Shown piece after piece: positions 1-64,000 of a DNA stretch of 64,000 nucleotides. The position numbers were made by a program, and so were the translations under genes. Source of the stretch: a phage; the sequence record PZ534512.1. The stretch is one strand, 5' to 3'. Each line of letters starts with the position of its first letter. Within the stretch, counting starts at the first letter, position 1. The notes under the pieces are model-generated. The model searched no databases. It was not told where the DNA came from and saw only the letters and a program-made list of their open reading frames with translations.

Positions 1-39
1 AAGAAACGATTAGAAGATTTAAAATAATTTCACAAAGTT

Positions 40-69
40 GTTTACATAGGGTTTTAGTTGTGATACTAT
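40..69 (+). promoter_or_regulatory. T4-type early promoter
   Basis: GTTTAC-N18-TACTAT, followed by conserved leader ctactgaggagaataaaATG. Confidence 0.6.
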
Positions 70-97
70 TACCCTATCTACTACTGAGGAGAATAAA

Positions 98-283
98 ATG
101 AAACGTTGTGAATTAATTCGAAATGTTGCTATTGCAATTTCTGCTTCTGCTTTTAGTTTTTCAATGTTTGTTGGATTTATATGCGGATTATTGACTACAG
201 CAGAAAACGTTTTTTCACTTGTAGTAGCATTTTTAATTGGTTTAATCGCTATCGTTATGGATAAAATTTCTAAAGGTGAATAG
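98..283 (+). CDS. small hydrophobic protein (61 aa)
   Basis: ATG preceded by GAGGAG RBS; one predicted TM segment. Confidence 0.5.
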   Translation: MKRCELIRNVAIAISASAFSFSMFVGFICGLLTTAENVFSLVVAFLIGLIAIVMDKISKGE

Positions 284-284
284 A

Positions 285-665
285 ATGTATAAAGTGTATG
301 CGGATTATCAGGCTAATCCATCTGAAAAGCCAGGTTGTCAAATTGGATGGGCTCATGATACTTTGCTTGAAGCAGTAGATGCTGCTCAAAAATTGGGATA
401 TAAATATGTAGAGATTGTTCAACCGTCAGGAAAAGTTATTACTCTTGAAGAGTTCAATAACATTAAACCAAACTTTTTACTTTTTGCAGGTGATAATTAT
501 TATCCTCGTGGTGGATATGCTGATTTAATCGCGAAAGCCGCCACTGAAGATGAACTCCGTGACATTATCAAAGAAAATGAAAACAAACCAGATTATGGTT
601 CTAATCGCTTTGATTGGTGGCAAATTGTAAATGCCAATACGCATACTATTGTTGATGAAGGTTGA
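285..665 (+). CDS. hypothetical protein (126 aa)
   Basis: ORF track start 276 is GTG; first ATG at 285 has GGTGA RBS. Confidence 0.45.
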   Translation: MYKVYADYQANPSEKPGCQIGWAHDTLLEAVDAAQKLGYKYVEIVQPSGKVITLEEFNNIKPNFLLFAGDNYYPRGGYADLIAKAATEDELRDIIKENENKPDYGSNRFDWWQIVNANTHTIVDEG

Positions 666-955
666 TAATGATTCTTTATGCGAAAGTATCGTCCATTGAA
701 AATGGATATAAATATGATCAAGACGCGGCTAAAGCCTTGATTGATGATTATGGCATTTTAACATATTTTGAAGTTGAAAAGGTTTACATTGACCGTTCAT
801 CTTCACAAGTTAAATTAGTAAAGGAAGACCGTAAATTTAATACAGTAAATTTTGATTTCTTTATTGAAACAGAAAAAGGTCCTCTTGAATATGATATTTT
901 CAAGAATCCTTTGGGTCTTGAATGCATCGTAAATATGTATTATCATAAATGGTAA
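662..955 (+). CDS. hypothetical protein (97 aa)
   Basis: ATGA start/stop overlap with upstream ORF. Confidence 0.45.
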   Translation: MIMILYAKVSSIENGYKYDQDAAKALIDDYGILTYFEVEKVYIDRSSSQVKLVKEDRKFNTVNFDFFIETEKGPLEYDIFKNPLGLECIVNMYYHKW

Positions 956-1052
956 ATATGCTTTAAGAATTATTTGTTATTATTAACTCATATCGCACTG
1001 ATTAATACCCTCTATCATCAAGGGTTCTTGCTTAAGAGCCTTTGTTAATAAT

Positions 1053-1125
1053 TGGGAATTAGCCAAGTTGGTAAGGCACTGGATTTTGATTCCAGGATGC
1101 AAAGGTTCGAGTCCTTTATTCCCAG
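1053..1125 (+). tRNA. tRNA-Gln (anticodon UUG)
   Basis: cloverleaf, acceptor tgggaat/attccca, T-arm GGTTCGAGTCC. Confidence 0.85.
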
Positions 1126-1126
1126 C

Positions 1127-1213
1127 GCGAGAATGGTCAAATTGGTAAAGGCACAGCACTTAAAATGCTGCGGAATGATTTCCTTGTGGGTTCGAGTCCC
1201 ACTTCTCGTACCA
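1127..1213 (+). tRNA. tRNA-Leu (anticodon UAA), long variable arm
   Basis: acceptor gcgagaa/ttctcgt, anticodon loop cttaaaa, encoded CCA. Confidence 0.8.
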
Positions 1214-1219
1214 AAGTTT

Positions 1220-1291
<72 letters not shown>

Positions 1292-1303
1292 AAATTTAAT
1301 TTA

Positions 1304-1377
1304 CTCCGTGTAGCTCAGTTTGGTAGAGCGTCTGCTTTGGGAGCAGAATGTCGTAGGTTCAAATCCTGCCACGGAGA
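1304..1377 (+). tRNA. tRNA-Pro (anticodon UGG)
   Basis: acceptor ctccgtg/cacggag, D-arm tagctcagtttggtagagc. Confidence 0.8.
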
Positions 1378-1379
1378 CT

Positions 1380-1466
1380 GGAGGCGTGGCAGAGTGGTTT
1401 AATGCACCGGTCTTGAAAACCGGCAGTCGCTCCGGCGACTCATAGGTTCAAATCCTATCGCCTCCG
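1380..1466 (+). tRNA. tRNA-Ser (anticodon UGA), long variable arm
   Basis: acceptor ggaggcg/cgcctcc, anticodon loop cttgaaa. Confidence 0.8.
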
Positions 1467-1473
1467 TAATTTC

Positions 1474-1546
1474 GCTGATTTAGCTCAGTAGGTAGAGCAA
1501 CTCACTTGTAATGAGGACGTCGGCGGTTCGATTCCGTCAATCAGCA
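1474..1546 (+). tRNA. tRNA-Thr (anticodon UGU)
   Basis: acceptor gctgatt/aatcagc, anticodon loop cttgtaa. Confidence 0.8.
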
Positions 1547-1552
1547 TATCAA

Positions 1553-1624
1553 GGCCCTGTAGCTGGAAGGTTCAAGCAAGCGACTCATAATCGCCAGATG
1601 GTGGTTCAATTCCACCCAGGGCCA
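1553..1624 (+). tRNA. tRNA-Ile (anticodon CAU, presumably modified C34)
   Basis: acceptor ggccctg/cagggcc, anticodon loop ctcataa; T4 tRNA-Ile is of this type. Confidence 0.7.
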
Positions 1625-1665
1625 TATTTTGGGAACATAAATACTCTTAGAAATAGGAGATATTT

Positions 1666-2331
1666 ATGTTCCATTACACTTATAAAATAACAAATAAAAT
1701 TAATAATAAAATCTATATAGGCGCTCATTCTACCGAAAATTTAGATGATGGATATATGGGTTCTGGTAAATTATTAAAAAGAGCCCAAGACAAGTATGGT
1801 ATAGAAAATTTCTCTAAAGAAATATTAGAGTTCTTTGACGATAAAACCTCTATGTTTGAGTCAGAAAAGAATATTGTGACTGAAGAGTTTTTAAAGCGCC
1901 CTGACGTTTATAATTTGAAATTAGGTGGTGAAGGTGGTTGGGACCATTTAAACACTGAAGAATATTTGGATAAAAAGAAAGAAGCTTCCTTAAAAGGAGT
2001 TGCCGCTTTTAAAACCAGATTTGAGAACGACCCAGACCTTAAAGAAAAATATCGTAAAATGGGTTCAGAAAGGTTTAAACAGCTTTGGGATAATCCTAAG
2101 TATAGAGAGAAATTTTTAAATACTAAATCTTTCTTGGGTAAGACCCATACTCCTGAAACTATTAATAAAATGAAAGAATCTCACGCCAGAAATAAACACC
2201 AACAGGGCGAAAAGAATTCCCAATTTGGTATGATGTGGATTCATTCATTAGATGAAAAAGTTTCTAAACGTATTAAGAAAACTGACCCAATTCCAGAAGG
2301 ATGGTTTAAAGGTCGAAAAATGAAATTTTAA
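1666..2331 (+). CDS. segB: GIY-YIG homing endonuclease SegB
   Basis: 221 aa, YTYKITN..KIYIG motif, GGEGG; lies inside the tRNA cluster as in T4. Confidence 0.8.
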   Translation: MFHYTYKITNKINNKIYIGAHSTENLDDGYMGSGKLLKRAQDKYGIENFSKEILEFFDDKTSMFESEKNIVTEEFLKRPDVYNLKLGGEGGWDHLNTEEYLDKKKEASLKGVAAFKTRFENDPDLKEKYRKMGSERFKQLWDNPKYREKFLNTKSFLGKTHTPETINKMKESHARNKHQQGEKNSQFGMMWIHSLDEKVSKRIKKTDPIPEGWFKGRKMKF

Positions 2332-2334
2332 CTA

Positions 2335-2411
<77 letters not shown>

Positions 2412-2725
2412 GACAAGAAGCCGGGTCGCTACCGGTAAGTCGTCGGACTGATGTTCCCTGAGTAAGGAATTGCGTTAATAATCTTTGCGTTTATTGATGC
2501 CCTCTTATATCACAGCAGAAACGGCGCACCGAATTATCGATTCGAGGAAATATCTTTGCCGTAAGCCGAGTAGCGTTTTTGACGGAACGTTCGGATATGG
2601 TCGAGATATGGCCTTTTAAAAATATTGAGTAGCGTCAACTGCTTGATAACCGGGTTCAAATCCCGGCGTTTCGTACAAACACTTGCCTTAGCAGGTGGAA
2701 CCCCGACAAGGTTGCCGCAAGGCTT
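2412..2725 (+). ncRNA. stable small RNA block (T4 rnaC/rnaD-like species 1/2 RNAs)
   Basis: ~310 nt GC-rich, ORF-free, tRNA-like T-arm (ccgggttcaaatcccgg), directly after tRNA-Arg as in T4. Confidence 0.45.
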
Positions 2726-2754
2726 AGCCCCGACCGAAAGGTTGGGGCTTTTTA
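2726..2754 (+). terminator. hairpin terminator (GAAA loop + T-run)
   Basis: agccccgacc-gaaa-ggttggggct then ttttt. Confidence 0.6.
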
Positions 2755-2755
2755 G

Positions 2756-2763
2756 TATAAATA
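2756..2763 (+). promoter_or_regulatory. T4 late promoter TATAAATA
   Basis: exact TATAAATA about 40 nt upstream of ATG 2804. Confidence 0.6.
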
Positions 2764-2803
2764 TAGTAGTATATTAAATCCACGAATTAAAACAGGAAAT
2801 AAG

Positions 2804-3277
2804 ATGAAATCATATACTCAATTTTTAAATGAAGCGGTGTTAAATGAAGCATCTAGCACCGAAATTCAAGCTGTCGCAAAAGCAGCCATTGCAGCGGGTA
2901 AATATTCTTATAAAGATGCTTCTGATGAATCGCGATTCCAGTTCGCACGCGACATGAAAGCGGAAGGATTTACGGGAAATGCAGTTAGTATGGCCTGGAA
3001 AAGTTTAGTTGCTACTGGCGCTGCTTTTGCAAAGGCTTCGGGTAAACCTGCTCCTAAAGCAGATCCTAAAGTCGCACAAGAGAAAAATATTGTTAAAGGA
3101 ATTATCTCCAAATATGAAGCTATCCTTAAAGAGCTTTTAGTAATCAAAACTGAAGGCCAAAAACTAGCTCGTGCTTATAGTTTCAAAGATAACCCACATG
3201 CTCACTCTCTTGAGTATGTTGAAGACATTCAAAAAATTATTAAAGACCGCATTTGGTCTGCTAAACAAATCAAATAA
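2804..3277 (+). CDS. internal-protein-like capsid-targeted protein (157 aa)
   Basis: N-terminus MKSYTQFLNE/AVLNE fits T4 CTS pattern with L-x-E protease sites; AGGAAA RBS; own late promoter. Confidence 0.6.
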   Translation: MKSYTQFLNEAVLNEASSTEIQAVAKAAIAAGKYSYKDASDESRFQFARDMKAEGFTGNAVSMAWKSLVATGAAFAKASGKPAPKADPKVAQEKNIVKGIISKYEAILKELLVIKTEGQKLARAYSFKDNPHAHSLEYVEDIQKIIKDRIWSAKQIK

Positions 3278-3285
3278 CATTCTTA

Positions 3286-3314
3286 GCCCTAGCCGAAAGG
3301 TTGGGGCTTTTTGG
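3286..3314 (+). terminator. hairpin terminator, near-duplicate of 2726-2754
   Basis: agccctagcc-gaaa-ggttggggct then ttttt. Confidence 0.6.
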
Positions 3315-3445
3315 TATCTAGGCCTTTCCAGGCCTCTCTAGACATCATTTAGTTTCTACCCTTTATAATATATTATCCTATCCTTTGATTTCCCCTCCCT
3401 GCCCTAGAATTCCTCAAAACTTTTTAAAAATTTTTTCACAAAACG

Positions 3446-3475
3446 GTTTACATCCTTGTCCTTCCATGGTACTAT
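3446..3475 (+). promoter_or_regulatory. T4-type early promoter with conserved leader
   Basis: ttttcacaaaacgGTTTAC-N18-TACTAT then acaactatcaactactgatacag. Confidence 0.7.
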
Positions 3476-3518
3476 ACAACTATCAACTACTGATACAGAA
3501 AACAACTTGGAGAATGAA

Positions 3519-3782
3519 ATGGATAATTACGGCGAACTGTTCAACTTCTTTATGAAATGTGTTTCAGAAGATTTTGGTCGTACAGTGAATGATATTAAAG
3601 TTATCGGTCCTGATCATCCGATGTTTGAAACTTATGCAGTAATGGGTAATGAAGATGGTCAGTGGTATACTGTAAAGGTTGTAATTAATATGTTCACGGC
3701 AGAAGGTTATGTTAAACTGTCTTCTAAAGTTTACCATGATAACGACGAAATCGCAGAAGAATATTTCAATAATATGAAATAA
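3519..3782 (+). CDS. hypothetical protein (87 aa)
   Basis: ORF track start 3456 lies inside the promoter; ATG 3519 has GGAG RBS. Confidence 0.5.
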   Translation: MDNYGELFNFFMKCVSEDFGRTVNDIKVIGPDHPMFETYAVMGNEDGQWYTVKVVINMFTAEGYVKLSSKVYHDNDEIAEEYFNNMK

Positions 3783-3850
3783 TTGTGTACAAACACCAAG
3801 GATGGTGTTATTATAGACTTATCAAAACAAATACAGAAACGGAGAAATAA

Positions 3851-4015
3851 ATGACTACTTTAATTATTTGGTTCGACGAAAATGAAGAAACATACTGCGT
3901 GAACATTGGCGAAAGCCCAATGCCAGAATTTGAATCTTCAGATAAAAACTCGGTTGTATCTTGGGCTGAAGGTTATAAAGCAGCAAAAGGCGATGTTGAA
4001 ATAGTTTACATCTAA
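3851..4015 (+). CDS. small hypothetical protein (54 aa)
   Basis: GGAGAAATAA RBS then ATG; below ORF-track length cutoff. Confidence 0.4.
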   Translation: MTTLIIWFDENEETYCVNIGESPMPEFESSDKNSVVSWAEGYKAAKGDVEIVYI

Positions 4016-4059
4016 GTATGAAGGCGTTACTATAGACTTATCATCACAAGGAAAACATT

Positions 4060-4395
4060 ATGAAACGTAACTTTAGTAAAGCTTTTTGTAATAGAAATGA
4101 TTATCCTGAAGAGCTTTTTGAATCTAAGGAATTTAAAGAGTTTAACGAACGTTCTCAAAACATGCCTGTACAGTGGGTATTGGATTATGCTAACCGTATC
4201 TTTGAAGGCGTACGTTTCGTTGGCCCCGATGATGAAGCTCCTTATTTTAAAAAGGCTTGGGAACTCGCCAACCAAGCATATATCAATGCTTTAGAATCTT
4301 CTAAAGGTACTGACGATGATTTTATTTTATTGGCTATCAATGATGCCGTTGTCGAGGCCATCGACGCCTTTATCGACGAGCTAGACGAAGAATAA
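4060..4395 (+). CDS. acidic hypothetical protein (111 aa)
   Basis: AGGAAAA RBS; coding-like composition. Confidence 0.5.
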   Translation: MKRNFSKAFCNRNDYPEELFESKEFKEFNERSQNMPVQWVLDYANRIFEGVRFVGPDDEAPYFKKAWELANQAYINALESSKGTDDDFILLAINDAVVEAIDAFIDELDEE

Positions 4396-4452
4396 GTTTA
4401 CAATCTATTAGAAACGTGATATTATCTAATTATACAAACCTAAGGAAATACT

Positions 4453-5046
4453 ATGAACACACTGAAGAAAATTGTTGAGTTTATTCGCACTAAACTTGGT
4501 TCTGCTATGGCTAAAAATCTATCTGTTGAAGAACAGTATACTGCTGCGGCAGCAAAACTACTTGATAAGATTAAAGATCTAAAAACTGCTTCTGTTAAAT
4601 CTATTAATGAAGAAAAGCGTATTCGTGAACTTATTGTCGAAAAGAATAAGCAGGCCGAATCAAAAGAGCGTGAAATTCGCAAGCTTCTTTCGGAAGGTCA
4701 AGATGTAACAATGCATGCTAAACTTGGTTTACTATATCGTCGAACAGCTGAGCAGTTGACTACTAAAGCTGATGGTTATGCTGAAATGCGAATTGAAATC
4801 GCCAAGAAAGTAGTTGAATTGGATGATGCTCGCCAAGAACTTGCAGTTAAATTGGAATATATCCGTGAAACTCGTGCAGCAAATGCCCTTGGAATTAGTA
4901 CTGCTGATGATGTAGTTGAAATTGCAGCACTGACTAAGGTTGATATTGAAGATACTCTTGCTCGAGTTGAAACCTTTAATGGCAATATTTCTGGGGTTGA
5001 AACTACCTCTGCCGATGTTCAGGAATATATTAATTCTCTGAAATAA
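4453..5046 (+). CDS. coiled-coil hypothetical protein (197 aa)
   Basis: AAGGAAATA RBS; followed by UUCG hairpin at 5052-5067. Confidence 0.55.
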
Positions 5047-5087
5047 TGATAAGGGGCTTCGGCCCCTATTACTTGGAGTAAGTAGGA

Positions 5088-5696
5088 ATGAAAATGCAAA
5101 GTGATTTCAATTCAATGTTTGAAGAGTTCCAAAGACAGGTTGATGTTCCAGATCAATTATTAAATGCTCTTAAACGTATGGCAGAAGGACGTAATTATTA
5201 TTGGGGTTCTTCATATGAAACTGATGAAAGTCTTTCTAGAGGATTTTCTAGAGGTAAAAAGTCTTTAATACGTCCTGGAATACTTATTAACAGTATTGAA
5301 TCAATTCATTTATTAACATGCGATTTTGACGTTGAATTTACTGATTTTGTTTCTCCTGAATGGACGGTCTGTTATTTAAACGACGATTATGATTATCTTG
5401 GCGTTTATAGTTTAAGTGATGCACGGTTTAAACGTAATTTACAAAAGTCAAATTTATTTTATATTGATACTACTGTAAAATTTCAGGGCAAGAAATATTT
5501 CTTTACTCTTATAGTTGATTCTGAAACGAAGCATGAAAATAAACGTATTCTTAGTAAAAAGAATATCTTAACTATTGTCGATGATCTTTTTGATAAATTC
5601 GTAGAAAATCCCAATTTTGAAAGCGATTTATTATTAGAAAAATTTGTGAAGGAATGCAGAGAATATGTCAAAGCCATCAATGTATCTTCCAAGTAA
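5088..5696 (+). CDS. hypothetical protein (202 aa), ECR-tail family
   Basis: AGGAATG RBS; C-terminus KFVKECREY. Confidence 0.5.
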   Translation: MKMQSDFNSMFEEFQRQVDVPDQLLNALKRMAEGRNYYWGSSYETDESLSRGFSRGKKSLIRPGILINSIESIHLLTCDFDVEFTDFVSPEWTVCYLNDDYDYLGVYSLSDARFKRNLQKSNLFYIDTTVKFQGKKYFFTLIVDSETKHENKRILSKKNILTIVDDLFDKFVENPNFESDLLLEKFVKECREYVKAINVSSK

Positions 5697-6057
5697 ACCG
5701 TTGAAGTATGAATTAAAGCGCCAGCTAATTTCTACTGATGTATTAATAGGTCCTGTAATAGCTGTATCATTTGTAATTCTACTGGGGGTTGGAATAGTTA
5801 TAGATGTTATGACTGATATTGAATCTAATATAATATTTGCGTCAACATTAATTCTTCCAATGATAGTTCCATTTTTATTAGTACCTGTAAATTGGGTAGG
5901 ATACTGGTATCAAGGAAGACATTATCGTAAACGCGTACGCGATTGGAAAGCTCAGTGTAAAAAGATTAAAAATGAACACCAGCTTAAACTTGCTGCGTAT
6001 GAATTTGATGAAATTATGAAATTTGTTAAGGAATCACGATGCAAAAGCCAAAACTAA
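5665..6057 (+). CDS. 2-TM membrane protein (130 aa), ECR-tail family
   Basis: overlaps upstream gene; two hydrophobic helices; C-terminus KFVKESRCK. Confidence 0.5.
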   Translation: MSKPSMYLPSKPLKYELKRQLISTDVLIGPVIAVSFVILLGVGIVIDVMTDIESNIIFASTLILPMIVPFLLVPVNWVGYWYQGRHYRKRVRDWKAQCKKIKNEHQLKLAAYEFDEIMKFVKESRCKSQN

Positions 6058-6413
6058 ATAAAGTTAAATATTCGTTTCCAGAGGCACTATTAATTCTTGC
6101 CGTATCAGCATTTGCAGCTCTTGCAGGTAGTCTTATTGGATTGTTAATTGACTGTTTTATTTTAAACATCCGTAGTAACGTCAGCGGTATAATAGATATA
6201 ATAGAAGTTTGGAGTGAACTTCATTATACTATAGCGATTTCATTATTTTCATTCTTTGGTACAATGTTATATTTTCATTATGATAATTTTAAAATAAATT
6301 GGCAAAGAAAAAAGGATTACAAAATACAATTAAAGGAATATAATAGCTACATGTCTTATATTGAAAAAGAATCAATGGAAGAGTTTGTGAGTGATTGTAG
6401 GAAAATTAAATGA
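6039..6413 (+). CDS. 2-TM membrane protein (124 aa), ECR-tail family
   Basis: overlapping start; C-terminus EFVSDCRKIK. Confidence 0.5.
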   Translation: MQKPKLNKVKYSFPEALLILAVSAFAALAGSLIGLLIDCFILNIRSNVSGIIDIIEVWSELHYTIAISLFSFFGTMLYFHYDNFKINWQRKKDYKIQLKEYNSYMSYIEKESMEEFVSDCRKIK

Positions 6414-6898
6414 TTTTAAAAACTCGCTGGTATGATTTAGATGATGGGGATGATGGCATTTCAGTTGATAGAGTTGACTGGAGTGGCTGTTCCGAAGATA
6501 TGAAAAAAATGTTAATTAGGGAGTTTAGAATGGGATATCAAGCAGCTAAGCCATCTACTATAACAGATGATAAGTTCGTATGTATTCATAATGGTCGCGC
6601 TAAGTTAACGAACGCTGATTGGTTCACAGATAAAATTATGATTCTGTGGTATATTATTAGTCTTCCTGTGACATCATTCGTATTTTACTTTTTTATAAAA
6701 AATCCAATGGACAGAATAGGAGATTGGATTCTTTTAACCATACTTGTTAATATTTTTACAGCAGCAATATTATCTGGGATATGGTGCGTGTTCATTGAAA
6801 TGCCATGGCGGTTACGCAGACAGCAAAAGATTTTTGATGAAAAGAAATATACTCAAAATTTAAATAACTTTATCACTGAATGCAGGAAATTAAAATGA
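6410..6898 (+). CDS. membrane protein (162 aa), ECR-tail family
   Basis: ATGA overlap; two TM helices; C-terminus NFITECRKLK. Confidence 0.5.
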   Translation: MILKTRWYDLDDGDDGISVDRVDWSGCSEDMKKMLIREFRMGYQAAKPSTITDDKFVCIHNGRAKLTNADWFTDKIMILWYIISLPVTSFVFYFFIKNPMDRIGDWILLTILVNIFTAAILSGIWCVFIEMPWRLRRQQKIFDEKKYTQNLNNFITECRKLK

Positions 6899-7335
6899 AA
6901 ACACTATCAGCTGGTATTATCTTTATGACAGAAGATAAAGATTTATTTATGGGACGAGTTACTGGTTCTCGTAAACCTGGATTGATGGCACATCGCTGGG
7001 ATATTCCAAAGGGGCGTGTAGAAAGTTCTGATTTAAGCGCATTAGATGCAGCACGAAGAGAATGCTTAGAAGAGACCGGTTTTAGCAATTATAATCCAGA
7101 CCTTCTAGAAGACCTAGGTGTATTTAAATATTCTAGTAATAAAGACCTACAGTTATTTTATTATACGATTCCAGTAGAGCATGAGATGTTTAGAAATTGC
7201 CATTGCGAGTCTTATTTTGAAAATAAAGATGGTGTTATGATTCCAGAAATGGACGCTTTTGCTCTTATTCCTCGTACTCAGTGGCAATATGTGATGGGTC
7301 CTTCACTTTACCGAATAATGAACAGCCTCTTTTAA
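6880..7335 (+). CDS. nudE: Nudix hydrolase NudE
   Basis: Nudix box RRECLEETGF; 151 aa; immediately upstream of e as in T4. Confidence 0.8.
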   Translation: MQEIKMKTLSAGIIFMTEDKDLFMGRVTGSRKPGLMAHRWDIPKGRVESSDLSALDAARRECLEETGFSNYNPDLLEDLGVFKYSSNKDLQLFYYTIPVEHEMFRNCHCESYFENKDGVMIPEMDAFALIPRTQWQYVMGPSLYRIMNSLF

Positions 7336-7866
<531 letters not shown>

Positions 7867-7870
7867 AGCT

Positions 7871-7900
7871 GTTTACTTTCTCTTGCAATTGTGATAGTAT
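7871..7900 (+). promoter_or_regulatory. T4-type early promoter
   Basis: GTTTAC-N18-TAGTAT. Confidence 0.55.
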
Positions 7901-7954
7901 ATTCACAGTTACTTGAATAGATAAATTACTAATTAAAATATTTAAAGGAAACGC

Positions 7955-8272
7955 ATGAAAACATATCAAGAATTTATTGCAGAATCTGCTGCAGGACAGC
8001 GTGTAGAAGGCGGTTATATCTGGATTGAACAAGTTGAGCCGCCAAGTCGCACTTCTACAGGTAAATGGAAAATCACTGTTGATGGTCCTGGTGGTAAACG
8101 TAGGACTCTTAAAGAAATTAACGGGTACTATGAAGAAGCTCTTTCTGACGCGGGTACTTATATGATGCAAATCATGATTAAAAACCCAGAAAATCGTTTT
8201 GCGGCTAGAGTTTTCCGCCGTATTGGAAATAAGCTTTATGATGCATATTCTAAAAACTTCCCTAAAGAATAA
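7955..8272 (+). CDS. internal protein (IPII/IPIII family), CTS-bearing
   Basis: N-terminus MKTYQEFIAE; basic 105-aa protein; downstream of e as in T4. Confidence 0.75.
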   Translation: MKTYQEFIAESAAGQRVEGGYIWIEQVEPPSRTSTGKWKITVDGPGGKRRTLKEINGYYEEALSDAGTYMMQIMIKNPENRFAARVFRRIGNKLYDAYSKNFPKE

Positions 8273-8288
8273 AAATTAAAGGATACAC

Positions 8289-8762
8289 ATGAAAACATAT
8301 CAAGAATTTATTACTGAAGCAGCTATTAATTCTCAAATTATTGCTGAATCTTTTACTGATCTTTTGAAATTTAAAAAAGGTCAAAAAATCACTGCTGTAT
8401 TGGATGATGGTACAGAAATTGAGATGGATGTACAAGGATATAATTATGCAGTAGATGGAAAACTGTATAATAAATCTCATGCTAAATTTGATTCATTTGA
8501 CGACTTTGTTAATACAGTTGAAGATGAAAAAACTCGTCGATCCATTGCAACTGGTGATGCTAAGGTTCTTATGGCACATGGTCATGAACGCATTCGCGCT
8601 AAACAGAATAAAATGGGTGAAGATAATTTTGCATTAGTTGGTTATCAATCTGGTAAACAAACTTATGGCTATCAACGTACTGCTACAATGTATAATAAAA
8701 ATGGTAAAATTGCCTTTGTAAATAGTAAAGGTTCTATTCAGTACGTTAAATCGTTCAAATAA
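8289..8762 (+). CDS. internal protein (IPII/IPIII family), CTS-bearing
   Basis: N-terminus MKTYQEFITEAAINSQIIAE with two L/I-x-E sites; 157 aa. Confidence 0.75.
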   Translation: MKTYQEFITEAAINSQIIAESFTDLLKFKKGQKITAVLDDGTEIEMDVQGYNYAVDGKLYNKSHAKFDSFDDFVNTVEDEKTRRSIATGDAKVLMAHGHERIRAKQNKMGEDNFALVGYQSGKQTYGYQRTATMYNKNGKIAFVNSKGSIQYVKSFK

Positions 8763-8897
8763 TATGGGAACAGCCTGGACCTCATTTGAGGTATTCCCGC
8801 CAACCTGTGATAAGGTCGAGCCAAAGCGCGGTAATGGGTAATGCAGGAATGGACAACTCATGTGCCATGGAATGGCCCAAAAATTAAGAGAGAAAAT

Positions 8898-9440
8898 ATG
8901 AAAACATTTTTAACTGGCCCGTATCTATCCCTGATGAATGCTTTTACACACCATTCTGATGCTAGAGTAGAAGAAATTTGTAAAAACGAATATATCCCGC
9001 CATTTGAAGAATTACTTAAACAGTACTGTACACTTCGTATAGATGGTGGACGTCAATCCGGTAAATCACTTGCTGTGACTAACTTTGCTGCTAATTGGCT
9101 GTATGATGGCGGAACAGTTATTGTTCTATCTAATACTTCAGCTTACGCTAAAATTTCTGCAAATAACATTAAAAAGGAATTTTCGCGTTATTCTAATGAT
9201 GATATACGTTTTCGTTTATTTACTGATTCTGTGCGCAGTTTTATTGGTAATAGAGGTAGCAAGTTCAGAGGTTTATCGCTTTCACGAATTTTGTATATAA
9301 TTGATGAGCCTGTTAAATCTCCTGATATGGATAAAATTTACGATATTCATATTGAAACTGTGCAACACTGTTGTCGAAGCTATAATGCTGAAACAGGTGA
9401 AACAGTTCGTCCTCAATTTTTTGTGATTGGAATGCAATGA
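8898..9440 (+). CDS. P-loop NTPase-like protein (180 aa)
   Basis: Walker A GGRQSGKS, Walker B LYIIDEP; start moved to ATG with GAGAGAAAA RBS. Confidence 0.5.
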   Translation: MKTFLTGPYLSLMNAFTHHSDARVEEICKNEYIPPFEELLKQYCTLRIDGGRQSGKSLAVTNFAANWLYDGGTVIVLSNTSAYAKISANNIKKEFSRYSNDDIRFRLFTDSVRSFIGNRGSKFRGLSLSRILYIIDEPVKSPDMDKIYDIHIETVQHCCRSYNAETGETVRPQFFVIGMQ

Positions 9441-9766
9441 TGACAGACACACAGCTTTTCGAATATCTTTATTTTTCGCCAAAAACTATTAAAAATAAAT
9501 TGGTGAATCATTTTGAAATTTTGGCAAATAATAACATTTTGAGCGAATTTTATCCCAAGCAATACAAATTACAAAAAGGCGTATTCAAAGGATGCAGAGT
9601 TTTGTGCACTGCTCCTAATGCACGGCTAATGAATAAAATTCCATATTTTACCATGGAATTTATTGATGGACCTTTTAAAGGACTAATCACCCAAAGTTTA
9701 ATGGCATATGATTCTGAGCCATTTTTAATTAAAGAACAATCTTGGATAAATTTATTTTCTAATTGA
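9437..9766 (+). CDS. hypothetical protein (109 aa)
   Basis: ATGA overlap coupling. Confidence 0.5.
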
Positions 9767-9773
9767 GGTTTAT

Positions 9774-10136
9774 ATGAAAGCATATCAAATTCTTGAAGGC
9801 ACACATAAAGGTACTATTTATTTTGAAGATGGTATTCAAGCACGAATTATTGTCTCTAAAACCTTTAAAGAGGACTCTTTTGTAGACCCAGAAATTTTCT
9901 ATGGTTTGCATGCCCGTGAAATTGAAATTGAGCAACAGCCTACAGTTAAAATTGAAGGTGGTCAACACCTGAACGTTAACGTTCTGCGTCGCGAAACTTT
10001 GGAAGATGCAGTTAAGCATCCGGAAAAATATCCGCAGCTGACCATCCGTGTATCCGGTTATGCAGTTCGCTTTAACTCTCTGACTCCGGAACAGCAGCGC
10101 GACGTTATCGCTCGTACCTTTACTGAGAGTTTGTAA
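9774..10136 (+). CDS. autonomous glycyl-radical cofactor (GrcA/YfiD-like)
   Basis: C-terminal glycyl radical motif [27 protein letters not shown]; 120 aa. Confidence 0.8.
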
Positions 10137-10357
10137 TGGCAAAGATAATTATTGAAGGTTCTAAAGATGTGCTAAATGCTTTCGCCGAGTGGTTTAGTAA
10201 TTCAGGCGAACAGCAATTTAATGAAGCCTGGAATATGGGTGATATTGATGGAATTTATCCTACGACAGAAATTTCTGTTCAAGGATATGGCATTCATGAA
10301 CCTATTCGTTTAGTTGAATATGATTTATGTACTGGTGAGGAAGTCAAATATGATTGA
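10136..10357 (+). CDS. hypothetical protein (73 aa)
   Basis: TAATG overlap with upstream gene. Confidence 0.45.
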   Translation: MAKIIIEGSKDVLNAFAEWFSNSGEQQFNEAWNMGDIDGIYPTTEISVQGYGIHEPIRLVEYDLCTGEEVKYD

Positions 10358-10616
10358 AGACATTAAAGGTTATAAGCCGCATACTGAAGAGAAAATCGGT
10401 AAAGTGAATGCTATTAAAGACGCTGAAGTTCGTTTAGGACTTATCTTTGACGCTTTATACGATGAATTCTGGGAAGCACTAGATAATTGTGAAGATGATG
10501 AACTCGCGAAGAATTATGCTGAAAGCCTCGATCAGTTAACTATTGCTAAAACGAAACTCAAAGAAGCCAGTATGTGGGCTTGTCGTGCAGTGTTCCAACC
10601 AGAGGAAAAATACTAA
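10350..10616 (+). CDS. Acb2-like cyclic-oligonucleotide sponge candidate (T4 vs.4 position), 88 aa
   Basis: position 4 genes upstream of regB; small helical acidic protein; AGGAAG RBS; assignment from recall. Confidence 0.45.
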
Positions 10617-10894
10617 TGGCTCAATTAAGTGCAGGGTTTGGTTATGAGTATTATACTGCACCTCGTCGTGTATCTGCCGCTCCTAAGAAAATTCAAAGTC
10701 TTGATGACTTCCAGGAAGTAGTCCGTAAAGCTTTTCAGGACTATGCACGCTATCTTAAAGAAGATTCGCAGGACTGTCTCGAAGAAGATGAAATTGCTTA
10801 CTATGAGCAGCGTCTTGAACAGCTTAAAAACTTACATGAGGTTCGTGCAGAAGTTTCAAAGTCTATGAATAAATTGATTAGATTTAAAGAATAA
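10616..10894 (+). CDS. hypothetical protein (92 aa)
   Basis: TAATG coupling to upstream gene. Confidence 0.45.
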
Positions 10895-10896
10895 CT

Positions 10897-10926
10897 GTTT
10901 ACTTTTCCTCTTGACTGTGGTATAAT
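10897..10926 (+). promoter_or_regulatory. T4-type early promoter
   Basis: GTTTAC-N18-TATAAT. Confidence 0.65.
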
Positions 10927-10953
10927 TTTTCTATCAGTTAAGAGGAGAATAAC

Positions 10954-11415
10954 ATGACTATCAACACTGAAGTTTTTATCCGTCGAAATAAGCTTCGTCG
11001 TCACTTTGAGTCGGAGTTTCGTCAAATTAACAATGAGATTCGTGAGGCATCAAAAGCAGCAGGGGTCTCATCGTTTCATCTAAAATATTCTCAGCATCTT
11101 CTTGATCGTGCAATTCAACGGGAGATTGATGAGACATATGTTTTTGAATTATTCCATAAAATAAAAGATCATGTTTTAGAAGTTAATGAATTCCTGAGTA
11201 TGCCTCCGCGTCCTGACATTGACGAGGATTTTATTGATGGGGTTGAATATCGTCCTGGACGTTTAGAAATCACAGATGGAAATCTTTGGCTTGGATTTAC
11301 AGTTTGTAAGCCTAATGAGAAGTTCAAAAACCCGTCACTTCAATGCAGGATGGCAATTATCAACAGTCGTCGTTTACCAGGAAAGGCTTCTAAAGCAGTA
11401 ATTAAAACTCAATGA
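10954..11415 (+). CDS. regB: RegB site-specific endoribonuclease
   Basis: 153 aa; matches T4 RegB as I recall it. Confidence 0.85.
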   Translation: MTINTEVFIRRNKLRRHFESEFRQINNEIREASKAAGVSSFHLKYSQHLLDRAIQREIDETYVFELFHKIKDHVLEVNEFLSMPPRPDIDEDFIDGVEYRPGRLEITDGNLWLGFTVCKPNEKFKNPSLQCRMAIINSRRLPGKASKAVIKTQ

Positions 11416-11422
11416 GGTAAAC

Positions 11423-11968
11423 ATGAGAAAAGCACTACTCGCTGGTCTATTGGCCATTTCAATGATGGCACATAGCTCCGAGCATACTTTCAGTAATGTC
11501 CAACTCGATAACATGCGTTACGCGTATCAATTCGGGGAACAATTTTCTAAGGATGGAAAATATAAAACACACAAAAATATCCACAAGAGCGGATTAGGTC
11601 ATATAATGGCTGCCATTTTATGGCAAGAAAGCTCTGGCGGAGTTAATTTAAAATCTAAACCAAAGCATCACGCCTACGGAATGTTCCAAAATTATTTGCC
11701 TACTATGCGAGCAAGAGTTAAGGAACTTGGTTATAATATGACCGATGCTGAAATAAAAAGAATGTTGAATAAACGGTCCAATTCAGCTTCCTGGGCGTAC
11801 ATTGAACTTTCTTATTGGTTAAATATACATAAGGGCGATATAAGAAAAGCAATATCCTCTTATAATTCGGGATGGAATGTTAAAGCAGGTTCTAAATATG
11901 CTTCTGAAGTCCTAGAAAAGGCTAATTACCTTAAAAATAATAAACTTTTGGAAATAGTAAATGACTAA
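11423..11968 (+). CDS. secreted lytic-transglycosylase-like protein (T4 vs.1 position)
   Basis: signal peptide; SLT-like motif LWQESSGG...AYGMFQ. Confidence 0.55.
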   Translation: MRKALLAGLLAISMMAHSSEHTFSNVQLDNMRYAYQFGEQFSKDGKYKTHKNIHKSGLGHIMAAILWQESSGGVNLKSKPKHHAYGMFQNYLPTMRARVKELGYNMTDAEIKRMLNKRSNSASWAYIELSYWLNIHKGDIRKAISSYNSGWNVKAGSKYASEVLEKANYLKNNKLLEIVND

Positions 11969-12302
11969 AATTTTGGTTTTATGTATAGGATTAATTTCAT
12001 TTTCTGCGTTAGCAGATACATCATATACTGAAATTAGAGAGTATGTAAACCGTACTGCAGCGGATTATTGCGGGAAAAATAAAGCATGCCAAGCTGAATT
12101 TGCGCAGAAATTAATATATGCATATAAAGACGGAGAAAGAGATAAATCAAGCAGATACAAAAATGATACATTGTTAAAACGATATGCTAAAAAGTGGAAT
12201 ACCTTAGAATGTTCAGTTGCGGAGGAGAAAGATAAAGCCGCTTGTCATTCAATGGTTGACCGTTTGGTAGATTCTTATAATCGAGGATTGAGTACTAGAT
12301 GA
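11961..12302 (+). CDS. exported small protein at T4 vs position (113 aa)
   Basis: signal peptide MTKILVLCIGLISFSALA; positional assignment only. Confidence 0.4.
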   Translation: MTKILVLCIGLISFSALADTSYTEIREYVNRTAADYCGKNKACQAEFAQKLIYAYKDGERDKSSRYKNDTLLKRYAKKWNTLECSVAEEKDKAACHSMVDRLVDSYNRGLSTR

Positions 12303-12778
12303 TTGTAAAATATATCAAGGGCGATATTGTCGCCCTCTTTCTTGAAGGTAATATTATTGCGCACGGGTGCAATTGTTTTCATACAATGGGCAGTGGTGTA
12401 GCTGGTCAATTAGCAAGAGCCTATCCCAAAATTTTAGAAATAGATAAGACCACAACTGAATATGGTTCGCGTGAAAAACTCGGTGATATGTCTATTGTTT
12501 TTAAACATAAACCTAATGGTTTTGGCATATGTTATAACTTGTATACGCAATACGAACCAGGTCCTAATCTTGATTATGGTGCTTTAGTAAACTGCATGAT
12601 AGAATTAAATCTACAGGCAGAAACCCTTTTGTTTAAACCGGTAATTTACATTCCACGCATAGGTTGTGGTATTGCTGGCGGCGATTGGGATAAGGTTTCT
12701 AAATTAATCGACATGTTTACTCCTGATATTGATTTAATAGTGGTGGATTATGAAAGTGCATTACCCGCATCCGTTTGA
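12299..12778 (+). CDS. macrodomain (ADP-ribose binding/hydrolase-like) protein
   Basis: IKGDIV...AHGCNCFHTMGSGVAGQ and IPRIGCGIAGGDW motifs typical of Macro domains. Confidence 0.6.
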   Translation: MIVKYIKGDIVALFLEGNIIAHGCNCFHTMGSGVAGQLARAYPKILEIDKTTTEYGSREKLGDMSIVFKHKPNGFGICYNLYTQYEPGPNLDYGALVNCMIELNLQAETLLFKPVIYIPRIGCGIAGGDWDKVSKLIDMFTPDIDLIVVDYESALPASV

Positions 12779-12962
12779 TCCTAAAAACAAAGCAGTAATT
12801 ATTCGTCAATGGGAACGCATTTGCCGTACTAAATGTCCAATTAATAGTCCACATGATGTAGATAAAGACTACATTGGAACATTCGTTGAATATACCTTTA
12901 TTGATAAGAAAGGTCGTAAACAACATGTAGAAGAATATTGCTTAAAGGTTACATGGTTATGA
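12750..12962 (+). CDS. hypothetical protein (70 aa)
   Basis: ORF track; overlaps upstream gene end. Confidence 0.4.
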   Translation: MKVHYPHPFDPKNKAVIIRQWERICRTKCPINSPHDVDKDYIGTFVEYTFIDKKGRKQHVEEYCLKVTWL

Positions 12963-13165
12963 GCCAAACTAGTATTCTTAAAAATGCCCACTGTGAAAAG
13001 TGTAAGTGGCCTGTTGTTTTTGCTTTATGTAATGATGAAATGGCTTGTGATTTCGATTATTGGTGCTATTGTTCTAATAAAGGATGCATCAATCATAAAG
13101 GTGAAGGATTTTATTCGGGATTTTATCCTTATCCTGATTTCGTTAAAGAAGGTAAACCAAAATGA
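12938..13165 (+). CDS. Cys-rich zinc-binding small protein (75 aa)
   Basis: CEKCK...CNDEMAC...CYCSNKGC cysteine clusters. Confidence 0.45.
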   Translation: MLKGYMVMSQTSILKNAHCEKCKWPVVFALCNDEMACDFDYWCYCSNKGCINHKGEGFYSGFYPYPDFVKEGKPK

Positions 13166-13338
13166 ATGATGATTTAAAATATCAATTATTACGTGAACTT
13201 GATGTTTTGATTGAACTTTCTGCACAAAAAGGATTTATAATTGGATCGGGTCAAAAAGACCCCAACGGTCATTCAATCGTAGCGGTTATGAATCAGAAAC
13301 GAGTCATTTTAAAACTTTTGGGGATTGACATACTGTGA
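13162..13338 (+). CDS. small hypothetical protein (58 aa)
   Basis: ATGA overlap with upstream stop; below ORF-track cutoff. Confidence 0.35.
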   Translation: MNDDLKYQLLRELDVLIELSAQKGFIIGSGQKDPNGHSIVAVMNQKRVILKLLGIDIL

Positions 13339-13520
13339 GCCTAAGCAAAGAACAAAAAGATAAATTGTTTGAGCTTATCCATGAACTTCTAGATGAGCAT
13401 GCAGAAGCAAACACCTTTTATGATGAATACGGCCCGCTATCTCCCGAACAGCAGGAAGAATTTGCTGATCGGTTTGATAAGAAAGAAAATGAATTAATAG
13501 CTTATGTGAATACGCTTTAA
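13335..13520 (+). CDS. acidic hypothetical protein (61 aa)
   Basis: GTG start overlapping upstream stop. Confidence 0.4.
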   Translation: MSLSKEQKDKLFELIHELLDEHAEANTFYDEYGPLSPEQQEEFADRFDKKENELIAYVNTL

Positions 13521-13529
13521 GAAGGTGAT

Positions 13530-14111
13530 ATGGCGAGTTTAATTTTTACTTATGCAGCAATGAATGCTGGAAAATCTGCTTCTCTTTTGACTGCTGCACA
13601 TAATTATAAAGAACGTGGAATGAGTGTATTAGTTCTTAAGCCTGCTATTGATACTCGCGATTCTGTCTGTGAAGTTGTTTCTCGCATTGGAATTAAACAG
13701 GAAGCGAATATTATTACAGATGATATGGATATTTTCGAGTTCTATAAATGGGCTGAAGCACAAAAAGATATTCATTGCGTATTTGTAGATGAAGCCCAAT
13801 TTTTAAAAACTGAACAGGTGCATCAATTAAGCCGAATTGTTGATACATATAATGTTCCTGTTATGGCTTATGGATTAAGGACTGATTTCGCTGGAAAATT
13901 ATTTGAAGGTTCTAAAGAACTTTTGGCGATTGCAGATAAACTTATTGAACTAAAAGCAGTTTGTCACTGTGGTAAAAAAGCGATTATGACAGCTCGATTA
14001 ATGGAAGATGGAACACCAGTTAAAGAAGGTAATCAAATCTGTATTGGTGATGAAATTTATGTTTCTTTGTGTAGAAAACATTGGAATGAATTAACTAAAA
14101 AGCTCGGTTAA
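13530..14111 (+). CDS. tk: thymidine kinase
   Basis: 193 aa; MASLIFTYAAMNAGKS P-loop; Zn ribbon CHCGKKA; matches T4 Tk. Confidence 0.95.
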   Translation: MASLIFTYAAMNAGKSASLLTAAHNYKERGMSVLVLKPAIDTRDSVCEVVSRIGIKQEANIITDDMDIFEFYKWAEAQKDIHCVFVDEAQFLKTEQVHQLSRIVDTYNVPVMAYGLRTDFAGKLFEGSKELLAIADKLIELKAVCHCGKKAIMTARLMEDGTPVKEGNQICIGDEIYVSLCRKHWNELTKKLG

Positions 14112-14120
14112 TGCAAAAGT

Positions 14121-14128
14121 TATAAATA
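14121..14128 (+). promoter_or_regulatory. T4 late promoter TATAAATA
   Basis: exact motif about 25 nt upstream of ATG 14154. Confidence 0.5.
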
Positions 14129-14153
14129 GGTTTATCTAACTAAAGGGGTATAT

Positions 14154-14366
14154 ATGCTACAATTAACTGAAAAGCAACTTCGCAATCTTACTGTTCTTCA
14201 ATTAGATGAAATTCGTAGGGAAGTTGGAAATATCATTTCAGCTTTGCGTCGAGAAGTATCACTCAACCAATCTCCGGCAGACTATACTAGATTGCGAAAT
14301 TTTGAAAAATACCTTGATAAAGTTAAGGCCGTGCATCGGCATAAAGTAAATACAGGACAAAAATGA
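14154..14366 (+). CDS. hypothetical protein (70 aa), T4 rI.-1 position
   Basis: AAAGGGG RBS; positional. Confidence 0.5.
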
Positions 14367-14378
14367 TAGGAGGCCTTT

Positions 14379-14672
14379 ATGGCCTTAAAAGCAACGGCAC
14401 TATTTGCCATGCTAGGATTAGCGTTTGCTTTATCTCCACCAATTGAAGCGAATGTCGATCCTCATTTTGATAAATTTATGGAATCTGGTATTAGACACGT
14501 TTATATGCTTTTTGAAAATAAAAGCGTAGAATCATCTGAACAGTTCTATAGTTTTATGCGAACGACCTATAAAAATGACCCGTGCTCTTCCGATTTTGAA
14601 TGTATAGAACGAGGCGCGGAGATGGCACAATCATACGCTAGAATTATGAACATTAAATTGGAGACTGAATGA
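14379..14672 (+). CDS. rI: lysis-inhibition regulator rI (periplasmic)
   Basis: 97 aa with signal-anchor N-terminus; adjacent to tk as in T4. Confidence 0.8.
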   Translation: MALKATALFAMLGLAFALSPPIEANVDPHFDKFMESGIRHVYMLFENKSVESSEQFYSFMRTTYKNDPCSSDFECIERGAEMAQSYARIMNIKLETE

Positions 14673-15055
14673 AATTCAGCGACTTTTCACAAAGTGGAAA
14701 ACCTTCAAAGGCAGATGAATACTTAGGTTTATTAATGGCTGCACAAGCTTATTTTCATTCTGCGCATTTTGAAACTAAAAGTTATGCTAGACACAAAGCA
14801 TACGATTTTATTTTCTCTGAGTTACCAGATTTGATTGATAAATTTGGTGAGCAATATTTGGGGTATTCTGGTAGAAAATACACGCCGTCAATTCCGGATG
14901 CCAGTAAACTTCCTACCGACACAATTAAAATGATTGATCGCATACTAGACCAATCTAACGGCATTTACAAAGAAATGCCTCCAGCCATTCAAAGCACGAT
15001 AGATGATATTACTGGAATGTTTTACCGGAGTAAGTATCTTCTTTCCCTCGAATAA
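14669..15055 (+). CDS. hypothetical protein (128 aa), T4 rI.1 position
   Basis: ATGA overlap with rI. Confidence 0.55.
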
Positions 15056-15058
15056 CAT

Positions 15059-15084
15059 TAGTCTCCTTCGGGAGACTTTTTTCA
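15059..15084 (+). terminator. UUCG-loop hairpin terminator
   Basis: agtctcc-ttcg-ggagact then tttttt. Confidence 0.7.
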
Positions 15085-15092
15085 TTTTACCG

Positions 15093-15122
15093 GTTTACTT
15101 TTCATTTGAGCTGTGATACTAT
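15093..15122 (+). promoter_or_regulatory. T4-type early promoter with conserved leader
   Basis: GTTTAC-N18-TACTAT then acaactatc. Confidence 0.65.
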
Positions 15123-15150
15123 ACAACTATCGGATAAAGAGGAGAACATC

Positions 15151-15339
15151 ATGAAAATTGAAGCACTCAATCAAAAAGGAAATATCTACGTCATCATTAA
15201 TGGTGATTTTTTCGTCGACATGGATGAAGTTACTAGTGAAGAACTTGTAGAACTTCTTAAGAAACGTTATAATATGTGTGATGAAGTTGCAACTCACATG
15301 GCGTGTGCAATATTCTCTCTTTCATATGTGGTGGAATAA
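15151..15339 (+). CDS. hypothetical protein (62 aa)
   Basis: GAGGAGAA RBS; ORF-track N-terminal extension runs through the promoter. Confidence 0.5.
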
Positions 15340-15521
15340 TGATTAGTATCGAACAAGCGGATAAAATTAAGGAATTGGTAGCTTTAATTCGCAAAGCAGA
15401 TGAGGAACGCATTAACTTTGCCTTATCAGGTATTGAAGAACTTGAAGCTAAAGTTGATAATGCTTTAGAAGCGTTAGATATGTTTCTTGATGAAATTATC
15501 GATCACAATACGAGAATTTAA
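15339..15521 (+). CDS. hypothetical protein (60 aa)
   Basis: TAATG coupling; GGTGGAA RBS. Confidence 0.45.
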   Translation: MISIEQADKIKELVALIRKADEERINFALSGIEELEAKVDNALEALDMFLDEIIDHNTRI

Positions 15522-15523
15522 GT

Positions 15524-15718
15524 ATGCTGACACACGAACAGTTTGAAAAAATCATTAAATTAACACGTGATGTTGAAATAGATTCATATCAATTAGCAGT
15601 TGAGCACTGTGAAGGATATTCATACGAAGGTATAGCAGCAGCTAAAAAGGATTTGGATAAATCTAAAGCTAAGTTAGTTCAATATCTTGAAATGATTAGG
15701 TGGAATAATGAAAACTGA
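15524..15718 (+). CDS. hypothetical protein (64 aa)
   Basis: ORF track; tightly packed. Confidence 0.45.
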   Translation: MLTHEQFEKIIKLTRDVEIDSYQLAVEHCEGYSYEGIAAAKKDLDKSKAKLVQYLEMIRWNNEN

Positions 15719-15881
15719 AAAGCAGATGTTTTTAATGAAGCTAATTGAAGAATATGCTAATGCAGTTTCTGACTATGAGCATTCTGCTCGGGAAAGAGGT
15801 ACAGCTTTCGCCAAAGAAGAAATGAAAATCATGGTTGATGCTCACACAAAGCTTCAGAATTTTATTGAAAACGTCATTTAA
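15708..15881 (+). CDS. small hypothetical protein (57 aa)
   Basis: ATG overlapping upstream gene end; below ORF-track cutoff. Confidence 0.35.
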   Translation: MKTEKQMFLMKLIEEYANAVSDYEHSARERGTAFAKEEMKIMVDAHTKLQNFIENVI

Positions 15882-15883
15882 TG

Positions 15884-15913
15884 GTTTACAAGTTGGCAAG
15901 GTTATGGTATAGT
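15884..15913 (+). promoter_or_regulatory. T4-type early promoter
   Basis: GTTTAC-N18-TATAGT. Confidence 0.65.
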
Positions 15914-15941
15914 AATCTTGTCAACTGCCAAGGAGAAGAGA

Positions 15942-16046
15942 ATGAAAATTTTGTTTGTTGTGTATGTGGTGATTCAATATAATTACCCAATGTTTACCTA
16001 TAATCTGGTGAACAATATTATTGATATGATTCAAAGGAGTATGTAA
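15942..16046 (+). CDS. 34-aa hydrophobic micro-ORF coupled to downstream gene
   Basis: AGGAGAAGAG RBS then ATG; stop overlaps next start (TAATG). Confidence 0.35.
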   Translation: MKILFVVYVVIQYNYPMFTYNLVNNIIDMIQRSM

Positions 16047-16591
16047 TGATGAGCGAGGCGAAACGATTAGTATTAGAAGTTAGTTCACTTTTTGGTGAAT
16101 TGGCTATAGAAAAAGTAAATAATATGTATCGTTTGACACAAGAAGACGATATGCTATATTTTACGCCTAGTGAAATCATTCATTTAATCCAAATTGAAAA
16201 TCCTTATACTGATAAAATTGTAAGCATTAATGATGAGCATAAAATTCATTTTTATTCTTCATGCCCAGGATTTAATATTGAAAGCGAGTCAATATGCTTA
16301 TCAGTTATCCATTGGGATAGTTTTATAGATAAGATTAAATATTTTTATTATTCTAATGAAAGAAAACATAGTTTAAAATGGTTTAAAAATTGCAATGCTA
16401 TTATTACTAACGCTTGCAATCAGAATGATGAAACTGTTTTAAACGTATCAAAATGTTATGAAGATGGAGATGTCTTAACTATTCGTCAAATTGATGATTT
16501 TCGAGCACATATTGTCACATTTACCAAAGACGAAGCTATTGCGCTAAAGACTTATCTTGATTCTGTCATTCCAACTATGATTTCAAAGTGA
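16046..16591 (+). CDS. hypothetical protein (181 aa), paralog A
   Basis: shares PGFNIESE and C-terminal KTYLDSVIPTM motifs with next ORF. Confidence 0.55.
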   Translation: MMSEAKRLVLEVSSLFGELAIEKVNNMYRLTQEDDMLYFTPSEIIHLIQIENPYTDKIVSINDEHKIHFYSSCPGFNIESESICLSVIHWDSFIDKIKYFYYSNERKHSLKWFKNCNAIITNACNQNDETVLNVSKCYEDGDVLTIRQIDDFRAHIVTFTKDEAIALKTYLDSVIPTMISK

Positions 16592-16597
16592 GGAAAT

Positions 16598-17119
16598 ATG
16601 TTTATTTCAAGTGAAAGTGGTTTAATTCGTGTTGAATTTAAAAATGACATCTTTCTTATTCAAGGAGATGATACTATTAAAATGAGTTATGACGAAATCA
16701 AGAAAATTTGTCACATTCTTGGAAGTCGTGGAAAAGTAAATGCTGTTATTGACATCGGTGATTTATGGGTAACTCTTTATGAAGTATCCGAAGGATTTAA
16801 CATTGAAGATGAAAACAACATCTTAGCTATTGATAAAAGAAGCGATTTGTTTGATGTGTTAAAAGTTTATGAACAGTCAAACGGTGGAAGAAAAGCTGCA
16901 TTGATTTATCAAAAACCACATTCATGCGGAACTGCTTCAATTATTTCAGATATTGAAGATGAAACTGATACTTATATGTGTGTTTTAAAAGCTGGTGGTG
17001 ACCGTCATCCGGATTTTATTTCTATTCGTCAAAACAATGGAGAAATTTCATTATCAAAATCAGAAGCTGAAGCTATGATTAAGTATTTAACAACTGTTAC
17101 ACCTTCAATGAAAGGATAA
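16598..17119 (+). CDS. hypothetical protein (173 aa), paralog B
   Basis: EGFNIEDE and C-terminal IKYLTTVTPSM motifs. Confidence 0.55.
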   Translation: MFISSESGLIRVEFKNDIFLIQGDDTIKMSYDEIKKICHILGSRGKVNAVIDIGDLWVTLYEVSEGFNIEDENNILAIDKRSDLFDVLKVYEQSNGGRKAALIYQKPHSCGTASIISDIEDETDTYMCVLKAGGDRHPDFISIRQNNGEISLSKSEAEAMIKYLTTVTPSMKG

Positions 17120-17121
17120 TT

Positions 17122-17583
17122 ATGATTATTAATGAAAACTCTTGGCACTATAAATTATTCAAACTGTTTAACGACGAATGGAAACGACCTAAGACACTGT
17201 GTGCATACTTTTGGTCTATTGTTATCCCTACATTTTTCGTTTCTTTTTTCGGATGTACTATACTCGCAGGTCTAACTATTATCTGTGCAGAAATCATGCA
17301 GAAATGGCTTATTTTTGGTAGTTTATGGACTCTTATTCCATCAGCATTTATACTTGCCATTTTGCTTGTTTTACTTATTATTGGTTCATTTGTTATTCCT
17401 GCACAACTGCATGAAAAATATAAAGATTATAAATGGAAAAAGGATTATGCTTTACATGTAGAAAATATTGATAGGGCGTATAAAGGTTTACCTCCTATTC
17501 AACCCAAGAAATCTATTATCGTCGAATTTTTAAAAGCACGTAAAGCTAAAGTATGTCCTGTTATTGAATATAAGGCTGAATGA
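17122..17583 (+). CDS. multi-TM membrane protein (153 aa)
   Basis: three hydrophobic helices; AAAGGA RBS. Confidence 0.55.
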   Translation: MIINENSWHYKLFKLFNDEWKRPKTLCAYFWSIVIPTFFVSFFGCTILAGLTIICAEIMQKWLIFGSLWTLIPSAFILAILLVLLIIGSFVIPAQLHEKYKDYKWKKDYALHVENIDRAYKGLPPIQPKKSIIVEFLKARKAKVCPVIEYKAE

Positions 17584-18593
17584 TGAAAACAGTAATGAAA
17601 AGCTATTTTGGTAGTCATCTTTATGGAACTTCTACTCCAGAATCTGATGTAGATTTTAAAGAAATCTTTGTTCCTCCTGCTCGTGATATTCTTATCGGAA
17701 ATGTTAAAGAGCATATGAGTAAAAACACTAACAACACATCATCTAAAAACACTAAAGATGATATTGACCATGAACTATACAGTCTTAAGTATTTCTTTAA
17801 ATTAGCAGCAGATGGTGAAACTGTAGCATTGGATATGCTCCACACTCCACCGGAACTAGTAGTTAAATCTGATTTGCCTGATGTATGGAAGTTTATTCAA
17901 GACAATCGTTCTCGTTTTTATACGACCAACATGAAATCCTACTTAGGATATGTTCGCAAGCAAGCTTCTAAATACGGTGTTAAAGGTTCTCGTTTGGCCG
18001 CATTACGCGATGTATTGAAAGTAGTTAATCAAATCCCCGATCAGTGGGTTGATTACCAAGAAGATGGTTCTATTAAGCAGCGTCGCACTAAAGTTGAAGA
18101 TATTAAGCATCGTCTTCCAGAAAACGAATTCTGTGAATGGGTGTTCCATAATCATGAGAAAACAGGTCCACAGACGTTTTACACAGTGTTGGGTCGTAAA
18201 TATCAGACAACGCTTTCTCTTATTGAGCTTAAGCAGTCACTGAACAAATTAGATGCTGAATATGGTGAACGTGCTCGTAAGGCCGAAGCCAACGAAGGCA
18301 TTGACTGGAAAGCTCTGAGCCATGCCTGTCGTGGTGGACTTCAACTATTGGAAATTTACAAAACTGGCGACTTGGTTTATCCACTTCAAGACGCTCCATT
18401 TATTCTCGACGTGAAGTTGGGTAAACATCCATTTAAAACAGTTCAAGAGTTTTTGGAAGATGTGGTCGATCAAGTAGAAGCAGCATCTACTGAAGCTTCT
18501 AAGAACGGTATGCAGCAAAAAGTAGACATGGGTTTCTGGGATGACTTCCTTGAGAAGGTCTATCTTGAAAACCACCGAAGTTATTATAAATGA
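17580..18593 (+). CDS. Pol-beta-superfamily nucleotidyltransferase-like protein (337 aa; T4 nrdC.11 position)
   Basis: hG[GS]...DxD motif YGSHLYGTSTPESDVDF near N-terminus. Confidence 0.6.
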   Translation: MMKTVMKSYFGSHLYGTSTPESDVDFKEIFVPPARDILIGNVKEHMSKNTNNTSSKNTKDDIDHELYSLKYFFKLAADGETVALDMLHTPPELVVKSDLPDVWKFIQDNRSRFYTTNMKSYLGYVRKQASKYGVKGSRLAALRDVLKVVNQIPDQWVDYQEDGSIKQRRTKVEDIKHRLPENEFCEWVFHNHEKTGPQTFYTVLGRKYQTTLSLIELKQSLNKLDAEYGERARKAEANEGIDWKALSHACRGGLQLLEIYKTGDLVYPLQDAPFILDVKLGKHPFKTVQEFLEDVVDQVEAASTEASKNGMQQKVDMGFWDDFLEKVYLENHRSYYK

Positions 18594-18595
18594 TA

Positions 18596-18619
18596 GGGAG
18601 CCTTCGGGCTCCCTTTTTT
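18596..18619 (+). terminator. UUCG-loop hairpin terminator
   Basis: gggagcc-ttcg-ggctccc then tttttt. Confidence 0.7.
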
Positions 18620-18643
18620 ATTTCAAAAATTTTTCACAAAACG

Positions 18644-18673
18644 GTTTACAAGCATAAAGCTTTATGGTACTAT
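18644..18673 (+). promoter_or_regulatory. T4-type early promoter with conserved leader
   Basis: GTTTAC-N18-TACTAT then acaactatcaactgatacag. Confidence 0.7.
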
Positions 18674-18707
18674 ACAACTATCAACTGATACAGATTTGGA
18701 GAATAAA

Positions 18708-19676
18708 ATGAAAACTGTAACTATCAATAAGGGTATCTACTTCGGTAAAGAAATCTCTGGAACTTTTGAGCTCTTAGGCGAATGGTTCCCAGATAATGCT
18801 CCGGTAGATGCACAAGGAGATGGTAAAGTTTTTGTTGAAATTGACGGTAAGCGTCGCGGTGTTTGGGTTTACAAATCAGACATTTCATATGATGGTGTAA
18901 AAGTTGAAGAAGTTAAAGAATCATATGAAGATATGAAAACCCGCATTAATAAAAGATTTAATGTTATGGGAATGATGACGAATGGTATTATTAACGGAAA
19001 CATTCGTTCATTAATTATCTCTGGTGCGGCGGGTATTGGTAAAACGTATTCTTTAGATAAAGCTTTAAATAAAGCAAATGATATTGGATACATTGAATAT
19101 AAAAGCATTAATGGTAAAATCTCTGGTATTGGTCTTTATGAACAGCTTTGGAATAATCGTGAAGAGAATTCTGTCCTTTTGATTGATGATGTGGATGTTT
19201 TCTCTGATATGGACATTCTTAATCTTCTGAAAGCTGCTCTGGACACTGGAGAGACCCGTAAAGTCTGCTGGAGCACTGCGTCTTCTTACTTAGAAGAAAA
19301 AGGCATTGAGCGTGAGTTTGAATTTAAAGGAACGATTGTTTTTATCACAAACGTTGACATTGACCGCGAATTAGACCGTGGTACTAAACTTGCTCCACAT
19401 TTACAAGCATTAGTGTCCCGCTCAGTTTATTTGGATTTGGGTGTTCACACTAATGAAGAAATTATGGTCAGGGTTGAAGATGTTATTCTTTCAACTGACA
19501 TGATGCAAAAGCGCGGTCTTTCTGATGAAGAAACTTATAAAGCATTATCATGGATGAAAGTCAATGTTAATCGTTTACGCAATGTTTCACTGCGTACTGC
19601 TCTTTATCTTGCTGACTTTATTATGACAGACAAAAACGGTTGGGAAGAAATTGCTGAAACGGTATTATTAAAATGA
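18708..19676 (+). CDS. AAA-type ATPase (322 aa; T4 nrdC.10 position)
   Basis: Walker A GAAGIGKT, Walker B LLIDDVD; GGAGAATAAA RBS. Confidence 0.65.
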   Translation: MKTVTINKGIYFGKEISGTFELLGEWFPDNAPVDAQGDGKVFVEIDGKRRGVWVYKSDISYDGVKVEEVKESYEDMKTRINKRFNVMGMMTNGIINGNIRSLIISGAAGIGKTYSLDKALNKANDIGYIEYKSINGKISGIGLYEQLWNNREENSVLLIDDVDVFSDMDILNLLKAALDTGETRKVCWSTASSYLEEKGIEREFEFKGTIVFITNVDIDRELDRGTKLAPHLQALVSRSVYLDLGVHTNEEIMVRVEDVILSTDMMQKRGLSDEETYKALSWMKVNVNRLRNVSLRTALYLADFIMTDKNGWEEIAETVLLK

Positions 19677-20392
19677 AAAAATATTTTACTATCTATAAAA
19701 CTGAAATATTAAATTTAAAGACAGGTATTAAGAAATACTATTATGGTCGACATATAACTAATAACATCAATGATTCGTATGTTGGTAGTGGAAATTATAT
19801 AGAACGTGTAAAAGTGTCAAATGACCACATATTATCAAAAACGGTTTTAGAAGTTTTTGATAATTATGATAAAATGGTACAAGCTGAAATATTATATATC
19901 ATGGCAGGTAAATTGAAATATGGAAAAAACTGTGTTAACCTGTCATACGGGGGTGAAGGAGGAAAGGTTGCAGATGAAACTAGGATAAAATGCAAAAAGC
20001 ATTCTATAAATTTATGGAAAAATCCTAATCATATACAGCATATGAAGAAAAAGATGAAAGAGGTCACATCCACGCCGGAAGCTAAATTAAACACTTCAAT
20101 AAAAACTTCGCAACGATATAAGGACCCAGTTTTTGTTAGAAAAGTTAGTAATATTATTAAAAAGAAACTAAGCAATCCTGTAGTAAAAGAAAAGCATATT
20201 AATGGAATTAAAGCTGCAAAGCGTTCTCATTTAACTATATGGCAATATGAAGATGAATTATTCGAGCTTTGGAAAGAAACTAAATATGGATGGAGAAAAT
20301 TTACAAAGGAAGCTATAAAACACGGGTATCCAAATGAACCGTATCGTAGTATGGTATCAACCTTTCAGAAAAGACATTTAGAAGAATCCTAA
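19673..20392 (+). CDS. GIY-YIG homing endonuclease (Seg-like)
   Basis: TIYKTE...KYYYGRH and SYGGEGG motifs shared with SegB; AT-rich codon usage. Confidence 0.6.
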   Translation: MKKYFTIYKTEILNLKTGIKKYYYGRHITNNINDSYVGSGNYIERVKVSNDHILSKTVLEVFDNYDKMVQAEILYIMAGKLKYGKNCVNLSYGGEGGKVADETRIKCKKHSINLWKNPNHIQHMKKKMKEVTSTPEAKLNTSIKTSQRYKDPVFVRKVSNIIKKKLSNPVVKEKHINGIKAAKRSHLTIWQYEDELFELWKETKYGWRKFTKEAIKHGYPNEPYRSMVSTFQKRHLEES

Positions 20393-20474
20393 GACAAAAA
20401 GGCAGTTCAGAAATAGATTATATGGACTGCCATTAAAAAGATGACTAGAATTAAACTGGTGAATGGAGGTAGTG

Positions 20475-20777
20475 ATGTTATACTCAAAGGCTCGTGAAAT
20501 TTACGAAACTAAAATTAAAGAAGCAGTATTTCAGTTCGCAACAACGATGCGATGGACAAATGATTGGGAGTATTCAAAAAATCATAAGAAGCCCATGGTG
20601 ACAAGAAAGGCTCATATGTTAGTGTTAATAGACCGTGAGCAGATTAAAGCCCGAGAAGCCCTCCAGAATCATAAAAAGGCTGCTTTTGAATGGTTTATGG
20701 ATAACACTGCTCCTGAGACTAAGAAAGCGGTGAGCGCGTGGTTCAGTGGAAAAAATTGTGAAAGAAGTTTCTTTTAG
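20475..20777 (+). CDS. hypothetical protein (100 aa)
   Basis: GGAGG RBS before internal ATG. Confidence 0.5.
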   Translation: MLYSKAREIYETKIKEAVFQFATTMRWTNDWEYSKNHKKPMVTRKAHMLVLIDREQIKAREALQNHKKAAFEWFMDNTAPETKKAVSAWFSGKNCERSFF

Positions 20778-20779
20778 TT

Positions 20780-20809
20780 GTTTACAAGACCGTTCCTCTG
20801 TGGTACTAT
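20780..20809 (+). promoter_or_regulatory. T4-type early promoter with conserved leader
   Basis: GTTTAC-N18-TACTAT then acaactatcaactac. Confidence 0.7.
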
Positions 20810-20837
20810 ACAACTATCAACTACGGAGGAACAGAAA

Positions 20838-21365
20838 ATGAATGCTAAAGATATTTTCAACTTGGTAAACTACAATGATGGTAAATTTAAATCTGAAGCA
20901 CAAAGTAAGTTCTTTAATGACATCTCAATCGGTGGTGAAATCACGGTTGATGGAGGACAAGTTTATAAATCTCGTTGGAATTGGATCGTTATTATCGATG
21001 AGATTGGTATTGTAGAAATTTACAAAAATACGAATAAAAATCGTACATTACACTGGTCTCGTGATACTAACGAACAGTACAAAAAGGATAAAGCATCTAA
21101 ATTATCTCGTGTAACTCAAGAAGATATTGAGTTCATCAAGAAAGATATTTTGATGTATGATAACTTAATTGCTGAAGAGCAAGCTGTTATTGATAAATTT
21201 GACGAGATTAAAGCTTCTCGTGAAATTCCTGATTTTATGAAAGAATCAGTAAATGAACGATACACTCTCATTTCAGAGCGTATTGAAACTTACAAAAAGC
21301 AAAGAGCTGAACGCCAGAATACTCTTCAGAAGTTTGAAGAACGGTTAAAGACGGTACTCGCATAA
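20838..21365 (+). CDS. hypothetical protein (175 aa)
   Basis: GGAGGAACAGAAA RBS; ORF-track extension runs through promoter. Confidence 0.55.
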   Translation: MNAKDIFNLVNYNDGKFKSEAQSKFFNDISIGGEITVDGGQVYKSRWNWIVIIDEIGIVEIYKNTNKNRTLHWSRDTNEQYKKDKASKLSRVTQEDIEFIKKDILMYDNLIAEEQAVIDKFDEIKASREIPDFMKESVNERYTLISERIETYKKQRAERQNTLQKFEERLKTVLA

Positions 21366-21420
21366 CCGCTTTATACCAAGGATGGTATAATGGTTCTAAG
21401 CCCTTTTAATTGAGATTATT

Positions 21421-21825
21421 ATGAAACAGTTGATAATTAAAAGATTGAATTTATTGATATGTTGTTTATGTATAGTAATTGCATATGGTTATTACGCAAT
21501 TAATGATTATATGCATTATAAAGATTATGATGTTACTGTAGTTAATACCATTACAGGAACTCAAGGAAAGGGGTCTAGTTTATCATTTATTGCTGTATAT
21601 GAACTCAAAGACGGTTATAGATTTAGTGAATATATTTCCCCAGAGATGTATTCTTCAATAGAAAAAGGTGATAATATTACTGTAAGTTTACGTCCTTTCG
21701 ACGTAAAACAGACATTGTTTGATAATATTGTTTGGTTCTTTGGAATGGTATTAGTTCAATCTGTATGCGGTGCTTATATAGTCTTTTCCATCATATTCTG
21801 TGTATTTAGTAAAATTGAAAATTGA
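21421..21825 (+). CDS. membrane protein (134 aa)
   Basis: N- and C-terminal hydrophobic helices. Confidence 0.5.
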   Translation: MKQLIIKRLNLLICCLCIVIAYGYYAINDYMHYKDYDVTVVNTITGTQGKGSSLSFIAVYELKDGYRFSEYISPEMYSSIEKGDNITVSLRPFDVKQTLFDNIVWFFGMVLVQSVCGAYIVFSIIFCVFSKIEN

Positions 21826-22724
21826 GTGAGAAAAATATGTCAGTAGTAATTAATAATGTCAATGCAGTAATTAAATCTTTAGTTAATAAAAAATTAAATG
21901 AATGGACTGTACTTCGTCGTGGAGAGCCAGATAAATTTTTTCATAGATTTAACCCAACTTTGGATTTGAATGTTATTGACAGAGATGTTCATGCTGAAAT
22001 TTTAGATAAATTTAAAGTTGATATTGGGTTTGGATTAGATAAACATTTGCAACGAACAAACGGATCTGGAATGGGTTTATCTAATCGCATCATGAAAGCC
22101 CTTAATAAAATTGGAGCATTGTCTCGTATTAACGCGAGTGAAATCCTTCGCAATTATAATAAAGGATATGACCTTTATGGTCGATTAATGCCGAAATTAT
22201 CATTTGACCAAATGATCGCAGATTTGTGGGAAAATCAACGACGATTATTAGCATTAGGCGCTCGATTAGCTAAAGGTCTAGATAAACAAATGATTTTTAA
22301 GACCAATAATACAGAAGACCTTAAATGCTTTAAATTTAGTATTCGCGGCGATGATTATTATATCAGAGCTCGCTCTACAGATTATGTTAATATGGGGCAT
22401 CATCTCTGTTTAGCTTTTGAAGTTTTAAAAGAAGCCGGAACATTAGAATATTCGTCTGGTGCAAAATGCCCGATTGGTTCAAGTTGTATTTTAATTTATC
22501 GCCCGGATGAATCCAGTTCATCTAAATTACCTACAAAACCTGTACCAGTTCGTAGTAACGAAAAACATTCTGAACAAATTGATTATTTTAATAAGCAAAT
22601 TGAAGAGCTGAATATTTCTATTCAACAGTATGACGATGAAATTTTCAGACTATCTGGATTGAGTAGTAAAGCTAAATCTGAGCGTGAAAAATTAATTAAA
22701 ATTGTTGATTTACTTAAATCTTAA
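21822..22724 (+). CDS. hypothetical protein with C-terminal coiled coil (300 aa)
   Basis: ATGA overlap; alternative start at 21837; heptad-like C-terminal ~45 aa. Confidence 0.55.
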   Translation: MSEKNMSVVINNVNAVIKSLVNKKLNEWTVLRRGEPDKFFHRFNPTLDLNVIDRDVHAEILDKFKVDIGFGLDKHLQRTNGSGMGLSNRIMKALNKIGALSRINASEILRNYNKGYDLYGRLMPKLSFDQMIADLWENQRRLLALGARLAKGLDKQMIFKTNNTEDLKCFKFSIRGDDYYIRARSTDYVNMGHHLCLAFEVLKEAGTLEYSSGAKCPIGSSCILIYRPDESSSSKLPTKPVPVRSNEKHSEQIDYFNKQIEELNISIQQYDDEIFRLSGLSSKAKSEREKLIKIVDLLKS

Positions 22725-22732
22725 GGAACACT

Positions 22733-23761
22733 ATGAAAACTCGTTCTCAAATTGAAGATATGGTTCGTAATGCCAGCTATACTCGTGATGTTATGACATT
22801 TTTGTGTGAAAATAATTTAGACCCTGATAAAGTTAATCGTGTTATTCATCACTTTAAGTATACGAATAGCAGTGAATGGGTGCGTAATTTTAGTAAAGCG
22901 GGGTATATTACACAAATGACTGCTCGTGAGCAGCTCACCGATTTCTGTAAAACTATTGATTATAAAAATCCTCTATTTGTTCAAGGTGTTGGTCAGAGTA
23001 AGGTTGATTTATCATCTGGATTTTTTAATCCAAATCATTATCGTATTGAATGGAGATTTATTGCTCTATTCCGTAAGCAATTAAAGCAAATTTTGTCGAC
23101 GGCTAGTCGATTAAAAGGTTCTGACATTAACTTAAAGAACCTGAAATTTGATGGTTATACTCTTCAGATGGAAGTAAGACCATTAAAAGAAAATAACAGA
23201 ACTGCACGAATTAGCTTTAAACCTAATACAAAAAATTCTCTTTCAATTTGCGAATGCCTTAAATCGCAGTTGACAGAAGCATTTAAGTATATGGATGTTG
23301 TTGCCGCTGTTCAGTCTAAGATTTTACCTCGTTTTGAGCGAAATTGGGAACATACAACAACATATGAACTTGATATGGTTGTTTCATTTAAATATGATTT
23401 TTTGAGAAAGGACGAAGTCCCGCAAGAGAAAAAGCAGGAAGTACAAGATAACTTAAATTTAAATTTATCCAATTACTTATCAAACGATCCTAAATTTTGG
23501 ATGTATAGTTCAGGTAATAAAGATGCATGGAAATTTAATAAAGTGAATTTTCTTCCTATTGAAAATCCGAGTCTTAAACCTGTTGAAAAATGGCATGCAG
23601 ATGCGATTGAGAAGTCTATCAAGGCAGTAGATGATGAACTCGTTAAAGCAACTAATGAAGTGCTAGAAGCTGAAAAGATGTTGGAAAAAGCTCAAGAAAA
23701 AGTCAAAAATCTTACGAAGCAACGTTCTAAACTGAACAATGCACTAAATGCACTGAACTAG
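22733..23761 (+). CDS. hypothetical protein with C-terminal coiled coil (342 aa)
   Basis: AAGGAACAC RBS; C-terminus ...LEKAQEKVKNLTKQRSKLNNALNALN. Confidence 0.55.
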   Translation: MKTRSQIEDMVRNASYTRDVMTFLCENNLDPDKVNRVIHHFKYTNSSEWVRNFSKAGYITQMTAREQLTDFCKTIDYKNPLFVQGVGQSKVDLSSGFFNPNHYRIEWRFIALFRKQLKQILSTASRLKGSDINLKNLKFDGYTLQMEVRPLKENNRTARISFKPNTKNSLSICECLKSQLTEAFKYMDVVAAVQSKILPRFERNWEHTTTYELDMVVSFKYDFLRKDEVPQEKKQEVQDNLNLNLSNYLSNDPKFWMYSSGNKDAWKFNKVNFLPIENPSLKPVEKWHADAIEKSIKAVDDELVKATNEVLEAEKMLEKAQEKVKNLTKQRSKLNNALNALN

Positions 23762-23790
23762 TTTACATTGCCACAAGGATGTGGTATAAT
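23761..23790 (+). promoter_or_regulatory. T4-type early promoter
   Basis: GTTTAC-N18-TATAAT, overlapping stop of upstream gene. Confidence 0.65.
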
Positions 23791-23818
23791 GTTCTTACTT
23801 TCTACTGAGGAGATTATT

Positions 23819-24820
23819 ATGACTCGCAACGAATATATTAAATCGTTCAACAGCGTTATTGATGATAAAGCTATACCGATGTTTGGTCAAAATATCGTTC
23901 TTTCTATTATCAATCAATGGCTCAATAATACTGATGCAAGTATTGTTTCTTCTACTAAATTTATTCATGAAATTCGTAAAATTTCTAGCCGTGTAGATAA
24001 AGATGTTATTAAGAAAACCTTTAAAGAGTCTCGTCTTCTTTCATATTTGGTTAATCGGGATATTCTTGGTAATTTTGGGAAAGAAATTAAACGAACTAAA
24101 GATGTAGTAGGATATAATTGGTTCGGTGATGTTAATTCTTATCATCTTAATAATAAAGAAGACCCTGAGAATATTTTTACTCGTCGTTGGATTAGTAATT
24201 TCAAACTTTTCAAAGGACAAATTCTAAAATCAGCTTCTAAATTATGTTATGGCGATTATCGTCAAATTCATCCTTTGGCTTCTGATATGATTATCGTAAA
24301 AGAATATGAGCTTGATGAAAATAAAGTAGCTATTTTTGTGAATTATGGATTTTTTACACCAAACGCTAGCCAAAAGAATATTAATAAATTTTTCTCAATT
24401 GCTAGCACTATAACTCGTCAGTTAGAGACTGCATTACTTTGTATGGAAACAGTAGAAAATATTCATACATATCCTTTTAAGAATATATGCGGATGGGAAG
24501 GATATAAAATTGTAATTAGTCTTCGTGAAGTGAAATGTGCTTATTCACCTACTGATAAAGAAATTTATCAACAAAAATGTGAGGAAATTGTGAATACTTC
24601 TAAAGAAGAAACTACCCTTGAGGAACTAATGGATAATCTTGATGATTCGCCTGAACCGGCAGAAATTCGTCCAGAAGTTATTGCATTAGAAAAAGCTTAT
24701 AAAGAAGTTCTAGAAATTTCTAATAAAGCGCAGAAAGAATATGAGCAGGCTAAAAAGATTTGGGAAGAATCTGTCAATCGCTTGGATCGTCTTGAACAAG
24801 CTTTACAGTTAATTAAGTAA
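23819..24820 (+). CDS. hypothetical protein with C-terminal coiled coil (333 aa)
   Basis: leader ctactgaggagattattATG; C-terminus ...RLDRLEQALQLIK. Confidence 0.55.
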   Translation: MTRNEYIKSFNSVIDDKAIPMFGQNIVLSIINQWLNNTDASIVSSTKFIHEIRKISSRVDKDVIKKTFKESRLLSYLVNRDILGNFGKEIKRTKDVVGYNWFGDVNSYHLNNKEDPENIFTRRWISNFKLFKGQILKSASKLCYGDYRQIHPLASDMIIVKEYELDENKVAIFVNYGFFTPNASQKNINKFFSIASTITRQLETALLCMETVENIHTYPFKNICGWEGYKIVISLREVKCAYSPTDKEIYQQKCEEIVNTSKEETTLEELMDNLDDSPEPAEIRPEVIALEKAYKEVLEISNKAQKEYEQAKKIWEESVNRLDRLEQALQLIK

Positions 24821-24872
24821 TTTAAAGCCAAGGATGGCTCGGAGCATAAATCATTAACCAAGTGAGAAGAAC

Positions 24873-25802
24873 ATGAAAACTCGTAAACATTATATTGATT
24901 ATTTTGACAGTCTTATTACTAAACATCGTAATTATCAGATAGGACACAGAGCAGTAATCAATAATATTCTTCGTGATTTCCTTCAATATGTTGGCCAGGA
25001 AAATCATATCTGTAAAGATACTCAAAACGCTTATTCTCATTCGTTAGGCAATTTGCTTGAATGGTTTAAACGTTCTCGTATGTTATCTTCTACTGTAGCT
25101 CACGATAACATTAAAAACTTTATGAAGCCGAGCTTTATTAAATCTGAGACATCTATAACCGATTTGGTTGAATTTACTATTGTTAACGATGTTAAAAAGA
25201 CTCATTTGGCTGATTGGTTATCTACCATTCCTGAAACTAAATTTGCTGATAAATTTGCTTGTCAATTCAATGACCAAGTGAATATGCTTTTTAAGCATGC
25301 TCGCAAACTATTTACCGCGGGCGATGACCGTACAAATACAGTTCATGTTAAGGACTGGGTTATTGCTGATGAAGTAACACACAAGCCAGGTGGTTCATCA
25401 GTATTAATTAATATCCAGGTTCCTTATTATTACTCACGTAATCTTGGCACCATGACAGCTAAAGAAATTAATAAGCACAACAAAACTATTCGTTCGTTGT
25501 CTTATAAACTCCGCATGATGTTAAAAATTATGGACGTAGTGGAAATGTATGACGAAACCGAAAATAATGGTTCAATGTTATACAGTTCACGCATTCTAAT
25601 TAAACTGAAGAACCCTAATACATATAAGACAGTTGTAAAAGAGCCTAAAGTAGAAAAGGTTGATAATCTGAGTGAAGAACGCGAATATCTCAATGCCCGT
25701 TTGATTGAAGTTGAAGCCCAAATTGCAGAACACACCAAATTGTTAAAAGCTCTTAATGCAAAAGCAAATGGTTTACGTAATGCTATTGAGGTATTGAAAT
25801 GA
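24873..25802 (+). CDS. hypothetical protein with C-terminal coiled coil (309 aa)
   Basis: GAGAAGAAC RBS; C-terminus ...[21 protein letters not shown]. Confidence 0.55.
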   Translation: MKTRKHYIDYFDSLITKHRNYQIGHRAVINNILRDFLQYVGQENHICKDTQNAYSHSLGNLLEWFKRSRMLSSTVAHDNIKNFMKPSFIKSETSITDLVEFTIVNDVKKTHLADWLSTIPETKFADKFACQFNDQVNMLFKHARKLFTAGDDRTNTVHVKDWVIADEVTHKPGGSSVLINIQVPYYYSRNLGTMTAKEINKHNKTIRSLSYKLRMMLKIMDVVEMYDETENNGSMLYSSRILIKLKNPNTYKTVVKEPKVEKVDNLSEEREYLNARLIEVEAQIAEHTKLLKALNAKANGLRNAIEVLK

Positions 25803-26188
25803 AAAAGCGTTTATTAGAAGACATTGCAGCTTCAAGTAATTCCAGTTTAATTAAAATTATTATGGCTGGTGAGGAAGATGATATGGAAATGCGTGGAAAG
25901 ATTCACGGCTGCGACGATTTAGATTTTAAACCTCCAGCATGGGATGCTATTATGGCTATGGTTGAACGACGTGAAAGAGCTTCTAAAAACGTTCCTAATT
26001 GCCCTGAATGCGGTACTGAACAAGTTCAATTGATTAACTGGCGTAAACCAGAGCTTGAATATAAATGCCGTCATTGTAAACATAAATTTAATAAGCATGC
26101 TCCGGAAATGGTTAAATTGCCTGACTCTACTGAGTTCTTTAAAGAACTTGTGAGTGTTCAACCAATGCCTAATAATATTTTGGATTAA
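25799..26188 (+). CDS. C4 zinc-ribbon protein (129 aa)
   Basis: CPECG...CRHCKHKF. Confidence 0.5.
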
Positions 26189-26190
26189 AA

Positions 26191-26433
26191 ATGACCAAGC
26201 GTAAAGAATATATGGAGACTGCTGAAAAGGCAGTCCGTGAATTAGCAATAGCTTATTATAATGAACATGGTAAATTTCCTGATAGATACAGCGTGCTTAA
26301 ATCTGCTGTAACTCGTTCATACAAAAATATGCTATCAGAAGTAAGTGATATTATATACAAACATAAAGAACAAACGGGCCAAAGTCTTGATTACGACGAG
26401 ACTTTTAAACAAGTACTAGGAATTAAGGAATAA
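26191..26433 (+). CDS. hypothetical protein (80 aa)
   Basis: tightly packed ORF. Confidence 0.5.
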
Positions 26434-26434
26434 T

Positions 26435-26698
26435 ATGTTTAAAGTATATGGTTATGATAGCAACATCCATAAATGTGTGTATTGCGATAATGCAAAACGT
26501 CTTTTGACTGTGAAGAAACAGCCGTTTGAATTTATCAACATTATGCCGGAAAAAGGTGTTTTTGATGATGAGAAAATTGCTGAGCTTCTGACGAAACTAG
26601 GTCGTGATACTCAAATCGGCTTGACAGTGCCTCAGGTATTTGCTCCTGATGGAAGTCATATTGGTGGATTTGACCAACTGCGAGAATATTTTAAATGA
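26435..26698 (+). CDS. nrdC: glutaredoxin/thioredoxin NrdC
   Basis: 87 aa; CVYC active site; matches T4 NrdC. Confidence 0.92.
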   Translation: MFKVYGYDSNIHKCVYCDNAKRLLTVKKQPFEFINIMPEKGVFDDEKIAELLTKLGRDTQIGLTVPQVFAPDGSHIGGFDQLREYFK

Positions 26699-26910
26699 TG
26701 CTCGAAGGAACTGACTATATTCATGATTACCGCGGAAGCGCGGTATATGTAGGTGATGAAGTTGCAGTTTATTATGGGTATGGAACTTTGATGACAGCCA
26801 AGGTTATTCAAATTAAAAATAATCGTGCTAAACTTGAAGTTTATTATTCTAATGGTGAAAAGTCTATTTCTAAGTGGAAATACGGCGATTGTATGGTCAA
26901 ACTGGGGTAA
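26695..26910 (+). CDS. hypothetical protein (71 aa)
   Basis: ATGA overlap with nrdC. Confidence 0.5.
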   Translation: MMLEGTDYIHDYRGSAVYVGDEVAVYYGYGTLMTAKVIQIKNNRAKLEVYYSNGEKSISKWKYGDCMVKLG

Positions 26911-26912
26911 AT

Positions 26913-27083
26913 ATGATTTACGATATTAATGTAGCAAGAGCTTCGTCAATGGTTACTATTCCTGCTGAAGAACTAGATCGTCTTCATAAAATTGAAGAAC
27001 TTCTTTGGGAAATTGAATGTGACCTGCCATCAGGACTAGAATCCTGGATTGATGATGAAGAACTTAATAAATTGCGAAATTAA
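26913..27083 (+). CDS. hypothetical protein (56 aa)
   Basis: internal ATG with GGGG RBS; alternative start 26874. Confidence 0.35.
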   Translation: MIYDINVARASSMVTIPAEELDRLHKIEELLWEIECDLPSGLESWIDDEELNKLRN

Positions 27084-27093
27084 TTGGTGAAAA

Positions 27094-27414
27094 ATGACTA
27101 TTGAAAATAAATTAGATGTTGATGCAGTTCTGAGCGAAATCATTGAAGACCATGATGCATTTTCGGAAAACTATGATTTCGATTTTTCCGATTATCTTAA
27201 ACCTATCGAAATAGAAGACTGGGTGCAAGATGGTAAATGCCAATATCGTCAGTGTGTTTACTTTAGTCCAAAACATAATGTACATGTAGCGGTAAATGAA
27301 TCTCGGTCAGGTTCTTATCATTCTGACTGGTATTATGCAGTTCCGACTGTTGAACTAGTCGAGCCCCGTGAACGTGTAGTAACTCAGATAGTACGAGAAT
27401 GGATTACGCTATAA
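27094..27414 (+). CDS. hypothetical protein (106 aa)
   Basis: GGTGAAAAA RBS. Confidence 0.5.
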   Translation: MTIENKLDVDAVLSEIIEDHDAFSENYDFDFSDYLKPIEIEDWVQDGKCQYRQCVYFSPKHNVHVAVNESRSGSYHSDWYYAVPTVELVEPRERVVTQIVREWITL

Positions 27415-27537
27415 AACCTTGGTGGGCGGCTAGATGGGAAACTGTAGAGCCAGAGCCGGAAGAACCGGTTTACACTGATGAAGAAACAGTATATAATGAA
27501 CCAACGATAAATGACTTAATTGATATGGAGATGGGAC

Positions 27538-28023
27538 ATGATTACAGTAGATAAGTGGTTTAGAATTAATCGTGCTGATACAGTGCTGTGTAATTACTGG
27601 CCGGAACTTAGTGCAGGTACTGTCTTTAAAGTTCGTGAACTTGCAAAAGAATGTGAAGATGATATAGAGCCTGATACTGGAATTATTGAAATTGAACTTT
27701 CCGACGGAAAGATTATTAATATCTATGATAAGCCAATTACGTATTGGTGCTTATGGAATACTGAATCCGTTGAAAATGGCGAAATTGAAGAAGTTGTAGA
27801 GCGAACTAATCAAGTTGTTCAGAAGCCTAAAGCCGATTTTCAAGGTGAACGTATTTCATACGCATTAGCTAAATTAGCTGCACAAGAAAATAACGATGGC
27901 TATGAAGGAAATTTGATGCAAGCTGCGGCAGAATATATTGAATGGCTTGAAACCCAAATTTCTTTTTCTGACCAAAAGATTCGGCAATATAAGCGATTGA
28001 ATCAAATGTTTTACAATACTTGA
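27538..28023 (+). CDS. pin: Lon protease inhibitor PinA-like
   Basis: 161 aa from internal ATG; position immediately upstream of gene 49 as in T4. Confidence 0.55.
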   Translation: MITVDKWFRINRADTVLCNYWPELSAGTVFKVRELAKECEDDIEPDTGIIEIELSDGKIINIYDKPITYWCLWNTESVENGEIEEVVERTNQVVQKPKADFQGERISYALAKLAAQENNDGYEGNLMQAAAEYIEWLETQISFSDQKIRQYKRLNQMFYNT

Positions 28024-28064
28024 AAATAATAAATACCCTTATCTATTTAAGGTAAGGGTTTATT

Positions 28065-28538
28065 ATGTTATTGACTGGCAAATTATATAAAGAAGAAAAA
28101 CAGAAATTTTATGATGCGCAAAACGGTAAATGCTTAATTTGCCAACGAGAACTAAATCCTGATGTTCAAGCTAATCACCTCGATCATGACCATGAATTAA
28201 ATGGACCAAAAGCAGGAAAGGTACGTGGATTGCTTTGTAATCTCTGCAATGCTGCAGAAGGTCAAATGAAGCACAAATTTAATCGTTCTGGCTTAAAGGG
28301 ACAAGGTGTTGATTATCTTGAATGGTTAGAAAATTTACTTACTTATTTAAAATCCGATTACACCCAAAATAATATTCACCCTAACTTTGTTGGAGATAAA
28401 TCAAAGGAATTTTCTCGTTTAGGAAAAGAGGAAATGATGGCCGAGATGCTTCAAAGAGGATTTGAATATAATGAATCTGACACCAAAACACAGTTAATAG
28501 CTTCATTTAAGAAGCAGCTTAGAAAGAGTTTAAAATGA
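28065..28538 (+). CDS. 49: endonuclease VII (Holliday junction resolvase)
   Basis: 157 aa; zinc cluster CLICQ...CNLCN; H-N-H-like core; matches T4 gp49. Confidence 0.92.
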   Translation: MLLTGKLYKEEKQKFYDAQNGKCLICQRELNPDVQANHLDHDHELNGPKAGKVRGLLCNLCNAAEGQMKHKFNRSGLKGQGVDYLEWLENLLTYLKSDYTQNNIHPNFVGDKSKEFSRLGKEEMMAEMLQRGFEYNESDTKTQLIASFKKQLRKSLK

Positions 28539-30352
28539 CAATTGAAAAAGAAATTGAAGGATTGATTCATAAAACTAATAAAGACCTTTTAAACGAGAAT
28601 GCTAATAAAGATTCTCGTGTTTTTCCAACTCAACGGGACCTTATGGCTGGTATTGTGTCTAAACACATTGCCAAAAATATGGTCCCGTCTTTTATTATGA
28701 AAGCGCATGAAAGCGGAATTATTCATTTCCACGATATTGATTATTCCCCTGCTCTTCCATTTACTAATTGTTGTTTAGTAGATTTAAAAGGAATGCTTGA
28801 GAATGGATTTAAGCTTGGTAATGCGCAGATTGAAACTCCTAAATCAATTGGAGTTGCTACTGCAATTATGGCACAAATTACTGCACAGGTTGCTTCCCAT
28901 CAATACGGCGGAACGACTTTTGCTAATGTAGATAAAGTACTTTCTCCTTATGTTAAACGCACCTATGCAAAACATATTGAGGATGCAGAAAAATGGCAAA
29001 TCGCCGATGCACTGAATTATGCTCAATCTAAAACAGAAAAAGACGTATACGATGCATTCCAAGCTTATGAATATGAAGTAAATACTCTCTTTAGTTCAAA
29101 CGGACAAACGCCTTTTGTAACAATTACATTTGGTACGGGAACTGACTGGACTGAACGAATGATTCAGAAAGCAATTCTGAAAAATCGTATTAAAGGTCTT
29201 GGTCGTGATGGGATAACTCCTATTTTCCCTAAGCTTGTTATGTTCGTTGAAGAAGGTGTTAATCTTTATAAAGACGATCCGAACTATGATATTAAGCAGC
29301 TTGCTCTAGAGTGTGCAAGCAAAAGGATGTATCCTGATATTATTTCAGCTAAGAACAATAAAGCTATCACTGGTTCATCTGTTCCTGTTTCTCCAATGGG
29401 TTGCCGTAGTTTCTTGAGCGTATGGAAAGATTCGACTGGTAATGAAATTCTTGATGGACGTAATAATCTTGGTGTTGTAACACTGAATCTTCCTCGCATC
29501 GCGTTAGATTCTTATATTGGAACACAATTCAATGAACAGAAATTTGTTGAGCTATTTAATGAACGAATGGATTTATGTTTTGAAGCTTTGATGTGTAGAA
29601 TTAGTTCCTTAAAAGGAGTTAAAGCTACTGTTGCTCCTATTCTTTACCAAGAAGGTGCATTCGGGGTTCGTCTTAAACCTGATGACGACATAATTGAGTT
29701 ATTTAAAAACGGTAGAAGTTCAGTGTCCCTAGGATACATTGGTATTCACGAATTGAATATTCTTGTCGGTCGTGATATTGGACAAGAAATTTTAACTAAG
29801 ATGAATGCTCATCTTAAACAGTGGACTGAAAGAACTGGATTTGCTTTTAGTTTATATTCGACTCCTGCTGAAAACCTTTGTTATCGCTTCTGTAAACTTG
29901 ATACAGAAAAATATGGAAGTGTAAAAGATGTTACCGATAAAGGCTGGTACACTAACAGTTTCCATGTTTCAGTAGAAGAAAATATTACTCCGTTTGAAAA
30001 GATTTCTCGTGAAGCGCCATATCATTTCATTGCGACAGGTGGTCACATTTCTTATGTTGAACTTCCTGATATGAAAAATAACTTAAAAGGCCTTGAGGCC
30101 GTATGGGATTATGCTGCGCAACATTTAGATTATTTTGGTGTTAACATGCCGGTAGATAAATGTTTTACATGCGGAAGTACCCATGAAATGACTCCTACTG
30201 AAAACGGATTTGTTTGTTCTATTTGTGGAGAAACTGATCCTAAAAAGATGAATACAATAAGAAGAACATGTGGTTATTTGGGAAATCCGAACGAACGTGG
30301 ATTTAATCTCGGCAAAAATAAAGAAATCATGCATAGGGTTAAGCATCAATGA
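28535..30352 (+). CDS. nrdD: anaerobic ribonucleotide reductase NrdD, intron-less
   Basis: 605 aa continuous; C-terminal glycyl-radical motif RRTCGYLG and Zn site CTCGSTH...CSICG. Confidence 0.95.
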   Translation: MTIEKEIEGLIHKTNKDLLNENANKDSRVFPTQRDLMAGIVSKHIAKNMVPSFIMKAHESGIIHFHDIDYSPALPFTNCCLVDLKGMLENGFKLGNAQIETPKSIGVATAIMAQITAQVASHQYGGTTFANVDKVLSPYVKRTYAKHIEDAEKWQIADALNYAQSKTEKDVYDAFQAYEYEVNTLFSSNGQTPFVTITFGTGTDWTERMIQKAILKNRIKGLGRDGITPIFPKLVMFVEEGVNLYKDDPNYDIKQLALECASKRMYPDIISAKNNKAITGSSVPVSPMGCRSFLSVWKDSTGNEILDGRNNLGVVTLNLPRIALDSYIGTQFNEQKFVELFNERMDLCFEALMCRISSLKGVKATVAPILYQEGAFGVRLKPDDDIIELFKNGRSSVSLGYIGIHELNILVGRDIGQEILTKMNAHLKQWTERTGFAFSLYSTPAENLCYRFCKLDTEKYGSVKDVTDKGWYTNSFHVSVEENITPFEKISREAPYHFIATGGHISYVELPDMKNNLKGLEAVWDYAAQHLDYFGVNMPVDKCFTCGSTHEMTPTENGFVCSICGETDPKKMNTIRRTCGYLGNPNERGFNLGKNKEIMHRVKHQ

Positions 30353-30819
30353 ATTATGATAGATTTTATCCTTGCGATTTTGTGAATGGCCCTGGTTGCA
30401 GGGTCGTTCTTTTCGTTACAGGTTGTTTGCATAAATGCGAAGGGTGTTATAATAAATCAACATGGAATGCTAGAAATGGTATTCCATTCACTGGTGAAAC
30501 ACTAGAACAATTAATTGAATGTTTGAATAATGATTATATAGAAGGATTGACTATAACTGGAGGAGACCCTCTCTATCCGGATAATCGAGATGTTATTCAT
30601 TGCATTGTTCAAACAGTAAAAAATCTTTATCCCAATAAAAGCATTTGGTTGTGGACAGGATATAAGTTTGAAGATATTAAACAACTAGAAATGCTTAAAT
30701 ATGTTGATGTTATTATTGATGGGAAGTATGAGAAAAATCTTCCGACTAAAAAGCTGTGGCGAGGATCAGATAATCAGCAACTTTGGTCAAATACCGATGG
30801 GGTGTGGAAACATGATTAA
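30349..30819 (+). CDS. nrdG: NrdD activating enzyme (radical SAM) NrdG
   Basis: 156 aa; CxxxCxxC cluster CLHKCEGC; ATGA overlap with nrdD. Confidence 0.92.
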   Translation: MNYDRFYPCDFVNGPGCRVVLFVTGCLHKCEGCYNKSTWNARNGIPFTGETLEQLIECLNNDYIEGLTITGGDPLYPDNRDVIHCIVQTVKNLYPNKSIWLWTGYKFEDIKQLEMLKYVDVIIDGKYEKNLPTKKLWRGSDNQQLWSNTDGVWKHD

Positions 30820-30934
30820 ATTGAATTGCATTATGGATACTATAAATGATATGATTTTTCATTTTGGTCCAGAATTTTATTCTCAATATAGTTTAGTGCT
30901 TATCAATGCTTGGTTAATCAATTAAGGGTAAAAT

Positions 30935-31150
30935 ATGTATAAATTTCGTAAAGGTTTAGCTGATTTTCTTACAACTGTAACATTCTTTCTGTTTATGGCA
31001 GTTGGAGCTATTTTCCTTATTCCTTTTATTGCTATATTTTTCGTGATTAGTTTGATTTCTCCAGAAAAGGGCTTATCTTCTAGTGAGTTCAATGAGCGTC
31101 TGGATAAAATTACTAACAAGCTGAATTCTGTTCTTGATAAAAAGGCTTAA
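30935..31150 (+). CDS. small membrane protein (71 aa)
   Basis: AAGGGTAAAAT RBS; one TM helix. Confidence 0.5.
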   Translation: MYKFRKGLADFLTTVTFFLFMAVGAIFLIPFIAIFFVISLISPEKGLSSSEFNERLDKITNKLNSVLDKKA

Positions 31151-31152
31151 TT

Positions 31153-31464
31153 ATGATTAGTTTTGAGCGGTATGTGGTAGAGAGTTTGAAGGGTTTTGAT
31201 ATGTTCGGTAATGACTATTATTTTTACGAATGTAGTCTAAATCCTAGTTTTTGGGCTGGACGTGAACGAGATCTCGAAGAAATTAATGCTCGTGCCGAAT
31301 TGTTAGGTGAACTGCCTACGGTTTATTTTACCTTTGATGCATCTGGATTTGTTATCCAGGTTTATTTTCCTGAAGAAAACTCTGGTGAGGATTCTGTTAA
31401 TCCTCCTTATTGGGCTTACCAAGGAATTATTTCTCGTGGAACAAAACTTGAACTTAAAGAATAA
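31153..31464 (+). CDS. hypothetical protein (103 aa)
   Basis: tight spacing to upstream gene. Confidence 0.5.
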   Translation: MISFERYVVESLKGFDMFGNDYYFYECSLNPSFWAGRERDLEEINARAELLGELPTVYFTFDASGFVIQVYFPEENSGEDSVNPPYWAYQGIISRGTKLELKE

Positions 31465-31759
31465 GATTGAAGTCTATGGAATTCCAGATGAAGTAGGTCG
31501 TTGTCCTGGATGTCAATCAGTTACAAAACTTCTAAAGGAGCTCAATGCTCCTTTTACTTTCTATAAAGTTCTTACAAATAATGGTAAGATTGAGTATGAT
31601 CGTCCACTGATTGTATCTCTTGCTAAACGCGCTGGATTCACATCTCTTAACATTCGTTATCCAGTCATTTTCATTAATGATTCTAGACAAAAGAACATTA
31701 AACACTTCAAAGAAACTCTCATTTCACTTGGATATGATAGAGATATCATAGAAGATTAA
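31433..31759 (+). CDS. nrdH: glutaredoxin-like NrdH-type redoxin
   Basis: CPGC motif in IEVYGIPDEVGRCPGCQSV; no in-frame ATG, so GTG 31433 proposed (TTG 31445 or ATT 31466 possible). Confidence 0.55.
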   Translation, partial: LVEQNLNLKNKIEVYGIPDEVGRCPGCQSVTKLLKELNAPFTFYKVLTNNGKIEYDRPLIVSLAKRAGFTSLNIRYPVIFINDSRQKNIKHFKETLISLGYDRDIIED

Positions 31760-31762
31760 GAC

Positions 31763-31784
31763 GGGCCCTCTGGGCCTTTCTTTC
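31763..31784 (+). terminator. hairpin terminator
   Basis: gggccc-tct-gggcc then tttctttc. Confidence 0.5.
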
Positions 31785-31857
31785 TCACATTCTGTATATT
31801 ACCATTCTAAGCTATCGTTCCTTTCTTATCATTCCCTAAAATATTTTTCACAAAGTT

Positions 31858-31887
31858 GTTTACAACAAGTTCAAACCATGGTATTAT
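31858..31887 (+). promoter_or_regulatory. T4-type early promoter
   Basis: atttttcacaaagttGTTTAC-N18-TATTAT. Confidence 0.6.
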
Positions 31888-31917
31888 TAACATATGAATT
31901 ACCTTTGAGGAATTGAT

Positions 31918-32100
31918 ATGGTTGTAGTTGATAAAGAAATTAAAAAGGGACAGTATTATCTCATTAATGGTAATGCTGTTCGTGTTACTCATGTAAATAG
32001 TTTTGAAGTTTGCTATATTATACTCAAGTTACATAAACGCATGATTTGCGATCGTGCTGCATTTAGTTCAGTTGCTAAGGAAATTAAACTCCATGGGTAA
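31918..32100 (+). CDS. hypothetical protein (60 aa)
   Basis: GAGGAATTGAT RBS. Confidence 0.5.
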   Translation: MVVVDKEIKKGQYYLINGNAVRVTHVNSFEVCYIILKLHKRMICDRAAFSSVAKEIKLHG

Positions 32101-32386
32101 AACGTATCGTCGTAAAGACTTAAAAGTGCGTGATTATGACTATTTCGGAAAGCGTAAAGCTCCTGATGGGGTAAGTCATAAAGATATGGTTGAAAACATT
32201 TTTCGCTCAGATAAATGGCGTAGAATGAAAGGTATTGATTCAGAAGTTAAAGATGAGCTAAATCGCCAATTACGTGGTGAAGTAAGAAAGTTGAAAAAAT
32301 CAGTTTACATTGACGATGATTTTGATTATAATACTTCTCAACGAGTTGCTAAACGTAAATCAAACGAGTGTTATCGTTACAGCTGA
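32093..32386 (+). CDS. basic hypothetical protein (97 aa)
   Basis: ORF-track start is GTG; ATG 32093 has AAGGAAA RBS. Confidence 0.45.
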   Translation: MGKTYRRKDLKVRDYDYFGKRKAPDGVSHKDMVENIFRSDKWRRMKGIDSEVKDELNRQLRGEVRKLKKSVYIDDDFDYNTSQRVAKRKSNECYRYS

Positions 32387-32393
32387 GGAAATT

Positions 32394-32525
32394 ATGAATA
32401 TCAAACGAATGCTTTTTAAGCAGGGGTTATACACTTTAAATGTTACTCCAAAAGGTGATACAACTAAGTGGTCAGTAAATGACTGGATTAAATTTATTGA
32501 TGAAAACGGTAACTGGAAAATTTAA
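32394..32525 (+). CDS. small hypothetical protein (43 aa)
   Basis: GAGGAAATT RBS then ATG. Confidence 0.4.
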   Translation: MNIKRMLFKQGLYTLNVTPKGDTTKWSVNDWIKFIDENGNWKI

Positions 32526-32726
32526 ATGAATCCTGAATCTAAATTATCACAACGAATTGCCGAATCTCGTCGTCAGTTCTTTGAAAATATGATAGCCCAA
32601 GGTATTGATGATGAAGTTTTTCTAAACTGGTTTTGGAATCACAAATATTCAAGTTGCTCAGGAGCAATATTAATATCAGCCGCAATGATGTATGAAGGCT
32701 GGAAGGGTGCCAAAAAGTTTAGCTAA
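32526..32726 (+). CDS. hypothetical protein (66 aa)
   Basis: TAAATG coupling. Confidence 0.45.
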   Translation: MNPESKLSQRIAESRRQFFENMIAQGIDDEVFLNWFWNHKYSSCSGAILISAAMMYEGWKGAKKFS

Positions 32727-32743
32727 GGGCTTCGGCCCTTTTT
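32725..32743 (+). terminator. UUCG-loop hairpin terminator
   Basis: aagggc-ttcg-gccctt then ttt. Confidence 0.6.
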
Positions 32744-32778
32744 GGATAATAAAATTTTAACGTAATTGAGGATAATTT

Positions 32779-33105
32779 ATGACTATTCAAATTAAAAACG
32801 CCATCAATTCTTACGCATATGATAAAGTAGTTTCTTTGCTAGAAAAAGGCGATATTGTAACTCCTCAAATTTTGGATAAATGGGAAAAAGAGCTTCATCA
32901 GACGATGAAACAGAATGATCAGAAGATTGGACGTAATACTATCCGTGAATTGTTGGTTCAATATATCTTGTCAGAATTTGATGTTAAAGCTTTTGGTGTA
33001 GAATCTAAAGCTTATCAAAAGCATGAAATTTCCGATAAAACTATTCGTCGCATGAAAAATCAACGCAAGAAAAAATTTGCAGACCTGAAAATTACTAAGG
33101 TATAA
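32779..33105 (+). CDS. hypothetical protein (108 aa)
   Basis: TGAGGATAA RBS. Confidence 0.5.
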   Translation: MTIQIKNAINSYAYDKVVSLLEKGDIVTPQILDKWEKELHQTMKQNDQKIGRNTIRELLVQYILSEFDVKAFGVESKAYQKHEISDKTIRRMKNQRKKKFADLKITKV

Positions 33106-33107
33106 TT

Positions 33108-33323
33108 ATGAACGAAGCTCTTATTAACGATTTGCGTCTTGCCGGATATGAAGTAAATACAAACGGCAATGGTTTAACTCAAATTGAAGGAAATGGATTC
33201 ATCCTTGAGTATGAATTTAGCCAATGGTGGTTATATGCCAATTATGGCGAATTGATTGAATATGTTGACCAATTTGATTCACTAGATGCAGCTCTTGAAG
33301 CGGCTAAGTTGATGAATGTATGA
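33108..33323 (+). CDS. hypothetical protein (71 aa)
   Basis: tight coupling. Confidence 0.45.
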   Translation: MNEALINDLRLAGYEVNTNGNGLTQIEGNGFILEYEFSQWWLYANYGELIEYVDQFDSLDAALEAAKLMNV

Positions 33324-33589
33324 AATTTATTAATATTTCTATTACTATTGAAAATTATGGCATTTTCTATGTTGACCAATACATGAAAATTTCATTTTTC
33401 CCAAATAAGACTGGTGTTGGATATTGGGAAAGTCATGTTTCTGAATTAAATGAAAGTGAATATGTTAGTACACATGAAAAGTTTTTAGACTTTTTATATC
33501 ATGCTGATTTAACTAGTCATTATATAGATATTCATGAATTTAAAAAGATGATGGAAAAAGTATTCCAAGCATACTGTTTACTTAGATAA
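33320..33589 (+). CDS. hypothetical protein (89 aa)
   Basis: ATGA overlap. Confidence 0.45.
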   Translation: MKFINISITIENYGIFYVDQYMKISFFPNKTGVGYWESHVSELNESEYVSTHEKFLDFLYHADLTSHYIDIHEFKKMMEKVFQAYCLLR

Positions 33590-33667
33590 CTGATATCCTC
33601 TATGCTTTAAGATAGATCTTCAAATATTATGATATAATAGATCTATGAATTGAGCTAAGAGGTGAAA

Positions 33668-34225
33668 ATGTCAGAAACTAAGCCTAAATATAATTACGTA
33701 AACAATAAAGAGCTTTTACAAGCTATTATTGATTGGAAAACAGAATTAGCAAATAATAAAGACCCAAATAAAGTAGTTCGTCAAAATGATACTATTGGAT
33801 TAGCCATTATGCTTATTGCAGAAGGCTTATCTAAACGTTTCAACTTTTCAGGATACACCCAGTCTTGGAAACAAGAAATGATTGCAGATGGTATAGAAGC
33901 TTCTATTAAGGGGCTTCATAATTTTGATGAAACGAAATATAAAAACCCACATGCGTATATAACTCAAGCTTGTTTTAATGCATTCGTCCAGCGTATTAAA
34001 AAAGAACGTAAGGAAGTTGCAAAGAAATATAGTTACTTCGTTCACAATGTCTATGACAGCCGTGACGACGATATGGTTGCGTTAGTAGATGAAACTTTTA
34101 TTCAAGACATCTATGATAAAATGACGCATTACGAAGAATCAACCTATAGAACACCGGGGGCTGAAAAGAAAAGTGTTGTAGACGATTCTCCTAGTTTGGA
34201 TTTTTTATATGAGGCTAACGATTAA
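33668..34225 (+). CDS. 55: late-transcription sigma factor gp55
   Basis: 185 aa from [17 protein letters not shown]; matches T4 gp55 as I recall it. Confidence 0.9.
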
Positions 34226-34427
34226 CCTCTCCGGATTCTTGGAAGAAATACCTGAAGTTGAAGCTATTCCCTATTTACTTAAAATGTATCTCAGGGAAGT
34301 TTTAGCTCTTGACATTGATATTGATCCAGAAAATCCGTATGATACCGCTTTTAAATCTAATGGTGTAGAATTAAATTACAGGTATCATTTAACAGATGAT
34401 GATTTTTATTTTATACTAGAGAAATAA
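34209..34427 (+). CDS. hypothetical protein (72 aa)
   Basis: overlaps end of 55. Confidence 0.45.
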
Positions 34428-34428
34428 T

Positions 34429-34746
34429 ATGACTGATAAACCCGAAATTAATGATGAAGTGGAAAAGCTTATTTCTTCTATTGAAGAAAAGAACCGTCTT
34501 GAAGCAGAAAGAAAAGCAAATAAGTTATTGTCTAAAAACAAACGCGAACTGAATCGTCTTTATAAGCACGCTCAGACTGCAGCTGAAAACAATAATTTTG
34601 CTCAATACGAATATGCTATCAAGAAAAGTCGGGATATTCTAAAACAGCCATATAACGATGAACTCATCAGTATTCTTTGGAAGACTACTAGATCGCAAAT
34701 TGAGGATATGATTGATGCTTACACACGTAAAATTCAAGCGTCTTAA
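34429..34746 (+). CDS. hypothetical coiled-coil protein (105 aa)
   Basis: tight coupling. Confidence 0.5.
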   Translation: MTDKPEINDEVEKLISSIEEKNRLEAERKANKLLSKNKRELNRLYKHAQTAAENNNFAQYEYAIKKSRDILKQPYNDELISILWKTTRSQIEDMIDAYTRKIQAS

Positions 34747-34918
34747 AATTAATGCAGGATTTACTGAATCTTTGAATGGTCATCTTTGTGTGAAAATTTC
34801 TGAAAAAGAATACCATGATAGTTCAATTAAAGAAGTTAATCCTCCTATTGTAAGAGCAGACCCTAATATGAAAGTGTGGGTTGATTCTTATCAAGTCAAA
34901 AAATGGTGGCAGTTATGA
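34715..34918 (+). CDS. hypothetical protein (67 aa)
   Basis: ORF-track start is TTG; first ATG at 34715. Confidence 0.35.
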   Translation: MLTHVKFKRLKINAGFTESLNGHLCVKISEKEYHDSSIKEVNPPIVRADPNMKVWVDSYQVKKWWQL

Positions 34919-35112
34919 AAGATGAACACCCAGACTTCTGAAATAGATTATAATAAAATTCGTTCCTCTAAAGAGGAAATGATGAGACTCTTTAAAGCGT
35001 CTCATGATAAAGCTAAAGCAGAAGGAACTATAAAATATAAGCGCATAAAATTTAAAAGTTCTAACGAGCCTCTGTATGGCGTATTATGTGGATAGGAGCT
35101 TCGGCTCCTATA

Positions 35113-35137
35113 TTGCTTTATAAATTTTTGGTAAAAT
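35113..35137 (+). promoter_or_regulatory. MotA-dependent middle promoter candidate
   Basis: MotA box TTGCTTTA, 11 nt spacer, -10 TAAAAT; upstream of a-gt. Confidence 0.5.
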
Positions 35138-35161
35138 AAACCAAAACAAAGAGGATATTAA

Positions 35162-36364
35162 ATGAAAGTATGTATTTTTATGGCTCGAGGTCTTGAAGGT
35201 TGTGGTGTAACTAAATTTTCTCTTGAGCAACGTGATTGGTTTATTAAGAATGGTCATGAAGTAACTTTGGTTTATGCTAAAGATAAATCATTTACTCGTA
35301 ATTGCGCGCATGATTATAAATCATTTTCAATTCCGGTTTTATTGGCAAAAGAATATGATAAAACACTTAAGCTGGTAAATGATTGTGATATTCTAATTAT
35401 CAATTCAGTTCCTGCTACTTCGGTTGAAGAAGACACTATTAATAACTATAAAAAAATTATTGATAACATTAAACCTTCTGTTCGTGTTGTAGTTTATCAA
35501 CATGACCATTCTTCTCTTTCTTTGCGCCGAAATTTGGGATTAGAAGAAACTGTTCGTCGAGCTGATGTTATTTTTAGCCATTCTGATAATGGTGATTTTA
35601 ATAAAGTTCTGATGAAAGAATGGTATCCTGAAACAGTTTCTCTGTTTGATGATATTGAAGAAGCACCGACAGTATATAACTTTCAGCCTCCTATGGATAT
35701 TGCGAAGGTTCGGTCAACCTACTGGAAAGATGTTTCTGAAATTAACATGAATATCAATCGTTGGATTGGTCGTACGACTACATGGAAAGGTTTTTATCAG
35801 ATGTTTGATTTTCATGAAAAACATCTTAAACCTGCAGGACTAAGTACTATTATGGAAGGTCTGGAACGTTCTCCAGCGTTCATTCCTATTAAAGAAAAAG
35901 GAATTCCATACGAGTATTATCGTCTTCATCAAGTAGACCAAATTAAAATTGCTCCTAATTTGCCAACGCAAATTCTTGACCGTTATGTAAATAGCGAAAT
36001 GCTTGAACGTATGAGTAAATCCGGATTTGGTTATCAGTTGAGTAAGTTGGATAAAAAATATCTACAGCGCTCTTTAGAATATACTCATCTCGAGCTTGGT
36101 GCATGTGGAACAATTCCGGTATTTTGGAAATCTACTGGCGAAAATTTAAAATTCCGTGTTGATAATACTCCTTTGACCTCGCATGATAGCGGTATCATTT
36201 GGTTTGATGAAAATGATATGGAATCAACATTTGAACGTATTAAAGAACTGTCATCTGACCGAGCTCTTTATGACCGTGAGCGTGAAAAAGCATATGAATT
36301 TTTGTATCAGCATCAAGATTCAAGCTTCTGCTTTAAAGAACAGTTTGACATTATTACAAAATAA
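35162..36364 (+). CDS. agt: DNA alpha-glucosyltransferase
   Basis: 400 aa; close match to T4 a-gt as I recall it. Confidence 0.9.
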   Translation: MKVCIFMARGLEGCGVTKFSLEQRDWFIKNGHEVTLVYAKDKSFTRNCAHDYKSFSIPVLLAKEYDKTLKLVNDCDILIINSVPATSVEEDTINNYKKIIDNIKPSVRVVVYQHDHSSLSLRRNLGLEETVRRADVIFSHSDNGDFNKVLMKEWYPETVSLFDDIEEAPTVYNFQPPMDIAKVRSTYWKDVSEINMNINRWIGRTTTWKGFYQMFDFHEKHLKPAGLSTIMEGLERSPAFIPIKEKGIPYEYYRLHQVDQIKIAPNLPTQILDRYVNSEMLERMSKSGFGYQLSKLDKKYLQRSLEYTHLELGACGTIPVFWKSTGENLKFRVDNTPLTSHDSGIIWFDENDMESTFERIKELSSDRALYDREREKAYEFLYQHQDSSFCFKEQFDIITK

Positions 36365-36403
36365 AGGGCTTCGTCCCTTTAGCTTTATACGGAGTTTGAT
36401 ATA

Positions 36404-36544
36404 ATGATATTTCTTGGATATGTGATACTTTTTCTTGCATTTTATCTATTCACTAGAGCATGTTGGATTGGGTTCTTTAGCACTCCAGATGGATTTATTT
36501 CAATAATTTTATTTTGCATTTCAATGACGGTTCTTGATATATGA
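36404..36544 (+). CDS. 46-aa hydrophobic peptide
   Basis: GGAG RBS; ATGA overlap with gene 47 start. Confidence 0.4.
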   Translation: MIFLGYVILFLAFYLFTRACWIGFFSTPDGFISIILFCISMTVLDI

Positions 36545-37560
36545 AAATTTTAAATTTAGGTGATTGGCATTTAGGCGTTAAAGCCGATGATGAGTGGGTT
36601 CAATCCATTCAGTTGGATGGAATTAAGCAAGCGATAGAATATTCTAAGAAAAATGGAATTACTACCTGGATTCAATACGGCGATATTTTTGATGTGCGAA
36701 AAGCAATCACGCATAAAACTATGGAGTTCGCTCGTGAAATAGTTCAAATGCTTGATGATGCTGGTATTACCCTACATACTGTTGTAGGAAACCATGATAT
36801 GCACTTTAAAAATACTTTAACTCCAAATGCCTCTACTGAGCTTTTGGCTAAATATCCTAATGTTAAAGTATATGATAAGCCTACTACAGTAGATTTTGAC
36901 GGATGTTTAATTGATTTAATTCCTTGGATGTGTGAAGAAAATACTGGTGAAATTCTTGAACACATCAAAACTTCATCTGCTTCTTTTTGCGTTGGTCACT
37001 GGGAACTGAACGGATTTTATTTTTATAAAGGAATGAAATCTCATGGTCTTGAACCTGATTTCCTTAAGACTTATAAAGAAGTGTGGTCTGGTCACTTCCA
37101 TACTATCTCTGAGGCTGCTAACGTCAGATATATTGGGACACCATGGACACTAACTGCAGGTGACGAGAATGACCCTCGTGGGTTCTGGATGTTTGATACA
37201 GAAACAGAACGAATGGAATTTATTCCAAACAATACTACCTGGCATCGTAGAATTCATTATCCATTTAAAGGAAAAATTGACTATAAAGATTTTACAAATC
37301 TATCAGTACGTGTTATAGTAACTGAAGTAGACAAAAATCTAACGAAGTTCGAATCTGAACTAGAAAAAGTTGTGCATTCATTACGAGTTGTGTCAAAAAT
37401 TGATAACTCTGTCGAGTCAGATGAAAGTGAAGAAGTTGAAGTTCAATCTCTTCAGACGTTGATGGAAGAATACATTAATGCAATTCCAGACATCACTGAT
37501 TCTGACCGTGAAGCACTTATTCAATATGCAAATCAGTTATATGTAGAGGCAACACAATGA
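36541..37560 (+). CDS. 47: recombination endonuclease subunit gp47 (Mre11-like)
   Basis: 339 aa; phosphoesterase motifs LGDWHLG, GNHD, GHWE. Confidence 0.93.
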   Translation: MKILNLGDWHLGVKADDEWVQSIQLDGIKQAIEYSKKNGITTWIQYGDIFDVRKAITHKTMEFAREIVQMLDDAGITLHTVVGNHDMHFKNTLTPNASTELLAKYPNVKVYDKPTTVDFDGCLIDLIPWMCEENTGEILEHIKTSSASFCVGHWELNGFYFYKGMKSHGLEPDFLKTYKEVWSGHFHTISEAANVRYIGTPWTLTAGDENDPRGFWMFDTETERMEFIPNNTTWHRRIHYPFKGKIDYKDFTNLSVRVIVTEVDKNLTKFESELEKVVHSLRVVSKIDNSVESDESEEVEVQSLQTLMEEYINAIPDITDSDREALIQYANQLYVEATQ

Positions 37561-37820
37561 CTTTTGATGAATTTAAAAATGTTATGATGAGTCAGCATTT
37601 TGAATGCGAAGTAAAAGATGATATTGGGCATAAAGAAATTATTGAATATTGGTTTGAACCACTAGAGGTTGAAGATAATTGTATTAAAAAGGTTACAGTC
37701 TGCACTGACTGGGCTGTATCTTTTAACTTCAACATTTTAGATAATGACACACCTAAATCATTACGAGATATGGCTGTATCTTGTATTAAGGATGCATACT
37801 GTGAAGTTTTCGACATTTGA
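37557..37820 (+). CDS. hypothetical protein (87 aa)
   Basis: ATGA overlap with gene 47. Confidence 0.5.
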   Translation: MTFDEFKNVMMSQHFECEVKDDIGHKEIIEYWFEPLEVEDNCIKKVTVCTDWAVSFNFNILDNDTPKSLRDMAVSCIKDAYCEVFDI

Positions 37821-38007
37821 CATTAATGATGAATTCATAGCAAACATTGATTATACCGAAGAAGATTCTAGATATGTTGGAATAATTTATATTACATCAA
37901 AAACAGCACAAGGCGTTGTTTGCATGGCTGAATTTGATGAATACTTTTTAGATTATGATGATATGATAGAATGGTCTAAAAGATACATTAAAAGGAATCT
38001 TTTGTGA
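37792..38007 (+). CDS. hypothetical protein (71 aa)
   Basis: first in-frame ATG; stop overlaps gene 46 start. Confidence 0.4.
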   Translation: MHTVKFSTFDINDEFIANIDYTEEDSRYVGIIYITSKTAQGVVCMAEFDEYFLDYDDMIEWSKRYIKRNLL

Positions 38008-39686
38008 AGAATTTTAAACTAAACCGAGTTAGGTATCAAAATATAATGTCAGTAGGTGGAAATCCTATTGACATTCAACTAGATAAGGTTCAAAAAACTC
38101 TTATTACTGGCCGAAATGGCGGTGGTAAGTCTACTATGTTAGAAGCCATCACATTTGGGCTTTTTGGCAAACCATTTCGTGATGTAAAGAAAGGTCAATT
38201 AATAAACAGCACAAATAAGAAAGAACTTTTAGTTGAACTGTGGATGGAATATGATGAGAAAAAGTACTATATCAAAAGAGGACAAAAACCAAACGTTTTC
38301 GAAATCACCGTTAACGGTACACGTCTTAATGAATCTGCCAGCAGTAAAGATTTCCAAGCAGAATTTGAACAGCTTATCGGAATGTCATATGCCAGTTTCA
38401 AGCAGATTGTTGTCCTTGGTACAGCAGGGTATACCCCTTTCATGGGTTTGTCGACCCCTGCGCGAAGAAAGCTTGTGGAAGACCTGCTCGAGGTAGGAAC
38501 ATTAGCTGAAATGGATAAGCTTAATAAAGCACTAATACGTGAATTAAATTCGCAGAACCAAGTGCTTGATGTTAAAAAAGATAGTATTATCCAACAAATT
38601 AAAATATATAATGATAACGTTGAACGCCAGAAAAAATTAACGGGTGACAACCTTACTCGTCTGCAAAATATGTACGATGATTTGGCAAAAGAAGCTAGAA
38701 CGCTAAAATCGGAAATAGAAGAAGCTAATGAAAGATTAGTTAATATTGTTTTGGATGAAGACCCGACTGATGCATTTAATAAAATCGGTCAAGAAGCAGT
38801 TTTAATTAAATCAAAAATTGACTCATATAATAAAGTCATTAATATGTATCACGAAGGTGGATTATGTCCAACCTGTTTGTCGCAATTAAGTTCCGGTGAT
38901 AAAGTTGTTTCTAAAATTAAAGATAAAGTTTCTGAATGCACGCATTCGTTTGAACAGCTTTCAACACATCGTGATAATTTAAAAGTTCTTGTTGATGAAT
39001 ACCGAGATAATATTAAAACCCAGCAGTCGTTGGCAAATGATATTCGCAATAAAAAGCAATCTCTAATCACGACGGTAGATAAAGCTAAAAAAGTTAAAGC
39101 GGCTATAGAAAAAGCATCTTCTGAGTTTATTGACCATGCTGATGAAATAGCACTGCTTCAAGAAGAACTTGATAAAATTGTTAAGACAAAAACTAATTTA
39201 GTAATGGAAAAATATCACCGAGGAATTTTGACTGATATGCTCAAAGATTCTGGTATTAAAGGTGCTATTATTAAAAAGTACATTCCATTATTTAATAAGC
39301 AGATTAACCATTATCTTAAAATAATGGAAGCGGATTATGTGTTTACATTAGATGAAGAATTTAATGAGACAATTAAATCCCGTGGTCGTGAAGATTTTAG
39401 TTATGCTTCATTCAGTCAAGGTGAAAAAGCGCGAATTGATATTGCTCTTTTATTTACTTGGCGTGATATTGCTGAAAAAGTTTCAGGTGTTAAAATAAAC
39501 ACACTAATTCTTGATGAAGTTTTTGATTCAGCGACCGACGTTGAAGGTGTAAAAGCTATTTCAACTATTTTAGATAGTTTAAAAAATACTAATGTTTTTG
39601 TTATTTCGCATAGAGACCATGACCCACAAGCATACGGTCAGCATCTTCAAATGAAGAAAGTTGGTCGATTTACTGTAATGGTTTAA
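38004..39686 (+). CDS. 46: recombination endonuclease subunit gp46 (Rad50/SbcC-like ATPase)
   Basis: 560 aa; Walker A GRNGGGKST; zinc hook CPTC; apparent GTG start overlapping upstream stop. Confidence 0.93.
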   Translation: MKNFKLNRVRYQNIMSVGGNPIDIQLDKVQKTLITGRNGGGKSTMLEAITFGLFGKPFRDVKKGQLINSTNKKELLVELWMEYDEKKYYIKRGQKPNVFEITVNGTRLNESASSKDFQAEFEQLIGMSYASFKQIVVLGTAGYTPFMGLSTPARRKLVEDLLEVGTLAEMDKLNKALIRELNSQNQVLDVKKDSIIQQIKIYNDNVERQKKLTGDNLTRLQNMYDDLAKEARTLKSEIEEANERLVNIVLDEDPTDAFNKIGQEAVLIKSKIDSYNKVINMYHEGGLCPTCLSQLSSGDKVVSKIKDKVSECTHSFEQLSTHRDNLKVLVDEYRDNIKTQQSLANDIRNKKQSLITTVDKAKKVKAAIEKASSEFIDHADEIALLQEELDKIVKTKTNLVMEKYHRGILTDMLKDSGIKGAIIKKYIPLFNKQINHYLKIMEADYVFTLDEEFNETIKSRGREDFSYASFSQGEKARIDIALLFTWRDIAEKVSGVKINTLILDEVFDSATDVEGVKAISTILDSLKNTNVFVISHRDHDPQAYGQHLQMKKVGRFTVMV

Positions 39687-39741
39687 TTTATAAGAGATTA
39701 TGCTTTAATTTATTAGAGTATAATCTCTATGGAGGAAAAAC

Positions 39742-39930
39742 ATGGAATATTCAACTGGACAGCATTTATTAACTTTTCCTGAAATAAAACGATATATTCT
39801 GAGAAATAATTTTTCTAATGAAGAGCATATAGTTACTGAATCTATGCTTAGGAATGCATTTAAAGCAGAATATACAAAAATAATGTCCAATAGAAATGAA
39901 GCTTGGACTGTTACTGATTATTATGACTAA
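39742..39930 (+). CDS. hypothetical protein (62 aa)
   Basis: strong GGAGGAAAAAC RBS. Confidence 0.5.
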   Translation: MEYSTGQHLLTFPEIKRYILRNNFSNEEHIVTESMLRNAFKAEYTKIMSNRNEAWTVTDYYD

Positions 39931-39939
39931 AGGTGTATT

Positions 39940-40329
39940 ATGACTAAAATTACTGTGAATTATACTGTTGATGTAAAAGATATTCAGCCAAAACACGTGC
40001 GTTCTGACTCAAATCCGCAAAACCAAAATAAAATTCGTCGAGCATGGGTTTTGTCTCTTTCTGATAACGCAATGGAAGTTATTCAGAACAAAATTAAATC
40101 TGCACCTGCTCGTCATGCGTATTATGAAGCTATCGATCGTGAAGTAAGTAATAAATGGATTGAACTAATGCGCAAACATACTACAGAATCCCTAAACGCC
40201 GGTGCTAAATTTATTATGACTTCATGTGGTGAACGTCTTGAAGATGATTATTGCGGTAATGCAGATGAACGTCTAATTGTTGCTGCTCAAATTGTTGCGG
40301 AAACAATTGCGGCTGATTTTAATCGTTAA
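39940..40329 (+). CDS. rpbA: RNA polymerase binding protein RpbA
   Basis: 129 aa; position immediately upstream of gene 45 as in T4. Confidence 0.75.
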
Positions 40330-40355
40330 TTGCTTTATTAAATTAGTTATAAAAT
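40330..40355 (+). promoter_or_regulatory. MotA-dependent middle promoter candidate for gene 45
   Basis: MotA box TTGCTTTA, 12 nt spacer, TAAAAT. Confidence 0.5.
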
Positions 40356-40384
40356 TAAATCTCATTTGAATTGAAGGAAATTAC

Positions 40385-41071
40385 ATGAAACTGTCTAAAG
40401 ATACTACTGCTCTGCTCAAAAATTTCGCTACTATTAACTCTGGTATTATGCTTAAATCCGGTCAATTTATTATGACTCGCGCAGTTAATGGTACAACTTA
40501 CGCGGAAGCAAATATTTCTGACACTATTGATTTTGATGTAGCAATTTACGATTTGAACGGTTTTCTCGGTATTCTGTCTCTAGTTAATGATGATGCAGAA
40601 ATTTCCCAGTCAGAAGATGGAAATATTAAAATTGCTGATGCCCGTTCAACAATTTTTTGGCCAGCAGCCGATCCGAGTACAGTAGTTGCTCCTAATAAAC
40701 CAATTCCATTCCCGGTAGCATCTGTTGTTACCGAAATTAAAGCTGAAGACCTTCAACAGCTGTTGCGTGTATCTCGCGGTCTGCAGATTGATACAATTGC
40801 TATCACGGTAAAAGAAGGTAAAATCGTAATTAACGGTTTTAATAAAGTAGAAGATTCTGCTCTGACCCGCGTTAAATATTCTTTGACTCTTGGTGATTAT
40901 GATGGTGAAAATACATTTAATTTCATTATCAATATGGCAAATATGAAAATGCAACCAGGAAATTATAAACTTCTGCTCTGGGCAAAAGGTAAACAAGGTG
41001 CTGCTAAATTTGAAGGTGAACACGCGAATTATGTAGTAGCTCTTGAAGCTGATTCTACCCATGATTTTTAA
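40385..41071 (+). CDS. 45: sliding clamp gp45
   Basis: 228 aa; GAAGGAAATTAC RBS; T4 order 45-44-62-regA. Confidence 0.95.
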   Translation: MKLSKDTTALLKNFATINSGIMLKSGQFIMTRAVNGTTYAEANISDTIDFDVAIYDLNGFLGILSLVNDDAEISQSEDGNIKIADARSTIFWPAADPSTVVAPNKPIPFPVASVVTEIKAEDLQQLLRVSRGLQIDTIAITVKEGKIVINGFNKVEDSALTRVKYSLTLGDYDGENTFNFIINMANMKMQPGNYKLLLWAKGKQGAAKFEGEHANYVVALEADSTHDF

Positions 41072-41074
41072 TAG

Positions 41075-41090
41075 AGGGCTTCGGCCCTTT
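41075..41090 (+). terminator. UUCG-loop hairpin (attenuator/stability element)
   Basis: agggc-ttcg-gccct then tt. Confidence 0.45.
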
Positions 41091-41122
41091 ATAATTTACA
41101 CTAAAACTTGAATGAGGAAATT

Positions 41123-42082
41123 ATGATTACCGTAAATGAAAAAGAACACATTCTTGAACAGAAATATCGTCCATCTACTATCGATGAATGTATTCTTCCC
41201 GCCTTTGATAAAGAAACCTTTAAATCTATTACAAGTAAAGGTAAGATTCCACATATTATTCTTCATTCTCCTTCTCCAGGAACAGGTAAAACAACTGTAG
41301 CAAAAGCATTGTGTCATGATGTAAATGCTGATATGATGTTTGTGAATGGGTCAGATTGTAAAATTGATTTCGTTCGTGGTCCTTTGACTAATTTTGCCAG
41401 CGCCGCTTCATTTGATGGTCGTCAAAAAGTAATCGTTATTGATGAATTTGACCGTTCAGGTTTAGCAGAATCTCAGCGACATCTTCGTTCCTTTATGGAA
41501 GCTTACAGCTCAAACTGTAGTATTATTATTACTGCTAACAATATTGATGGTATTATTAAACCGCTTCAGTCACGCTGCCGAGTTATCACATTCGGTCAAC
41601 CGACCGATGAAGATAAAATTGAAATGATGAAGCAGATGATTCGTCGGTTGACCGAAATCTGTAAACATGAAGGTATTGCTATAGCTGATATGAAAGTTGT
41701 AGCAGCTTTGGTTAAAAAGAATTTTCCTGATTTTCGTAAAACTATTGGCGAGCTCGATAGTTATTCATCTAAAGGTGTTTTGGATGCTGGTATTTTATCA
41801 CTGGTTACTAACGATCGTGGTGCTATTGATGATGTTCTTGAGTCTCTCAAAAATAAAGATGTTAAACAACTCAGAGCTTTAGCACCAAAATATGCAGCCG
41901 ATTATTCGTGGTTCGTAGGTAAACTTGCCGAAGAAATCTATTCACGTGTAACTCCACAGAGTATTATTCGTATGTACGAAATTGTCGGCGAAAATAATCA
42001 GTATCATGGTATTGCAGCTAATACTGAATTGCATTTAGCTTATCTTTTCATTCAATTAGCATGCGAAATGCAGTGGAAGTGA
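41123..42082 (+). CDS. 44: clamp loader large subunit gp44
   Basis: 319 aa from MITVNEKEH; Walker A PSPGTGKT; SRC motif. Confidence 0.95.
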
Positions 42083-42083
42083 T

Positions 42084-42647
42084 ATGAGCTTATTTGAAGA
42101 TGATATTCAATTAAACGAGCATCAAGTTGCTTGGTATTCAAAAGATTGGACAGCTGTCCAATCCGCTGCTGATTCTTTTAAAGAAAAAGCTGAAAATGAA
42201 TTTTTTGAAATAATTGGAGCTATTAATAATAAAACTAAATGCTCTATTGTTCAAAAAGATTATTCAAAATTCATGGTTGAAAATGCATTGTCACAATTTC
42301 CAGAGTGCATGCCAGCTGTATATGCTATGAATTTAATTGGATCAGGCTTAAGTGATGAAGCCCATTTTAATTATCTAATGGCTGCAGTTCCTCGTGGTAA
42401 AAGATATGGTAAATGGGCAAAACTAGTTGAAGATTCCACCGAAGTATTGATTATTAAGTTACTTGCTAAGCGGTATCAAGTTAATACAAATGATGCAATT
42501 AACTATAAATCAATTCTTACTAAAAATGGAAAACTTCCTTTAGTATTAAAAGAACTAAAAGGTTTAGTCACGGATGATTTTTTGAAAGAAGTGACTAAGA
42601 ACGTAAAAGAACAGAAACAACTCAAAAAACTAGCATTGGAATGGTAA
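42084..42647 (+). CDS. 62: clamp loader small subunit gp62
   Basis: 187 aa; coupled to gene 44. Confidence 0.93.
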
Positions 42648-42648
42648 A

Positions 42649-43017
42649 ATGATTGAAATTACTCTTAAAAAACCTGAAGATTTTCTGAAAGTAAAAGAAA
42701 CTTTGACTCGTATGGGAATTGCTAATAATAAAGATAAAGTTCTGTATCAGTCCTGTCATATTCTTCAGAAAAAAGGACTATACTATATCGTTCATTTTAA
42801 AGAAATGCTTCGTATGGATGGCCGTCAAGTTGAAATGACAGAAGAAGATGAAGTTCGTCGTGATTCGATTGCATGGCTATTAGAAGATTGGGGACTGATT
42901 GAAATCGTTCCTGGTCAAAGAACTTTTATGAAAGATTTAACTAATAACTTCCGAGTTATTTCTTTTAAACAAAAACATGAATGGAAACTCGTTCCTAAAT
43001 ATACGATTGGTAATTAA
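42649..43017 (+). CDS. regA: translational repressor RegA
   Basis: 122 aa; coupled to gene 62. Confidence 0.93.
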   Translation: MIEITLKKPEDFLKVKETLTRMGIANNKDKVLYQSCHILQKKGLYYIVHFKEMLRMDGRQVEMTEEDEVRRDSIAWLLEDWGLIEIVPGQRTFMKDLTNNFRVISFKQKHEWKLVPKYTIGN

Positions 43018-43027
43018 GGTAAATTAT

Positions 43028-43264
43028 ATGACACAATCAGAGATTCAGTTTACCGAAGCTTTTCTAATATTCGAAAATCTAAAACAAACATATGGTCTGT
43101 CTTCTACCCAACTGGTTTTTGACCTCCCGGAAGATAAACAAATAGAATTCCAAAAAGAATTCCAACGATTAGTTTACCCACGCCAACGCGCATTTCATGC
43201 GATTATCAAAACCACAAATACAGATGGCAAGTCCGTTATATCGCGTCGTACAATAGAAATTTAA
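43028..43264 (+). CDS. hypothetical protein (78 aa)
   Basis: internal ATG after AAGG RBS. Confidence 0.45.
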   Translation: MTQSEIQFTEAFLIFENLKQTYGLSSTQLVFDLPEDKQIEFQKEFQRLVYPRQRAFHAIIKTTNTDGKSVISRRTIEI

Positions 43265-43268
43265 AGCA

Positions 43269-43290
43269 AAGGGGCTTCGGCCCCTTATTT
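43269..43290 (+). terminator. UUCG-loop hairpin terminator
   Basis: aaggggc-ttcg-gcccctt. Confidence 0.55.
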
Positions 43291-43344
43291 GGAGTATAAT
43301 ATATCAAGAGCCTAATAACTCGGGCTATAAACTAAGGAATATCT

Positions 43345-46041
43345 ATGAAAGAATTTTATATCTCTATTGAAACAGTCGGAAATAATATTGTTGAACGTTA
43401 TATTGATGAAAATGGAAAGGAACGTACTCGTGAAGTAGAATATCTTCCAACTATGTTTAGGCATTGTAAGGAAGAGTCAAAGTACAAAGACATCTATGGT
43501 AAAAACTGCGCTCCTCAAAAATTTCCATCAATGAAAGATGCTCGAGATTGGATGAAACGAATGGAAGACATCGGTCTCGAAGCTCTCGGTATGAACGATT
43601 TTAAACTCGCTTATATCAGTGATACATACGGTTCAGAAATTGTTTATGACCGAAAATTTGTTCGTGTAGCTAACTGTGACATTGAGGTTACTGGTGATAA
43701 ATTTCCTGACCCAATGAAAGCTGAATATGAAATTGATGCTATCACTCATTACGATTCAATTGACGATCGTTTTTATGTTTTCGACCTTTTGAATTCAATG
43801 TACGGTTCAGTATCAAAATGGGATGCAAAGTTAGCTGCTAAGCTTGACTGTGAAGGTGGTGATGAAGTTCCTCAAGAAATTCTTGACCGAGTAATTTATA
43901 TGCCATTTGATAATGAGCGTGATATGCTCATGGAATATATTAATCTCTGGGAACAGAAACGACCTGCTATTTTTACTGGTTGGAATATTGAGGGGTTTGA
44001 CGTTCCATATATTATGAATCGCGTTAAAATGATTCTGGGTGAACGCAGTATGAAACGCTTCTCTCCAATCGGTCGAGTAAAATCTAAACTAATTCAAAAT
44101 ATGTACGGCAGCAAAGAAATTTATTCTATTGATGGTGTATCTATTCTTGATTATTTAGATTTGTACAAGAAATTTGCTTTTACTAATTTGCCGTCATTCT
44201 CTTTGGAATCAGTTGCTCAACATGAAACCAAAAAAGGTAAATTACCATACGACGGTCCTATTAATAAACTTCGTGAGACTAATCATCAACGATACATTAG
44301 TTATAACATCATTGACGTAGAATCAGTTCAAGCAATTGATAAAATTCGCGGGTTTATCGATCTAGTTTTAAGTATGTCTTATTACGCTAAAATGCCTTTT
44401 TCTGGTGTAATGAGTCCTATTAAAACTTGGGATGCTATTATTTTTAACTCATTGAAAGGTGAACACAAGGTTATTCCTCAACAAGGTTCGCACGTTAAAC
44501 AAAGTTTTCCGGGTGCATTTGTATTTGAACCTAAACCAATTGCTCGTCGATATATTATGAGTTTTGACTTGACGTCTCTGTATCCGAGCATTATTCGTCA
44601 GGTTAACATTAGTCCTGAGACTATTCGTGGTCAGTTTAAAGTTCATCCAATTCATGAATATATCGCAGGAACAGCTCCTAAACCGAGTGATGAATATTCT
44701 TGTTCTCCGAATGGATGGATGTATGATAAGCATCAAGAAGGTATCATTCCAAAGGAAATCGCTAAAGTATTTTTCCAGCGTAAAGATTGGAAAAAGAAAA
44801 TGTTCGCTGAAGAAATGAATGCCGAAGCTATTAAAAAGATTATTATGAAAGGCGTAGGGTCTTGTTCAACTAAACCTGAAGTTGAACGATATGTTAAGTT
44901 CAGTGATGATTTCTTAAATGAACTATCGAATTATACTGAATCTGTTCTCAATAGTTTGATTGAAGAATGTGAAAAAGCGGCTACACTTGCTAATACAAAT
45001 CAGCTGAACCGTAAAATTCTTATTAACAGCCTTTACGGTGCTCTTGGTAATATTCATTTCCGTTACTATGATTTGCGAAATGCTACTGCTATCACAATTT
45101 TCGGCCAAGTTGGTATTCAGTGGATTGCTCGTAAAATTAATGAATATCTGAATAAAGTATGCGGAACTAATGGCGAAGATTTCATTGCAGCAGGTGATAC
45201 TGATTCGGTATATGTTTGTGTAGATAAAGTTATTGAAAAAGTTGGTCTTGACCGATTCAAAGAGCAGAACGATTTAGTTGAATTCATGAATCAGTTCGGT
45301 AAGAAAAAGATGGAACCTATGATTGATGTTGCATATCGTGAGTTATGTGATTATATGAATAACCGCGAGCATCTGATGCATATGGACCGTGAAGCTATTT
45401 CTTGCCCTCCACTTGGTTCAAAGGGCGTTGGTGGATTTTGGAAAGCGAAAAAGCGTTATGCTCTGAACGTATATGATATGGAAGATAAGCGATTTGCTGA
45501 ACCGCATCTAAAAATCATGGGTATGGAAACTCAGCAGAGTTCAACACCAAAAGCAGTGCAAGAAGCTCTCGAAGAAAGTATTCGTCGTATTCTTCAGGAA
45601 GGTGAAGAGTCTGTCCAAGAATATTACAAGAACTTCGAGAAAGAATATCGTCAACTTGACTATAAAGTTATTGCTGAAGTAAAAACTGCGAACGATATAG
45701 CGAAATATGACGATAAAGGTTGGCCAGGATTTAAATGTCCGTTCCATATTCGTGGTGTGCTAACTTATCGTCGAGCTGTTAGCGGTTTAGGTGTAGCTCC
45801 AATTTTGGATGGAAATAAAGTAATGGTTCTTCCATTACGTGAAGGAAATCCATTTGGTGACAAGTGCATTGCTTGGCCGTCGGGCACAGAACTTCCAAAA
45901 GAAATTCGTTCTGATGTACTGTCTTGGATTGACTACTCAACTTTGTTCCAAAAATCGTTTGTTAAACCGCTTGCGGGTATGTGTGAATCGGCTGGTATGG
46001 ACTATGAAGAAAAAGCTTCGTTAGACTTCCTGTTTGGCTGA
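43345..46041 (+). CDS. 43: DNA polymerase gp43 (family B, 3'-5' exonuclease)
   Basis: 898 aa; exo motifs; polymerase motifs DxxSLYPS and YGDTDS. Confidence 0.97.
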   Translation: MKEFYISIETVGNNIVERYIDENGKERTREVEYLPTMFRHCKEESKYKDIYGKNCAPQKFPSMKDARDWMKRMEDIGLEALGMNDFKLAYISDTYGSEIVYDRKFVRVANCDIEVTGDKFPDPMKAEYEIDAITHYDSIDDRFYVFDLLNSMYGSVSKWDAKLAAKLDCEGGDEVPQEILDRVIYMPFDNERDMLMEYINLWEQKRPAIFTGWNIEGFDVPYIMNRVKMILGERSMKRFSPIGRVKSKLIQNMYGSKEIYSIDGVSILDYLDLYKKFAFTNLPSFSLESVAQHETKKGKLPYDGPINKLRETNHQRYISYNIIDVESVQAIDKIRGFIDLVLSMSYYAKMPFSGVMSPIKTWDAIIFNSLKGEHKVIPQQGSHVKQSFPGAFVFEPKPIARRYIMSFDLTSLYPSIIRQVNISPETIRGQFKVHPIHEYIAGTAPKPSDEYSCSPNGWMYDKHQEGIIPKEIAKVFFQRKDWKKKMFAEEMNAEAIKKIIMKGVGSCSTKPEVERYVKFSDDFLNELSNYTESVLNSLIEECEKAATLANTNQLNRKILINSLYGALGNIHFRYYDLRNATAITIFGQVGIQWIARKINEYLNKVCGTNGEDFIAAGDTDSVYVCVDKVIEKVGLDRFKEQNDLVEFMNQFGKKKMEPMIDVAYRELCDYMNNREHLMHMDREAISCPPLGSKGVGGFWKAKKRYALNVYDMEDKRFAEPHLKIMGMETQQSSTPKAVQEALEESIRRILQEGEESVQEYYKNFEKEYRQLDYKVIAEVKTANDIAKYDDKGWPGFKCPFHIRGVLTYRRAVSGLGVAPILDGNKVMVLPLREGNPFGDKCIAWPSGTELPKEIRSDVLSWIDYSTLFQKSFVKPLAGMCESAGMDYEEKASLDFLFG

Positions 46042-46054
46042 TAGAATAAATCTA

Positions 46055-46075
46055 GGGACCTCCGGGTCCCTTTTT
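46055..46075 (+). terminator. hairpin terminator
   Basis: gggacc-tccg-ggtccc then ttttt. Confidence 0.75.
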
Positions 46076-46158
46076 CATACAAGTAATATAAATCTATACT
46101 TATGAAAAACAGATGATTCTGGACCTTTAGAATTCCCTAAAAAATTTTTCACAAAACT

Positions 46159-46188
46159 GTTTACAAGACTGTTCCTCTGTGGTACTAT
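46159..46188 (+). promoter_or_regulatory. T4-type early promoter with conserved leader
   Basis: aaaatttttcacaaaactGTTTAC-N18-TACTAT then acaactatcaactactgatacag. Confidence 0.7.
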
Positions 46189-46225
46189 ACAACTATCAAC
46201 TACTGATACAGATTTGGAGAATAAA

Positions 46226-46462
46226 ATGAAAATTGTTATGGGATGCTTAGCAATTTGTTTAGTTGCATTAGCAGCAGTTCCATTTGTTAGTGTTGAAAAT
46301 GATACTCAACCTGTGATTGAATCTAGCACCGTTATTCACACTAATGGTAAAATATCAGTTAAAATTGATGATAATCTTCATGTGAATACAAATGGATCTT
46401 TAGGTGTGCAAATGGGTAATACCTGCATAAGCACTACTGGAGTAATTACTACTTGCATTTGA
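46226..46462 (+). CDS. secreted/membrane small protein (78 aa)
   Basis: ORF-track start is TTG; ATG 46226 has GGAGAATAAA RBS; signal-like N-terminus. Confidence 0.5.
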   Translation: MKIVMGCLAICLVALAAVPFVSVENDTQPVIESSTVIHTNGKISVKIDDNLHVNTNGSLGVQMGNTCISTTGVITTCI

Positions 46463-46472
46463 GGAAATTATT

Positions 46473-46853
46473 ATGAAAATCGCTATTTTGGTTATTGCAT
46501 TAGGTCTTACTGGTTGTGTAGCTCAAGGACCGGTAGTAAATCAGTCTGATGTAGGAAAAATTGTAAACTGTTCAAGCAAATTTTATAATCCTAATGTCAA
46601 GTGTTATAAAGAAGCTCCAAAGCAAACAGTCGAACAAATGCAGGCGAATTTTGACGAAGCTATTCGTCCAGATGAATCTGCTCAAGCATATCGTAATTCT
46701 GATGTAATTACACGCGAAGAAAAAATTGAAAACTACTGCGCCGAAATTTGGGCTAATTGGGCTAATAATTACCAATGGCGTACTGGTAAAAATGCTCCGA
46801 TGGAGTATGTAGTGAATTCTTATAATTCATGTGTAAAAAATTTGACTAAGTGA
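46473..46853 (+). CDS. lipoprotein (126 aa)
   Basis: lipobox LTGC after signal peptide. Confidence 0.55.
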   Translation: MKIAILVIALGLTGCVAQGPVVNQSDVGKIVNCSSKFYNPNVKCYKEAPKQTVEQMQANFDEAIRPDESAQAYRNSDVITREEKIENYCAEIWANWANNYQWRTGKNAPMEYVVNSYNSCVKNLTK

Positions 46854-46860
46854 GGAAAAC

Positions 46861-47112
46861 ATGGAAACTTTAGTAGCAGGTTCAATTTTTATGGTTTTAG
46901 TTTCAGGCGTGTTGGCTATTATTATATACATGCTTCCATGGTTTATCGCCTTGATGCGTGGGTCAAAATCGACAGTAGGAATCTTTTTCACATCTTTACT
47001 GTTTAACTGGTCAATTATTGGTTGGTTTATTACATTTATTTGGTCAATTGCGGGTGAAACTAAAAAGTCTGCACAACCAAATCAGGTAATTATCATCAGA
47101 GAGAAGGAATGA
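46861..47112 (+). CDS. imm: superinfection immunity protein Imm
   Basis: 83 aa, two TM helices, between 43 and 42 as in T4. Confidence 0.8.
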   Translation: METLVAGSIFMVLVSGVLAIIIYMLPWFIALMRGSKSTVGIFFTSLLFNWSIIGWFITFIWSIAGETKKSAQPNQVIIIREKE

Positions 47113-47258
47113 AAAGCAAAATTATAGCAGTGTTGCTTTTAATCTTGATGATTATAATAAGTATATACTATAGTGTAACGGTTCCTCTTATGATTCCAAC
47201 TATTATTTTAGGTTGGGGTTTATTACTGTTACAAGTTAAATATGAATGTATCAATTGA
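47109..47258 (+). CDS. 49-aa hydrophobic peptide
   Basis: ATGA overlap with imm stop; two hydrophobic stretches. Confidence 0.35.
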   Translation: MKSKIIAVLLLILMIIISIYYSVTVPLMIPTIILGWGLLLLQVKYECIN

Positions 47259-47265
47259 GGTTTAA

Positions 47266-48006
47266 ATGATTAGTGACTCTATGACAGTTGAAGAAATCCG
47301 TCTTCATTTGGGGCTTGCATTAAAAGAAAAAGATTTCGTAGTTGATAAAACCGGTGTTAAAACTATTGAAATTATTGGCGCATCATTTGTAGCAGATGAA
47401 CCGTTTATTTTTGGCGCTCTTAATGATGAATACATTCAGCGTGAACTTGAATGGTATAAATCTAAGAGCTTGTTTGTTAAAGATATTCCAGGTGAAACAC
47501 CAAAGATTTGGCAGCAGGTAGCATCTTCTAAAGGCGAAATTAACTCGAATTATGGTTGGGCTATTTGGTCAGAAGATAACTATGCCCAGTATGATATGTG
47601 TTTAGCTGAACTTGGTCAAAATCCTGATTCTCGACGTGGTATCATGATTTATACTCGTCCATCTATGCAGTTTGACTATAATAAAGATGGTATGTCAGAT
47701 TTCATGTGTACGAATACCGTACAGTATCTGATTCGTGACAAGAAAGTCAATGCAGTAGTAAGCATGCGCTCAAATGACGTGGTCTTCGGATTCCGTAATG
47801 ATTATGCATGGCAAAAATACGTATTAGATAAATTAGTATCTGATTTGAATGCAGGCGATTCAACTCGTCAGTATAAAGCAGGTTCTATTATATGGAATGT
47901 TGGAAGTCTTCATGTATATTCTCGTCATTTTTACTTGGTTGATCATTGGTGGAATACTGGCGAAACTCATATTGTGAAAAAAGATTATAACGGTGAGTGG
48001 AAATGA
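47266..48006 (+). CDS. 42: dCMP hydroxymethylase gp42
   Basis: 246 aa; thymidylate-synthase-like fold motifs. Confidence 0.93.
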   Translation: MISDSMTVEEIRLHLGLALKEKDFVVDKTGVKTIEIIGASFVADEPFIFGALNDEYIQRELEWYKSKSLFVKDIPGETPKIWQQVASSKGEINSNYGWAIWSEDNYAQYDMCLAELGQNPDSRRGIMIYTRPSMQFDYNKDGMSDFMCTNTVQYLIRDKKVNAVVSMRSNDVVFGFRNDYAWQKYVLDKLVSDLNAGDSTRQYKAGSIIWNVGSLHVYSRHFYLVDHWWNTGETHIVKKDYNGEWK

Positions 48007-48845
48007 TTCAATTCGTAATTCCGAGCTATCAACGTGTAGGGGCAGTTTCTGCCCTTGATATGTTTCCGACTGATTATGAACCTCATATCGTAGTACGTGA
48101 ACATGAAGAAAAAGCTTATTATGACGCCTATGGGTCTAGAGCTAAAATTATAACTATTCCTGATGATGTAAACGGAATTGCCGGTACTCGTAAAGCAATT
48201 ACTGATATGTATGCAGGTCAACGAATCTGGATGATTGACGATGATACTACTATTCGTATGAGTTCAATGCGAAAAAGAGATGATCGTCGTTGCGTAGATA
48301 AAGTCAATCAATTGACTCGTGAACAGTTCTATGAATTGATTCAATATGTTGAGGATGCCATGGATTGTGGGTATTATCATGGCCATGCTCGTCTACCTAT
48401 TTTTAAAATTACTTCATCTTGGGGTAATTATCGTGAAAATTCATATGGATTCACGAATACATGGTATGACCTTGGAAAACTTACTACAGAACAAATTGGG
48501 TATGGAAAAATTGATTTATGCGAAGATATGTATGCATTTCTCAATTTAATTAATCAAGGTTATCCGCATTTGGCCTTGTTCAAATATCTGGTTGTATCTG
48601 GAAAAGCACAAGCTCCTGGCGGGTGCAGTTCAATTCGTAGTAATTCTAAACATAATAGAGCGCTTGAGCAAATCAATATAGAGTTTCCAGAGCAAGCTCG
48701 TTGGAAAACTTCTAATATTGAAAAACGAAAATCGTTGGGTGAAGAAGACGAGCCATTAAAGGTTCTTCGCATGTGTGTTTCGCGCAAAGAAAAATCAGAA
48801 GCATTTCATAAGTTTAATGCTATTCATCCGATAGCAGTTGATTAA
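48003..48845 (+). CDS. GT-A fold glycosyltransferase (DxD), candidate second-glucose (beta-alpha) glucosyltransferase
   Basis: 280 aa; WMIDDDTT DxD motif; occupies the T4 beta-gt locus but is unlike T4 beta-gt. Confidence 0.55.
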   Translation: MIQFVIPSYQRVGAVSALDMFPTDYEPHIVVREHEEKAYYDAYGSRAKIITIPDDVNGIAGTRKAITDMYAGQRIWMIDDDTTIRMSSMRKRDDRRCVDKVNQLTREQFYELIQYVEDAMDCGYYHGHARLPIFKITSSWGNYRENSYGFTNTWYDLGKLTTEQIGYGKIDLCEDMYAFLNLINQGYPHLALFKYLVVSGKAQAPGGCSSIRSNSKHNRALEQINIEFPEQARWKTSNIEKRKSLGEEDEPLKVLRMCVSRKEKSEAFHKFNAIHPIAVD

Positions 48846-48923
48846 TGCCTAAATTTATTGTGTTATAATTACTCTATCTTTAACCAGTGAGGAAAATATA
48901 ATGATGCCTATGGAAAAAAATGA

Positions 48924-50105
48924 ATGTCTATTGCAGATTTAAAATCCCGTTTGATTAAAGCTTCCACTTCTAAAATGACTGCTGAACTGACTACATCTAA
49001 GTTCTTTAATGAAAAGGATGTAATCCGTACAAAAATCCCAATGCTTAATATTGCTATTTCTGGTGCGATTGATGGCGGTATGCAGTCTGGTTTAACTATT
49101 TTCGCAGGGCCTTCTAAACACTTTAAATCAAATATGTCTTTGACTATGGTTGCGGCATATTTGAACAAATATCCTGACGCGGTTTGTCTATTCTATGATA
49201 GCGAATTTGGTATTACTCCAGCTTATTTGCGATCCATGGGAGTTGACCCGGAACGAGTAATTCATACGCCAATCCAGTCAGTTGAACAGCTGAAAATTGA
49301 TATGGTGAACCAGCTTGAAGCTATTGAGCGCGGTGAAAAGGTTATTGTATTCATCGACTCAATTGGTAATATGGCTTCTAAGAAAGAAACGGAAGACGCC
49401 TTGAATGAAAAATCTGTGGCAGATATGACTCGTGCTAAATCACTGAAGTCATTATTCCGTATTGTTACTCCTTATTTTAGCATTAAAAATATTCCATGTG
49501 TTGCGGTTAACCATACAATTGAAACAATTGAAATGTTTAGTAAAACCGTGATGACAGGTGGTACAGGCGTAATGTATTCGGCTGATACTGTATTCATTAT
49601 CGGTAAACGTCAGATTAAAGATGGTTCTGATCTTCAAGGGTATCAATTTGTTCTAAATGTAGAAAAATCTCGTACCGTTAAAGAAAAAAGTAAATTCTTT
49701 ATTGATGTTAAATTTGACGGTGGTATCGATCCTTATTCTGGATTGTTAGATATGGCTCTAGAATTAGGATTTGTAGTAAAACCTAAGAATGGTTGGTATG
49801 CTCGTGAATTTCTTGACGAAGAAACCGGCGAGATGATTCGCGAAGAAAAATCTTGGCGTGCAAAAGATACCAACTGCACTACATTCTGGGGTCCTTTATT
49901 TAAGCATCAACCATTCCGAGATGCTATTAAACGTGCTTATCAGTTAGGTGCTATTGATAGTAATGAAATTGTTGAAGCTGAAGTTGATGAATTGATTAAC
50001 TCAAAGGTTGAAAAATTTAAATCTCCAGAAAGTAAAAGTAAATCAGCTGCTGATTTAGAAACTGACCTCGAACAGTTAAGTGATATGGAAGAATTTAATG
50101 AATAA
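48924..50105 (+). CDS. uvsX: RecA-like recombinase UvsX
   Basis: 393 aa; Walker A GPSKHFKS; near-identical to T4 UvsX as I recall it. Confidence 0.95.
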   Translation: MSIADLKSRLIKASTSKMTAELTTSKFFNEKDVIRTKIPMLNIAISGAIDGGMQSGLTIFAGPSKHFKSNMSLTMVAAYLNKYPDAVCLFYDSEFGITPAYLRSMGVDPERVIHTPIQSVEQLKIDMVNQLEAIERGEKVIVFIDSIGNMASKKETEDALNEKSVADMTRAKSLKSLFRIVTPYFSIKNIPCVAVNHTIETIEMFSKTVMTGGTGVMYSADTVFIIGKRQIKDGSDLQGYQFVLNVEKSRTVKEKSKFFIDVKFDGGIDPYSGLLDMALELGFVVKPKNGWYAREFLDEETGEMIREEKSWRAKDTNCTTFWGPLFKHQPFRDAIKRAYQLGAIDSNEIVEAEVDELINSKVEKFKSPESKSKSAADLETDLEQLSDMEEFNE

Positions 50106-50442
50106 AGATGATTTAGATTTAGATCTAGAAATTATCGATGAATCCCCCTCTTCGGAGGGGGAAGAAGAAAGAAAAAAACGTCTTTTTAATGAGTCTCTTA
50201 AGATAATTAAATCTGCTATGGAAAATGTTATCCAGGAGATTGTCATTAAACTAGAAGATGGTTCTACGCATATAGTGTATGTAACTAAACTGGATTGGGT
50301 TGATGGAAAGGTTGTAATGGACTTTGCTGTTCTTGACCAAGAAAGAAAAGCTGAGTTAGCTCCTCATGTAGAAAAATGTATTACAATGCAACTGCAAGAT
50401 GCATTTAATAAAAGGTCAAAGAAAAAATTTAAATTCTTTTAA
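50080..50442 (+). CDS. 40: gp40-position protein (120 aa)
   Basis: between uvsX and 41 as in T4; acidic N-terminus. Confidence 0.6.
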   Translation: MIWKNLMNKDDLDLDLEIIDESPSSEGEEERKKRLFNESLKIIKSAMENVIQEIVIKLEDGSTHIVYVTKLDWVDGKVVMDFAVLDQERKAELAPHVEKCITMQLQDAFNKRSKKKFKFF

Positions 50443-50451
50443 GGAGTAAGT

Positions 50452-51879
50452 GTGGTAGAAATTATTCTTTCTCATCTCATATTTGATCAAGCTTATTTTT
50501 CAAAAGTTTGGCCATATATGGATTCAGAATATTTTGAAAGTGGTCCAGCTAAAAATACATTCAAATTAATTAAATCTCATGTCAATGAATATCATAGCGT
50601 TCCATCTATTAATGCGTTAAATGTTGCATTAGAAAATAGTTCATTTACTGAAACAGAATATTCTGGTGTAAAAACACTTATTTCAAAACTGGCTGATTCT
50701 CCGGAAGACCACAGTTGGTTAATAAAAGAAACAGAAAAATATGTTCAGCAAAGGGCGATGTTTAATGCTACGTCTAAAATAATCGAAATTCAAACTAATG
50801 CTGAACTTCCTCCGGAAAAACGAAATAAGAAAATGCCGGATGTTGGTGCTATTCCTGACATCATGCGCCAAGCATTATCAATTTCATTTGATAGTTACGT
50901 TGGTCATGATTGGATGGATGACTACGAAGCACGTTGGCTATCTTATATGAATAAAGCTCGTAAGGTTCCATTTAAACTCAGAATTCTGAACAAAATTACT
51001 AAAGGCGGAGCTGAGACTGGAACACTGAACGTTTTAATGGCTGGCGTTAACGTTGGTAAGTCATTAGGATTGTGTTCATTGGCAGCAGATTATTTGCAGC
51101 TCGGACATAATGTTCTTTACATTTCCATGGAAATGGCAGAAGAAGTCTGTGCTAAGCGTATTGACGCTAACATGCTTGATGTTTCTCTTGATGACATTGA
51201 TGATGGGCATATTTCTTACGCTGAATATAAAGGAAAAATGGAAAAATGGCGTGAGAAATCTACCCTTGGTCGTTTAATCGTTAAACAGTATCCTACTGGT
51301 GGAGCAGACGCTAACACATTCAGGTCTCTCTTGAATGAATTGAAGCTCAAGAAGAATTTTGTTCCAACAATCATTATTGTCGACTATCTAGGTATTTGTA
51401 AATCTTGCCGCATCAGAGTTTATTCAGAAAATAGTTACACAACTGTTAAAGCTATTGCAGAGGAATTGCGTGCTCTGGCTGTTGAAACCGAAACTGTTCT
51501 TTGGACTGCAGCACAGGTCAGTAAACAAGCTTGGGACTCTTCCGATGTTAACATGAGCGATATTGCAGAATCTGCTGGTCTTCCAGCAACAGCTGATTTT
51601 ATGCTTGCGGTCATTGAAACCGAGGAGCTAGCAGCTGCTGAACAACAACTCATTAAGCAAATCAAATCACGATATGGCGATAAGAATAAGTGGAATAAGT
51701 TTTTAATGGGTGTTCAAAAGGGAAATCAGAAATGGGTAGAAATTGAACAAGATTCTACTCCAACTGAAGTGAGTGAAGTAGCAGGTTCACAACAGATTCA
51801 GGCTGAACAGAATCGCTATCAAAGAAACGAATCAACTCGAGCTCAGTTAGATGCTTTGGCAAATGAATTAAAATTTTAG
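50452..51879 (+). CDS. 41: replicative DNA helicase gp41 (DnaB family)
   Basis: 475 aa; Walker A GVNVGKS; GTG start after AAGGAG RBS. Confidence 0.95.
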   Translation: MVEIILSHLIFDQAYFSKVWPYMDSEYFESGPAKNTFKLIKSHVNEYHSVPSINALNVALENSSFTETEYSGVKTLISKLADSPEDHSWLIKETEKYVQQRAMFNATSKIIEIQTNAELPPEKRNKKMPDVGAIPDIMRQALSISFDSYVGHDWMDDYEARWLSYMNKARKVPFKLRILNKITKGGAETGTLNVLMAGVNVGKSLGLCSLAADYLQLGHNVLYISMEMAEEVCAKRIDANMLDVSLDDIDDGHISYAEYKGKMEKWREKSTLGRLIVKQYPTGGADANTFRSLLNELKLKKNFVPTIIIVDYLGICKSCRIRVYSENSYTTVKAIAEELRALAVETETVLWTAAQVSKQAWDSSDVNMSDIAESAGLPATADFMLAVIETEELAAAEQQLIKQIKSRYGDKNKWNKFLMGVQKGNQKWVEIEQDSTPTEVSEVAGSQQIQAEQNRYQRNESTRAQLDALANELKF

Positions 51880-51908
51880 TTTACAAGCTGACAAGACTAT
51901 GGTATAGT
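51879..51908 (+). promoter_or_regulatory. T4-type early promoter
   Basis: GTTTAC-N18-TATAGT overlapping gene 41 stop. Confidence 0.65.
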
Positions 51909-51937
51909 AGTCTTGTTGGTTAAATGAGGAGATTGTT

Positions 51938-52120
51938 ATGGAATTGGTAAAGGTAGTTTTTATGGGGTGGTTTAAGAATGAAAGCATGTTTACTAAAGAA
52001 ATCACAATGATGAAAGATGACGTTCAATGGGCTACTACTCAATATGCTGAAGTTAATAAAGCATTAGTTGAAGCTTTCATTGATGACAAGAAAGTGTGCG
52101 AAGTGGATTGCCGAGGATAA
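51938..52120 (+). CDS. dmd: Dmd antitoxin (inhibitor of RnlA/LsoA)
   Basis: 60 aa; immediately downstream of gene 41 as in T4. Confidence 0.8.
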   Translation: MELVKVVFMGWFKNESMFTKEITMMKDDVQWATTQYAEVNKALVEAFIDDKKVCEVDCRG

Positions 52121-52121
52121 T

Positions 52122-52379
52122 ATGCATATTGTTTTATTTAAACCTACTCCGTATAACGTCAGGAAAAATACTCAATTCAAAGCACTTATTGCAGATACGT
52201 GGGAATTGGTGTTAGATATTCCAGCAGAAGAAAGTCCTCCATTTGGTCGAGTGGAATTTATTAAGTTTGCTGTACGTCCTACGAAGAGGCAGATTCGTCA
52301 GTATAAAAGGTATTTTCGTAAAATCGTTAAGCTAGAGAAACAGTTTGTAACATGTGATTACGCAGAAGTTTTAAAATAG
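52122..52379 (+). CDS. basic RNA-binding-like protein at the T4 61.4 position (TifA-like candidate)
   Basis: 85 aa from ATG after GAGGATAAT RBS; K/R-rich RQIRQYKRYFRKIVK. Confidence 0.4.
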   Translation: MHIVLFKPTPYNVRKNTQFKALIADTWELVLDIPAEESPPFGRVEFIKFAVRPTKRQIRQYKRYFRKIVKLEKQFVTCDYAEVLK

Positions 52380-52381
52380 CT

Positions 52382-52411
52382 GTTTACTTTTGTTGGAAAT
52401 TGAGATACTAT
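52382..52411 (+). promoter_or_regulatory. T4-type early promoter
   Basis: GTTTAC-N18-TACTAT then ctactgaggagattatcATG. Confidence 0.65.
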
Positions 52412-52439
52412 ATAAACATAAACTACTGAGGAGATTATC

Positions 52440-52733
52440 ATGAAAAAATTTATTTTTGCTACAATTTTTACTTTGGCTTCTTGTGCTGCTCAGCCTGCTA
52501 TGGCAGGATATGATAAAGATTTGTGCGAATGGTCTATGACTGCAGATCAGACTGAAGTTGAAACTCAAATTGAAGCGGATATTATGAATATCGTTGAGCG
52601 CGATCGTCCTGAAATGAAAGCTGAAGTGCAAAAACAGCTTAAGTCTGGTGGTGTAATGCAGTATAATTATGTTCTGTATTGTGATAAAAACTTTAATAAT
52701 AAAAATATCATCGCTGAAGTGGTAGGTGAATAA
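52440..52733 (+). CDS. sp: periplasmic protein Spackle-like
   Basis: 97 aa; signal peptide with LASC lipobox-like site. Confidence 0.6.
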   Translation: MKKFIFATIFTLASCAAQPAMAGYDKDLCEWSMTADQTEVETQIEADIMNIVERDRPEMKAEVQKQLKSGGVMQYNYVLYCDKNFNNKNIIAEVVGE

Positions 52734-53347
52734 TGCTTTATCAAATGCACAAGTGTAAAGACACGTACAAATATAAAGGTGCCCAGTGTTATATCATTAA
52801 TCGTGAAAACGCAGGTCCAGGTCATTCGCATCAATCACGGTTTGTATTCGTTAAAAATAATGAAATTATAGCAGTTGCTAATTATATGTTTGTGACCAAT
52901 GATGTTAATCCGGTGCCTTTCACGTATGACAATCTAATGGACTTGGCATATGATTATAATTGGTTTAATCATGACAATTTAGTTCATATTGAAGGCGTAG
53001 GATTTGACATCTCTTATTCTAGTTATTCGTTGTGCCCTATGAGCCGAGCTCATAAAGAGCCTGAATATTTTTCATTTCGTCGGCGTGTAGACTTTAAACG
53101 CAGCACAGAGTATGTCGGTGGAATATTTGTTAAAGATAATCGAATTACTCGCATTATTTATCCTTTGGGCTGTGGTCAAAAAGATATTGATGTTGATTTA
53201 GACTTCACTGAAAATATCATTAATCATATTGCTTCTGTGTATTTTGATATTGATCATAAAATTGTAATATGTGGATATGAATTGCCATCCGAAAAACAGT
53301 CTAAAGTAAATGTTTCTATTGATGACCAAATTTTAATGCTTTTATGA
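52733..53347 (+). CDS. hypothetical protein (204 aa; T4 61.2 position, AdfA-like candidate)
   Basis: TAATG coupling; positional assignment only. Confidence 0.4.
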   Translation: MLYQMHKCKDTYKYKGAQCYIINRENAGPGHSHQSRFVFVKNNEIIAVANYMFVTNDVNPVPFTYDNLMDLAYDYNWFNHDNLVHIEGVGFDISYSSYSLCPMSRAHKEPEYFSFRRRVDFKRSTEYVGGIFVKDNRITRIIYPLGCGQKDIDVDLDFTENIINHIASVYFDIDHKIVICGYELPSEKQSKVNVSIDDQILMLL

Positions 53348-53362
53348 ATAGAGATTAATATG
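53318..53362 (+). repeat. direct repeat copy 1 (gene-junction cassette)
   Basis: attgatgaccaaattttaatgcttttatgaatagagattaatatg. Confidence 0.85.
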
Positions 53363-53716
53363 TATAGTTCTGAATTTTCATATTTAAAAATGGAAAAAAT
53401 TTCATACGATTTCATAGATGAAAAGGTTTATTACAGTTTCCATGAACCACGTTTTAATAGTGAGGTTGGGTTTATTGTAGTAAAAGACAATTTTATTTTA
53501 AAAATATATTCAGCATTAAAGGATTTTCATTACGAAAATATTAACCTAAAATTTAATAAAGAAAACGTTCGTAATTGCGCAGTAACAATTACAGGAAATA
53601 AAGGTACATGTGTTATGCTATCCGATGAAATTAATGATTTGCTAAATGATGCAGAAAATATTACTGCGCCATCTATTGATGACCAAATTTTTAATGCTTT
53701 TATGAATAGAGGTTAA
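53360..53716 (+). CDS. hypothetical protein (118 aa)
   Basis: start and C-terminal coding both lie inside the direct repeats. Confidence 0.5.
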   Translation: MYSSEFSYLKMEKISYDFIDEKVYYSFHEPRFNSEVGFIVVKDNFILKIYSALKDFHYENINLKFNKENVRNCAVTITGNKGTCVMLSDEINDLLNDAENITAPSIDDQIFNAFMNRG

Positions 53717-53720
53717 TATG
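53675..53720 (+). repeat. direct repeat copy 2 (gene-junction cassette)
   Basis: attgatgaccaaatttttaatgcttttatgaatagaggttaatatg; one extra T and one A/G change versus copy 1. Confidence 0.85.
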
Positions 53721-53882
53721 AAAACATATAAAGAATTTATTAAAGAAGATATGGTTGCTGGAGATTCAGGTGGTAATCCTGAAAATATCTCTACTGGAAC
53801 AACATCAGGTGCTGTAGTAAATAAAGGTCCTGAACAGATTCCTAAAAAGAAAAAAGAGGAATCTAAAGAAAAAGAAGAGTAA
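53718..53882 (+). CDS. 54-aa CTS-bearing peptide (candidate packaged internal peptide)
   Basis: N-terminus MKTYKEFIKE then Gly/Lys/Glu-rich tail; GAGG RBS; coupled on both sides. Confidence 0.5.
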   Translation: MKTYKEFIKEDMVAGDSGGNPENISTGTTSGAVVNKGPEQIPKKKKEESKEKEE

Positions 53883-53884
53883 AA

Positions 53885-54913
53885 ATGTCATCAATACCTT
53901 GGATTGATAATGAGTTTGCGTATCGTGCATTGGCTCATTTACCTAAATTCACACAAGTAAATAATAGTTCAACTTTTAAATTACGGTTTAGATGCCCTGT
54001 TTGCGGAGATTCAAAAACCGACCAAAATAAAGCCCGTGGATGGTATTATGGTGATAATAATGAAGGAAATATTCATTGTTATAACTGTAACTATCATGCA
54101 CCAATCGGAATATATTTAAAGGAGTTTGAACCTGATTTATATCGTGAGTATATCTTTGAAATAAGAAAAGAAAAAGGTAAAAGTCGTCCAGTAGAAAAAC
54201 CTAAAGAACTTCCTAAACAACCTGAGAAGAAAATAATTAAATCTCTTCCGTCATGTGTTAGATTAGATAAACTGGCGGAAGACCATCCAATTATAAAATA
54301 TGTAAAAGCTCGTTGTATTCCAAAGGATAAATGGAAATATCTTTGGTTTACAACCGAATGGCCTAAATTAGTTAATAGCATAGCACCGGGAACATATAAA
54401 AAGGAAATACCTGAGCCTCGTCTTGTTATTCCAATTTATAATGCTAATGGAAAAGCTGAGTCTTTTCAAGGACGTGCATTAAAGAAAGATGCTCCCCAAA
54501 AATATATCACTATCAAAGCTTATCCTGAAGCAACAAAAATCTATGGAGTCGAACGAGTTAAAGATGGTGATGTATATGTTCTAGAAGGACCTATAGATTC
54601 ACTTTTTATTGAAAATGGTATAGCTATTACAGGTGGTCAATTAGACCTAGAAGTTGTTCCATTTAAAGATAGACGTGTGTGGGTTTTAGATAATGAACCT
54701 CGTCACCCTGACACTATTAAACGAATGACTAAATTAGTTGATGCAGGAGAAAGGGTTATGTTTTGGGATAAATCTCCCTGGAAATCAAAAGATGTTAATG
54801 ATATGATTAGAAAGGAAGGTGCAACCCCTGAACAAATTATGGAATATATGAAAAATAATATTGCCCAGGGGTTGATGGCTAAAATGCGGCTATCTAAATA
54901 TGCTAAGATTTAA
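53885..54913 (+). CDS. 61: DNA primase gp61
   Basis: 342 aa; N-terminal zinc ribbon CPVCGDS...CYNC; TOPRIM region. Confidence 0.93.
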   Translation: MSSIPWIDNEFAYRALAHLPKFTQVNNSSTFKLRFRCPVCGDSKTDQNKARGWYYGDNNEGNIHCYNCNYHAPIGIYLKEFEPDLYREYIFEIRKEKGKSRPVEKPKELPKQPEKKIIKSLPSCVRLDKLAEDHPIIKYVKARCIPKDKWKYLWFTTEWPKLVNSIAPGTYKKEIPEPRLVIPIYNANGKAESFQGRALKKDAPQKYITIKAYPEATKIYGVERVKDGDVYVLEGPIDSLFIENGIAITGGQLDLEVVPFKDRRVWVLDNEPRHPDTIKRMTKLVDAGERVMFWDKSPWKSKDVNDMIRKEGATPEQIMEYMKNNIAQGLMAKMRLSKYAKI

Positions 54914-55110
54914 ATTAACCCAACTAAAGCAAATGCTAAATCTACGAATGTATCAAGAGTAACTACTGGAATATTAATACCATGTGCAATTGCAACAGGT
55001 GATAAAATAAAGTTCCAGAGTAAAATTCCTACCATAGCAGAAATAGTAAAAGCTATACGCTTTTTATTACCTTTTATGGCATTAATAAGTGCCATTAATT
55101 TTTGTACCAT
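54910..55110 (-). CDS. antisense small membrane protein (66 aa)
   Basis: only intergenic minus-strand ORF; AAGGAGG 4 nt upstream of ATG; two hydrophobic helices; stop overlaps gene 61 stop. Confidence 0.5.
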   Translation of the reverse strand: MVQKLMALINAIKGNKKRIAFTISAMVGILLWNFILSPVAIAHGINIPVVTLDTFVDLAFALVGLI

Positions 55111-55122
55111 ATGTCCTCCTTA

Positions 55123-55147
55123 TTGCTTTATATATTTATTGTATAAT
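55123..55147 (+). promoter_or_regulatory. MotA-dependent middle promoter candidate for gene 56
   Basis: MotA box TTGCTTTA, 11 nt spacer, -10 TATAAT. Confidence 0.55.
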
Positions 55148-55181
55148 TAATCTACTAACCCATGAATTGAAAGGAAAAATA

Positions 55182-55700
55182 ATGGCTTACTTTAATGAAT
55201 GTAGTCAACTGATTGAAGGCGCTGATAAAGCTCAAAATGAATACTGGGATATTCTCGGTGATGAAAAAGACCCGCTGCAAGTTATGCTTGATATGCAGAA
55301 ATCTCTGCAGGTTCGTTTAGCTAAAGATAAACCTGAATATAATCGTCATCCTGATGACTTGGCTACTGCAGGCGAAGTTGTTGATTGGCTGCGCAATCAG
55401 AAAGATTATATTGATGATGAATTCCGCGAACTTCTGACTTCTCTTGGTGGTATGAGCAATGGCGAAAAAGATGCGTCTGCTGTATGGAAACCTTGGAAGT
55501 CACAGCATGGTGAACGCCGTGAAACTTTAATTACTGATTTGTCTCCACAAGACCAGTTGGAAATTAAATTCGAAATGATTGATATTCTTCATTTCGTTCT
55601 GAACATGTTCCAAGGTCTCGGTCTTACGGCTGAAGAAATCTTTAAACTTTATTATCTGAAAAATGCTGAAAATTTCGCTCGTCAAGACCGAGGTTATTAA
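55182..55700 (+). CDS. 56: dCTP pyrophosphatase gp56 (MazG-like)
   Basis: 172 aa from MAYFNECSQ; AAGGAAAAATA RBS. Confidence 0.85.
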   Translation: MAYFNECSQLIEGADKAQNEYWDILGDEKDPLQVMLDMQKSLQVRLAKDKPEYNRHPDDLATAGEVVDWLRNQKDYIDDEFRELLTSLGGMSNGEKDASAVWKPWKSQHGERRETLITDLSPQDQLEIKFEMIDILHFVLNMFQGLGLTAEEIFKLYYLKNAENFARQDRGY

Positions 55701-55730
55701 TAGCTCGTCTTAAAAGCCGTGAGAATTTAT

Positions 55731-55738
55731 TATAAATA
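55731..55738 (+). promoter_or_regulatory. T4 late promoter TATAAATA
   Basis: exact motif ~30 nt upstream of soc. Confidence 0.6.
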
Positions 55739-55768
55739 ATCATGTAATTTAAATAAAAGGAGAATTAC

Positions 55769-56014
55769 ATGGCTAGTACTCGCGGTTATGTTAATATCAA
55801 AACATTTGAGCAGAAATTAGATGGAAATAAGAAAATTGAAGGAAAGGAAATTTCTGTAGCTTTCCCTCTTTATTCTGACGTTCACAAAATTTCTGGTGCT
55901 CATTACCAGACATTCCCTTCAGAAAAAGCAGCATATTCTACAGTATATGAAGAAAATCAACGTGATGCATGGATTACTGCAAACGAAGATTTGTGGAAAG
56001 TAACTGGTGAATAA
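55769..56014 (+). CDS. soc: small outer capsid protein Soc
   Basis: 81 aa MASTRGYVNIKTFEQKLDGNKKIEGKEISVAFPLYSDVHK; near-identical to T4 Soc. Confidence 0.92.
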   Translation: MASTRGYVNIKTFEQKLDGNKKIEGKEISVAFPLYSDVHKISGAHYQTFPSEKAAYSTVYEENQRDAWITANEDLWKVTGE

Positions 56015-56019
56015 ATTCA

Positions 56020-56044
56020 AGGACTCCTTCGGGAGTCCTTTTTC
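56020..56044 (+). terminator. UUCG-loop hairpin terminator
   Basis: aggactcc-ttcg-ggagtcct then tttt. Confidence 0.75.
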
Positions 56045-56053
56045 ATTTTACCG

Positions 56054-56083
56054 GTTTACTTTCCACAATGAGTATGGTATAAT
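56054..56083 (+). promoter_or_regulatory. T4-type early promoter
   Basis: GTTTAC-N18-TATAAT. Confidence 0.65.
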
Positions 56084-56109
56084 AGAATTATCTTATAGAG
56101 GAGAGCACT

Positions 56110-56316
56110 ATGTTAAATCGCTGGATTAAACCAAATGAAGATTTAGATATTATCATTTCACGGCATGTAATGAAAAAATATGAACTACAGCCATGGTCTA
56201 CAGAAGTTGTTGTGCATTCATTTATGATGTATGCAGATGGTTCTGTCGAATTTAATGCAGAGATTCGATATGATTATGGCGAAAAGCAAGTCGAATTCAA
56301 AAGAGGCTTTTTGTAA
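56110..56316 (+). CDS. hypothetical protein (68 aa)
   Basis: GAGGAGAGCAC RBS. Confidence 0.5.
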   Translation: MLNRWIKPNEDLDIIISRHVMKKYELQPWSTEVVVHSFMMYADGSVEFNAEIRYDYGEKQVEFKRGFL

Positions 56317-56654
56317 TGTTTATCTTTAATTGGTTTAAAAGTTTCTTTACGGATTTTTTCTCTACAACTCCCGGAGAAGGTGTAGTTCCTATTTCAAATG
56401 ACTACCTTCCTTTAACTGTAGTTGAATATGTTTATATGGGAGATGGAACAGTAGAAGCAGTTACTATGACTTATGAAGAAGCCCAAGAATATTATAAAAA
56501 TCCTTGGCGCTGGTCAACACCTACATCATCTAATACGCAGAATACACAGTCTAGTTCTGATTCATATGATACTAATGTTCCTGTTCATGTATGGACGGGC
56601 GATTCATGCGGAAGTTCTTGTGATTCTAGTTGTTCATCTACATCTTGTGATTGA
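56316..56654 (+). CDS. hypothetical protein with Ser/Cys-rich C-terminal tail (112 aa)
   Basis: C-terminus [18 protein letters not shown]; TAATG coupling. Confidence 0.5.
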
Positions 56655-57148
56655 GGAAAATTATGGAAGCAATTTTGTTTGAAATGTATATTAGCAGTGA
56701 TAGCATGTCGTTTGCTAAAGACGTTCCAATTACCGTAGCAGTAATGATTGATAAGGGTTATTGCGACCCAATGTATCTCGTAGAAAATTTCGTTTCAATG
56801 CCAGTTCCAGAAGATGCTGAAATAAAACTTAAAAAGATTGGTATTATTGAAACTGTGCCAAATATTCCATTTAGAGCAATTGAAGCATTTACTAAATCAG
56901 AATACATTAATGTTAACACAGAAAAATATAATGATGAACCTTTATCTTTTTATTCGTACGATTCAGTATATAGTTGGAAAATAGATAAAGGAAATAAATT
57001 TATAATTGTGGACGAAGATGCTTTATCATACTTTATTTCTTCTGTATGGAATAGTTTACATCCAAATTTGCTAAAAATTCATGAATTTGATGATGCTCCT
57101 ACTGTTGTTTTAGGTAAAACAGATGAAAGTTCTGAAGAAAATGCTTGA
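56651..57148 (+). CDS. hypothetical protein (165 aa)
   Basis: ATGA overlap. Confidence 0.5.
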
Positions 57149-57326
57149 ATGGTTCAGTAGACCAAACTCAATGTACATTGACGATGGTTGGGTTGAACAG
57201 GCAAATAAAGAAATGCAAAACGAATCAGAAGAATGGATGAAATCAATGATTAGTGCTGAGAAAGAAAAGAAATTAGAACGCTCAGCGCTTAAATTGATGA
57301 GAGACATCTATGGGGATAAATCGTGA
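57123..57326 (+). CDS. hypothetical protein (67 aa)
   Basis: overlaps upstream gene end. Confidence 0.4.
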
Positions 57327-57334
57327 ACAGAGAT

Positions 57335-57487
57335 ATGACGTTAGAAGAGGCTAAAGCAAAAGCAAATGAAGCAATGGATTTGCTTCTTAAAATTGGCAGT
57401 AAAATGATGGAAGAAAATGAGAAATATATCCAGGAAAACAAAATTCCTGACGGTCCATTAGTAGGCAAAAGGAAATCACATGATTGA
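57335..57487 (+). CDS. small hypothetical protein (50 aa)
   Basis: below ORF-track cutoff; stop overlaps next start. Confidence 0.3.
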
Positions 57488-57962
57488 AGTAGCAAAACAT
57501 TATTCAATAGAATTTATGTCTAAAGAAGGTAAATCAGTAAATACGCTTGATAAAAATTGTTCATTAATTATTCCTTTAGCAGAAAATCCGGATATTTTAA
57601 TTAAAGATATAAAAGAAAGAAAATATCCAGAAAATGTTATTCTAATTATAAAGCATACTGAAGATATTTTGCAGAATACTGATTCACCGTTTTCTTCTTC
57701 TGAAGCTTTAACTATTAAAGGCTATAAAAGAGCTCATGAATATGGTCTTTTTGACCTGTTTGAAGATGATAAAGTTAAATTAGCGCTTAATTTAGCAGGT
57801 CAACCTTCCAAAAGTAAAACATTCATTATTGAAGATATTAAAGATATAAATGCATTTGTTAAGATGGTCTGGGCTCATTTTGATGTTGGACTACGTTGGA
57901 GAATGTCCGAAGAAGAAAGAAAGATTATTGAAGCTAATCGTCAATTTGGTTTTTATCGCTAG
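57480..57962 (+). CDS. hypothetical protein (160 aa)
   Basis: ORF track; tight packing. Confidence 0.5.
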
Positions 57963-57970
57963 GAATTAGT

Positions 57971-58153
57971 ATGGATTTATTTGAGATGTTAGAAGATAAT
58001 CATTCTACGAATATCCAGAATGATTCTAGTGATTATAAGAAAGAGTACCGTATAGTATTACAGAATTATGGAATTGAAGCCCCAGATGCTCTTCTAGAAG
58101 AACTGGCTTCATACCATCTTGACCCTCCGCCTTGGGCTCCCTGGGCAAAATAA
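57971..58153 (+). CDS. hypothetical protein (60 aa)
   Basis: AGGAATTAGT RBS. Confidence 0.45.
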   Translation: MDLFEMLEDNHSTNIQNDSSDYKKEYRIVLQNYGIEAPDALLEELASYHLDPPPWAPWAK

Positions 58154-58164
58154 TTCAAAAAGTT

Positions 58165-58194
58165 GTTTACTTTCCTTCCTAACGATGATATGAT
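58165..58194 (+). promoter_or_regulatory. T4-type early promoter
   Basis: GTTTAC-N18-TATGAT. Confidence 0.55.
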
Positions 58195-58220
58195 AGCTTC
58201 TGAAGTATACGGAGGCTATC

Positions 58221-58844
58221 ATGATTATTAATCTTGCAGATGTTGAACAGTTATCTATAAAAGCTGAAAGCGTTGATTTTCAATATGATATGTATAAAAA
58301 GGTCTGTGAAAAATTTACTGACTTTGAGCAGTCTGTTCTTTGGCAATGTATGGAAGCCAAAAAGAATGAAGCTCTTCATAGGCAGTTGAATAAAATCGTT
58401 AAAAAGCATTTAACTAAATCGCCTTATCAGTTATATCGTGGTATATCAAAATCGACAAAAGAACTTATTAAAGATTTACAAGTTGGAGAAGTGTTTTCAA
58501 CGAACAGGGTAGATTCATTTACTACTAGTTTGCTCACAGCATGTTCTTTTTCTTACGCTGAATATTTTACTAAAATAATACTTCGCTTAAAAACTGATAA
58601 AGCTTTTAATTACTCTGACCATATCAGCGATATTATACTTTCTTCTCCTAATACTGAGTTTAAGTACACGTATGAAGATACTGATGGGCTAGATTCAGAG
58701 CGTACTGATAACTTAATGATGATTGTGCGTGAACAAGAATGGATGATTCCAATTGGAAAGTATAGAATAACTTCTATTTCAAAAGAAAAATTACACGATT
58801 CATTTGGAACATTTAAAGTTTATGATATTGAGGTAGTTGAATGA
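58221..58844 (+). CDS. modB: ADP-ribosyltransferase ModB
   Basis: 207 aa; R-S-E ART motif elements (LYRG, FSTN, EQEWMIP); tandem with modA. Confidence 0.75.
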   Translation: MIINLADVEQLSIKAESVDFQYDMYKKVCEKFTDFEQSVLWQCMEAKKNEALHRQLNKIVKKHLTKSPYQLYRGISKSTKELIKDLQVGEVFSTNRVDSFTTSLLTACSFSYAEYFTKIILRLKTDKAFNYSDHISDIILSSPNTEFKYTYEDTDGLDSERTDNLMMIVREQEWMIPIGKYRITSISKEKLHDSFGTFKVYDIEVVE

Positions 58845-59443
58845 AATACTCAGTAATGCAACTAAAAGATTTTAAAATAAAATCAATGGATGCATCGGTG
58901 CGTGCTTCTATTCGTGAAGAATTACTTTCTGAAGGGTTTAATTTATCTGAAATTGAACTTTTAATTCATTGTATTACTAATAAACCAGATGACCATACTT
59001 GGTTAAATGAAATAATCAAATCTCGTTTGGTTCCAAACGATAAACCTCTTTGGAGAGGTGTTCCAGCTGAGACTAAACAAGTATTAAATCAAGGAATTGA
59101 TATTATTACATTTGATAAAGTCGTATCAGCTTCATATGATAAAAATATAGCTCTACATTTTGCTTCTGGATTAGAATATAACACACAAGTTATTTTTGAA
59201 TTTAAAGCTCCTATGGTATTCAATTTCCAGGAGTATGCTATAAAAGCTCTACGCTGTAAAGAATACAATCCAAACTTTAAGTTTCCGGATAGCCATCGTT
59301 ATCGTAATATGGAATTAGTTTCAGATGAACAAGAAGTAATGATACCAGCTGGAAGTGTATTTAGAATTGCAGATAGATATGAGTATAAAAAGTATTCAAC
59401 ATACACTATCTATACTCTTGATTTTGAAGGATTTAATCTATAA
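58841..59443 (+). CDS. modA: ADP-ribosyltransferase ModA
   Basis: 200 aa; R-S-E motif elements (LWRG, SAS, EQEVMIP). Confidence 0.75.
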   Translation: MKYSVMQLKDFKIKSMDASVRASIREELLSEGFNLSEIELLIHCITNKPDDHTWLNEIIKSRLVPNDKPLWRGVPAETKQVLNQGIDIITFDKVVSASYDKNIALHFASGLEYNTQVIFEFKAPMVFNFQEYAIKALRCKEYNPNFKFPDSHRYRNMELVSDEQEVMIPAGSVFRIADRYEYKKYSTYTIYTLDFEGFNL

Positions 59444-59500
59444 TGGAAGGACTTAGATTCATTATACCATGAAAGTTTTAAAGCATTTTTACATAAAGTT

Positions 59501-59530
59501 GTTTACAAGTTAAGGTAAAAATGTTATAGT
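59501..59530 (+). promoter_or_regulatory. T4-type early promoter
   Basis: GTTTAC-N18-TATAGT. Confidence 0.6.
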
Positions 59531-59565
59531 ATAGTAGTTAACCGTCCGTAAGATGTGAGAAAAAT

Positions 59566-60312
59566 ATGAAGCTGTCTAATAATCAAATTCGTAAAATTAA
59601 ACGTCGTCTAGAGCATACCCAGGCATCTGCAAAAAGACGTTCTAAAGATTTTAACTTAGACTTCAATTACATTAAGAACATTTTAGATCAGAAAGTTTGT
59701 GCTTACTCAGGAGAACCTTTTGATAATCGTGTTGAAGGAGAGAAATTATCATTAGAACGTTTTGATAATAACGTTGGATACATTAAAGGGAATGTTATTG
59801 CAGTAAAGAAAAAGTATAATACATTTCGTTCTGATTATACTTTAGAAGAGTTGATTGAAAAGCGTGATTTATTTGCTTTGCGAATTGGTCGTTCATCTGC
59901 GAAAAAAGTTCATAAACTAAATTTAGATGAAAAGAAATGGGCTAAAATCAAAAAGACTTATAATCAAATTAAAGCTATACAGAAAAAGCGTGAAAATCGA
60001 ATTGAACACATTTCTAAGCTTTCTAAATCAAAACAGACCTCTGATATTAAGCTAAGGATTATAGCACTTAAAGCTCGTATTGATGGTTCTCGCATAGCAG
60101 AAGGCGCTGAAGTTGTTAAATTGAACGTTCTTCTTAAAGGCTCGGATTGGAAAACTGTGAAAAAGTTGTCAGAAGCAGAAATGCAATATGATATGTGTGA
60201 TAAAATTATTCAAGGTGTAGAGCGGTATCAAAACTTGTCTTTTATTGATAAACTTAAACTGAAAAGAGGATACCCGCTAAATTGTTCAATTTTTAAACTT
60301 ATCCGAGGATAA
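59566..60312 (+). CDS. srd: Srd-position protein (248 aa)
   Basis: between modA and dda.1 as in T4; positional assignment. Confidence 0.45.
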   Translation: MKLSNNQIRKIKRRLEHTQASAKRRSKDFNLDFNYIKNILDQKVCAYSGEPFDNRVEGEKLSLERFDNNVGYIKGNVIAVKKKYNTFRSDYTLEELIEKRDLFALRIGRSSAKKVHKLNLDEKKWAKIKKTYNQIKAIQKKRENRIEHISKLSKSKQTSDIKLRIIALKARIDGSRIAEGAEVVKLNVLLKGSDWKTVKKLSEAEMQYDMCDKIIQGVERYQNLSFIDKLKLKRGYPLNCSIFKLIRG

Positions 60313-60313
60313 T

Positions 60314-60625
60314 ATGGTTTATGTATATGCGATAGTTTACCGAGACAAAGACGGATTTACAGCGCCAGTTCCACTTGATGAACATCGTCCTGCTGTATTT
60401 TTTGAATGGAATATTGCTGATAAAGTATTTACTACTCTTAAAGAGCAGTATCGACTAGCTTTAGGTAAGGGAATTCCAAGATTAGTTGAGACTCCACGTA
60501 AATTTTGGTTTAATAAAATAGAAGTTAAACATGTTAAGCCTGACGTAGACACACAAAGATTATATCAGCGAATTTTAGATACTGGGCGTATTGTTAGTAT
60601 ACCAATTGCAGGGAATTTACGATGA
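60314..60625 (+). CDS. hypothetical protein (103 aa; dda.1 position)
   Basis: ATGA overlap with dda. Confidence 0.55.
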   Translation: MVYVYAIVYRDKDGFTAPVPLDEHRPAVFFEWNIADKVFTTLKEQYRLALGKGIPRLVETPRKFWFNKIEVKHVKPDVDTQRLYQRILDTGRIVSIPIAGNLR

Positions 60626-61941
60626 CATTTGATGATTTGACCGAAGGCCAGAAAAATGCCTTTAACATTGTTATGAATGCTATTAAAGAAAAGAAACATC
60701 ATGTAACTATCAATGGACCTGCCGGTACTGGTAAGACTACTCTTACTAAGTTCATCATTGAAGCCTTAATATCTACGGGCGAAACTGGCATTATTTTAGC
60801 AGCTCCTACTCATGCAGCTAAAAAGATTCTTTCAAAACTATCAGGGAAAGAAGCGAGTACTATTCATAGTATTCTTAAAATTAACCCAGTAACATATGAA
60901 GAAAATGTCCTCTTTGAGCAGAAGGAAGTACCAGATTTAGCTAAATGCAGGGTATTAATCTGCGATGAAGTGTCAATGTATGATAGAAAGCTATTCAAAA
61001 TTCTGCTTTCAACTATCCCGCCATGGTGTACTATAATTGGAATAGGCGATAATAAGCAAATTAGACCTGTTGACCCAGGAGAAAATACTGCTTATATCAG
61101 TCCATTCTTTACACACAAAGATTTTTATCAGTGTGAACTCACTGAAGTTAAACGCAGTAATGCTCCTATTATTGATGTAGCTACTGACGTTCGTAACGGT
61201 AAGTGGATTTATGATAAAATTGTTGACGGTCATGGAGTACGTGGATTTACTGGTGATACCGCTTTACGCGATTTTATGGTAAATTATTTTTCAATCGTCA
61301 AATCTCTAGATGATTTGTTTGAAAATCGCGTAATGGCATTTACGAATAAATCTGTTGACAAGTTAAATAGCATTATTCGTAAAAAGATTTTTGAAACTGA
61401 TAAAGATTTTATTGTTGGTGAAATTATTGTAATGCAGGAACCATTAATTAAAACATATAAAATTGATGGAAAGCCTGTGTCAGAAATTATTTTTAATAAC
61501 GGACAATTAGTTCGTATTATAGAAGCAGAGTATACATCAACGTTTGTTAAAGCTCGTGGTGTTCCTGGAGAATACTTAATTCGTCATTGGGATTTAACAG
61601 TAGAAACTTACGGCGATGATGAATATTATCGTGAAAAGATTAAAATAATTTCATCTGATGAAGAATTGTATAAGTTTAACCTATTTTTAGGTAAAACGGC
61701 AGAAACTTATAAAAATTGGAACAAAGGCGGAAAAGCTCCATGGAGTGATTTTTGGGATGCTAAATCACAGTTTAGTAAAGTGAAAGCACTTCCTGCATCA
61801 ACATTCCATAAAGCTCAGGGTATGTCTGTAGACCGTGCTTTCATTTATACGCCTTGTATTCATTATGCAGATGCTGAATTGGCCCAACAACTTCTTTATG
61901 TTGGTGTAACTCGTGGTCGTTATGATGTATTTTATGTGTGA
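60622..61941 (+). CDS. dda: Dda SF1 DNA helicase
   Basis: 439 aa; Walker A GPAGTGKT; Walker B LICDEVSM. Confidence 0.95.
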   Translation: MTFDDLTEGQKNAFNIVMNAIKEKKHHVTINGPAGTGKTTLTKFIIEALISTGETGIILAAPTHAAKKILSKLSGKEASTIHSILKINPVTYEENVLFEQKEVPDLAKCRVLICDEVSMYDRKLFKILLSTIPPWCTIIGIGDNKQIRPVDPGENTAYISPFFTHKDFYQCELTEVKRSNAPIIDVATDVRNGKWIYDKIVDGHGVRGFTGDTALRDFMVNYFSIVKSLDDLFENRVMAFTNKSVDKLNSIIRKKIFETDKDFIVGEIIVMQEPLIKTYKIDGKPVSEIIFNNGQLVRIIEAEYTSTFVKARGVPGEYLIRHWDLTVETYGDDEYYREKIKIISSDEELYKFNLFLGKTAETYKNWNKGGKAPWSDFWDAKSQFSKVKALPASTFHKAQGMSVDRAFIYTPCIHYADAELAQQLLYVGVTRGRYDVFYV

Positions 61942-61947
61942 GGCTAT

Positions 61948-62208
61948 ATGATTAACATCAATTCAAAATATTTAAATCGTCTAATAGATGGTATAAGGAA
62001 GCATACTAATAAGCAAGATAATCTCGATGTTATGGTAACAGGAGCTGAGCTCCTTCATAAGCTTTATCTTATAAGTGATACTATATTAGCAATTAAACGA
62101 ATTGAAAAACAATCATATCACAGTAATACAGATACGGTAATTACACTAGATGAAAGTGTCTGTAAATTACTAATTAAATTTGAGGAAGCTATTCGTGGAA
62201 ATAACTAA
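61948..62208 (+). CDS. hypothetical protein (86 aa)
   Basis: first of three tandem ~86-aa ORFs. Confidence 0.45.
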   Translation: MININSKYLNRLIDGIRKHTNKQDNLDVMVTGAELLHKLYLISDTILAIKRIEKQSYHSNTDTVITLDESVCKLLIKFEEAIRGNN

Positions 62209-62440
62209 AGATCAGTTTTATCTGCTTCAAGATAAAGTGAGCGAAATTTATGAAATTGCTCATGGTAAAAATCGTGAAACTGTAAAAATTGAATCTAATA
62301 AGTTGATGCTTCAATTAGAAGAAATTGAACGAGATTTAATTGCGTTAGAATTCTTTTGTGGTGAAGTGAAAACTGTTACAATTAATGATTATGTTTTAGG
62401 CGAAATTAGCTATCTTTATGAGGCGATTATTAATGATTGA
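62180..62440 (+). CDS. hypothetical protein (86 aa), tandem paralog
   Basis: shares layout and motifs with the next ORF. Confidence 0.45.
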   Translation: MRKLFVEITKDQFYLLQDKVSEIYEIAHGKNRETVKIESNKLMLQLEEIERDLIALEFFCGEVKTVTINDYVLGEISYLYEAIIND

Positions 62441-62675
62441 ATTAAGTTGGTACCAATTTAAATCTCTTATGACAAATGTTAAAGCTGTCATTGAAGAAAA
62501 TCAGGGTCCTGAAAATATTACTATTCGCGAAAAAGCTTTAAAGATAGTATACAGTCTTGAAGAAATACAAAAAGACATTGAATCTATGGCAAAATTTATT
62601 GATGAGCCTATCAATAAAGTTTATATTCAAGACTATACTGTAGGTCAAATTCGTGATTTAGCGAGGAAAATTTAA
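62418..62675 (+). CDS. hypothetical protein (85 aa), tandem paralog
   Basis: shared motifs with previous ORF; TAATG coupling to dexA. Confidence 0.45.
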   Translation: MRRLLMIELSWYQFKSLMTNVKAVIEENQGPENITIREKALKIVYSLEEIQKDIESMAKFIDEPINKVYIQDYTVGQIRDLARKI

Positions 62676-63358
62676 TGTTTGATTTTATTATAGATTTTGA
62701 AACAATGGGAAGCGGTGAAAAAGCAGCTGTTATTGATTTGGCTGTAATTGCTTTTGACCCTAACCCAGAAGTAGTTGAAACATTTGATGAATTAGTTTCA
62801 CGTGGCATTAAAATCAAATTTGATTTAAAAAGCCAAAAAGGACATCGTCTTTTTACTAAAAGCACTATCGAATGGTGGAAAAATCAGTCTCCTGAAGCTC
62901 GAAAAAATATTGCACCATCCGATGAAGATGTAAGCACTATCGATGGTATTGCAAAATTTAATGATTACATCAATGCACATAACATCGATCCTTGGAAATC
63001 TCAAGGTTGGTGCCGTGGAATGTCGTTTGATTTTCCAATTTTAGTCGATCTCATTCGCGATATTCAACGTCTTAACGGCGTTTCCGAGAATGAGCTTGAT
63101 ACGTTTAAGTTAGAACCTTGTAAATTCTGGAATCAGCGTGATATTCGTACCAGAATTGAAGCACTTCTGCTTGTTCGTGATATGACCACATGTCCTCTTC
63201 CAAAGGGAACTTTAGATGGATTCGTTGCACATGATTCTATTCATGACTGTGCGAAAGACATCCTGATGATGAAGTATGCTTTGCGCTATGCTATGGGTCT
63301 TGAAGATGCTCCGTCAGAGGAAGAGTGCGATCCTCTATCTCTTCCAACAAAACGATAA
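62675..63358 (+). CDS. dexA: exonuclease A (DEDD 3'-5' exonuclease)
   Basis: 227 aa; MFDFIIDFETMG exo I motif. Confidence 0.9.
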   Translation: MFDFIIDFETMGSGEKAAVIDLAVIAFDPNPEVVETFDELVSRGIKIKFDLKSQKGHRLFTKSTIEWWKNQSPEARKNIAPSDEDVSTIDGIAKFNDYINAHNIDPWKSQGWCRGMSFDFPILVDLIRDIQRLNGVSENELDTFKLEPCKFWNQRDIRTRIEALLLVRDMTTCPLPKGTLDGFVAHDSIHDCAKDILMMKYALRYAMGLEDAPSEEECDPLSLPTKR

Positions 63359-63364
63359 AAAGTT

Positions 63365-63394
63365 GTTTACTTCCTCGGTTAGTTGTGGTATTAT
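63365..63394 (+). promoter_or_regulatory. T4-type early promoter
   Basis: GTTTAC-N18-TATTAT then ctactgaggataataaaATG. Confidence 0.6.
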
Positions 63395-63421
63395 AACACC
63401 ATAGCTACTGAGGATAATAAA

Positions 63422-63925
63422 ATGAAAATTTATCGTGTTGAATCATCATTTAGTATTCTTAATTATGAAGATGCTATAACAATACGTCGAGATCTTTGTG
63501 TTCAAATAACGCCGTACAGGAGTATAATGGATTCATGGAGCGAAGAGTGGTTATTACACGTAGGTTATGACAGACCTAATTTTATGCATCATAGTAATGA
63601 TAATAAAAGAATTCCTCTTCCGCACGAAGACAAACTATTAGTTAAAAATGCTAATATAGCAATTAATACTAATTTTGAGAAAGAAGAATATGTAGGCGTA
63701 GATCACTATATTCCAGGATGGTTTATAGCTCTTTATCATTTTGCTTTTGCTAGTGAATATGATATGATGAGATGGTTCACACGAGAAGAGCGTGAAGAAT
63801 TAGCTTCTAAAGGATTTTATCTCGCTGTATACGAAGTACCTGAAGATAAAGTTATCATTGGTGGGCATCAAGTAATGTTCCGCAAGTCACATGCCGAATT
63901 AAAAGGCTTTATTACCTTAGATTAA
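63422..63925 (+). CDS. hypothetical protein (167 aa)
   Basis: ATG after GAGGATAATAAA leader; ORF-track extension runs through promoter. Confidence 0.5.
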   Translation: MKIYRVESSFSILNYEDAITIRRDLCVQITPYRSIMDSWSEEWLLHVGYDRPNFMHHSNDNKRIPLPHEDKLLVKNANIAINTNFEKEEYVGVDHYIPGWFIALYHFAFASEYDMMRWFTREEREELASKGFYLAVYEVPEDKVIIGGHQVMFRKSHAELKGFITLD

Positions 63926-63935
63926 AGAGAAAATT

Positions 63936-64000
63936 ATGATTAAAAATAATGCTGTTTATCAATTGAAAAAATTTGATGAAATTAAGAATTTTTCGGTACT
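63936..64000 (+). CDS. hypothetical protein, 5' fragment (runs off window)
   Basis: AGAGAAAATT RBS then ATG; MIKNNAVYQLKKFDEIKNFSV... Confidence 0.35.
   Translation, partial: MIKNNAVYQLKKFDEIKNFSV

Follow-up and report, generated by a model that had tools for sequence, protein, structure and literature searches.

The block of short genes at this position in T4-like phages has already been termed an 'anti-TA island' by Srikant, Guegler and Laub in 2022 (PMC9391042). In T4 it includes dmd (61.5), tifA (61.4), sp (61.3) and adfA (61.2), with dmd and tifA transcribed from an early T4 promoter (PMC9391042). Dmd acts like an antitoxin and inhibits the toxins RnlA and LsoA (PMC9391042, PMC11825919), and TifA inhibits ToxN, the T4 protein being weak at its native dose (PMC9391042). 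Spackle, the sp product, is a periplasmic inhibitor of the gp5 lysozyme that gives superinfection exclusion (PMC7677548). AdfA (anti-DarT factor A) neutralises DarT1, also when expressed alone from a plasmid, and residue 164 (RB69 numbering) decides that neutralisation (PMC11825919). The natural targets of the AdfA family are nevertheless unsettled, because T4 AdfA binds DarT1 weakly and T4 resists DarTG1 even without it (PMC11825919). T-even phages must have further anti-DarTG factors, as T4 withstands DarTG2 even when both adfA and adfN are missing (PMC11825919).

The DNA analyzed here, referred to as the window, is a 64,000-nucleotide stretch from a phage (sequence record PZ534512.1). The ORF listing of the window contains six consecutive plus-strand ORFs at 51938-53882, flanked by gene 41 (50452-51879) and gene 61 (53885-54913). 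The first-pass annotation had described six short genes between helicase 41 and primase 61, and all of them are present with the lengths and labels that it gave; the T4 order and names that it listed agree with the published ones. The features of the locus are as follows.

51880-51921, plus strand: early-type promoter, TTTACA-17-TATAGT with an upstream TG (promoter scan), driving the dmd-tifA operon
51938-52120, plus strand: dmd (gene 61.5), 60 aa, Pfam PF17587, 98.3% identical to T4 Dmd
52122-52379, plus strand: tifA (gene 61.4), 85 aa, basic, DUF7279, 97.6% identical to T4 gp61.4
52440-52733, plus strand: sp (Spackle, gene 61.3), 97 aa, Pfam PF25676, 97.9% identical to T4 Sp
52733-53347, plus strand: adfA (gene 61.2), 204 aa, Pfam PF23813, 97.5% identical to T4 gp61.2
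53315-53362, no strand: upstream copy of a 49-bp direct repeat (adfA 3' end, ribosome-binding site and ATG of the 118-aa gene)
53360-53716, plus strand: 118-aa AdfA paralogue (RB32ORF033c), identical to the RB32, RB33 and RB14 protein and absent from T4
53672-53720, no strand: downstream copy of the 49-bp direct repeat (118-aa 3' end, ribosome-binding site and ATG of 61.1)
53718-53882, plus strand: gene 61.1, 54 aa, 96.3% identical to T4 gp61.1

The six ORFs are real genes and not chance ORFs. A GAGG-type ribosome-binding site precedes each of them, several are coupled to the preceding stop codon, and all six match a Pfam or PHROG family and have homologs in hundreds of phage records. Differences in the six ORFs between the window and teqhad, T4 and T2 are mostly synonymous. 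None of the six proteins has a family in NCBIfam, and an Rfam scan of 51500-54200 (E ≤ 1) returned no match. The locus is the published dmd-tifA-sp-adfA-61.1 block of a Tequatrovirus, in an RB32-type haplotype with one extra gene; it is mostly known, and the island as such, named and dissected in T4 in 2022, adds nothing new. The first-pass annotation had treated assignments other than dmd and sp as positional only and had allowed that the 85-aa, 204-aa and 118-aa proteins might be inhibitors different from those of T4. The pairwise alignments that it had proposed refute this for the first two, which are the T4 inhibitors TifA and AdfA. For the 118-aa protein the suggestion survives in part: it is the only ORF of the block without a T4 counterpart but is a paralogue within the AdfA family that T4 possesses. 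Full-length identity to T4 proteins, named in the same annotation as grounds against its reading if found for every ORF, was found, in the form of near-identity, for five of the six.

The dmd and tifA products match the characterized antitoxin factors closely. Dmd scores 154 bits against PF17587 (cut-off 27) over its full length and matches the PDB entry 5hy3_B, 'Antitoxin Dmd', with an E-value of 7e-37. Its single change relative to T4 Dmd is K45E, and the window protein is expected to neutralize RnlA and LsoA. The tifA ATG lies 1 nt past the dmd stop codon, and the 85-aa length is counted from this ATG, which is internal to a listed 103-aa ORF beginning with TTG. TifA scores 72 bits against DUF7279 (PF23945), carries the basic stretch RPTKRQIRQYKRYFRKIVK centrally in its translation and differs from T4 gp61.4 at two positions, C61Y and I83V. 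It has the same architecture as T4 TifA, with a central basic cluster and a position directly downstream of dmd in one operon (PMC9391042), and by its near-identity to the T4 protein it presumably inhibits ToxN. A profile search of PDB sequences with TifA gave no match. A strong hairpin at 51886-51921 (−18.9 kcal/mol, z = −6.15) overlaps the dmd-tifA promoter, and a similar 37-nt copy of it is found at 15885-15921 of the window.

Of the six genes, sp and 61.1 lie outside counter-defense, which weakens the 'island' label. Spackle matches PF25676 over its full length (150 bits) and the PDB entries 6x6o (E = 3e-61), 6xc0 and 7cn6; the mature chain of 7cn6 begins at residue 23, which fits a cleaved leader as expected of a signal peptide. 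It had been counted among the counter-defense genes but is a superinfection-exclusion protein instead (PMC7677548). The gp61.1 protein is near-core and gp23-like, unlike an accessory antidefense gene, and its inclusion in a counter-defense island is likewise not sustained; three of the six genes of the proposed island are, however, documented antitoxin factors.

Gp61.1 is conserved across the Straboviridae (1433 records) and consists of a capsid-targeting-sequence (CTS)-like decapeptide, MKTYKEFIKE, with an I-x-E cleavage motif, a core that copies the N-terminal arm of mature gp23, and a Lys/Glu-rich tail. The decapeptide is identical at eight of 10 positions to the N-termini of internal proteins encoded at 7955 and 8289 of the window, which begin MKTYQEFIAE and MKTYQEFITE, with 90% DNA identity across 30-31 nt. 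The only PDB matches of gp61.1 are to T4 gp23, with residues 4-39 aligning to gp23 residues 59-94, and the E10-D11 junction coincides with the gp23 maturation site E65-A66. T4 internal proteins share with gp61.1 the CTS decapeptide and its I/L-x-E gp21 protease site, but they keep the CTS and have a hypervariable body, whereas the body of gp61.1 is conserved and its CTS is not: in RB69, gp61.1 (92 aa) begins differently and has no CTS. Gp61.1 also differs in being only 54 aa and in being encoded among early genes beside the primase gene. A literature search found no paper on gp61.1 in the virion or on its cleavage by gp21. On a more speculative view, gp61.1, once processed, could mimic the N-terminal arm of gp23.

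The window AdfA scores 434 bits against PF23813 over profile positions 1-204 of 211 and is 97.5% identical to T4 gp61.2 across 201 aa. As in T4, it has a histidine at position 165 (in NIINHIASVYF), the equivalent RB69 residue being R164, and by this position check it carries the 'active-type', DarT1-neutralizing allele. Its C-terminus is altered. A 1-nt deletion in a run of five T residues, at 53328-53334, turns the conserved tail ...DDQIFNAFMNRG into ...DDQILMLL, such that the window protein is without the tail DDQIFNAFMN[RK][GD] that is kept in 12 of 12 aligned homologs. A search of 15 billion proteins gave no exact match to the 204-aa sequence, and IMG/VR does not contain the exact DNA of the frameshifted junction. 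The deletion is either a private mutation or a homopolymer sequencing error, and the two are indistinguishable here. In the predicted AdfA structure (moderate confidence, pLDDT 69.9) the b-b-b-b-b-a-b order of secondary-structure elements occurs twice, and the protein appears to be built of two structural units, as read from this order and from motif repetition. Searching PDB sequences with an AdfA profile produced no match.

The 118-aa gene is found with an intact ORF in ~300 Tequatrovirus records, and synonymous differences outnumber nonsynonymous ones. Homologs in other genera (Gaprivervirus and a Yersinia phage) are 38-48% identical and share 29 invariant positions including C73. Together with its retention in T2, which has no adfA, this indicates a functional gene. 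A literature search found no paper mentioning the protein, a profile search of PDB sequences with its family gave no match, and a full HMMER scan of 1.84 billion representatives recovered only three clusters of the family; two long repetitive proteins in the same scan were regarded as spurious matches.

Several approaches link the 118-aa protein to AdfA. It scores 32.2 bits against the Pfam AdfA family PF23813 (cut-off 27), although only over profile positions 113-211. A profile of its own family reaches AdfA with an E-value of 3e-7 at 83% coverage in a database of 5.8 billion proteins, and hhalign comparison of the two families gives a probability of 97.7% (E = 1.4e-12). The AlphaFold2 model of the 118-aa protein (pLDDT 81.5) contains the b-b-b-b-b-a-b order once, and Foldseek linked it to AdfA and to a 145-aa Gaprivervirus family and to nothing else, the E-values being 4.7e-5 for a 212-aa AdfA and 8e-4 for the 145-aa family. 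When the shared 14-aa tail was removed, the similarity to AdfA shrank to a 39-residue core with an E-value of ~1e-3 and a probability of 18-20%. The case for paralogy therefore lies largely in the tail and the predicted fold, and in terms of this model the 118-aa protein is a half-size, single-unit AdfA paralogue.

The invariant sequence DDQIFNAFM, with the fuller consensus S[IV]DDQIFNAFM[NK]R[GD], is common to the 118-aa protein, AdfA and the 145-aa family, and its occurrences in IMG/VR are confined to their C-termini; a search of bacterial genomes found none. Between genera, its 12 codons show five synonymous changes and one nonsynonymous change, and by this codon measure the tail is under selection at the protein level. 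In both teqhad and Gaprivervirus the upstream gene of the pair ends in ..RD and the following 118-type gene in ..RG. The tail was also considered as a sliding-clamp (gp45) binding motif by comparing SIDDQIFNAFMNRG with the C-terminus of the window gp43, SLDFLFG, and with that of gp55, but the resemblance was too weak and this candidate was dropped.

At the DNA level, the 118-aa gene is enclosed by two 49-bp direct repeats made of the tail-coding sequence together with the next ribosome-binding site and ATG. In a blastn alignment (E = 8e-16) the two copies agree at 47 of 49 columns (95.9%), the exceptions being a gap left by the missing T and a single mismatch, and a repeat search recovered the same repeat as families D1 and D2. 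Because of these flanking repeats, homologous recombination can delete or re-insert the 118-aa gene. In the window, a deletion of this kind would also repair the adfA tail. Three haplotypes are about equally common: adfA plus the 118-aa gene (154 records), adfA only as in T4 (189 records) and the 118-aa gene only as in T2 (141 records). The tail DNA of T4 adfA is of the downstream-copy type and runs straight into 61.1. Recombination between the repeats would generate the T4-type, T2-type and window-type haplotypes, among which we infer the direction of the events, and the repeats explain the presence/absence polymorphism of the 118-aa gene.

Taken as a whole, the locus is best explained, in our slightly favorable judgment, as an anti-TA block carrying in addition the 118-aa protein as a stoichiometric inhibitor with another target, gained and lost through the repeats. 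Expression would be early, from the promoter upstream of dmd and from a second promoter downstream of tifA. Each small antitoxin protein would bind one target (Dmd to RnlA or LsoA, TifA to ToxN and AdfA to DarT1), whereas Spackle would block the gp5 lysozyme of superinfecting phages. Like AdfA, the 118-aa protein may inhibit a toxin by stoichiometric binding, with another DarT allele or some other toxin as its target, and the shared tail may be a peptide used in common for docking or as an effector. It is likely that the target differs because the position that sets specificity in AdfA is an invariant Cys73 in the 118-aa family; that the protein is a toxin-binding inhibitor with a target other than that of AdfA is, on the sequence evidence, close to an even call but just short of it. 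A more far-reaching proposal, which we advance tentatively and think rather doubtful in its entirety, is that AdfA and the 118-aa and 145-aa proteins could form a modular superfamily, in which a variable recognition unit present once or twice would set the target, followed by a flexible linker and the invariant DDQIFNAFM engaging one conserved partner. The 118-aa protein would then be a stand-alone inhibitor of a toxin not yet tied to a T4 counter-defense gene, and the tail repeat would be both a functional peptide and a recombination site for module swapping.

Other readings of the 118-aa gene were weighed. Its match to AdfA is confined to the C-terminal half, it has the identical 14-aa tail, and T4-type genomes are without it with no known consequence, as might be expected if it were a functionless, decaying partial duplicate of adfA, kept because it lies between repeats in a nonessential region. 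We consider this very improbable, given the intact ORF in ~300 records, the 38-48% identity with 29 invariant positions in other genera, the mostly synonymous differences, the confidently predicted fold (pLDDT 81.5) and the persistence of the gene in 141 T2-type records despite their loss of adfA. Those same T2-type genomes, having the 118-aa gene without adfA, count against the idea that the protein works only together with the tail-bearing protein encoded upstream (AdfA or the 145-aa protein), as its partner or modulator, for example in a hetero-oligomer formed through the structural unit or the tail. Such a pairing would account for the ordered ..RD and ..RG genes in Tequatrovirus (teqhad) and Gaprivervirus, their translational coupling (TAA-T-ATG) and the predicted fold common to both proteins; it is nevertheless quite unlikely, as T4-type and RB69 genomes have adfA without the 118-aa gene and plasmid-borne AdfA alone neutralizes DarT1 (PMC11825919).

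The block might instead be one of the plastic regions of T4-like genomes, in which mixed, nonessential early genes gather between the core replication genes 41 and 61, shuffled at short repeats and promoter hairpins, with the 118-aa gene having any role in host takeover. Spackle acting in superinfection exclusion, the near-core and capsid-like gp61.1, the insertion of imm and imm.1 in the same block of RB69, the variation in gene content between genera and the promoter hairpin repeated in the window all fit this description. It is unlikely as an account of the locus, however, as three genes have experimental antitoxin activity (PMC9391042, PMC11825919) and one of these is a homolog of the 118-aa gene.

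Around half of the Tequatroviruses sequenced, classic T2 among them, carry an AdfA-family gene that is missing from T4 and differs from AdfA at the specificity position. The 118-aa gene cannot be the additional DarTG2 factor of T4, because T4 is without it, but it is an obvious candidate for a further anti-DarTG factor in T2-like and RB32-like phages. The invariance of the tail across three protein architectures provides a testable handle on how AdfA-type proteins act.

Like AdfA, the small 118-aa protein probably binds a toxin and lacks an enzymatic domain. The two have in common a GxIxVKDN hairpin motif, the helix bearing residue 164 of RB69 AdfA and the DDQIFNAFM tail, outside of which the similarity is weak. 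AdfA has ~210 aa and two units, whereas the 118-aa protein has one b5-a-b unit, and AdfA has His, Arg or Asn where the 118-aa family has Cys73. In T2, the gene annotated as '61.2' (108 aa) is the same gene as the 118-aa gene, being 99% identical over residues 11-118; the label is wrong, the annotated start is an internal Met, and the gene directly follows sp with adfA deleted. An orthologue of the 118-aa gene (116-121 aa, 43-48% identity) is the second of the paired genes in Gaprivervirus and Yersinia phage P8, but upstream of it the place of the two-unit AdfA is taken by the 145-aa protein with its single unit, and there is an extra 63-aa gene before 61.1. The T4 61.5-61.1 block resembles the window locus in its site between genes 41 and 61, gene order, strand and early promoter before dmd, and the five common proteins are 96-98% identical; the window differs from T4 in the frameshifted C-terminal tail of its adfA and in having the 118-aa gene between adfA and 61.1.

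The window phage is T4-like and belongs to the genus Tequatrovirus; 630 phage records match the 2-kb region, headed by Escherichia phage teqhad (97.4% identity). The ORF listing gave six consecutive plus-strand ORFs between the helicase and primase genes, exactly at the coordinates of a first-pass annotation that had read them as a counter-defence island. A GAGG-type ribosome-binding site precedes every one of the six, and several overlap the preceding stop codon or begin 1 nt past it. The main features are as follows:

50452-51879, gene 41 (helicase)
51880-51908, early-type promoter, TTTACA-17-TATAGT with TG, from the promoter scan
52733-53347, adfA
53315-53362, upstream copy of a 49-bp direct repeat
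53360-53716, plus strand, 118-aa ORF
53672-53720, downstream copy of the repeat
53718-53882, gene 61.1
53885-54913, gene 61 (primase)

A strong hairpin (−18.9 kcal/mol, z = −6.15 on folding) overlaps the early-type promoter upstream of dmd. It spans 51886-51921 and has a 15-bp stem, with the −10 hexamer of the dmd early promoter in the loop; a 37-nt sequence at 15885-15921 is 86% identical to it. The hairpin resembles the promoter-stem-loop cassettes proposed for modular shuffling in T4-type genomes. At the other end of the block, a 66-aa hydrophobic ORF on the minus strand (54910-55110) shares 54910-54913, the final 4 nt of gene 61, and continues past that gene. It is hypothetical protein teqhad_44 in teqhad, with ORF029w at the same position in RB69, and probably encodes a small membrane protein.

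The T4 record has the order dmd, 61.4, sp, 61.2, 61.1, 61. In pairwise BLASTP, near-identity to T4 proteins, which would have refuted the first-pass reading if it held for every ORF, was found for five of the six, the 118-aa ORF being the exception: the 60-aa ORF is Dmd (98.3%), the 85-aa ORF gp61.4 (97.6%), the 97-aa ORF Sp (97.9%), the 204-aa ORF gp61.2 (97.5% over 201 aa), and the 54-aa ORF gp61.1 (96.3%). Pfam families agree (Dmd, DUF7279, T4_Spackle, and AdfA), and structures have been solved for Dmd (5hy3) and Spackle (6x6o, 7cn6). Gene 61.4 is tifA, encoding a ToxN inhibitor, and 61.2 is adfA, encoding an anti-DarT factor (PMC9391042), as the first-pass annotation had stated; its suggestion that the 85-aa and 204-aa products might be inhibitors other than those of T4 is refuted, because both are the T4 proteins. 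Nor is Spackle a counter-defence protein: it is a periplasmic inhibitor of gp5 lysozyme with a role in superinfection exclusion (PMC7677548). In RB69, the superinfection immunity genes imm and imm.1 are also present, between tifA and sp, and in RB69 and Gaprivervirus gene 41 and dmd are separated by a conserved 105-aa ORF (RB69ORF040c) that neither the window nor T4 has (sites for imm/imm.1 and this ORF: RB69 locus L003, 5012-5690 and 6153-6470; DK-13 locus L006, 903-1220).

The island interpretation was partly right but largely published already; what is left beyond it is an AdfA-family member, a shared, invariant tail, and a polymorphism with three repeat-mediated haplotypes. The 118-aa ORF has no T4 orthologue. 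Its product matches the AdfA family above the Pfam cut-off of 27 bits (32.2 bits, limited to profile positions 113-211). Its single T4 match is the C-terminal half of gp61.2 (34% over 103 aa). Searched against 5.8 billion sequences, the 118-aa family profile picked up AdfA proteins with E 3e-7, and hhalign gave a probability of 97.7%. An identical 14-residue C-terminal tail supplies much of this score; without it, a 39-residue core alone aligns (E about 1e-3). Since this core (G-x-I-x-V-K-D-N-x-I, a loop, then F-x-x-x-N-x-x-x-x-A) matches the N-terminal and C-terminal halves of AdfA alike, we infer that AdfA may be the tandemly duplicated form of a unit found singly in the 118-aa proteins and in the 145-aa Gaprivervirus family, judging from secondary-structure order and motifs. 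The 118-aa family is tiny: 1.84 billion representatives yielded three clusters of it at 50% identity. About 300 phage records carry the gene at 76% identity or more, RB32ORF033c (RB32, RB33, RB14) is identical, and homologs in Gaprivervirus phages and Yersinia phage P8 are 38-48% identical, with 29 invariant positions in common. No mention of the gene was found in the literature searched.

Proteins of the 118-aa and 145-aa families terminate in the tail, S[IV]DDQIFNAFM[NK]R[GD], as does AdfA of T4, RB69, and another 12 alleles. Codon differences in the tail between genera are mostly synonymous (window versus DK-13, five synonymous and one non-synonymous over 12 codons; window versus RB69, three and none), so what is selected is the peptide and not DNA alone. 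A degenerate scan found the motif in 16 IMG/VR loci, one on a 6.7-kb fragment and the others on large contigs of 51-172 kb (mostly near 170 kb), C-terminal in every case and with the next ATG 1 nt past the stop; all complete tail-bearing ORFs there match the AdfA, 118-aa, or 145-aa families of T4-like phages. There were no matches among 185,579 bacterial and archaeal genomes scanned. In the predicted 118-aa model a disordered linker leads into the tail, which is a low-confidence helix there; such a pattern is typical of docking peptides.

The 118-aa gene is flanked by the 49-bp repeat copies, each containing the tail-coding sequence, the next ribosome-binding site, and ATG (47/49 identities, E 8e-16; the two differences are a missing T and a mismatch). 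The tail ends ..RD in the upstream gene and ..RG in the downstream gene of teqhad and Gaprivervirus. T4 adfA has the ..RG ending and is followed immediately by 61.1, which is what deletion of the 118-aa gene by repeat recombination would produce. T2 is the opposite of T4, with no adfA and the 118-aa gene directly after sp. Its record labels the gene "61.2" and starts it at an internal Met (108 aa), whereas the start is ATGCAT (MHSSEF..). The T2 deletion (T2 locus L009, 2590-2660) has a short GAATA microhomology at its junction, where sp meets the adfA tail region, and changes the last residues of Spackle (..NNHR versus ..NIIAEVVGE). Junction-specific searches of phage records counted 154 with the window type (adfA to 118-aa gene), 189 with the T4 type (adfA to 61.1), and 141 with the T2 type (sp to 118-aa gene).

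The substitution R164H in RB69 AdfA turns on DarT1 binding and neutralisation, and the T4 allele binds DarT1 weakly (PMC11825919). We confirmed R164 in RB69 AdfA and found His165 in the T4 and window proteins; His, Asn, or Arg occupies this position among aligned homologs. The invariant Cys73 of the 118-aa family aligns with AdfA residue 164, within the equivalent helix, and fits a binding specificity other than that of AdfA. In the alignment of AdfA homologs P0006-P0021, Tequatrovirus alleles are mosaic, the N-terminal third being T4-like (MLYQMHKCK..) or RB69-like (MIYYMHKNPPFKYGKF..) and the C-terminal part staying T4-like, which suggests recombination within the gene. In the window, loss of 1 nt from a T5 run converts ...DDQIFNAFMNRD to ...DDQILMLL and leaves the adfA stop codon 12 nt ahead of the next ATG. 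The frameshift is in none of the aligned homologs, its junction is absent from IMG/VR, and the exact protein is absent from a 15-billion-protein collection; there are two possibilities for the deletion, a private mutation and a sequencing error in the homopolymer. A real deletion would leave the window AdfA without the most conserved element of its family, and in that case repeat recombination 3′ of the T run would mend the tail while removing the 118-aa gene.

Besides the dmd promoter, a promoter lies downstream of tifA (PMC9391042). Early transcription from both would supply small stoichiometric binders, Dmd acting on RnlA/LsoA, TifA on ToxN, AdfA on DarT1, and Spackle on gp5 lysozyme. Homology, genomic context, purifying selection, and presence/absence polymorphism point tentatively to the 118-aa protein as a single-unit, AdfA-type stoichiometric binder of another target, a reading that falls just short of probable. 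It is doubtful that the protein belongs to a mixed-function plastic region and has some other role. A role as partner or modulator for the upstream protein is unlikely and a functionless remnant very improbable. All three haplotypes are common and adfA and the 118-aa gene occur independently, which argues against an obligate AdfA partner and against a dead remnant.

Gene 61.1 had been described as a capsid targeting sequence (CTS) peptide within the island. The resemblance is real, because residues 1-10 (MKTYKEFIKE) match the starts of two internal-protein gene products of the window (7955-8272 and 8289-8762) at 8 of 10 positions, with 90% DNA identity across 30-31 nt; the gene is not an accessory counter-defence gene, its core, DMVAGDSGGNP.NI.TGTTSGAVVNKGPEQIP, occurring in 1433 records across Straboviridae. 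Those two ORFs lie directly downstream of lysozyme gene e (7372-7866) and encode 105 aa (MKTYQEFIAE) and 157 aa (MKTYQEFITE), starts that are the CTS of T4 internal proteins; a third ORF (2804-3277, 157 aa) has the CTS-like start MKSYTQFLNEAV. Judged from their N-termini, all three may be internal-protein alleles different from T4 IPI, IPII, and IPIII. We found no paper on gp61.1 in the literature searched. Against all PDB sequences its sole match was the T4 major capsid protein gp23, residues 59-94 aligning with gp61.1 residues 4-39. The gp23 maturation site E65|A66, at which deposited mature gp23* chains start, coincides exactly with the gp61.1 I-x-E motif (E10|D11). Together with the Straboviridae-wide core and an RB69 N-terminus that differs from that of the window, this match indicates that gp61.1 is a near-core protein that, as far as sequence comparison goes, copies the gp23 cleavage site and N-terminal arm in miniature. 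T4 internal proteins are typically hypervariable, and gp61.1 is not of that kind.

Follow-up and report, generated by a model that had tools for sequence, protein, structure and literature searches.

Genes and repeat at the locus

The DNA analysed here (the window, 64,000 nucleotides of record PZ534512.1) belongs to a Tequatrovirus (T4-like) genome whose best relatives are 96-99% identical to it, and it runs counter to the T4 map. The genes here are, in order, 41 (helicase), dmd (anti-RnlA), 61.4, which is tifA (anti-ToxN), sp, adfA (61.2), an open reading frame of 118 aa, 61.1 and 61 (primase), a region called a possible "anti-TA island" by Srikant et al. 2022 (PMC9391042). Gene 61.2 is adfA, Anti-DarT factor A (PMC9391042, PMC11257639), and the anti-DarT activity of AdfA / T4 gp61.2 is credited to LeRoux et al. 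2022, as cited in these same two papers. The features on which our argument depends are the following.

52440-52733, + strand: sp (spackle, 61.3), the left neighbour, annotated as sp in relatives
52733-53347, + strand: adfA (T4 gene 61.2, Anti-DarT factor A), 204 aa here, Pfam PF23813 with E 1e-130
53291-53354, + strand: breakpoint interval; T4-like on its left, about 4.5% diverged from G10400, and identical to G10400 for about 700 nt on its right
53315-53362, + strand: upstream junction copy, 48 nt; codons of the adfA tail, then GAGA as a weakened Shine-Dalgarno, then the ATG at which the 118-aa gene starts
53331-53334, + strand: run of four T, five in all relatives examined; a private -1 frameshift of adfA
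53360-53716, + strand: the 118-aa gene (RB32ORF033c, phrog_4122), an optional module with an AdfA-family Pfam match
53672-53720, + strand: downstream junction copy, 49 nt, canonical; codons SIDDQIFNAFMNRG, Shine-Dalgarno GAGG, TAA, T and the ATG of 61.1
53718-53882, + strand: gene 61.1 (54 aa, phrog_1823), the right neighbour, whose start codon is the junction's final 3 nt
53885-54913, + strand: gene 61 (DNA primase), the conserved right-hand anchor

The first-pass annotation had placed a direct repeat at 53318-53362 and 53675-53720. This repeat is real and starts 3 nt further to the left. The first 20 nt of the two copies are identical (TCTATTGATGACCAAATTTT), and there are two differences beyond them: the run of four T in the upstream copy corresponds to five T at 53688-53692 in the downstream copy, and an A at 53354 corresponds to a G at 53712. 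The boundaries are sharp, since the 60-nt flanks on each side match at 15-21 of 60 positions, which is the random level. The reading frames that had been described along with the repeat were borne out as well. The 204-aa frame ends in SIDDQILMLL before its stop, the 118-aa frame ends in SIDDQIFNAFMNRG before its stop, and the 54-aa frame begins where 61.1 is placed above.

The canonical junction is the 49-mer TCTATTGATGACCAAATTTTTAATGCTTTTATGAATAGAGGTTAATATG, which encodes 14 tail codons (S-I-D-D-Q-I-F-N-A-F-M-N-R-G) followed by TAA, T and ATG. The Arg-Gly codons AGA-GGT of this tail hold the Shine-Dalgarno GAGG for the next gene, so that one overlapping unit both ends the upstream protein and provides the start signals for the downstream gene. 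This agrees with the earlier description of each copy as the C-terminal residues of one gene plus the ribosome binding site and start codon of the next. Three gene families from four genera (Tequatro-, Mosig-, Dhaka- and Gaprivervirus) have this conserved peptide as their tail, and in these four genera the junction precedes at least five different genes, namely 61.1, 033c, the Gaprivervirus-type 033c, a tifA-like gene and an RB69ORF033c-like gene. When the three tail-bearing families were compared by hhalign, the E-values ranged from 4e-11 to 8e-9 with the tail and from 0.03 to 0.3 without it, and as judged from these alignments the tail appears to be essentially the only part that is strongly common to them. 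A degenerate scan for the tail in IMG/VR gave matches confined to primase-bearing contigs, with 1-2 per contig. Two shorter resemblances were seen in the window, at 52113-52124 (the dmd/tifA junction) and at 60305-60316, where GAGGATAATATG is identical at 11 of 12 positions to the junction end GAGGTTAATATG. In the Dhaka- and Gapriverviruses a tifA-like gene follows directly after the junction.

The frame difference between the copies had been put down to an extra T. This proved to be the wrong way round, as the five T of the downstream copy are the normal state and it is the upstream copy that has lost one, privately to this genome. The eight other genomes with both genes (L006, L036-L041) have five T in the upstream copy too, and their adfA is full length, with 208-210 aa ending in FNAFMN(R/K)G. 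Every record with the two-gene layout in the genome comparison spans 1052 nt, against 1051 nt for our query. We therefore attribute the loss of the adfA tail to a -1 homopolymer change. The frameshift replaces the conserved FNAFMNRG by LMLL, and the adfA stop now lies 12 nt upstream of the next ATG. The Shine-Dalgarno ahead of the 118-aa gene reads GAGA here and not GAGG. The loss of the T may be either a real mutation, inactivating or modifying, or a homopolymer sequencing error.

The 118-aa protein matches the Pfam AdfA model (PF23813) with 32.2 bits (cutoff 27) and an E-value of 8.8e-8. The match pairs residues 22-118 with profile positions 113-211 only, that is, with the C-terminal half of the model. 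All 5 database clusters carry PF23813, and the records of RB32, RB14 and RB51 already annotate the gene as 'similar to gp61.2'. By BLASTP, adfA and the 118-aa protein are 29% identical with an E-value of 0.003, and hhalign of adfA against 033c without the tail gave an E-value of 0.031 over 43 columns. Given a dN/dS of 0-0.38 among its alleles, the 118-aa frame is a real gene under purifying selection. The structure model of the protein has a pLDDT of 64.8, built on a shallow alignment of 5 close clusters, and a BFVD fold search with this weak model returned a single significant match, to a protein of 118 aa at 36% identity. No mention of RB32ORF033c was found in the papers searched. The phage T2 'naturally lacks an adfA homolog' according to PMC11257639. 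The T2 records PV958097.1 and PV648363.1 carry the 118-aa AdfA-family gene with its full tail.

The immediate surroundings of the locus also vary. At 54910-55110, on the - strand, there is a 66-aa frame like RB32ORF030w/dam.1, followed by gene 56 (55089-55700), as in RB14 and RB7. T4 carries dam after gene 61, which makes this a second gene-content polymorphism adjoining the locus. The match of the 54-aa gp61.1 to a phrog_2086 protein of 154-158 aa is limited to the last ~46 residues of that longer protein, which occupies the 61.1 position in Mosigvirus and more distant relatives (L007, L008, L012-L014, L023, L030, L031). By this alignment a longer gene may have left the T4-type 61.1 behind as a remnant or as a domain split off from it. 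In several GenBank records 61.1 is called a 'major capsid domain-containing' or 'head morphogenesis' protein, which looks like mis-annotation.

Presence and absence of whole genes at the junction

We aligned the locus with its relatives, as the first-pass annotation had proposed, and found the 118-aa gene to be present or absent precisely between the repeat copies. In T4, T6, RB55, PST and others there is a gap of exactly 357/358 bp relative to the window and one junction copy is left. This single copy joins 61.2 directly to 61.1, and in T4 it is identical to the downstream copy of the window. In the T4 sequence (L001) the single 49-mer lies at 1816-1864, joining 61.2 to 61.1 with both flanks intact. 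The 60 rows that were classified are an evenly spaced sample of 537 matching records, and they include four layouts.

Class A, sp-adfA-033c-61.1: the window, RB32, RB51, G10400; 18 of 60 rows
Class B, sp-adfA-61.1: T4; 19 of 60 rows
Class C, sp-033c-61.1: RB14, T2, HY01; 15 of 60 rows
Class D, sp-61.1: RB7; 4 of 60 rows

Records of class B span 693-697 nt, where the query has 1051 nt. Both genes and two junction copies (class A, at least 80% coverage) are present in about 155 records, and the body of 033c was found in 299 phage records. T-even populations are thus polymorphic for the module. A near-isogenic pair differing by the module alone was not found among the compared genomes; flank identity to the window is 97.7% for the best genome without the 118-aa gene and 99.0% for the best genome with it.

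The two layouts that lack adfA have a joint of a different kind. In classes C and D (RB14, RB7) sp is followed by TAAT and then by TAGAGG(T/C)TAATATG, which is the terminal 14 nt of the junction; the stop codon of sp thus adjoins a 14-nt form of the junction. This 14-mer is otherwise absent from the 64-kb window. The layouts with both genes or neither, and those with adfA only or 033c only, could thus be paired as the reciprocal outcomes of crossing over at the junction's last 14 nt (TAGAGGTTAATATG), as we infer from their arrangement. The sp/033c and sp/61.1 joints carry 1-4 extra bases compared with a simple crossover of the present-day sequences. A deletion through microhomology (TGAAT or AAT) was tried as the origin of these two joints and rejected, as the joints that it predicts are off by 1-4 nt.

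A parallel case was found in Gaprivervirus. In VR7, RZ and ECML-359, and in IMG/VR L020 and L022, sp is followed by a 145-aa gene, a 033c-like gene of 117-122 aa and a 73-aa tifA-like gene. The 145-aa gene belongs to the JS98-ORF030c/C6-ORF33 family (phrog_8539). It and the 033c-like gene both end in the junction, with the copies ~360 bp apart. In VR7, L020, L022 and ECML-359 the two copies surround the 033c-like gene; in L021 this gene is precisely absent and one copy is left, an upstream-type junction. This gene-sized indel at the same junction is an independent replicate of the one in Tequatrovirus. A further loss was seen in ECML-359 (L044 1499-1547, compared with VR7, L042 1500-1767), where the stretch lost runs exactly between two start codons, at an AATATG(A) microhomology, and takes the 73-aa tifA-like gene with it; the gp036 homologue now begins at the junction's ATG.

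The window itself has a mosaic breakpoint at the upstream copy. Compared with G10400 there are 38 differences in 52454-53290, then the T indel at 53330, and then none until 54025. Given 38 differences on the left and none on the right, the breakpoint falls in 53291-53354, essentially the upstream junction copy. The window and G10400 both have an A at 53354, and their 033c bodies are identical. The adfA body of the window differs from that of G10400 at 28 of 582 nt and is closest to those of two class B genomes, T4 and L009, with 10 and 12 differences in 582. For one interval placed at random in 2.3 kb, the chance of overlap with the cassette is about 5%. The breakpoint is one single instance, and with recombination so frequent in T-even phages the overlap could be due to chance. 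The adfA alleles (T4-like or RB51/RB69-like) and the 033c alleles occur in all combinations. A chimeric adfA was seen in 215Ecol030PP (L045 428-1063), with an RB69/Mosigvirus-like body and T4-like last ~25 codons and junction. This arrangement implies a crossover just upstream of the tail.

Constraint, chance and regulation as possible sources of the repeat

The repeat consists of the conserved AdfA-family tail and the start signals, and its identity is thus mostly explained by selection on the peptide. The 49-mers of different genera, and those of the two Gaprivervirus paralogues, show 6-8 differences, most of them synonymous, and share 40-43 of 49. From these comparisons about 40-42 of the 49 identities would be due to constraint on the peptide and the start site and not to recombination. 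Constraint alone gives this level, so the repeat exists without the need for recombination; recombination exploits the repeat and does not create it. In Tequatrovirus the mean difference between the tails of adfA and 033c is 1.5 nt, which cannot be distinguished from the variation within each family, and their synonymous sites are identical. Tails of one gene family taken from different genera are 6-7 nt apart. For the few sites involved, this points to recent exchange or conversion within the genus. The idea that the two tails generally evolve in concert was rejected, since it holds in Tequatrovirus and fails in Gaprivervirus.

Such constraint could suggest another history, an old tandem duplication kept by purifying selection alone, with no role for the repeat in the gain or loss of genes and a polymorphism due to unrelated events. 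The conservation of the tail in three families and four genera fits this history, as do the distant tails that are still 40-43/49 alike and the weak homology between the adfA and 033c bodies signalled by Pfam and hhalign. It accounts for the existence of the repeat. It does not account for indels that end exactly at the repeat in two genera, nor for the mosaic breakpoint at the upstream copy, and the Tequatrovirus paralogues are identical at synonymous sites despite bodies with 29% amino-acid identity. We consider selection without any part for recombination to be an unlikely explanation of the locus. We also considered whether the repeat could be a coincidence in AT-rich sequence or an artefact of the assembly. 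The region is AT-rich, and nothing else speaks for such an origin. The 17-mer ATTGATGACCAAATTTT, allowing up to 2 mismatches, has two sites in 64 kb, both of them the repeat copies, where about 0.09 chance matches are expected from shuffled sequence, and the layout with two copies is present in the ~155 independently sequenced genomes. Chance and artefact are therefore excluded as the source of the repeat.

The repeat could also be thought of as a duplicated regulatory element, whether a MotA-dependent middle promoter, a cassette like the PeSLs (promoter-early stem-loops) or an RNA hairpin for translational coupling. In the cassette TGCTTTT and TAATAT do stand 12 nt apart, much like a MotA box with a -10 element, and a 10-bp hairpin lying partly over the Shine-Dalgarno can be drawn. 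The middle promoter was rejected because TGCTTTT fails the strict MotA-box scan, TGCTT(T/C)A 11-13 bp upstream of TAnnnT, a pattern that misses the cassette and matches 12 other sites in the window. A brief literature search found no published support for a middle promoter at the junction. None of the 24 sigma-70-like promoter sites found in 51800-55200 overlaps either copy, and no terminator-like site was found in either of them. The hairpin is weak (minimum free energy -5.6 to -6.1 kcal/mol, z -1.0 to -1.6) and was rejected as well, as each substitution in 17 variants breaks a pair and 0 are compensated. Membership in the PeSLs was rejected on the missing sigma-70 promoter and terminator; the repeat is not a PeSL because the promoter and the stem-loop are missing and it is mostly coding. 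Taken together, a regulatory element seems to us a very improbable source of the repeat. As an observation apart from the junction, the 12 matches to the strict pattern in the window compare with 2.2 expected, and 9 of them are on the + strand. They are consistent with being real T4 middle promoters in the replication-gene region, as far as the pattern can indicate.

Proposed mechanism and comparison with known systems

We think it likely that the repeat is the shared 3' end of adjacent AdfA-family genes and that recombination between its copies adds or removes one gene. A gene ending in the tail supplies the translation start signals for whatever comes next. Two such genes in tandem give rise to a direct repeat of ~49 bp with a spacing of one gene length, and homologous recombination between the copies, either within a genome or between co-infecting phages, would lose or gain exactly one gene. 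Both neighbours would stay intact and translatable. Class B would arise from class A by deletion between the 49-nt copies. The first-pass annotation had taken a frame flanked by direct repeats as a sign of a module gained or lost by homologous recombination, and the precise presence and absence supports this proposal. The recombination itself would presumably be of the T4 UvsX type or copy-choice slippage, and this is our inference, as is the direction of the individual events. The threshold of homology for efficient recombination in T4, attributed to Singer et al. (1982), is reportedly ~50 bp, which the length of the junction fits.

A broader and more speculative proposal, which we offer tentatively and think somewhat doubtful, is that the junction serves as a universal adaptor in the T-even phages of four genera. 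Genes ending in the tail could enter or leave by recombination, or be exchanged between phages during co-infection, and always be translated like the new downstream neighbour. This would be a cassette system without an integrase, whose design was partly selected for exchangeability. The exchange could possibly go through excised circles of 357 bp, like the PeSL mini-circles. If such an adaptor were at work, it would diversify the anti-toxin repertoire (anti-DarT, anti-ToxN).

The gene content of the anti-TA island (dmd, tifA, adfA) helps to decide which host defences a phage overcomes, and a 49-bp exchange junction would explain how counter-defence genes are reshuffled without breaking the expression of their neighbours. 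The 118-aa gene is a candidate anti-DarT factor, found in ~300 genomes including T2, where it may contribute to DarT resistance. Like AdfA / T4 gp61.2, the flanked gene has the tail and a match to that Pfam model, here to its C-terminal half. It differs in being without the N-terminal half, and an activity of its product against any DarT is putative.

Among the closest known systems are the PeSL cassettes, through which T4-type phages shuffle gene modules (Arbiol et al. 2010, PMC2839356; Comeau et al. 2014, PMC4122927). The PeSLs of RB49 and phi1 are gene-boundary repeats ending in a Shine-Dalgarno and a start codon (PMC2839356). Our junction is like them in being a short gene-boundary repeat in a plastic T4-type region that ends in the Shine-Dalgarno and start codon of the next gene, in having copies that flank genes variable between close relatives, and in that recombination between the copies explains the indels. 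However, PeSLs are intergenic and have a strong sigma-70 promoter and a stable stem-loop, whereas the junction has no promoter, terminator or conserved hairpin. Given that 42 of its 49 nt are codons of the upstream gene, the junction is not intergenic, and unlike the PeSLs it is tied to the C-terminal tail of one protein family and to a single locus.

T4 is also known to recombine readily at short homologies in the anti-TA island, with amplifications and deletions that include an amplification of dmd-tifA (Srikant et al. 2022, PMC9391042). Those events resemble ours in the region affected, in the gene-sized gain or loss between short direct repeats and in the one copy left at the joint. They differ in that the laboratory events used unique microhomologies of 6-10 bp, while here the repeat is 49 bp long and conserved across genera, and the polymorphism is a standing natural one. 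A similar comparison can be made to unequal crossing-over of tandem paralogues, where adjacent and probably related genes share a segment and the number of genes changes. In the ordinary form of that process the homology is not limited as it is here to the last 49 nt, with bodies that can barely be aligned (E 0.03 without the tail). Because the homology is confined to these 49 nt, the products are gains and losses of whole genes and never chimeric genes. Recombination at short homologies in the plastic regions of T-even phages is well established, so the advance is incremental; the junction is a clear new example of a known process.

Follow-up and report, generated by a model that had tools for sequence, protein, structure and literature searches.

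Gene 61.1 of T4-type phages encodes a small conserved protein that resembles the cleavage site and N-fist of gp23, the major capsid protein

The window analysed here is the whole of a 64,000-nucleotide stretch of phage DNA (sequence record PZ534512.1). It is a segment of a Tequatrovirus (T4-type) genome whose + strand corresponds to the T4 minus strand, and the closest record is phage vB_EcoM_G10400 (G10400), at 99.9% identity. Immediately upstream of the primase gene 61 lies gene 61.1, which encodes a protein of 54 amino acids (MKTYKEFIKEDMVAGDSGGNPENISTGTTSGAVVNKGPEQIPKKKKEESKEKEE). The features of the locus are as follows.

53709..53712, + strand: Shine-Dalgarno GAGG of 61.1, 5 nt before the ATG and within the 3' end of the upstream ORF
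53718..53882, + strand: gene 61.1 coding sequence, 54 codons plus TAA (ATG at 53718, TAA at 53880-53882), orthologue of T4 gp61.1
53718..53747, + strand: codons 1-10, decapeptide MKTYKEFIKE, resembling the capsid-targeting sequence (CTS) of the internal proteins (IPs)
53739-53747, + strand: codons 8-10, I-K-E, a gp21-type I/L-x-E cleavage motif (sequence motif)
53748..53825, + strand: codons 11-36, N-fist-like segment DMVAGDSGGNPENISTGTTSGAVVNK, aligning with gp23 66-91; the invariant core of the family
53826..53840, + strand: codons 37-41, GPEQI, whose conserved G-P corresponds to gp23 G92-P93
53841..53879, + strand: codons 42-54, Lys-rich charged tail PKKKKEESKEKEE, strongly basic in most relatives
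53885..54913, + strand: gene 61, DNA primase, the syntenic partner of 61.1 across Straboviridae

The gene is closely spaced on both sides. The TAA stop of the upstream ORF (53714-53716) is followed by the 61.1 start in a TAAtATG junction, and the gene 61 start lies 2 nt past the 61.1 stop in a TAAaaATG junction. The final codons of the 61.1 tail double as the purine-rich ribosome-binding region of gene 61. The first-pass annotation had these coordinates and both junctions right. Its description of the ORF as unannotated was mistaken: the ORF is gene 61.1 in T4, RB32, RB14, T2 and nearly all Tequatrovirus records, and the gene itself is already known and annotated as T4 gene 61.1. The protein encoded in the window is identical to T4 gp61.1 (NP_049649.1; UniProt P39228, "5.9 kDa protein") at 52 of 54 positions, with Y4 and T26 where T4 has F4 and I26 (T4 reads MKTFKEFIKE...ISIG...). 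It matches the PHROG family phrog_1823 over its full length (1-54 of 54, E = 7e-34), and residues 8-53 also match the C-terminus of phrog_2086, a family of longer forms. Pfam and NCBIfam gave zero matches for short or long forms of 61.1, and Rfam returned nothing at 52000-56000 of the window. The literature search found no account of 61.1 function, of a homology to the gp23 cleavage site or N-fist, or of its CTS. The only existing clue in the databases is the automatic "major capsid" label on some 61.1 records.

The position of 61.1 has been kept over long evolutionary distances. The gene stands upstream of primase gene 61 and downstream of helicase gene 41 in the window, T4, teqhad, G10400, KP27, Konradin, RB49, VH7D and divergent T4-like contigs. 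In the divergent contigs the order is uvsX-40-41-61.1-61-56, with no gene between 41, 61.1 and 61. The same 41-61.1-61 order is found in KVP40-like, Acinetobacter and Klebsiella phages, and this comparison points to it as the ancestral gene order. In KP27 and RB49, other genes lie between 61.1 and 61. The head-assembly chaperone gp40 is encoded in the same conserved early cluster (uvsX-40-41-61.1-61). In the T-even phages the neighbourhood is one of counter-defence, comprising dmd, spackle and 61.2, which encodes the anti-DarT factor AdfA (PF23813, E = 1e-130).

Several features around 61.1 deserve a separate record. The 118-aa ORF between 61.2 and 61.1 (53360..53716, + strand) corresponds to the C-terminal half of AdfA/gp61.2, of which it is a truncated paralogue. 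It matches residues 113-211 of PF23813 (E = 9e-8) and is 32% identical to the G10400 orthologue of 61.2, which is the intact form of the window's own 61.2. RB32, G10400 and teqhad have the paralogue, and T4 lacks it. A direct repeat of ~49 nt (53315-53362 and 53672-53720) covers the 3' ends of 61.2 and of the 118-aa ORF and recreates the ribosome-binding site and TAAtATG junction, and the paralogue looks like a duplication or an insertion by recombination. The adfA gene of the window (61.2, 52733..53347) has a 1-nt deletion in a T5 run (53331-53334) relative to T4 and G10400. The deletion changes the AdfA C-terminus from ...SIDDQIFNAFMNR. to ...SIDDQILMLL*, shifts the stop 12 nt upstream and leaves the next ORF no longer coupled through TAAtATG; the variant may be real, or the homopolymer may have been misread in sequencing. 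On the other side of gene 61, the T4 interval up to soc holds dam, 56 and segF, and the corresponding part of the window (54910..56014) has neither dam nor segF. It begins with a 66-aa minus-strand ORF (54910..55110) of hydrophobic, membrane-like sequence. Gene 56 (dCTPase) probably starts at an ATG giving MAYFNEC..., not at the listed GTG at 55089, and soc (55769..56014) is preceded by a late promoter, TATAAATA, at 55731.

Relatives of gp61.1 were found by tblastn in 1433 phage records, and the hosts of these phages include Escherichia, Klebsiella, Aeromonas, Acinetobacter, Enterobacter and Vibrio. Searching 1.84 billion representatives exhaustively with a profile recovered only 50 family clusters. 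The short forms, to which the window protein belongs, have 50-70 aa and N-termini that include MK[TS][FY].[ED][FL]... and MIGFKQFVE.... The long forms (~130-165 aa, typically about 155) have a conserved helical N-domain before the same C-terminal module, with the pattern Y..R...L...PF.EW.AYK.GIID..GN...P.T..EK..YT.FH..VR. They include KP27, Konradin, the VH7D/KVP40 type, the S16/Melville type and the Tevenvirinae-like contigs L026-L031. A structural model of the long-form N-domain is confident (pLDDT >90 for residues 20-70) and showed no resemblance to any solved structure. A copy of this N-domain was sought in the window and upstream of the short forms, and none was found. In the T-even lineage the long N-domain appears to have been replaced by a ten-residue N-terminus of the IP-CTS type.

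A further size class of ~240-250 aa occurs in some divergent T4-like metagenomic phages (P0040, P0054, P0058 and P0169, and L035-L037 at 8001-8744). These proteins contain the N-fist-like motif and the Lys tail, after which come another CTS-like segment, M.EV..FKQFVEGLEA, and a further C-terminal domain of ~95 aa. The second segment resembles the start of RB49 gp61.1 (MIGFKQFVEE...). The arrangement suggests that CTS-like peptides have been shuffled as modules within the 61.1 family.

Conservation in the family is concentrated at one junction and the segment that follows it. A Glu stands one or two residues before the motif [MV][VI][AG]GD in 50 of 50 clusters, and the P3 position is hydrophobic in 46 of them (hydrophobic-x-Glu, the gp21-type L/I-x-E), while the flanking linker varies freely. 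Selection was assessed on the 30-codon core (MVAGD...EQI), using short and long forms from different genera. Synonymous sites were saturated (pS 0.5-0.9), nonsynonymous differences were few (pN 0.03-0.2), and dN/dS was 0.02-0.17. The reading frame, and not just the nucleotide sequence, is conserved in relatives across genera. Gene 61.1 is a real gene under strong purifying selection.

The conserved segment resembles part of the major capsid protein. Residues 2-38 of gp61.1 align without gaps to residues 57-93 of T4 gp23, with 16 of 37 positions identical (43%, BLASTP E = 1e-8). This places Glu10 of gp61.1 opposite Glu65 of gp23, the gp21 cleavage site, and residues 11-36 opposite gp23 66-91, which is the N-fist of mature gp23 (gp23*). 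A profile built from 14 short forms and searched against all PDB sequences matched only T4 gp23 chains (gp23 58-94, E = 1.2e-5). In the reciprocal direction, gp23 1-128 matched phrog_1823 (gp23 59-101, E = 4e-10) and the long-form phrog_2086 (gp23 40-101, E = 5e-8). The core of the homology reads GD.G....IA.G.TSGAV...GP. The similarity is also present in RB49, KP27, Konradin and VH7D, and in the RB49, KP27 and PHROG profiles it extends to about gp23 residue 100-101. Co-variation between cognate proteins was sought, and 61.1/gp23 pairs from the same phage were no closer than pairs from different phages; the similarity is therefore ancient paralogy. Recent gene conversion from a phage's own gp23 was ruled out on the same ground. 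On these alignments, gp61.1 can be described as the cleavage site and N-fist of gp23 copied out as a separate protein.

The corresponding region of gp23 has a well-described part in head maturation. The propeptides stripped by the gp21 protease measure 65 residues in gp23 and 10 in gp24; the N-fist comprises gp23 66-91 (PMC7136217). Residues 66-105 of gp23 (N-fist and N-arm) are disordered and lie inside the unexpanded head, where they probably touch the scaffold. Expansion brings them to the outside, where they bind four neighbouring subunits and contribute to forming the Soc site, and the length-determining mutations A66D, A94V and G97S map within them (PMC9546572, PMC9958956). Opposite gp23 A66, gp61.1 naturally has an Asp (Asp11). 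Positions 94 and 97 of gp23 lie past the pairwise T4 alignment with gp61.1 and inside the profile-level extension. The first-pass annotation had described what follows the decapeptide as a Gly/Lys/Glu-rich, probably disordered tail. That description does not survive the family comparison: residues 11-41 are the best-conserved part of the family and homologous to the mature gp23 N-terminus. An AF2 model of the isolated short form has low confidence (pLDDT 59) and shows an N-terminal helix only (residues 4-13), the rest being coil, as expected for a segment that is ordered only on its partner.

The likeness to gp23 is confined to residues 57-93 (101) of that protein. Since gp61.1 has none of the HK97-fold A, P, E-loop and I domains, it is unable to build a shell. 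Some GenBank and UniRef records name it a "major capsid (domain-containing) protein", which is a misnomer. In a comparison of four phages, the most invariant stretch of gp23 was ~98-118 (GMVRRAIPNLIAFDICGVQP), which has no counterpart in gp61.1. The 29-residue Gol segment, the activator of the Lit protease, has been described as the most conserved region of gp23, and we take the Gol peptide to span about residues 93-121.

The first ten residues of gp61.1 point to a different set of head proteins. The window contains three IP-type genes.

2804..3277: IP-type gene, MKSYTQFLNEA..., CTS-bearing
7955..8272: IP gene, MKTYQEFIAE..., CTS-bearing
8289..8762: IP gene, MKTYQEFITE..., phrog_3155 "internal virion protein" / DUF7412

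Identity to MKTYQEFIAE was scored for the 637 ATG-started frames of at least 40 aa in the window, and only three score 8/10 or more. They are the IP gene at 7955 (10/10), the IP gene at 8289 (9/10) and 61.1 (8/10); the next-best frame is the third IP-like ORF, at 2804, with 5/10. The likeness thus extends beyond the common MKT start, since every other frame stays at 5/10 or below. The match of the first ten residues to the window's internal proteins, proposed in the first-pass annotation, is far beyond chance, and the survey of 637 frames shows that it is not limited to the MKTY start. At the nucleotide level, the first 30 nt of 61.1 are identical to the IP genes at 27 positions, and the decapeptide is retained in other genera despite synonymous codon changes. 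Identity to RB69 ORF124 (MKTYKEFIAE) is 9/10. Genuine internal-protein genes of RB69 start with MKTYKEFIAE and MKTYKEFIS, and the Q5K difference therefore occurs in natural CTSs. Mutagenesis of the CTS has assigned targeting mainly to residues 4 and 7, and processing to residues 8 and 10 (Mullaney and Black 1996, reviewed in PMC9026906). At all four mapped positions (Y4, F7, I8 and E10), gp61.1 is identical to the IP CTS, and I8-K9-E10 is the sole gp21-type I/L-x-E sequence motif in the protein. The first ten residues of gp61.1 fall within the natural range of IP capsid-targeting sequences. No co-variation between 61.1 and the CTS was detected, because the 61.1 N-terminus of an RB69-like phage (MKSFKEVMNE) has drifted from that phage's own CTS (MKTYQEFIAE).

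The natural spread of such sequences is illustrated by RB69 (L034, 56000-82000), where at least seven genes have CTS-type N-termini (p123, p124, p125, p127, p149, ipI and p156). Their starts are MKTYQEFIAE, MKTYKEFIAE, MKTYKEFISP, MKMYQEFIIE, MKTYAEFLTE, MKTYMNFYQN and MKTYQEFIAA, and several of these genes are annotated merely as hypothetical. A shared pattern was also observed among the last ten residues of the T4 gp23 propeptide (AQAFGSFLTE, 56-65), the gp24 propeptide (MAKINELLRE) and the IP CTS (MKTYQEFIAE): a hydrophobic or aromatic residue at position 4, hydrophobic residues at positions 7 and 8, and Glu at position 10. It may be that the CTS is itself a capsid-protein propeptide end reduced to its minimum.

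The timing of T4 gene expression bears on what gp61.1 could do. The T4 61.1 transcript has been classed as early, as have those of ipII and ipIII, whose proteins are late (PMC9697503 Table S2). In the same time-course proteome, which covers 85% of T4 proteins, gp61.1 was not detected (protein class NA) and the gene 61 protein was classed as middle (PMC9697503 Table S2). On the + strand of the window, no late promoter of the type found before soc occurs between 14121 and 55731. The IP loci do have late-promoter motifs, one at 2756 and others at 7338/7351, before e (7372..7866) and two IP genes. Mass spectrometry of T4 head processing has identified nine cleaved head proteins, and 61.1 is not mentioned (PMC5694885). 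For a head component, the available proteomics on gp61.1 is mildly negative, and the case for one is built on sequence comparison.

The best explanation, to which we give a probability of roughly 0.4, is that gp61.1 is a minor polypeptide associated with the prohead core, where it would be recruited and cut by gp21 after Glu10 to leave a 44-residue peptide. Entry of gp61.1 into the prohead scaffolding core would depend on its N-terminal part (CTS for the short forms, N-domain for the long ones), on the gp23-like segment, or on both. The gp21 prohead protease would then cut between I-K-E and D, freeing a peptide that consists of the N-fist-like segment and the charged tail. The predicted mature product (residues 11-54) has 44 residues, a mass of 4.6 kDa and a pI of 5.0; the uncleaved tryptic peptide of gp61.1 in the window and T4 is EDMVAGDSGGNPENIS[I/T]GTTSGAVVNK. 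The peptide may stay in the head as a low-copy internal peptide. Alternatively, it may transiently compete with the gp23 N-terminus for partners (the scaffold or gp21) during head assembly. Targeting, cleavage and the role of the product are what we infer from the homology, the CTS-like start, the junction, the selection and the synteny observed above. An additional packaged peptide, as the first-pass annotation had suggested, is plausible.

The prohead-peptide model is favoured over its rivals because the CTS of gp61.1 retains every functionally mapped residue, because a cleavage-type junction is present family-wide in exact register with the gp23 maturation site, and because the exchange of the N-domain for a minimal CTS has a parallel in other phage head proteins, whose propeptides are likewise long or short. 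Against it stand the early T4 transcript, the missing late promoter, the lack of proteomic detection and the absence of gp61.1 from the list of cleaved T4 head proteins. The long forms have no IP-type N-terminal CTS, and RB69-like phages show no co-variation of the N-terminus with the CTS. The mature part of gp61.1 is also highly conserved and, in T4, acidic to neutral, whereas typical IPs are hypervariable and basic.

The early transcript and the missing late promoter are better matched by a protein that acts in the cytoplasm and is never packaged. Such a protein would be an early decoy or competitor that displays the gp23 cleavage-site/N-fist epitope to a partner of gp23. The partner could be a host immune sensor of capsid protein, or gp21, gp22, gp31/GroEL or EF-Tu. 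The counter-defence genes around 61.1 in T-even phages (dmd, spackle and adfA) fit this proposal, as does the finding that the conserved part is the gp23-like segment and not the N-terminus. Capsid proteins are known to trigger Lit, CapRel and other systems (PMC10286901, PMC9712102), and the first quarter of gp23 contains its Gol/EF-Tu-binding region (PMC3014915). Its non-detection by proteomics, however, speaks against an abundant stoichiometric decoy. Conservation across phages of Vibrio, Acinetobacter, Aeromonas and Klebsiella fits a partner inside the phage better than a single host sensor. The universal hydrophobic-x-Glu before the motif would be unnecessary for mimicking mature gp23*, and gp23 ~98-118, probably the Gol core, is without counterpart in the 54-aa protein. 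A cytoplasmic decoy is possible, though we would expect it to prove wrong. In a related proposal gp61.1, as a small early protein kept by all T4-like phages, would imitate in trans the maturation site and N-fist of gp23 and either tune head assembly or blind a capsid-sensing host defence. In assembly, gp61.1 and the gp23 N-terminus would be rivals for the scaffold or the gp21 protease; the gp23 length mutations A66D, A94V and G97S lie in or just past the copied stretch, where gp61.1 itself carries Asp opposite A66. In immunity, it would show the host defence a non-activating copy of a conserved capsid epitope. This version we consider rather unlikely.

The genomic setting has instead suggested a link with replication. 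In this proposal gp61.1 would be a primosome accessory factor that works alongside the helicase (gp41) and the primase (gp61), for instance with its Lys-rich tail on DNA, and the likeness to gp23 would be a relic. The 41-61.1-61 order is kept even in very divergent T4-like contigs, the window's primase ATG follows the 61.1 stop at a distance of 2 nt, and an early T4 transcript befits a gene of the replication cluster, whose gene 61 product is classed as middle. Yet the gp23-like motif and the cleavage-type junction, which are under the strongest selection, are left unexplained. A search of 149 relatives turned up no fusion to primase, helicase or head proteins, and in KP27 and RB49 other genes come between 61.1 and 61; we regard a primosome role as improbable. 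The tight spacing at both junctions, with the gene 61 ribosome-binding region inside the 61.1 3' end, might also be read as that of a mere leader ORF, whose translation delivers ribosomes to a weak gene 61 start and whose peptide is functionless. Amino acids are conserved in this family while synonymous sites are saturated, and the family persists where it is not adjacent to 61 and as forms of 130-250 aa, so that a coupling leader is very improbable and close to refuted. The least credible of these proposals is the alternative in the first-pass annotation, a spare CTS cassette awaiting recombinational fusion to other genes. The near-identity of its first 30 nt to the IP genes and the modular shuffling seen in the ~250-aa relatives, with their second FKQFVE segment before an extra C-domain, would agree with it. 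The codons in common, however, are simply those that T4 uses most, and upstream of the starts the sequences show no relation (3-9 of 25 nt). The gene is also ancient, with a strongly conserved mature part of its own and a longer ancestral form of ~155 aa. Both the coupling leader and the spare cassette were rejected on the dN/dS values. What probability the named models leave belongs to something else.

Gene 61.1 is one of the few small "hypothetical" ORFs that essentially all T4-like phages (Straboviridae) have kept. In the T-even phages, a capsid-protein fragment has apparently been fitted with a targeting-like peptide of the IP type, which turns an anonymous ORF into a testable hypothesis. 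On the prohead-peptide model, gp61.1 would be a propeptide-bearing T4 head-associated protein whose mature part is a fragment of a capsid protein. If it is packaged and cleaved, the T4 head inventory gains a member that is conserved family-wide, and a CTS has been grafted onto a non-IP gene, which bears on the engineering of protein delivery by T4. An action in trans, on assembly or on immunity, would make it a capsid-protein mimic of a new kind.

Comparison with known systems places gp61.1 between several of them. T4 gp61.1 is like that of the window in lying between 61.2 and 61, in its length and in its coupling to its neighbours, but its locus is without the 118-aa AdfA-C paralogue that the window has between 61.2 and 61.1. 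T4 gp23 (PDB 6uzc, 7vs5 and 5vf3) shares with gp61.1 the end of the propeptide, the P3-P1 cleavage motif, the N-fist and the start of the N-arm; unlike gp61.1, it also has the HK97-fold domains and the invariant 98-118 stretch. The T4 proteins IPI, IPII and IPIII share the decapeptide MKTY.EFI.E (aromatic-4, Phe-7, Ile-8 and Glu-10). The mature part of IP-type proteins is basic and hypervariable, whereas that of gp61.1 (11-54, pI 5.0) has a core that is nearly invariant across genera, and 61.1 differs from the IP genes in having no late promoter and in lying outside the IP loci near e and 57B. The propeptide of the vertex protein gp24 (MAKINELLRE, followed by S) is, like the start of gp61.1, short and amphipathic and ends in hydrophobic-x-Glu, and it is removed by the prohead protease. 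With the propeptides of gp24 and of giant phages, gp61.1 shares the pattern and not the sequence, and its own cleavage is predicted. In phage SPN3US, head-protein propeptides exceed 100 residues (PMC5694885), and the ~105-aa N-domain of the long forms of gp61.1 would parallel them if it is cleaved.

Follow-up and report, generated by a model that had tools for sequence, protein, structure and literature searches.

What is a single antisense reading frame doing in the early region of a T4-like phage, between genes 61 and 56, where T4 carries dam? The window examined here, meaning the whole stretch of 64,000 nucleotides that was analysed, is early region of a Tequatrovirus, with its early genes on the + strand. 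Its nearest database relatives are about 97% identical to it. A crude gene map with 123 + strand ORFs covers 91% of the window. Measured against this map, only one minus-strand ORF that starts with ATG and is at least 40 aa long has 70% or more of its length outside + strand ORFs. It encodes a protein of 66 aa and is contained in the gap of 268 nt that separates gene 61 from gene 56 (Table 1), in agreement with an earlier note on this DNA that had singled it out as the only minus-strand ORF in an intergenic gap. The same note had described a near-perfect Shine-Dalgarno sequence four nucleotides from the start codon and a tail-to-tail overlap of the ORF's stop codon with that of the primase gene, and both are found on inspection: the TAA of gene 61 occupies 54911-54913, the stop codon of the ORF is the complement of 54910-54912, and the AAGGAGG that precedes the ORF is one of just three in the 64-kb window. 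In the predicted fold of the 5' mRNA and leader, this Shine-Dalgarno sequence is unpaired.

Table 1. Positions in the window of the 66-aa ORF, its signals and the neighbouring genes.
Feature	Position	Strand	Remarks
spackle	52440-52733	+	
Small ORFs at the positions of 61.2 and 61.1		+	Between spackle and gene 61
Gene 61, DNA primase	53885..54913	+	Convergent with the 66-aa ORF
66-aa ORF, phrog_2024	54910..55110	-	ATG start; protein MVQKLMALINAIKGNKKRIAFTISAMVGILLWNFILSPVAIAHGINIPVVTLDTFVDLAFALVGLI
Terminator-like hairpin and T-run	55076..55105	+ (early strand)	-8.9 kcal/mol; in the 5' coding part of the ORF
Shine-Dalgarno AAGGAGG	55115..55121	-	4-nt spacer (ACAT) to the ATG
MotA-type middle promoter of gene 56	55124..55147	+	TGCTTTA 55124-55130, 11-nt spacer, TATAAT 55142-55147
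AATAAATA, variant of the T4 late promoter TATAAATA	55133..55140	-	22 nt before the ATG
Gene 56, dCTPase	55182..55700	+	Non-T4 allele, 73% identity to T4 gp56
soc	55769-56014	+	

From the position of the ORF, the earlier note had proposed that the phage lacks Dam and carries a small membrane protein instead. Its observations on the neighbourhood hold. The T4 reference does have dam in the 61-56 interval, and no methyltransferase-like ORF was detected in the window, in which a tblastn search with T4 Dam gave a best E of 0.32 and the DPPY motif is absent. The sole NPPY, at 31399, was considered as a sign of a hidden methyltransferase and rejected, as it lies in a 103-aa ORF that is not a methyltransferase. 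The homing gene segF is likewise missing between 56 and soc, as stated, and these two genes are 68 nt apart; GIY-YIG relatives occur in the window only at 1669-1938 and 19691-20272. The divergent allele of gene 56 presumably fits a segF-less, T2-type allele, given homing by SegF.

The idea of a replacement, however, is contradicted by phages that have both genes: T4, Lutter and PhiZZ30 carry the ORF and dam together, Lutter and PhiZZ30 with a 186-aa ORF as well. When the junctions are aligned, the T4 dam cassette is precisely missing from the window between ...CCTCCTT, which is the Shine-Dalgarno sequence of the ORF read on the other strand, and ATTGCTT..., which belongs to the mot-box of gene 56. 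Judged by this clean absence at the junctions, dam is a neighbouring presence/absence cassette, a separate indel polymorphism beside the ORF's Shine-Dalgarno sequence, and the ORF is not its substitute. Comparison of the 61-56 interval across T-even genomes, which the note had suggested as a check, also goes against its reading, in that the ORF is present with or without dam and the dam-less layout is common. By tblastn, about 182 phage records have a Dam with 90% or more identity to that of T4, compared with about 503 that have the ORF at 80% identity or more, and the complete 168.7-kb genome of Shigella phage SH-1 shows the primase-ORF-gp56 layout and no T4-Dam homologue at E up to 1. Because of these relatives it is plausible, from the 64 kb of the genome at hand, that this phage has no Dam; this part of the earlier claim stands for the window, outside which lie the other ~100 kb. 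AR1, PST and many other phages are collinear with the window and have the ORF annotated as a hypothetical protein, and a layout that lacks both dam and segF is a common polymorphism.

In the T4 reference, the 309 bp from the stop of gene 61 to the start of dam form an unannotated gap. Within it the ORF is intact (NC_000866, 17738..17938, +), encoding 66 aa at 97% identity, with three residues that differ, and its AAGGAGG Shine-Dalgarno sequence and its tail-to-tail stop overlap with the primase gene are those seen in the window. It is unannotated in the T4 records NC_000866, AF158101 and X01416 (1984) and in one T4 strain record, and the protein exactly as T4 encodes it has no entry at NCBI, its sequence being represented in the protein collection by raw-read assemblies alone. 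The gene itself is already catalogued: hundreds of GenBank records list its product as hypothetical, the deposited protein of Shigella phage ESh18 is 100% identical to the one encoded in the window, and the RB14 record names the ORF RB32ORF030w. In the literature we found no paper that mentions it. Proteomics may have missed the protein because trypsin yields a single convenient peptide from it, LMAL(V/I)NAIK; the remainder is a hydrophobic peptide of ~48 residues. An orphan rapid-lysis locus was considered and dropped: rIV is sp, and therefore no orphan T4 genetic locus maps to the ORF.

Searches for relatives place the ORF in a family confined to T4-like phages. The phrog_2024 profile matches the protein with an E of 9.6e-32, residues 2-66 aligning with profile positions 1-65 of 65. 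By tblastn, the ORF is present in 693 phage records, 687 of which cover at least 80% of it. About 503 records have it at 80-100% identity, a number about equal to the 505 records that are at least 90% identical to the window over the 61-to-soc region, and about 190 records, from Mosigvirus and Gaprivervirus, have it at 46-59% identity. The family occurs in essentially all Tequatrovirus and, in more distant form, in Mosig-, Gapriver-, Moon-, Jiaoda- and Gelderlandvirus and in some Karamvirus. The homologues from Mosigvirus, Gaprivervirus, Moonvirus and Jiaodavirus (28-57% identity) share the antisense position, which is retained even by the 63-65-aa proteins of the latter two at 28-32% identity. 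With the Jiaodavirus protein as tblastn query, matches appear in the Salmonella S16 group (Gelderlandvirus), in one Karamvirus and in a Proteus phage; among the matches listed, those in Gelderlandvirus and Karamvirus overlap or adjoin the annotated primase gene. Thus the ORF lies antisense just downstream of the primase gene in AR1, T4, Lutter, MM02, Moon, KP182 and the S16 group, with DK-13 as an exception, in which a homing-endonuclease gene is inserted between the two. The other flank varies by genus and is formed by dam, homing endonuclease or small NTP-PPase genes. In Slopekvirus KP15 and Krischvirus FL04 the dCTPase gene directly follows the primase gene with no antisense ORF, and Karamvirus VIPECLOM01 lacks the ORF at the primase site. 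Screened with HMMER, 1.84 billion representative proteins yielded family members from T4-like phages only, plus three long repeat proteins, which were discarded as artefacts in which weak matches to tandem repeats had been summed. A profile search with an alignment from five genera retrieved 84 proteins, each of them hypothetical and from a T4-like phage.

In AT-rich DNA a length of 66 codons is not significant by itself, and the case for a gene is carried by the way in which the frame has evolved. It is intact in 17 of the 17 sequences sampled from three genera, with pairwise dN/dS values of 0.10-0.46. Between genera, synonymous sites are near saturation (pS 0.55-0.76), and the frame stays open across seven genera. 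Variable columns number 45, 21 and 56 at the first, second and third codon positions, the second being the lowest, and this pattern is absent from the other five frames. The AGGAG before the ORF is retained in all genera examined. By these measures the 66-aa ORF is a real small-protein gene under purifying selection, and its distribution across the Tevenvirinae marks it as an insertion between genes 61 and 56 peculiar to this subfamily, which such selection has preserved.

How such a gene would be expressed is suggested by its orientation. Early and middle transcripts of T4 share a single polarity, and late transcripts run either way (PMC2988020). This shared polarity is counter-clockwise; a clockwise ORF must therefore belong to the late class, and we infer that the present one is transcribed late. 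The T4 late promoter is an 8-bp box, TATAAATA, that stands about one helical turn before the start of transcription and precedes an AT-rich segment. Of 50 T4 late promoters listed in a review, 32 match the box perfectly, and 9 have A for T at -13, the commonest variant (PMC2988020). The box upstream of the ORF agrees with TATAAATA at seven of eight positions and is followed by an AT-rich TATAAAG. The core ATAAATA is far rarer in the window than expected (14 occurrences compared with 42.7 +/- 6.8), and of its 13 other sites at least six lie 13-40 nt 5' of convincing ATG gene starts. Such boxes precede lysozyme e, which has two, soc and gene 49, the box of gene 49 having the same sequence as that of the ORF.

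In Tequatrovirus, Mosigvirus, Gaprivervirus and Jiaodavirus, an (A/G/C)ATAAATA box, NATAAATA, is found 19-29 nt before the ATG. Its form is AATAAATA in dam-minus Tequatroviruses and in Mosigvirus, and CATAAATA in Gaprivervirus and Jiaodavirus. Dam-plus Tequatroviruses have GATAAATA (in T4 at ~17709-17716), in a flank that is non-homologous to the dam-minus flank. Moonvirus has no clean late-promoter box upstream of the ORF. A perfect TATAAATA stands upstream of the ORF in none of the genera examined, and the putative late promoter may therefore be weak. On the opposite strand, the MotA-type promoter of gene 56 has its T4 homologue in P(M)16.53, whose mot-box and -10 element are annotated in X01416, and we take it by this homology to function as a middle promoter in this phage. 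According to the T4 record, the P(M)16.53 transcript for gene 56 is also the primer RNA of oriA. The late box falls within the spacer of the gene 56 promoter, so that signals of two temporal classes are interleaved on opposite strands within ~25 bp.

The encoded protein has a GRAVY of 1.25 and a 19-residue hydropathy peak of 1.98 at residues 19-37. Its five Lys/Arg residues all lie in residues 4-18, and its two Asp residues are at 53 and 57. An AF2 model (mean pLDDT 82), for which the input was a shallow alignment of 11 sequences, predicts an amphipathic helix at residues 2-12, a helix of membrane-spanning length at 16-42, a Pro-containing turn at 43-51 and a third helix at 52-63. The two hydrophobic helices that the earlier note had read from the sequence are thus recovered as one transmembrane helix and a shorter C-terminal helix, but they are not two full membrane spans. 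Alignment of five genera gives the invariant columns K13, W32, N33, P38, G44, P48, L52 and G64 and the consensus W-N-[FY]-x4-P-x-A-x2-[HY]-G-x3-P-x2-P-L-[DE]. Net charge before the transmembrane helix is positive in all five of these genera; after it, net charge is negative in four and zero in Jiaodavirus KP182. The positive-inside rule together with this charge distribution favours an N-in/C-out topology, in which the amphipathic C-terminal helix would probably lie at the periplasmic face; this helix could instead form a second, re-entrant membrane segment. We strongly infer a location in the inner membrane. Pfam, NCBIfam and PADLOC gave no match for the 66-aa protein, and Foldseek found nothing but family members in BFVD and nothing in the PDB.

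A small protein with a transmembrane segment and a late-type promoter could be a holin or another dedicated lysis protein (an antiholin, or pinholin-like), acting in late permeabilisation of the inner membrane or in its timing. The presence of two acidic residues on one face of the C-terminal helix would suit such a role, and two database records, that of UniRef for OE5505 and one for KP1079, indeed read 'Holin' or 'putative holin'. These stray labels are unsupported, however: no Pfam holin family is matched even at E up to 10, NCBIfam likewise gives no match, the function entry and category of phrog_2024 in PHROG is 'unknown function', and all other records call the protein hypothetical. The protein also has no charged C-terminal tail, its end being hydrophobic (...DLAFALVGLI) and its charges N-terminal. 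Nor is the gene linked to endolysin or spanin genes; its neighbours encode a primase and a dCTPase, and lysozyme e, which starts near 7370, is ~48 kb away. Moreover, T-even phages already possess the holin T, the antiholins RI and RIII, and spanins. We consider a dedicated lysis function unlikely, and the product itself is probably not a pore-forming holin.

The convergent arrangement also admits a reading in which the main function resides in RNA and the peptide is secondary, the late transcript acting as an antisense RNA against gene 61 or read-through early mRNAs, or, in a variant, as part of a system like type I toxin-antitoxin pairs. Across the genera examined that have it, the ORF converges with the primase 3' end, overlapping or adjoining it, despite the variable other flank. 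In Tequatrovirus, no minus-strand terminator was found after the ORF and before gene 61, and a late transcript would therefore run antisense into gene 61; conversely, the early strand reads the entire ORF in antisense. Of the components of a type I toxin-antitoxin pair, a hydrophobic peptide is present, and the only foreseeable antisense RNA is the read-through mRNA of gene 61. Against a main role for RNA, purifying selection acts on the protein, whose motif is retained at 28% identity. In addition, the homing-endonuclease gene of DK-13 splits the ORF from the primase gene and a GC-rich hairpin lies between both stops in Jiaodavirus, and so the overlap with gene 61 is not obligatory. In the scanned region, sigma-70-like matches number 5 compared with a shuffle expectation of 4.3, none of them tied to an antisense RNA, and no dedicated antisense sRNA promoter was found. 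Because of the selection on the protein, the separation in DK-13 and the Jiaodavirus hairpin, we regard an RNA-level main function as distinctly improbable, although the convergent late transcript may possibly have an RNA-level role as an extra function.

That the ORF is a chance frame in a non-coding spacer conserved for other reasons, such as a gene 61 terminator or the promoters of dam and 56, is scarcely credible: although frames of ~66 codons are frequent by chance in AT-rich DNA, T4 curators never annotated this one and the early strand carries a terminator-like hairpin with a T-run within it, the frame has stayed open in seven genera despite the near-saturation of synonymous sites, dN/dS is below 0.5, the codon-position pattern belongs to this frame and not to the other five, the Shine-Dalgarno sequence is conserved, and the hairpin (55076-55095) is found in Tequatrovirus only, which rules out a conserved terminator as the cause of the ORF's conservation.

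We therefore return to the protein, and lean, for the explanation as a whole, towards an accessory gene of the Tevenvirinae that is read late, has a membrane product and is independent of dam. Such a gene would have entered between gene 61 and gene 56 with a clockwise (late) orientation and then been retained by selection. It would be transcribed from a late promoter dependent on gp55, gp33 and gp45, for which AATAAATA at 55133-55140 (-) is the candidate, and the transcript would have a leader of ~15 nt with a strong Shine-Dalgarno sequence. The product would begin in the cytoplasm with the basic amphipathic helix of residues 2-12, followed by KGNKKR, and continue into the long transmembrane helix of residues 16-42 and its invariant W-N...P...(H/Y)G motif. 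Beyond a Pro-rich turn would come a C-terminal helix that is short, acidic and amphipathic and probably lies on the periplasmic side. Our best guess is that this small, late inner-membrane protein would modulate some other protein of the envelope, and that such modulation would affect envelope integrity, lysis timing or exclusion.

A bolder form of this proposal, which we regard as doubtful and advance only tentatively, is that the ORF represents an overlooked late gene that is near-universal in the Tevenvirinae, T4 included, and whose membrane product genuinely contributes to the envelope programme of late infection. If true, the protein might bear on lysis timing or inhibition, on resistance to lysis from without or to superinfection, or on evasion of membrane-based host defence, and its obligatory clockwise orientation beside gene 61, together with a promoter interleaved with the middle promoter of gene 56 and the oriA primer, might couple expression of the ORF to the early-to-late switch there. 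T4 is among the best-annotated viruses, yet its unannotated gap holds a gene common to at least seven genera. Entering the gene in the T4 annotation would make it visible to T4 transcriptomics and proteomics, and T4 genetics would gain a small late membrane protein for assays of lysis, exclusion and anti-defence.

Comparison with known systems helps to place the gene. The T4 Dam cassette occupies the same 61-56 interval and adjoins the ORF but differs from it in sequence, strand and function; it accompanies the ORF in T4, T2 and Lutter and is missing here and in most Tequatroviruses. Class II holins and pinholins of ~70 aa, such as S68 of phage 21, resemble the product in size, hydrophobicity and presumed late expression, whereas the 66-aa protein has no sequence or profile match to them, no charged C-terminal tail, one clear transmembrane helix and no linkage of its gene to endolysin or spanin genes. 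The T4 late genes that lie in early regions (soc, e and 49) have a TATAAATA box 13-30 nt before the start and are like the ORF in box, AT-rich stretch, Shine-Dalgarno sequence, ATG and spacing. These genes are co-oriented with the early genes, whereas the ORF is opposite, the only one so in the 64-kb window, and its box, unlike theirs, overlaps a middle-promoter spacer on the other strand. Finally, the ORF of the window is a member of the phrog_2024 or 'RB32ORF030w'-type proteins (AR1_033, YP_009167844.1; Lutter KMC16_gp032; Moon ACQ46_gp035), which are 62-68 aa long, match it over the full length and are encoded, as here, antisense downstream of the primase gene.

The junction of primase gene 61, the small antisense membrane-protein ORF and gene 56 is an insertion hotspot, at which phages DK-13, Moon and Lutter each carry additional sequence (see table). 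Moon's added genes include a small NTP pyrophosphohydrolase, and PhiZZ30, like Lutter, has a 186-aa ORF upstream of dam. The gene 56 product of the window shares only 73% identity with T4 gp56; identities to T4 counterparts are 95-98% for the neighbouring primase gene and small ORF. This divergent allele fits with the absence of segF from the window. Within Tequatrovirus, gene 56 exists as two divergent alleles, both in circulation.

Coordinates of features in the window and of insertions in the compared loci
Feature	Location	Detail
DK-13 insertion	L005 2872-3621	homing-endonuclease gene separating primase from small ORF
Moon insertion	L019 829-1599	three additional ORFs, + strand
Lutter insertion	L002 2326-2886	186-aa ORF upstream of dam
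tRNA gene cluster	window 1053-2411	n=8: Gln, Leu, Gly, Pro, Ser, Thr, Met, Arg
Second GIY-YIG relative	window 19691-20272	
103-aa ORF with NPPY motif	window 31153-31464	
Inverted repeat	window about 54810-54870	inside gene 61 3' end
Terminator-like hairpin ATGGCATTAATAAGTGCCAT + T-run	window 55076-55105	+ strand
Interleaved middle promoter and late-type box	window 55122-55147	both strands
Gene 56, divergent allele	window 55182-55700	

Across the whole window, ATAAATA is about three-fold rarer than expected (14 observed versus 42.7 +/- 6.8), and all seven perfect copies of TATAAATA lie on the + strand. At least 7 of the 14 ATAAATA sites, that of the antisense ORF included, precede the ATG of a gene by 13-40 nt; genes with such a site include e (lysozyme), soc, 49 and a GIY-YIG gene. 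The antisense ORF's late-type box, AATAAATA, is interleaved with the gene 56 middle promoter (mot-box TGCTTTA, then TATAAT), occupying its spacer on the opposite strand.

On late-strand RNA downstream of the antisense ORF, the strongest predicted stem is that of the inverted repeat in gene 61, pairing CAACCCCTGAAC with GCCCAGGGGTTG, whose arms are separated by about 40 nt; no U-run follows it, and a similar stem is also predicted in Mosigvirus. The terminator-like hairpin lies about 165 nt past the gene 61 stop, within the antisense ORF's N-terminal codons. T4 has such a hairpin with a T-run too, unannotated in the 1984 T4 record X01416; the hairpin is missing from Mosigvirus and Gaprivervirus.

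Methyltransferase identity was ruled out for the NPPY-bearing ORF, 103 aa being too short; the ORF is most likely a coincidence. AAGGAGG occurs on the strand opposite to it (31402-31408). Elsewhere, an ORF resembling GIY-YIG homing endonucleases begins near 1669, with CATAAATA ahead of its start. T4 likewise has a tRNA cluster. In T4, the transcript from the homologue of the gene 56 middle promoter doubles as primer RNA for the origin oriA.
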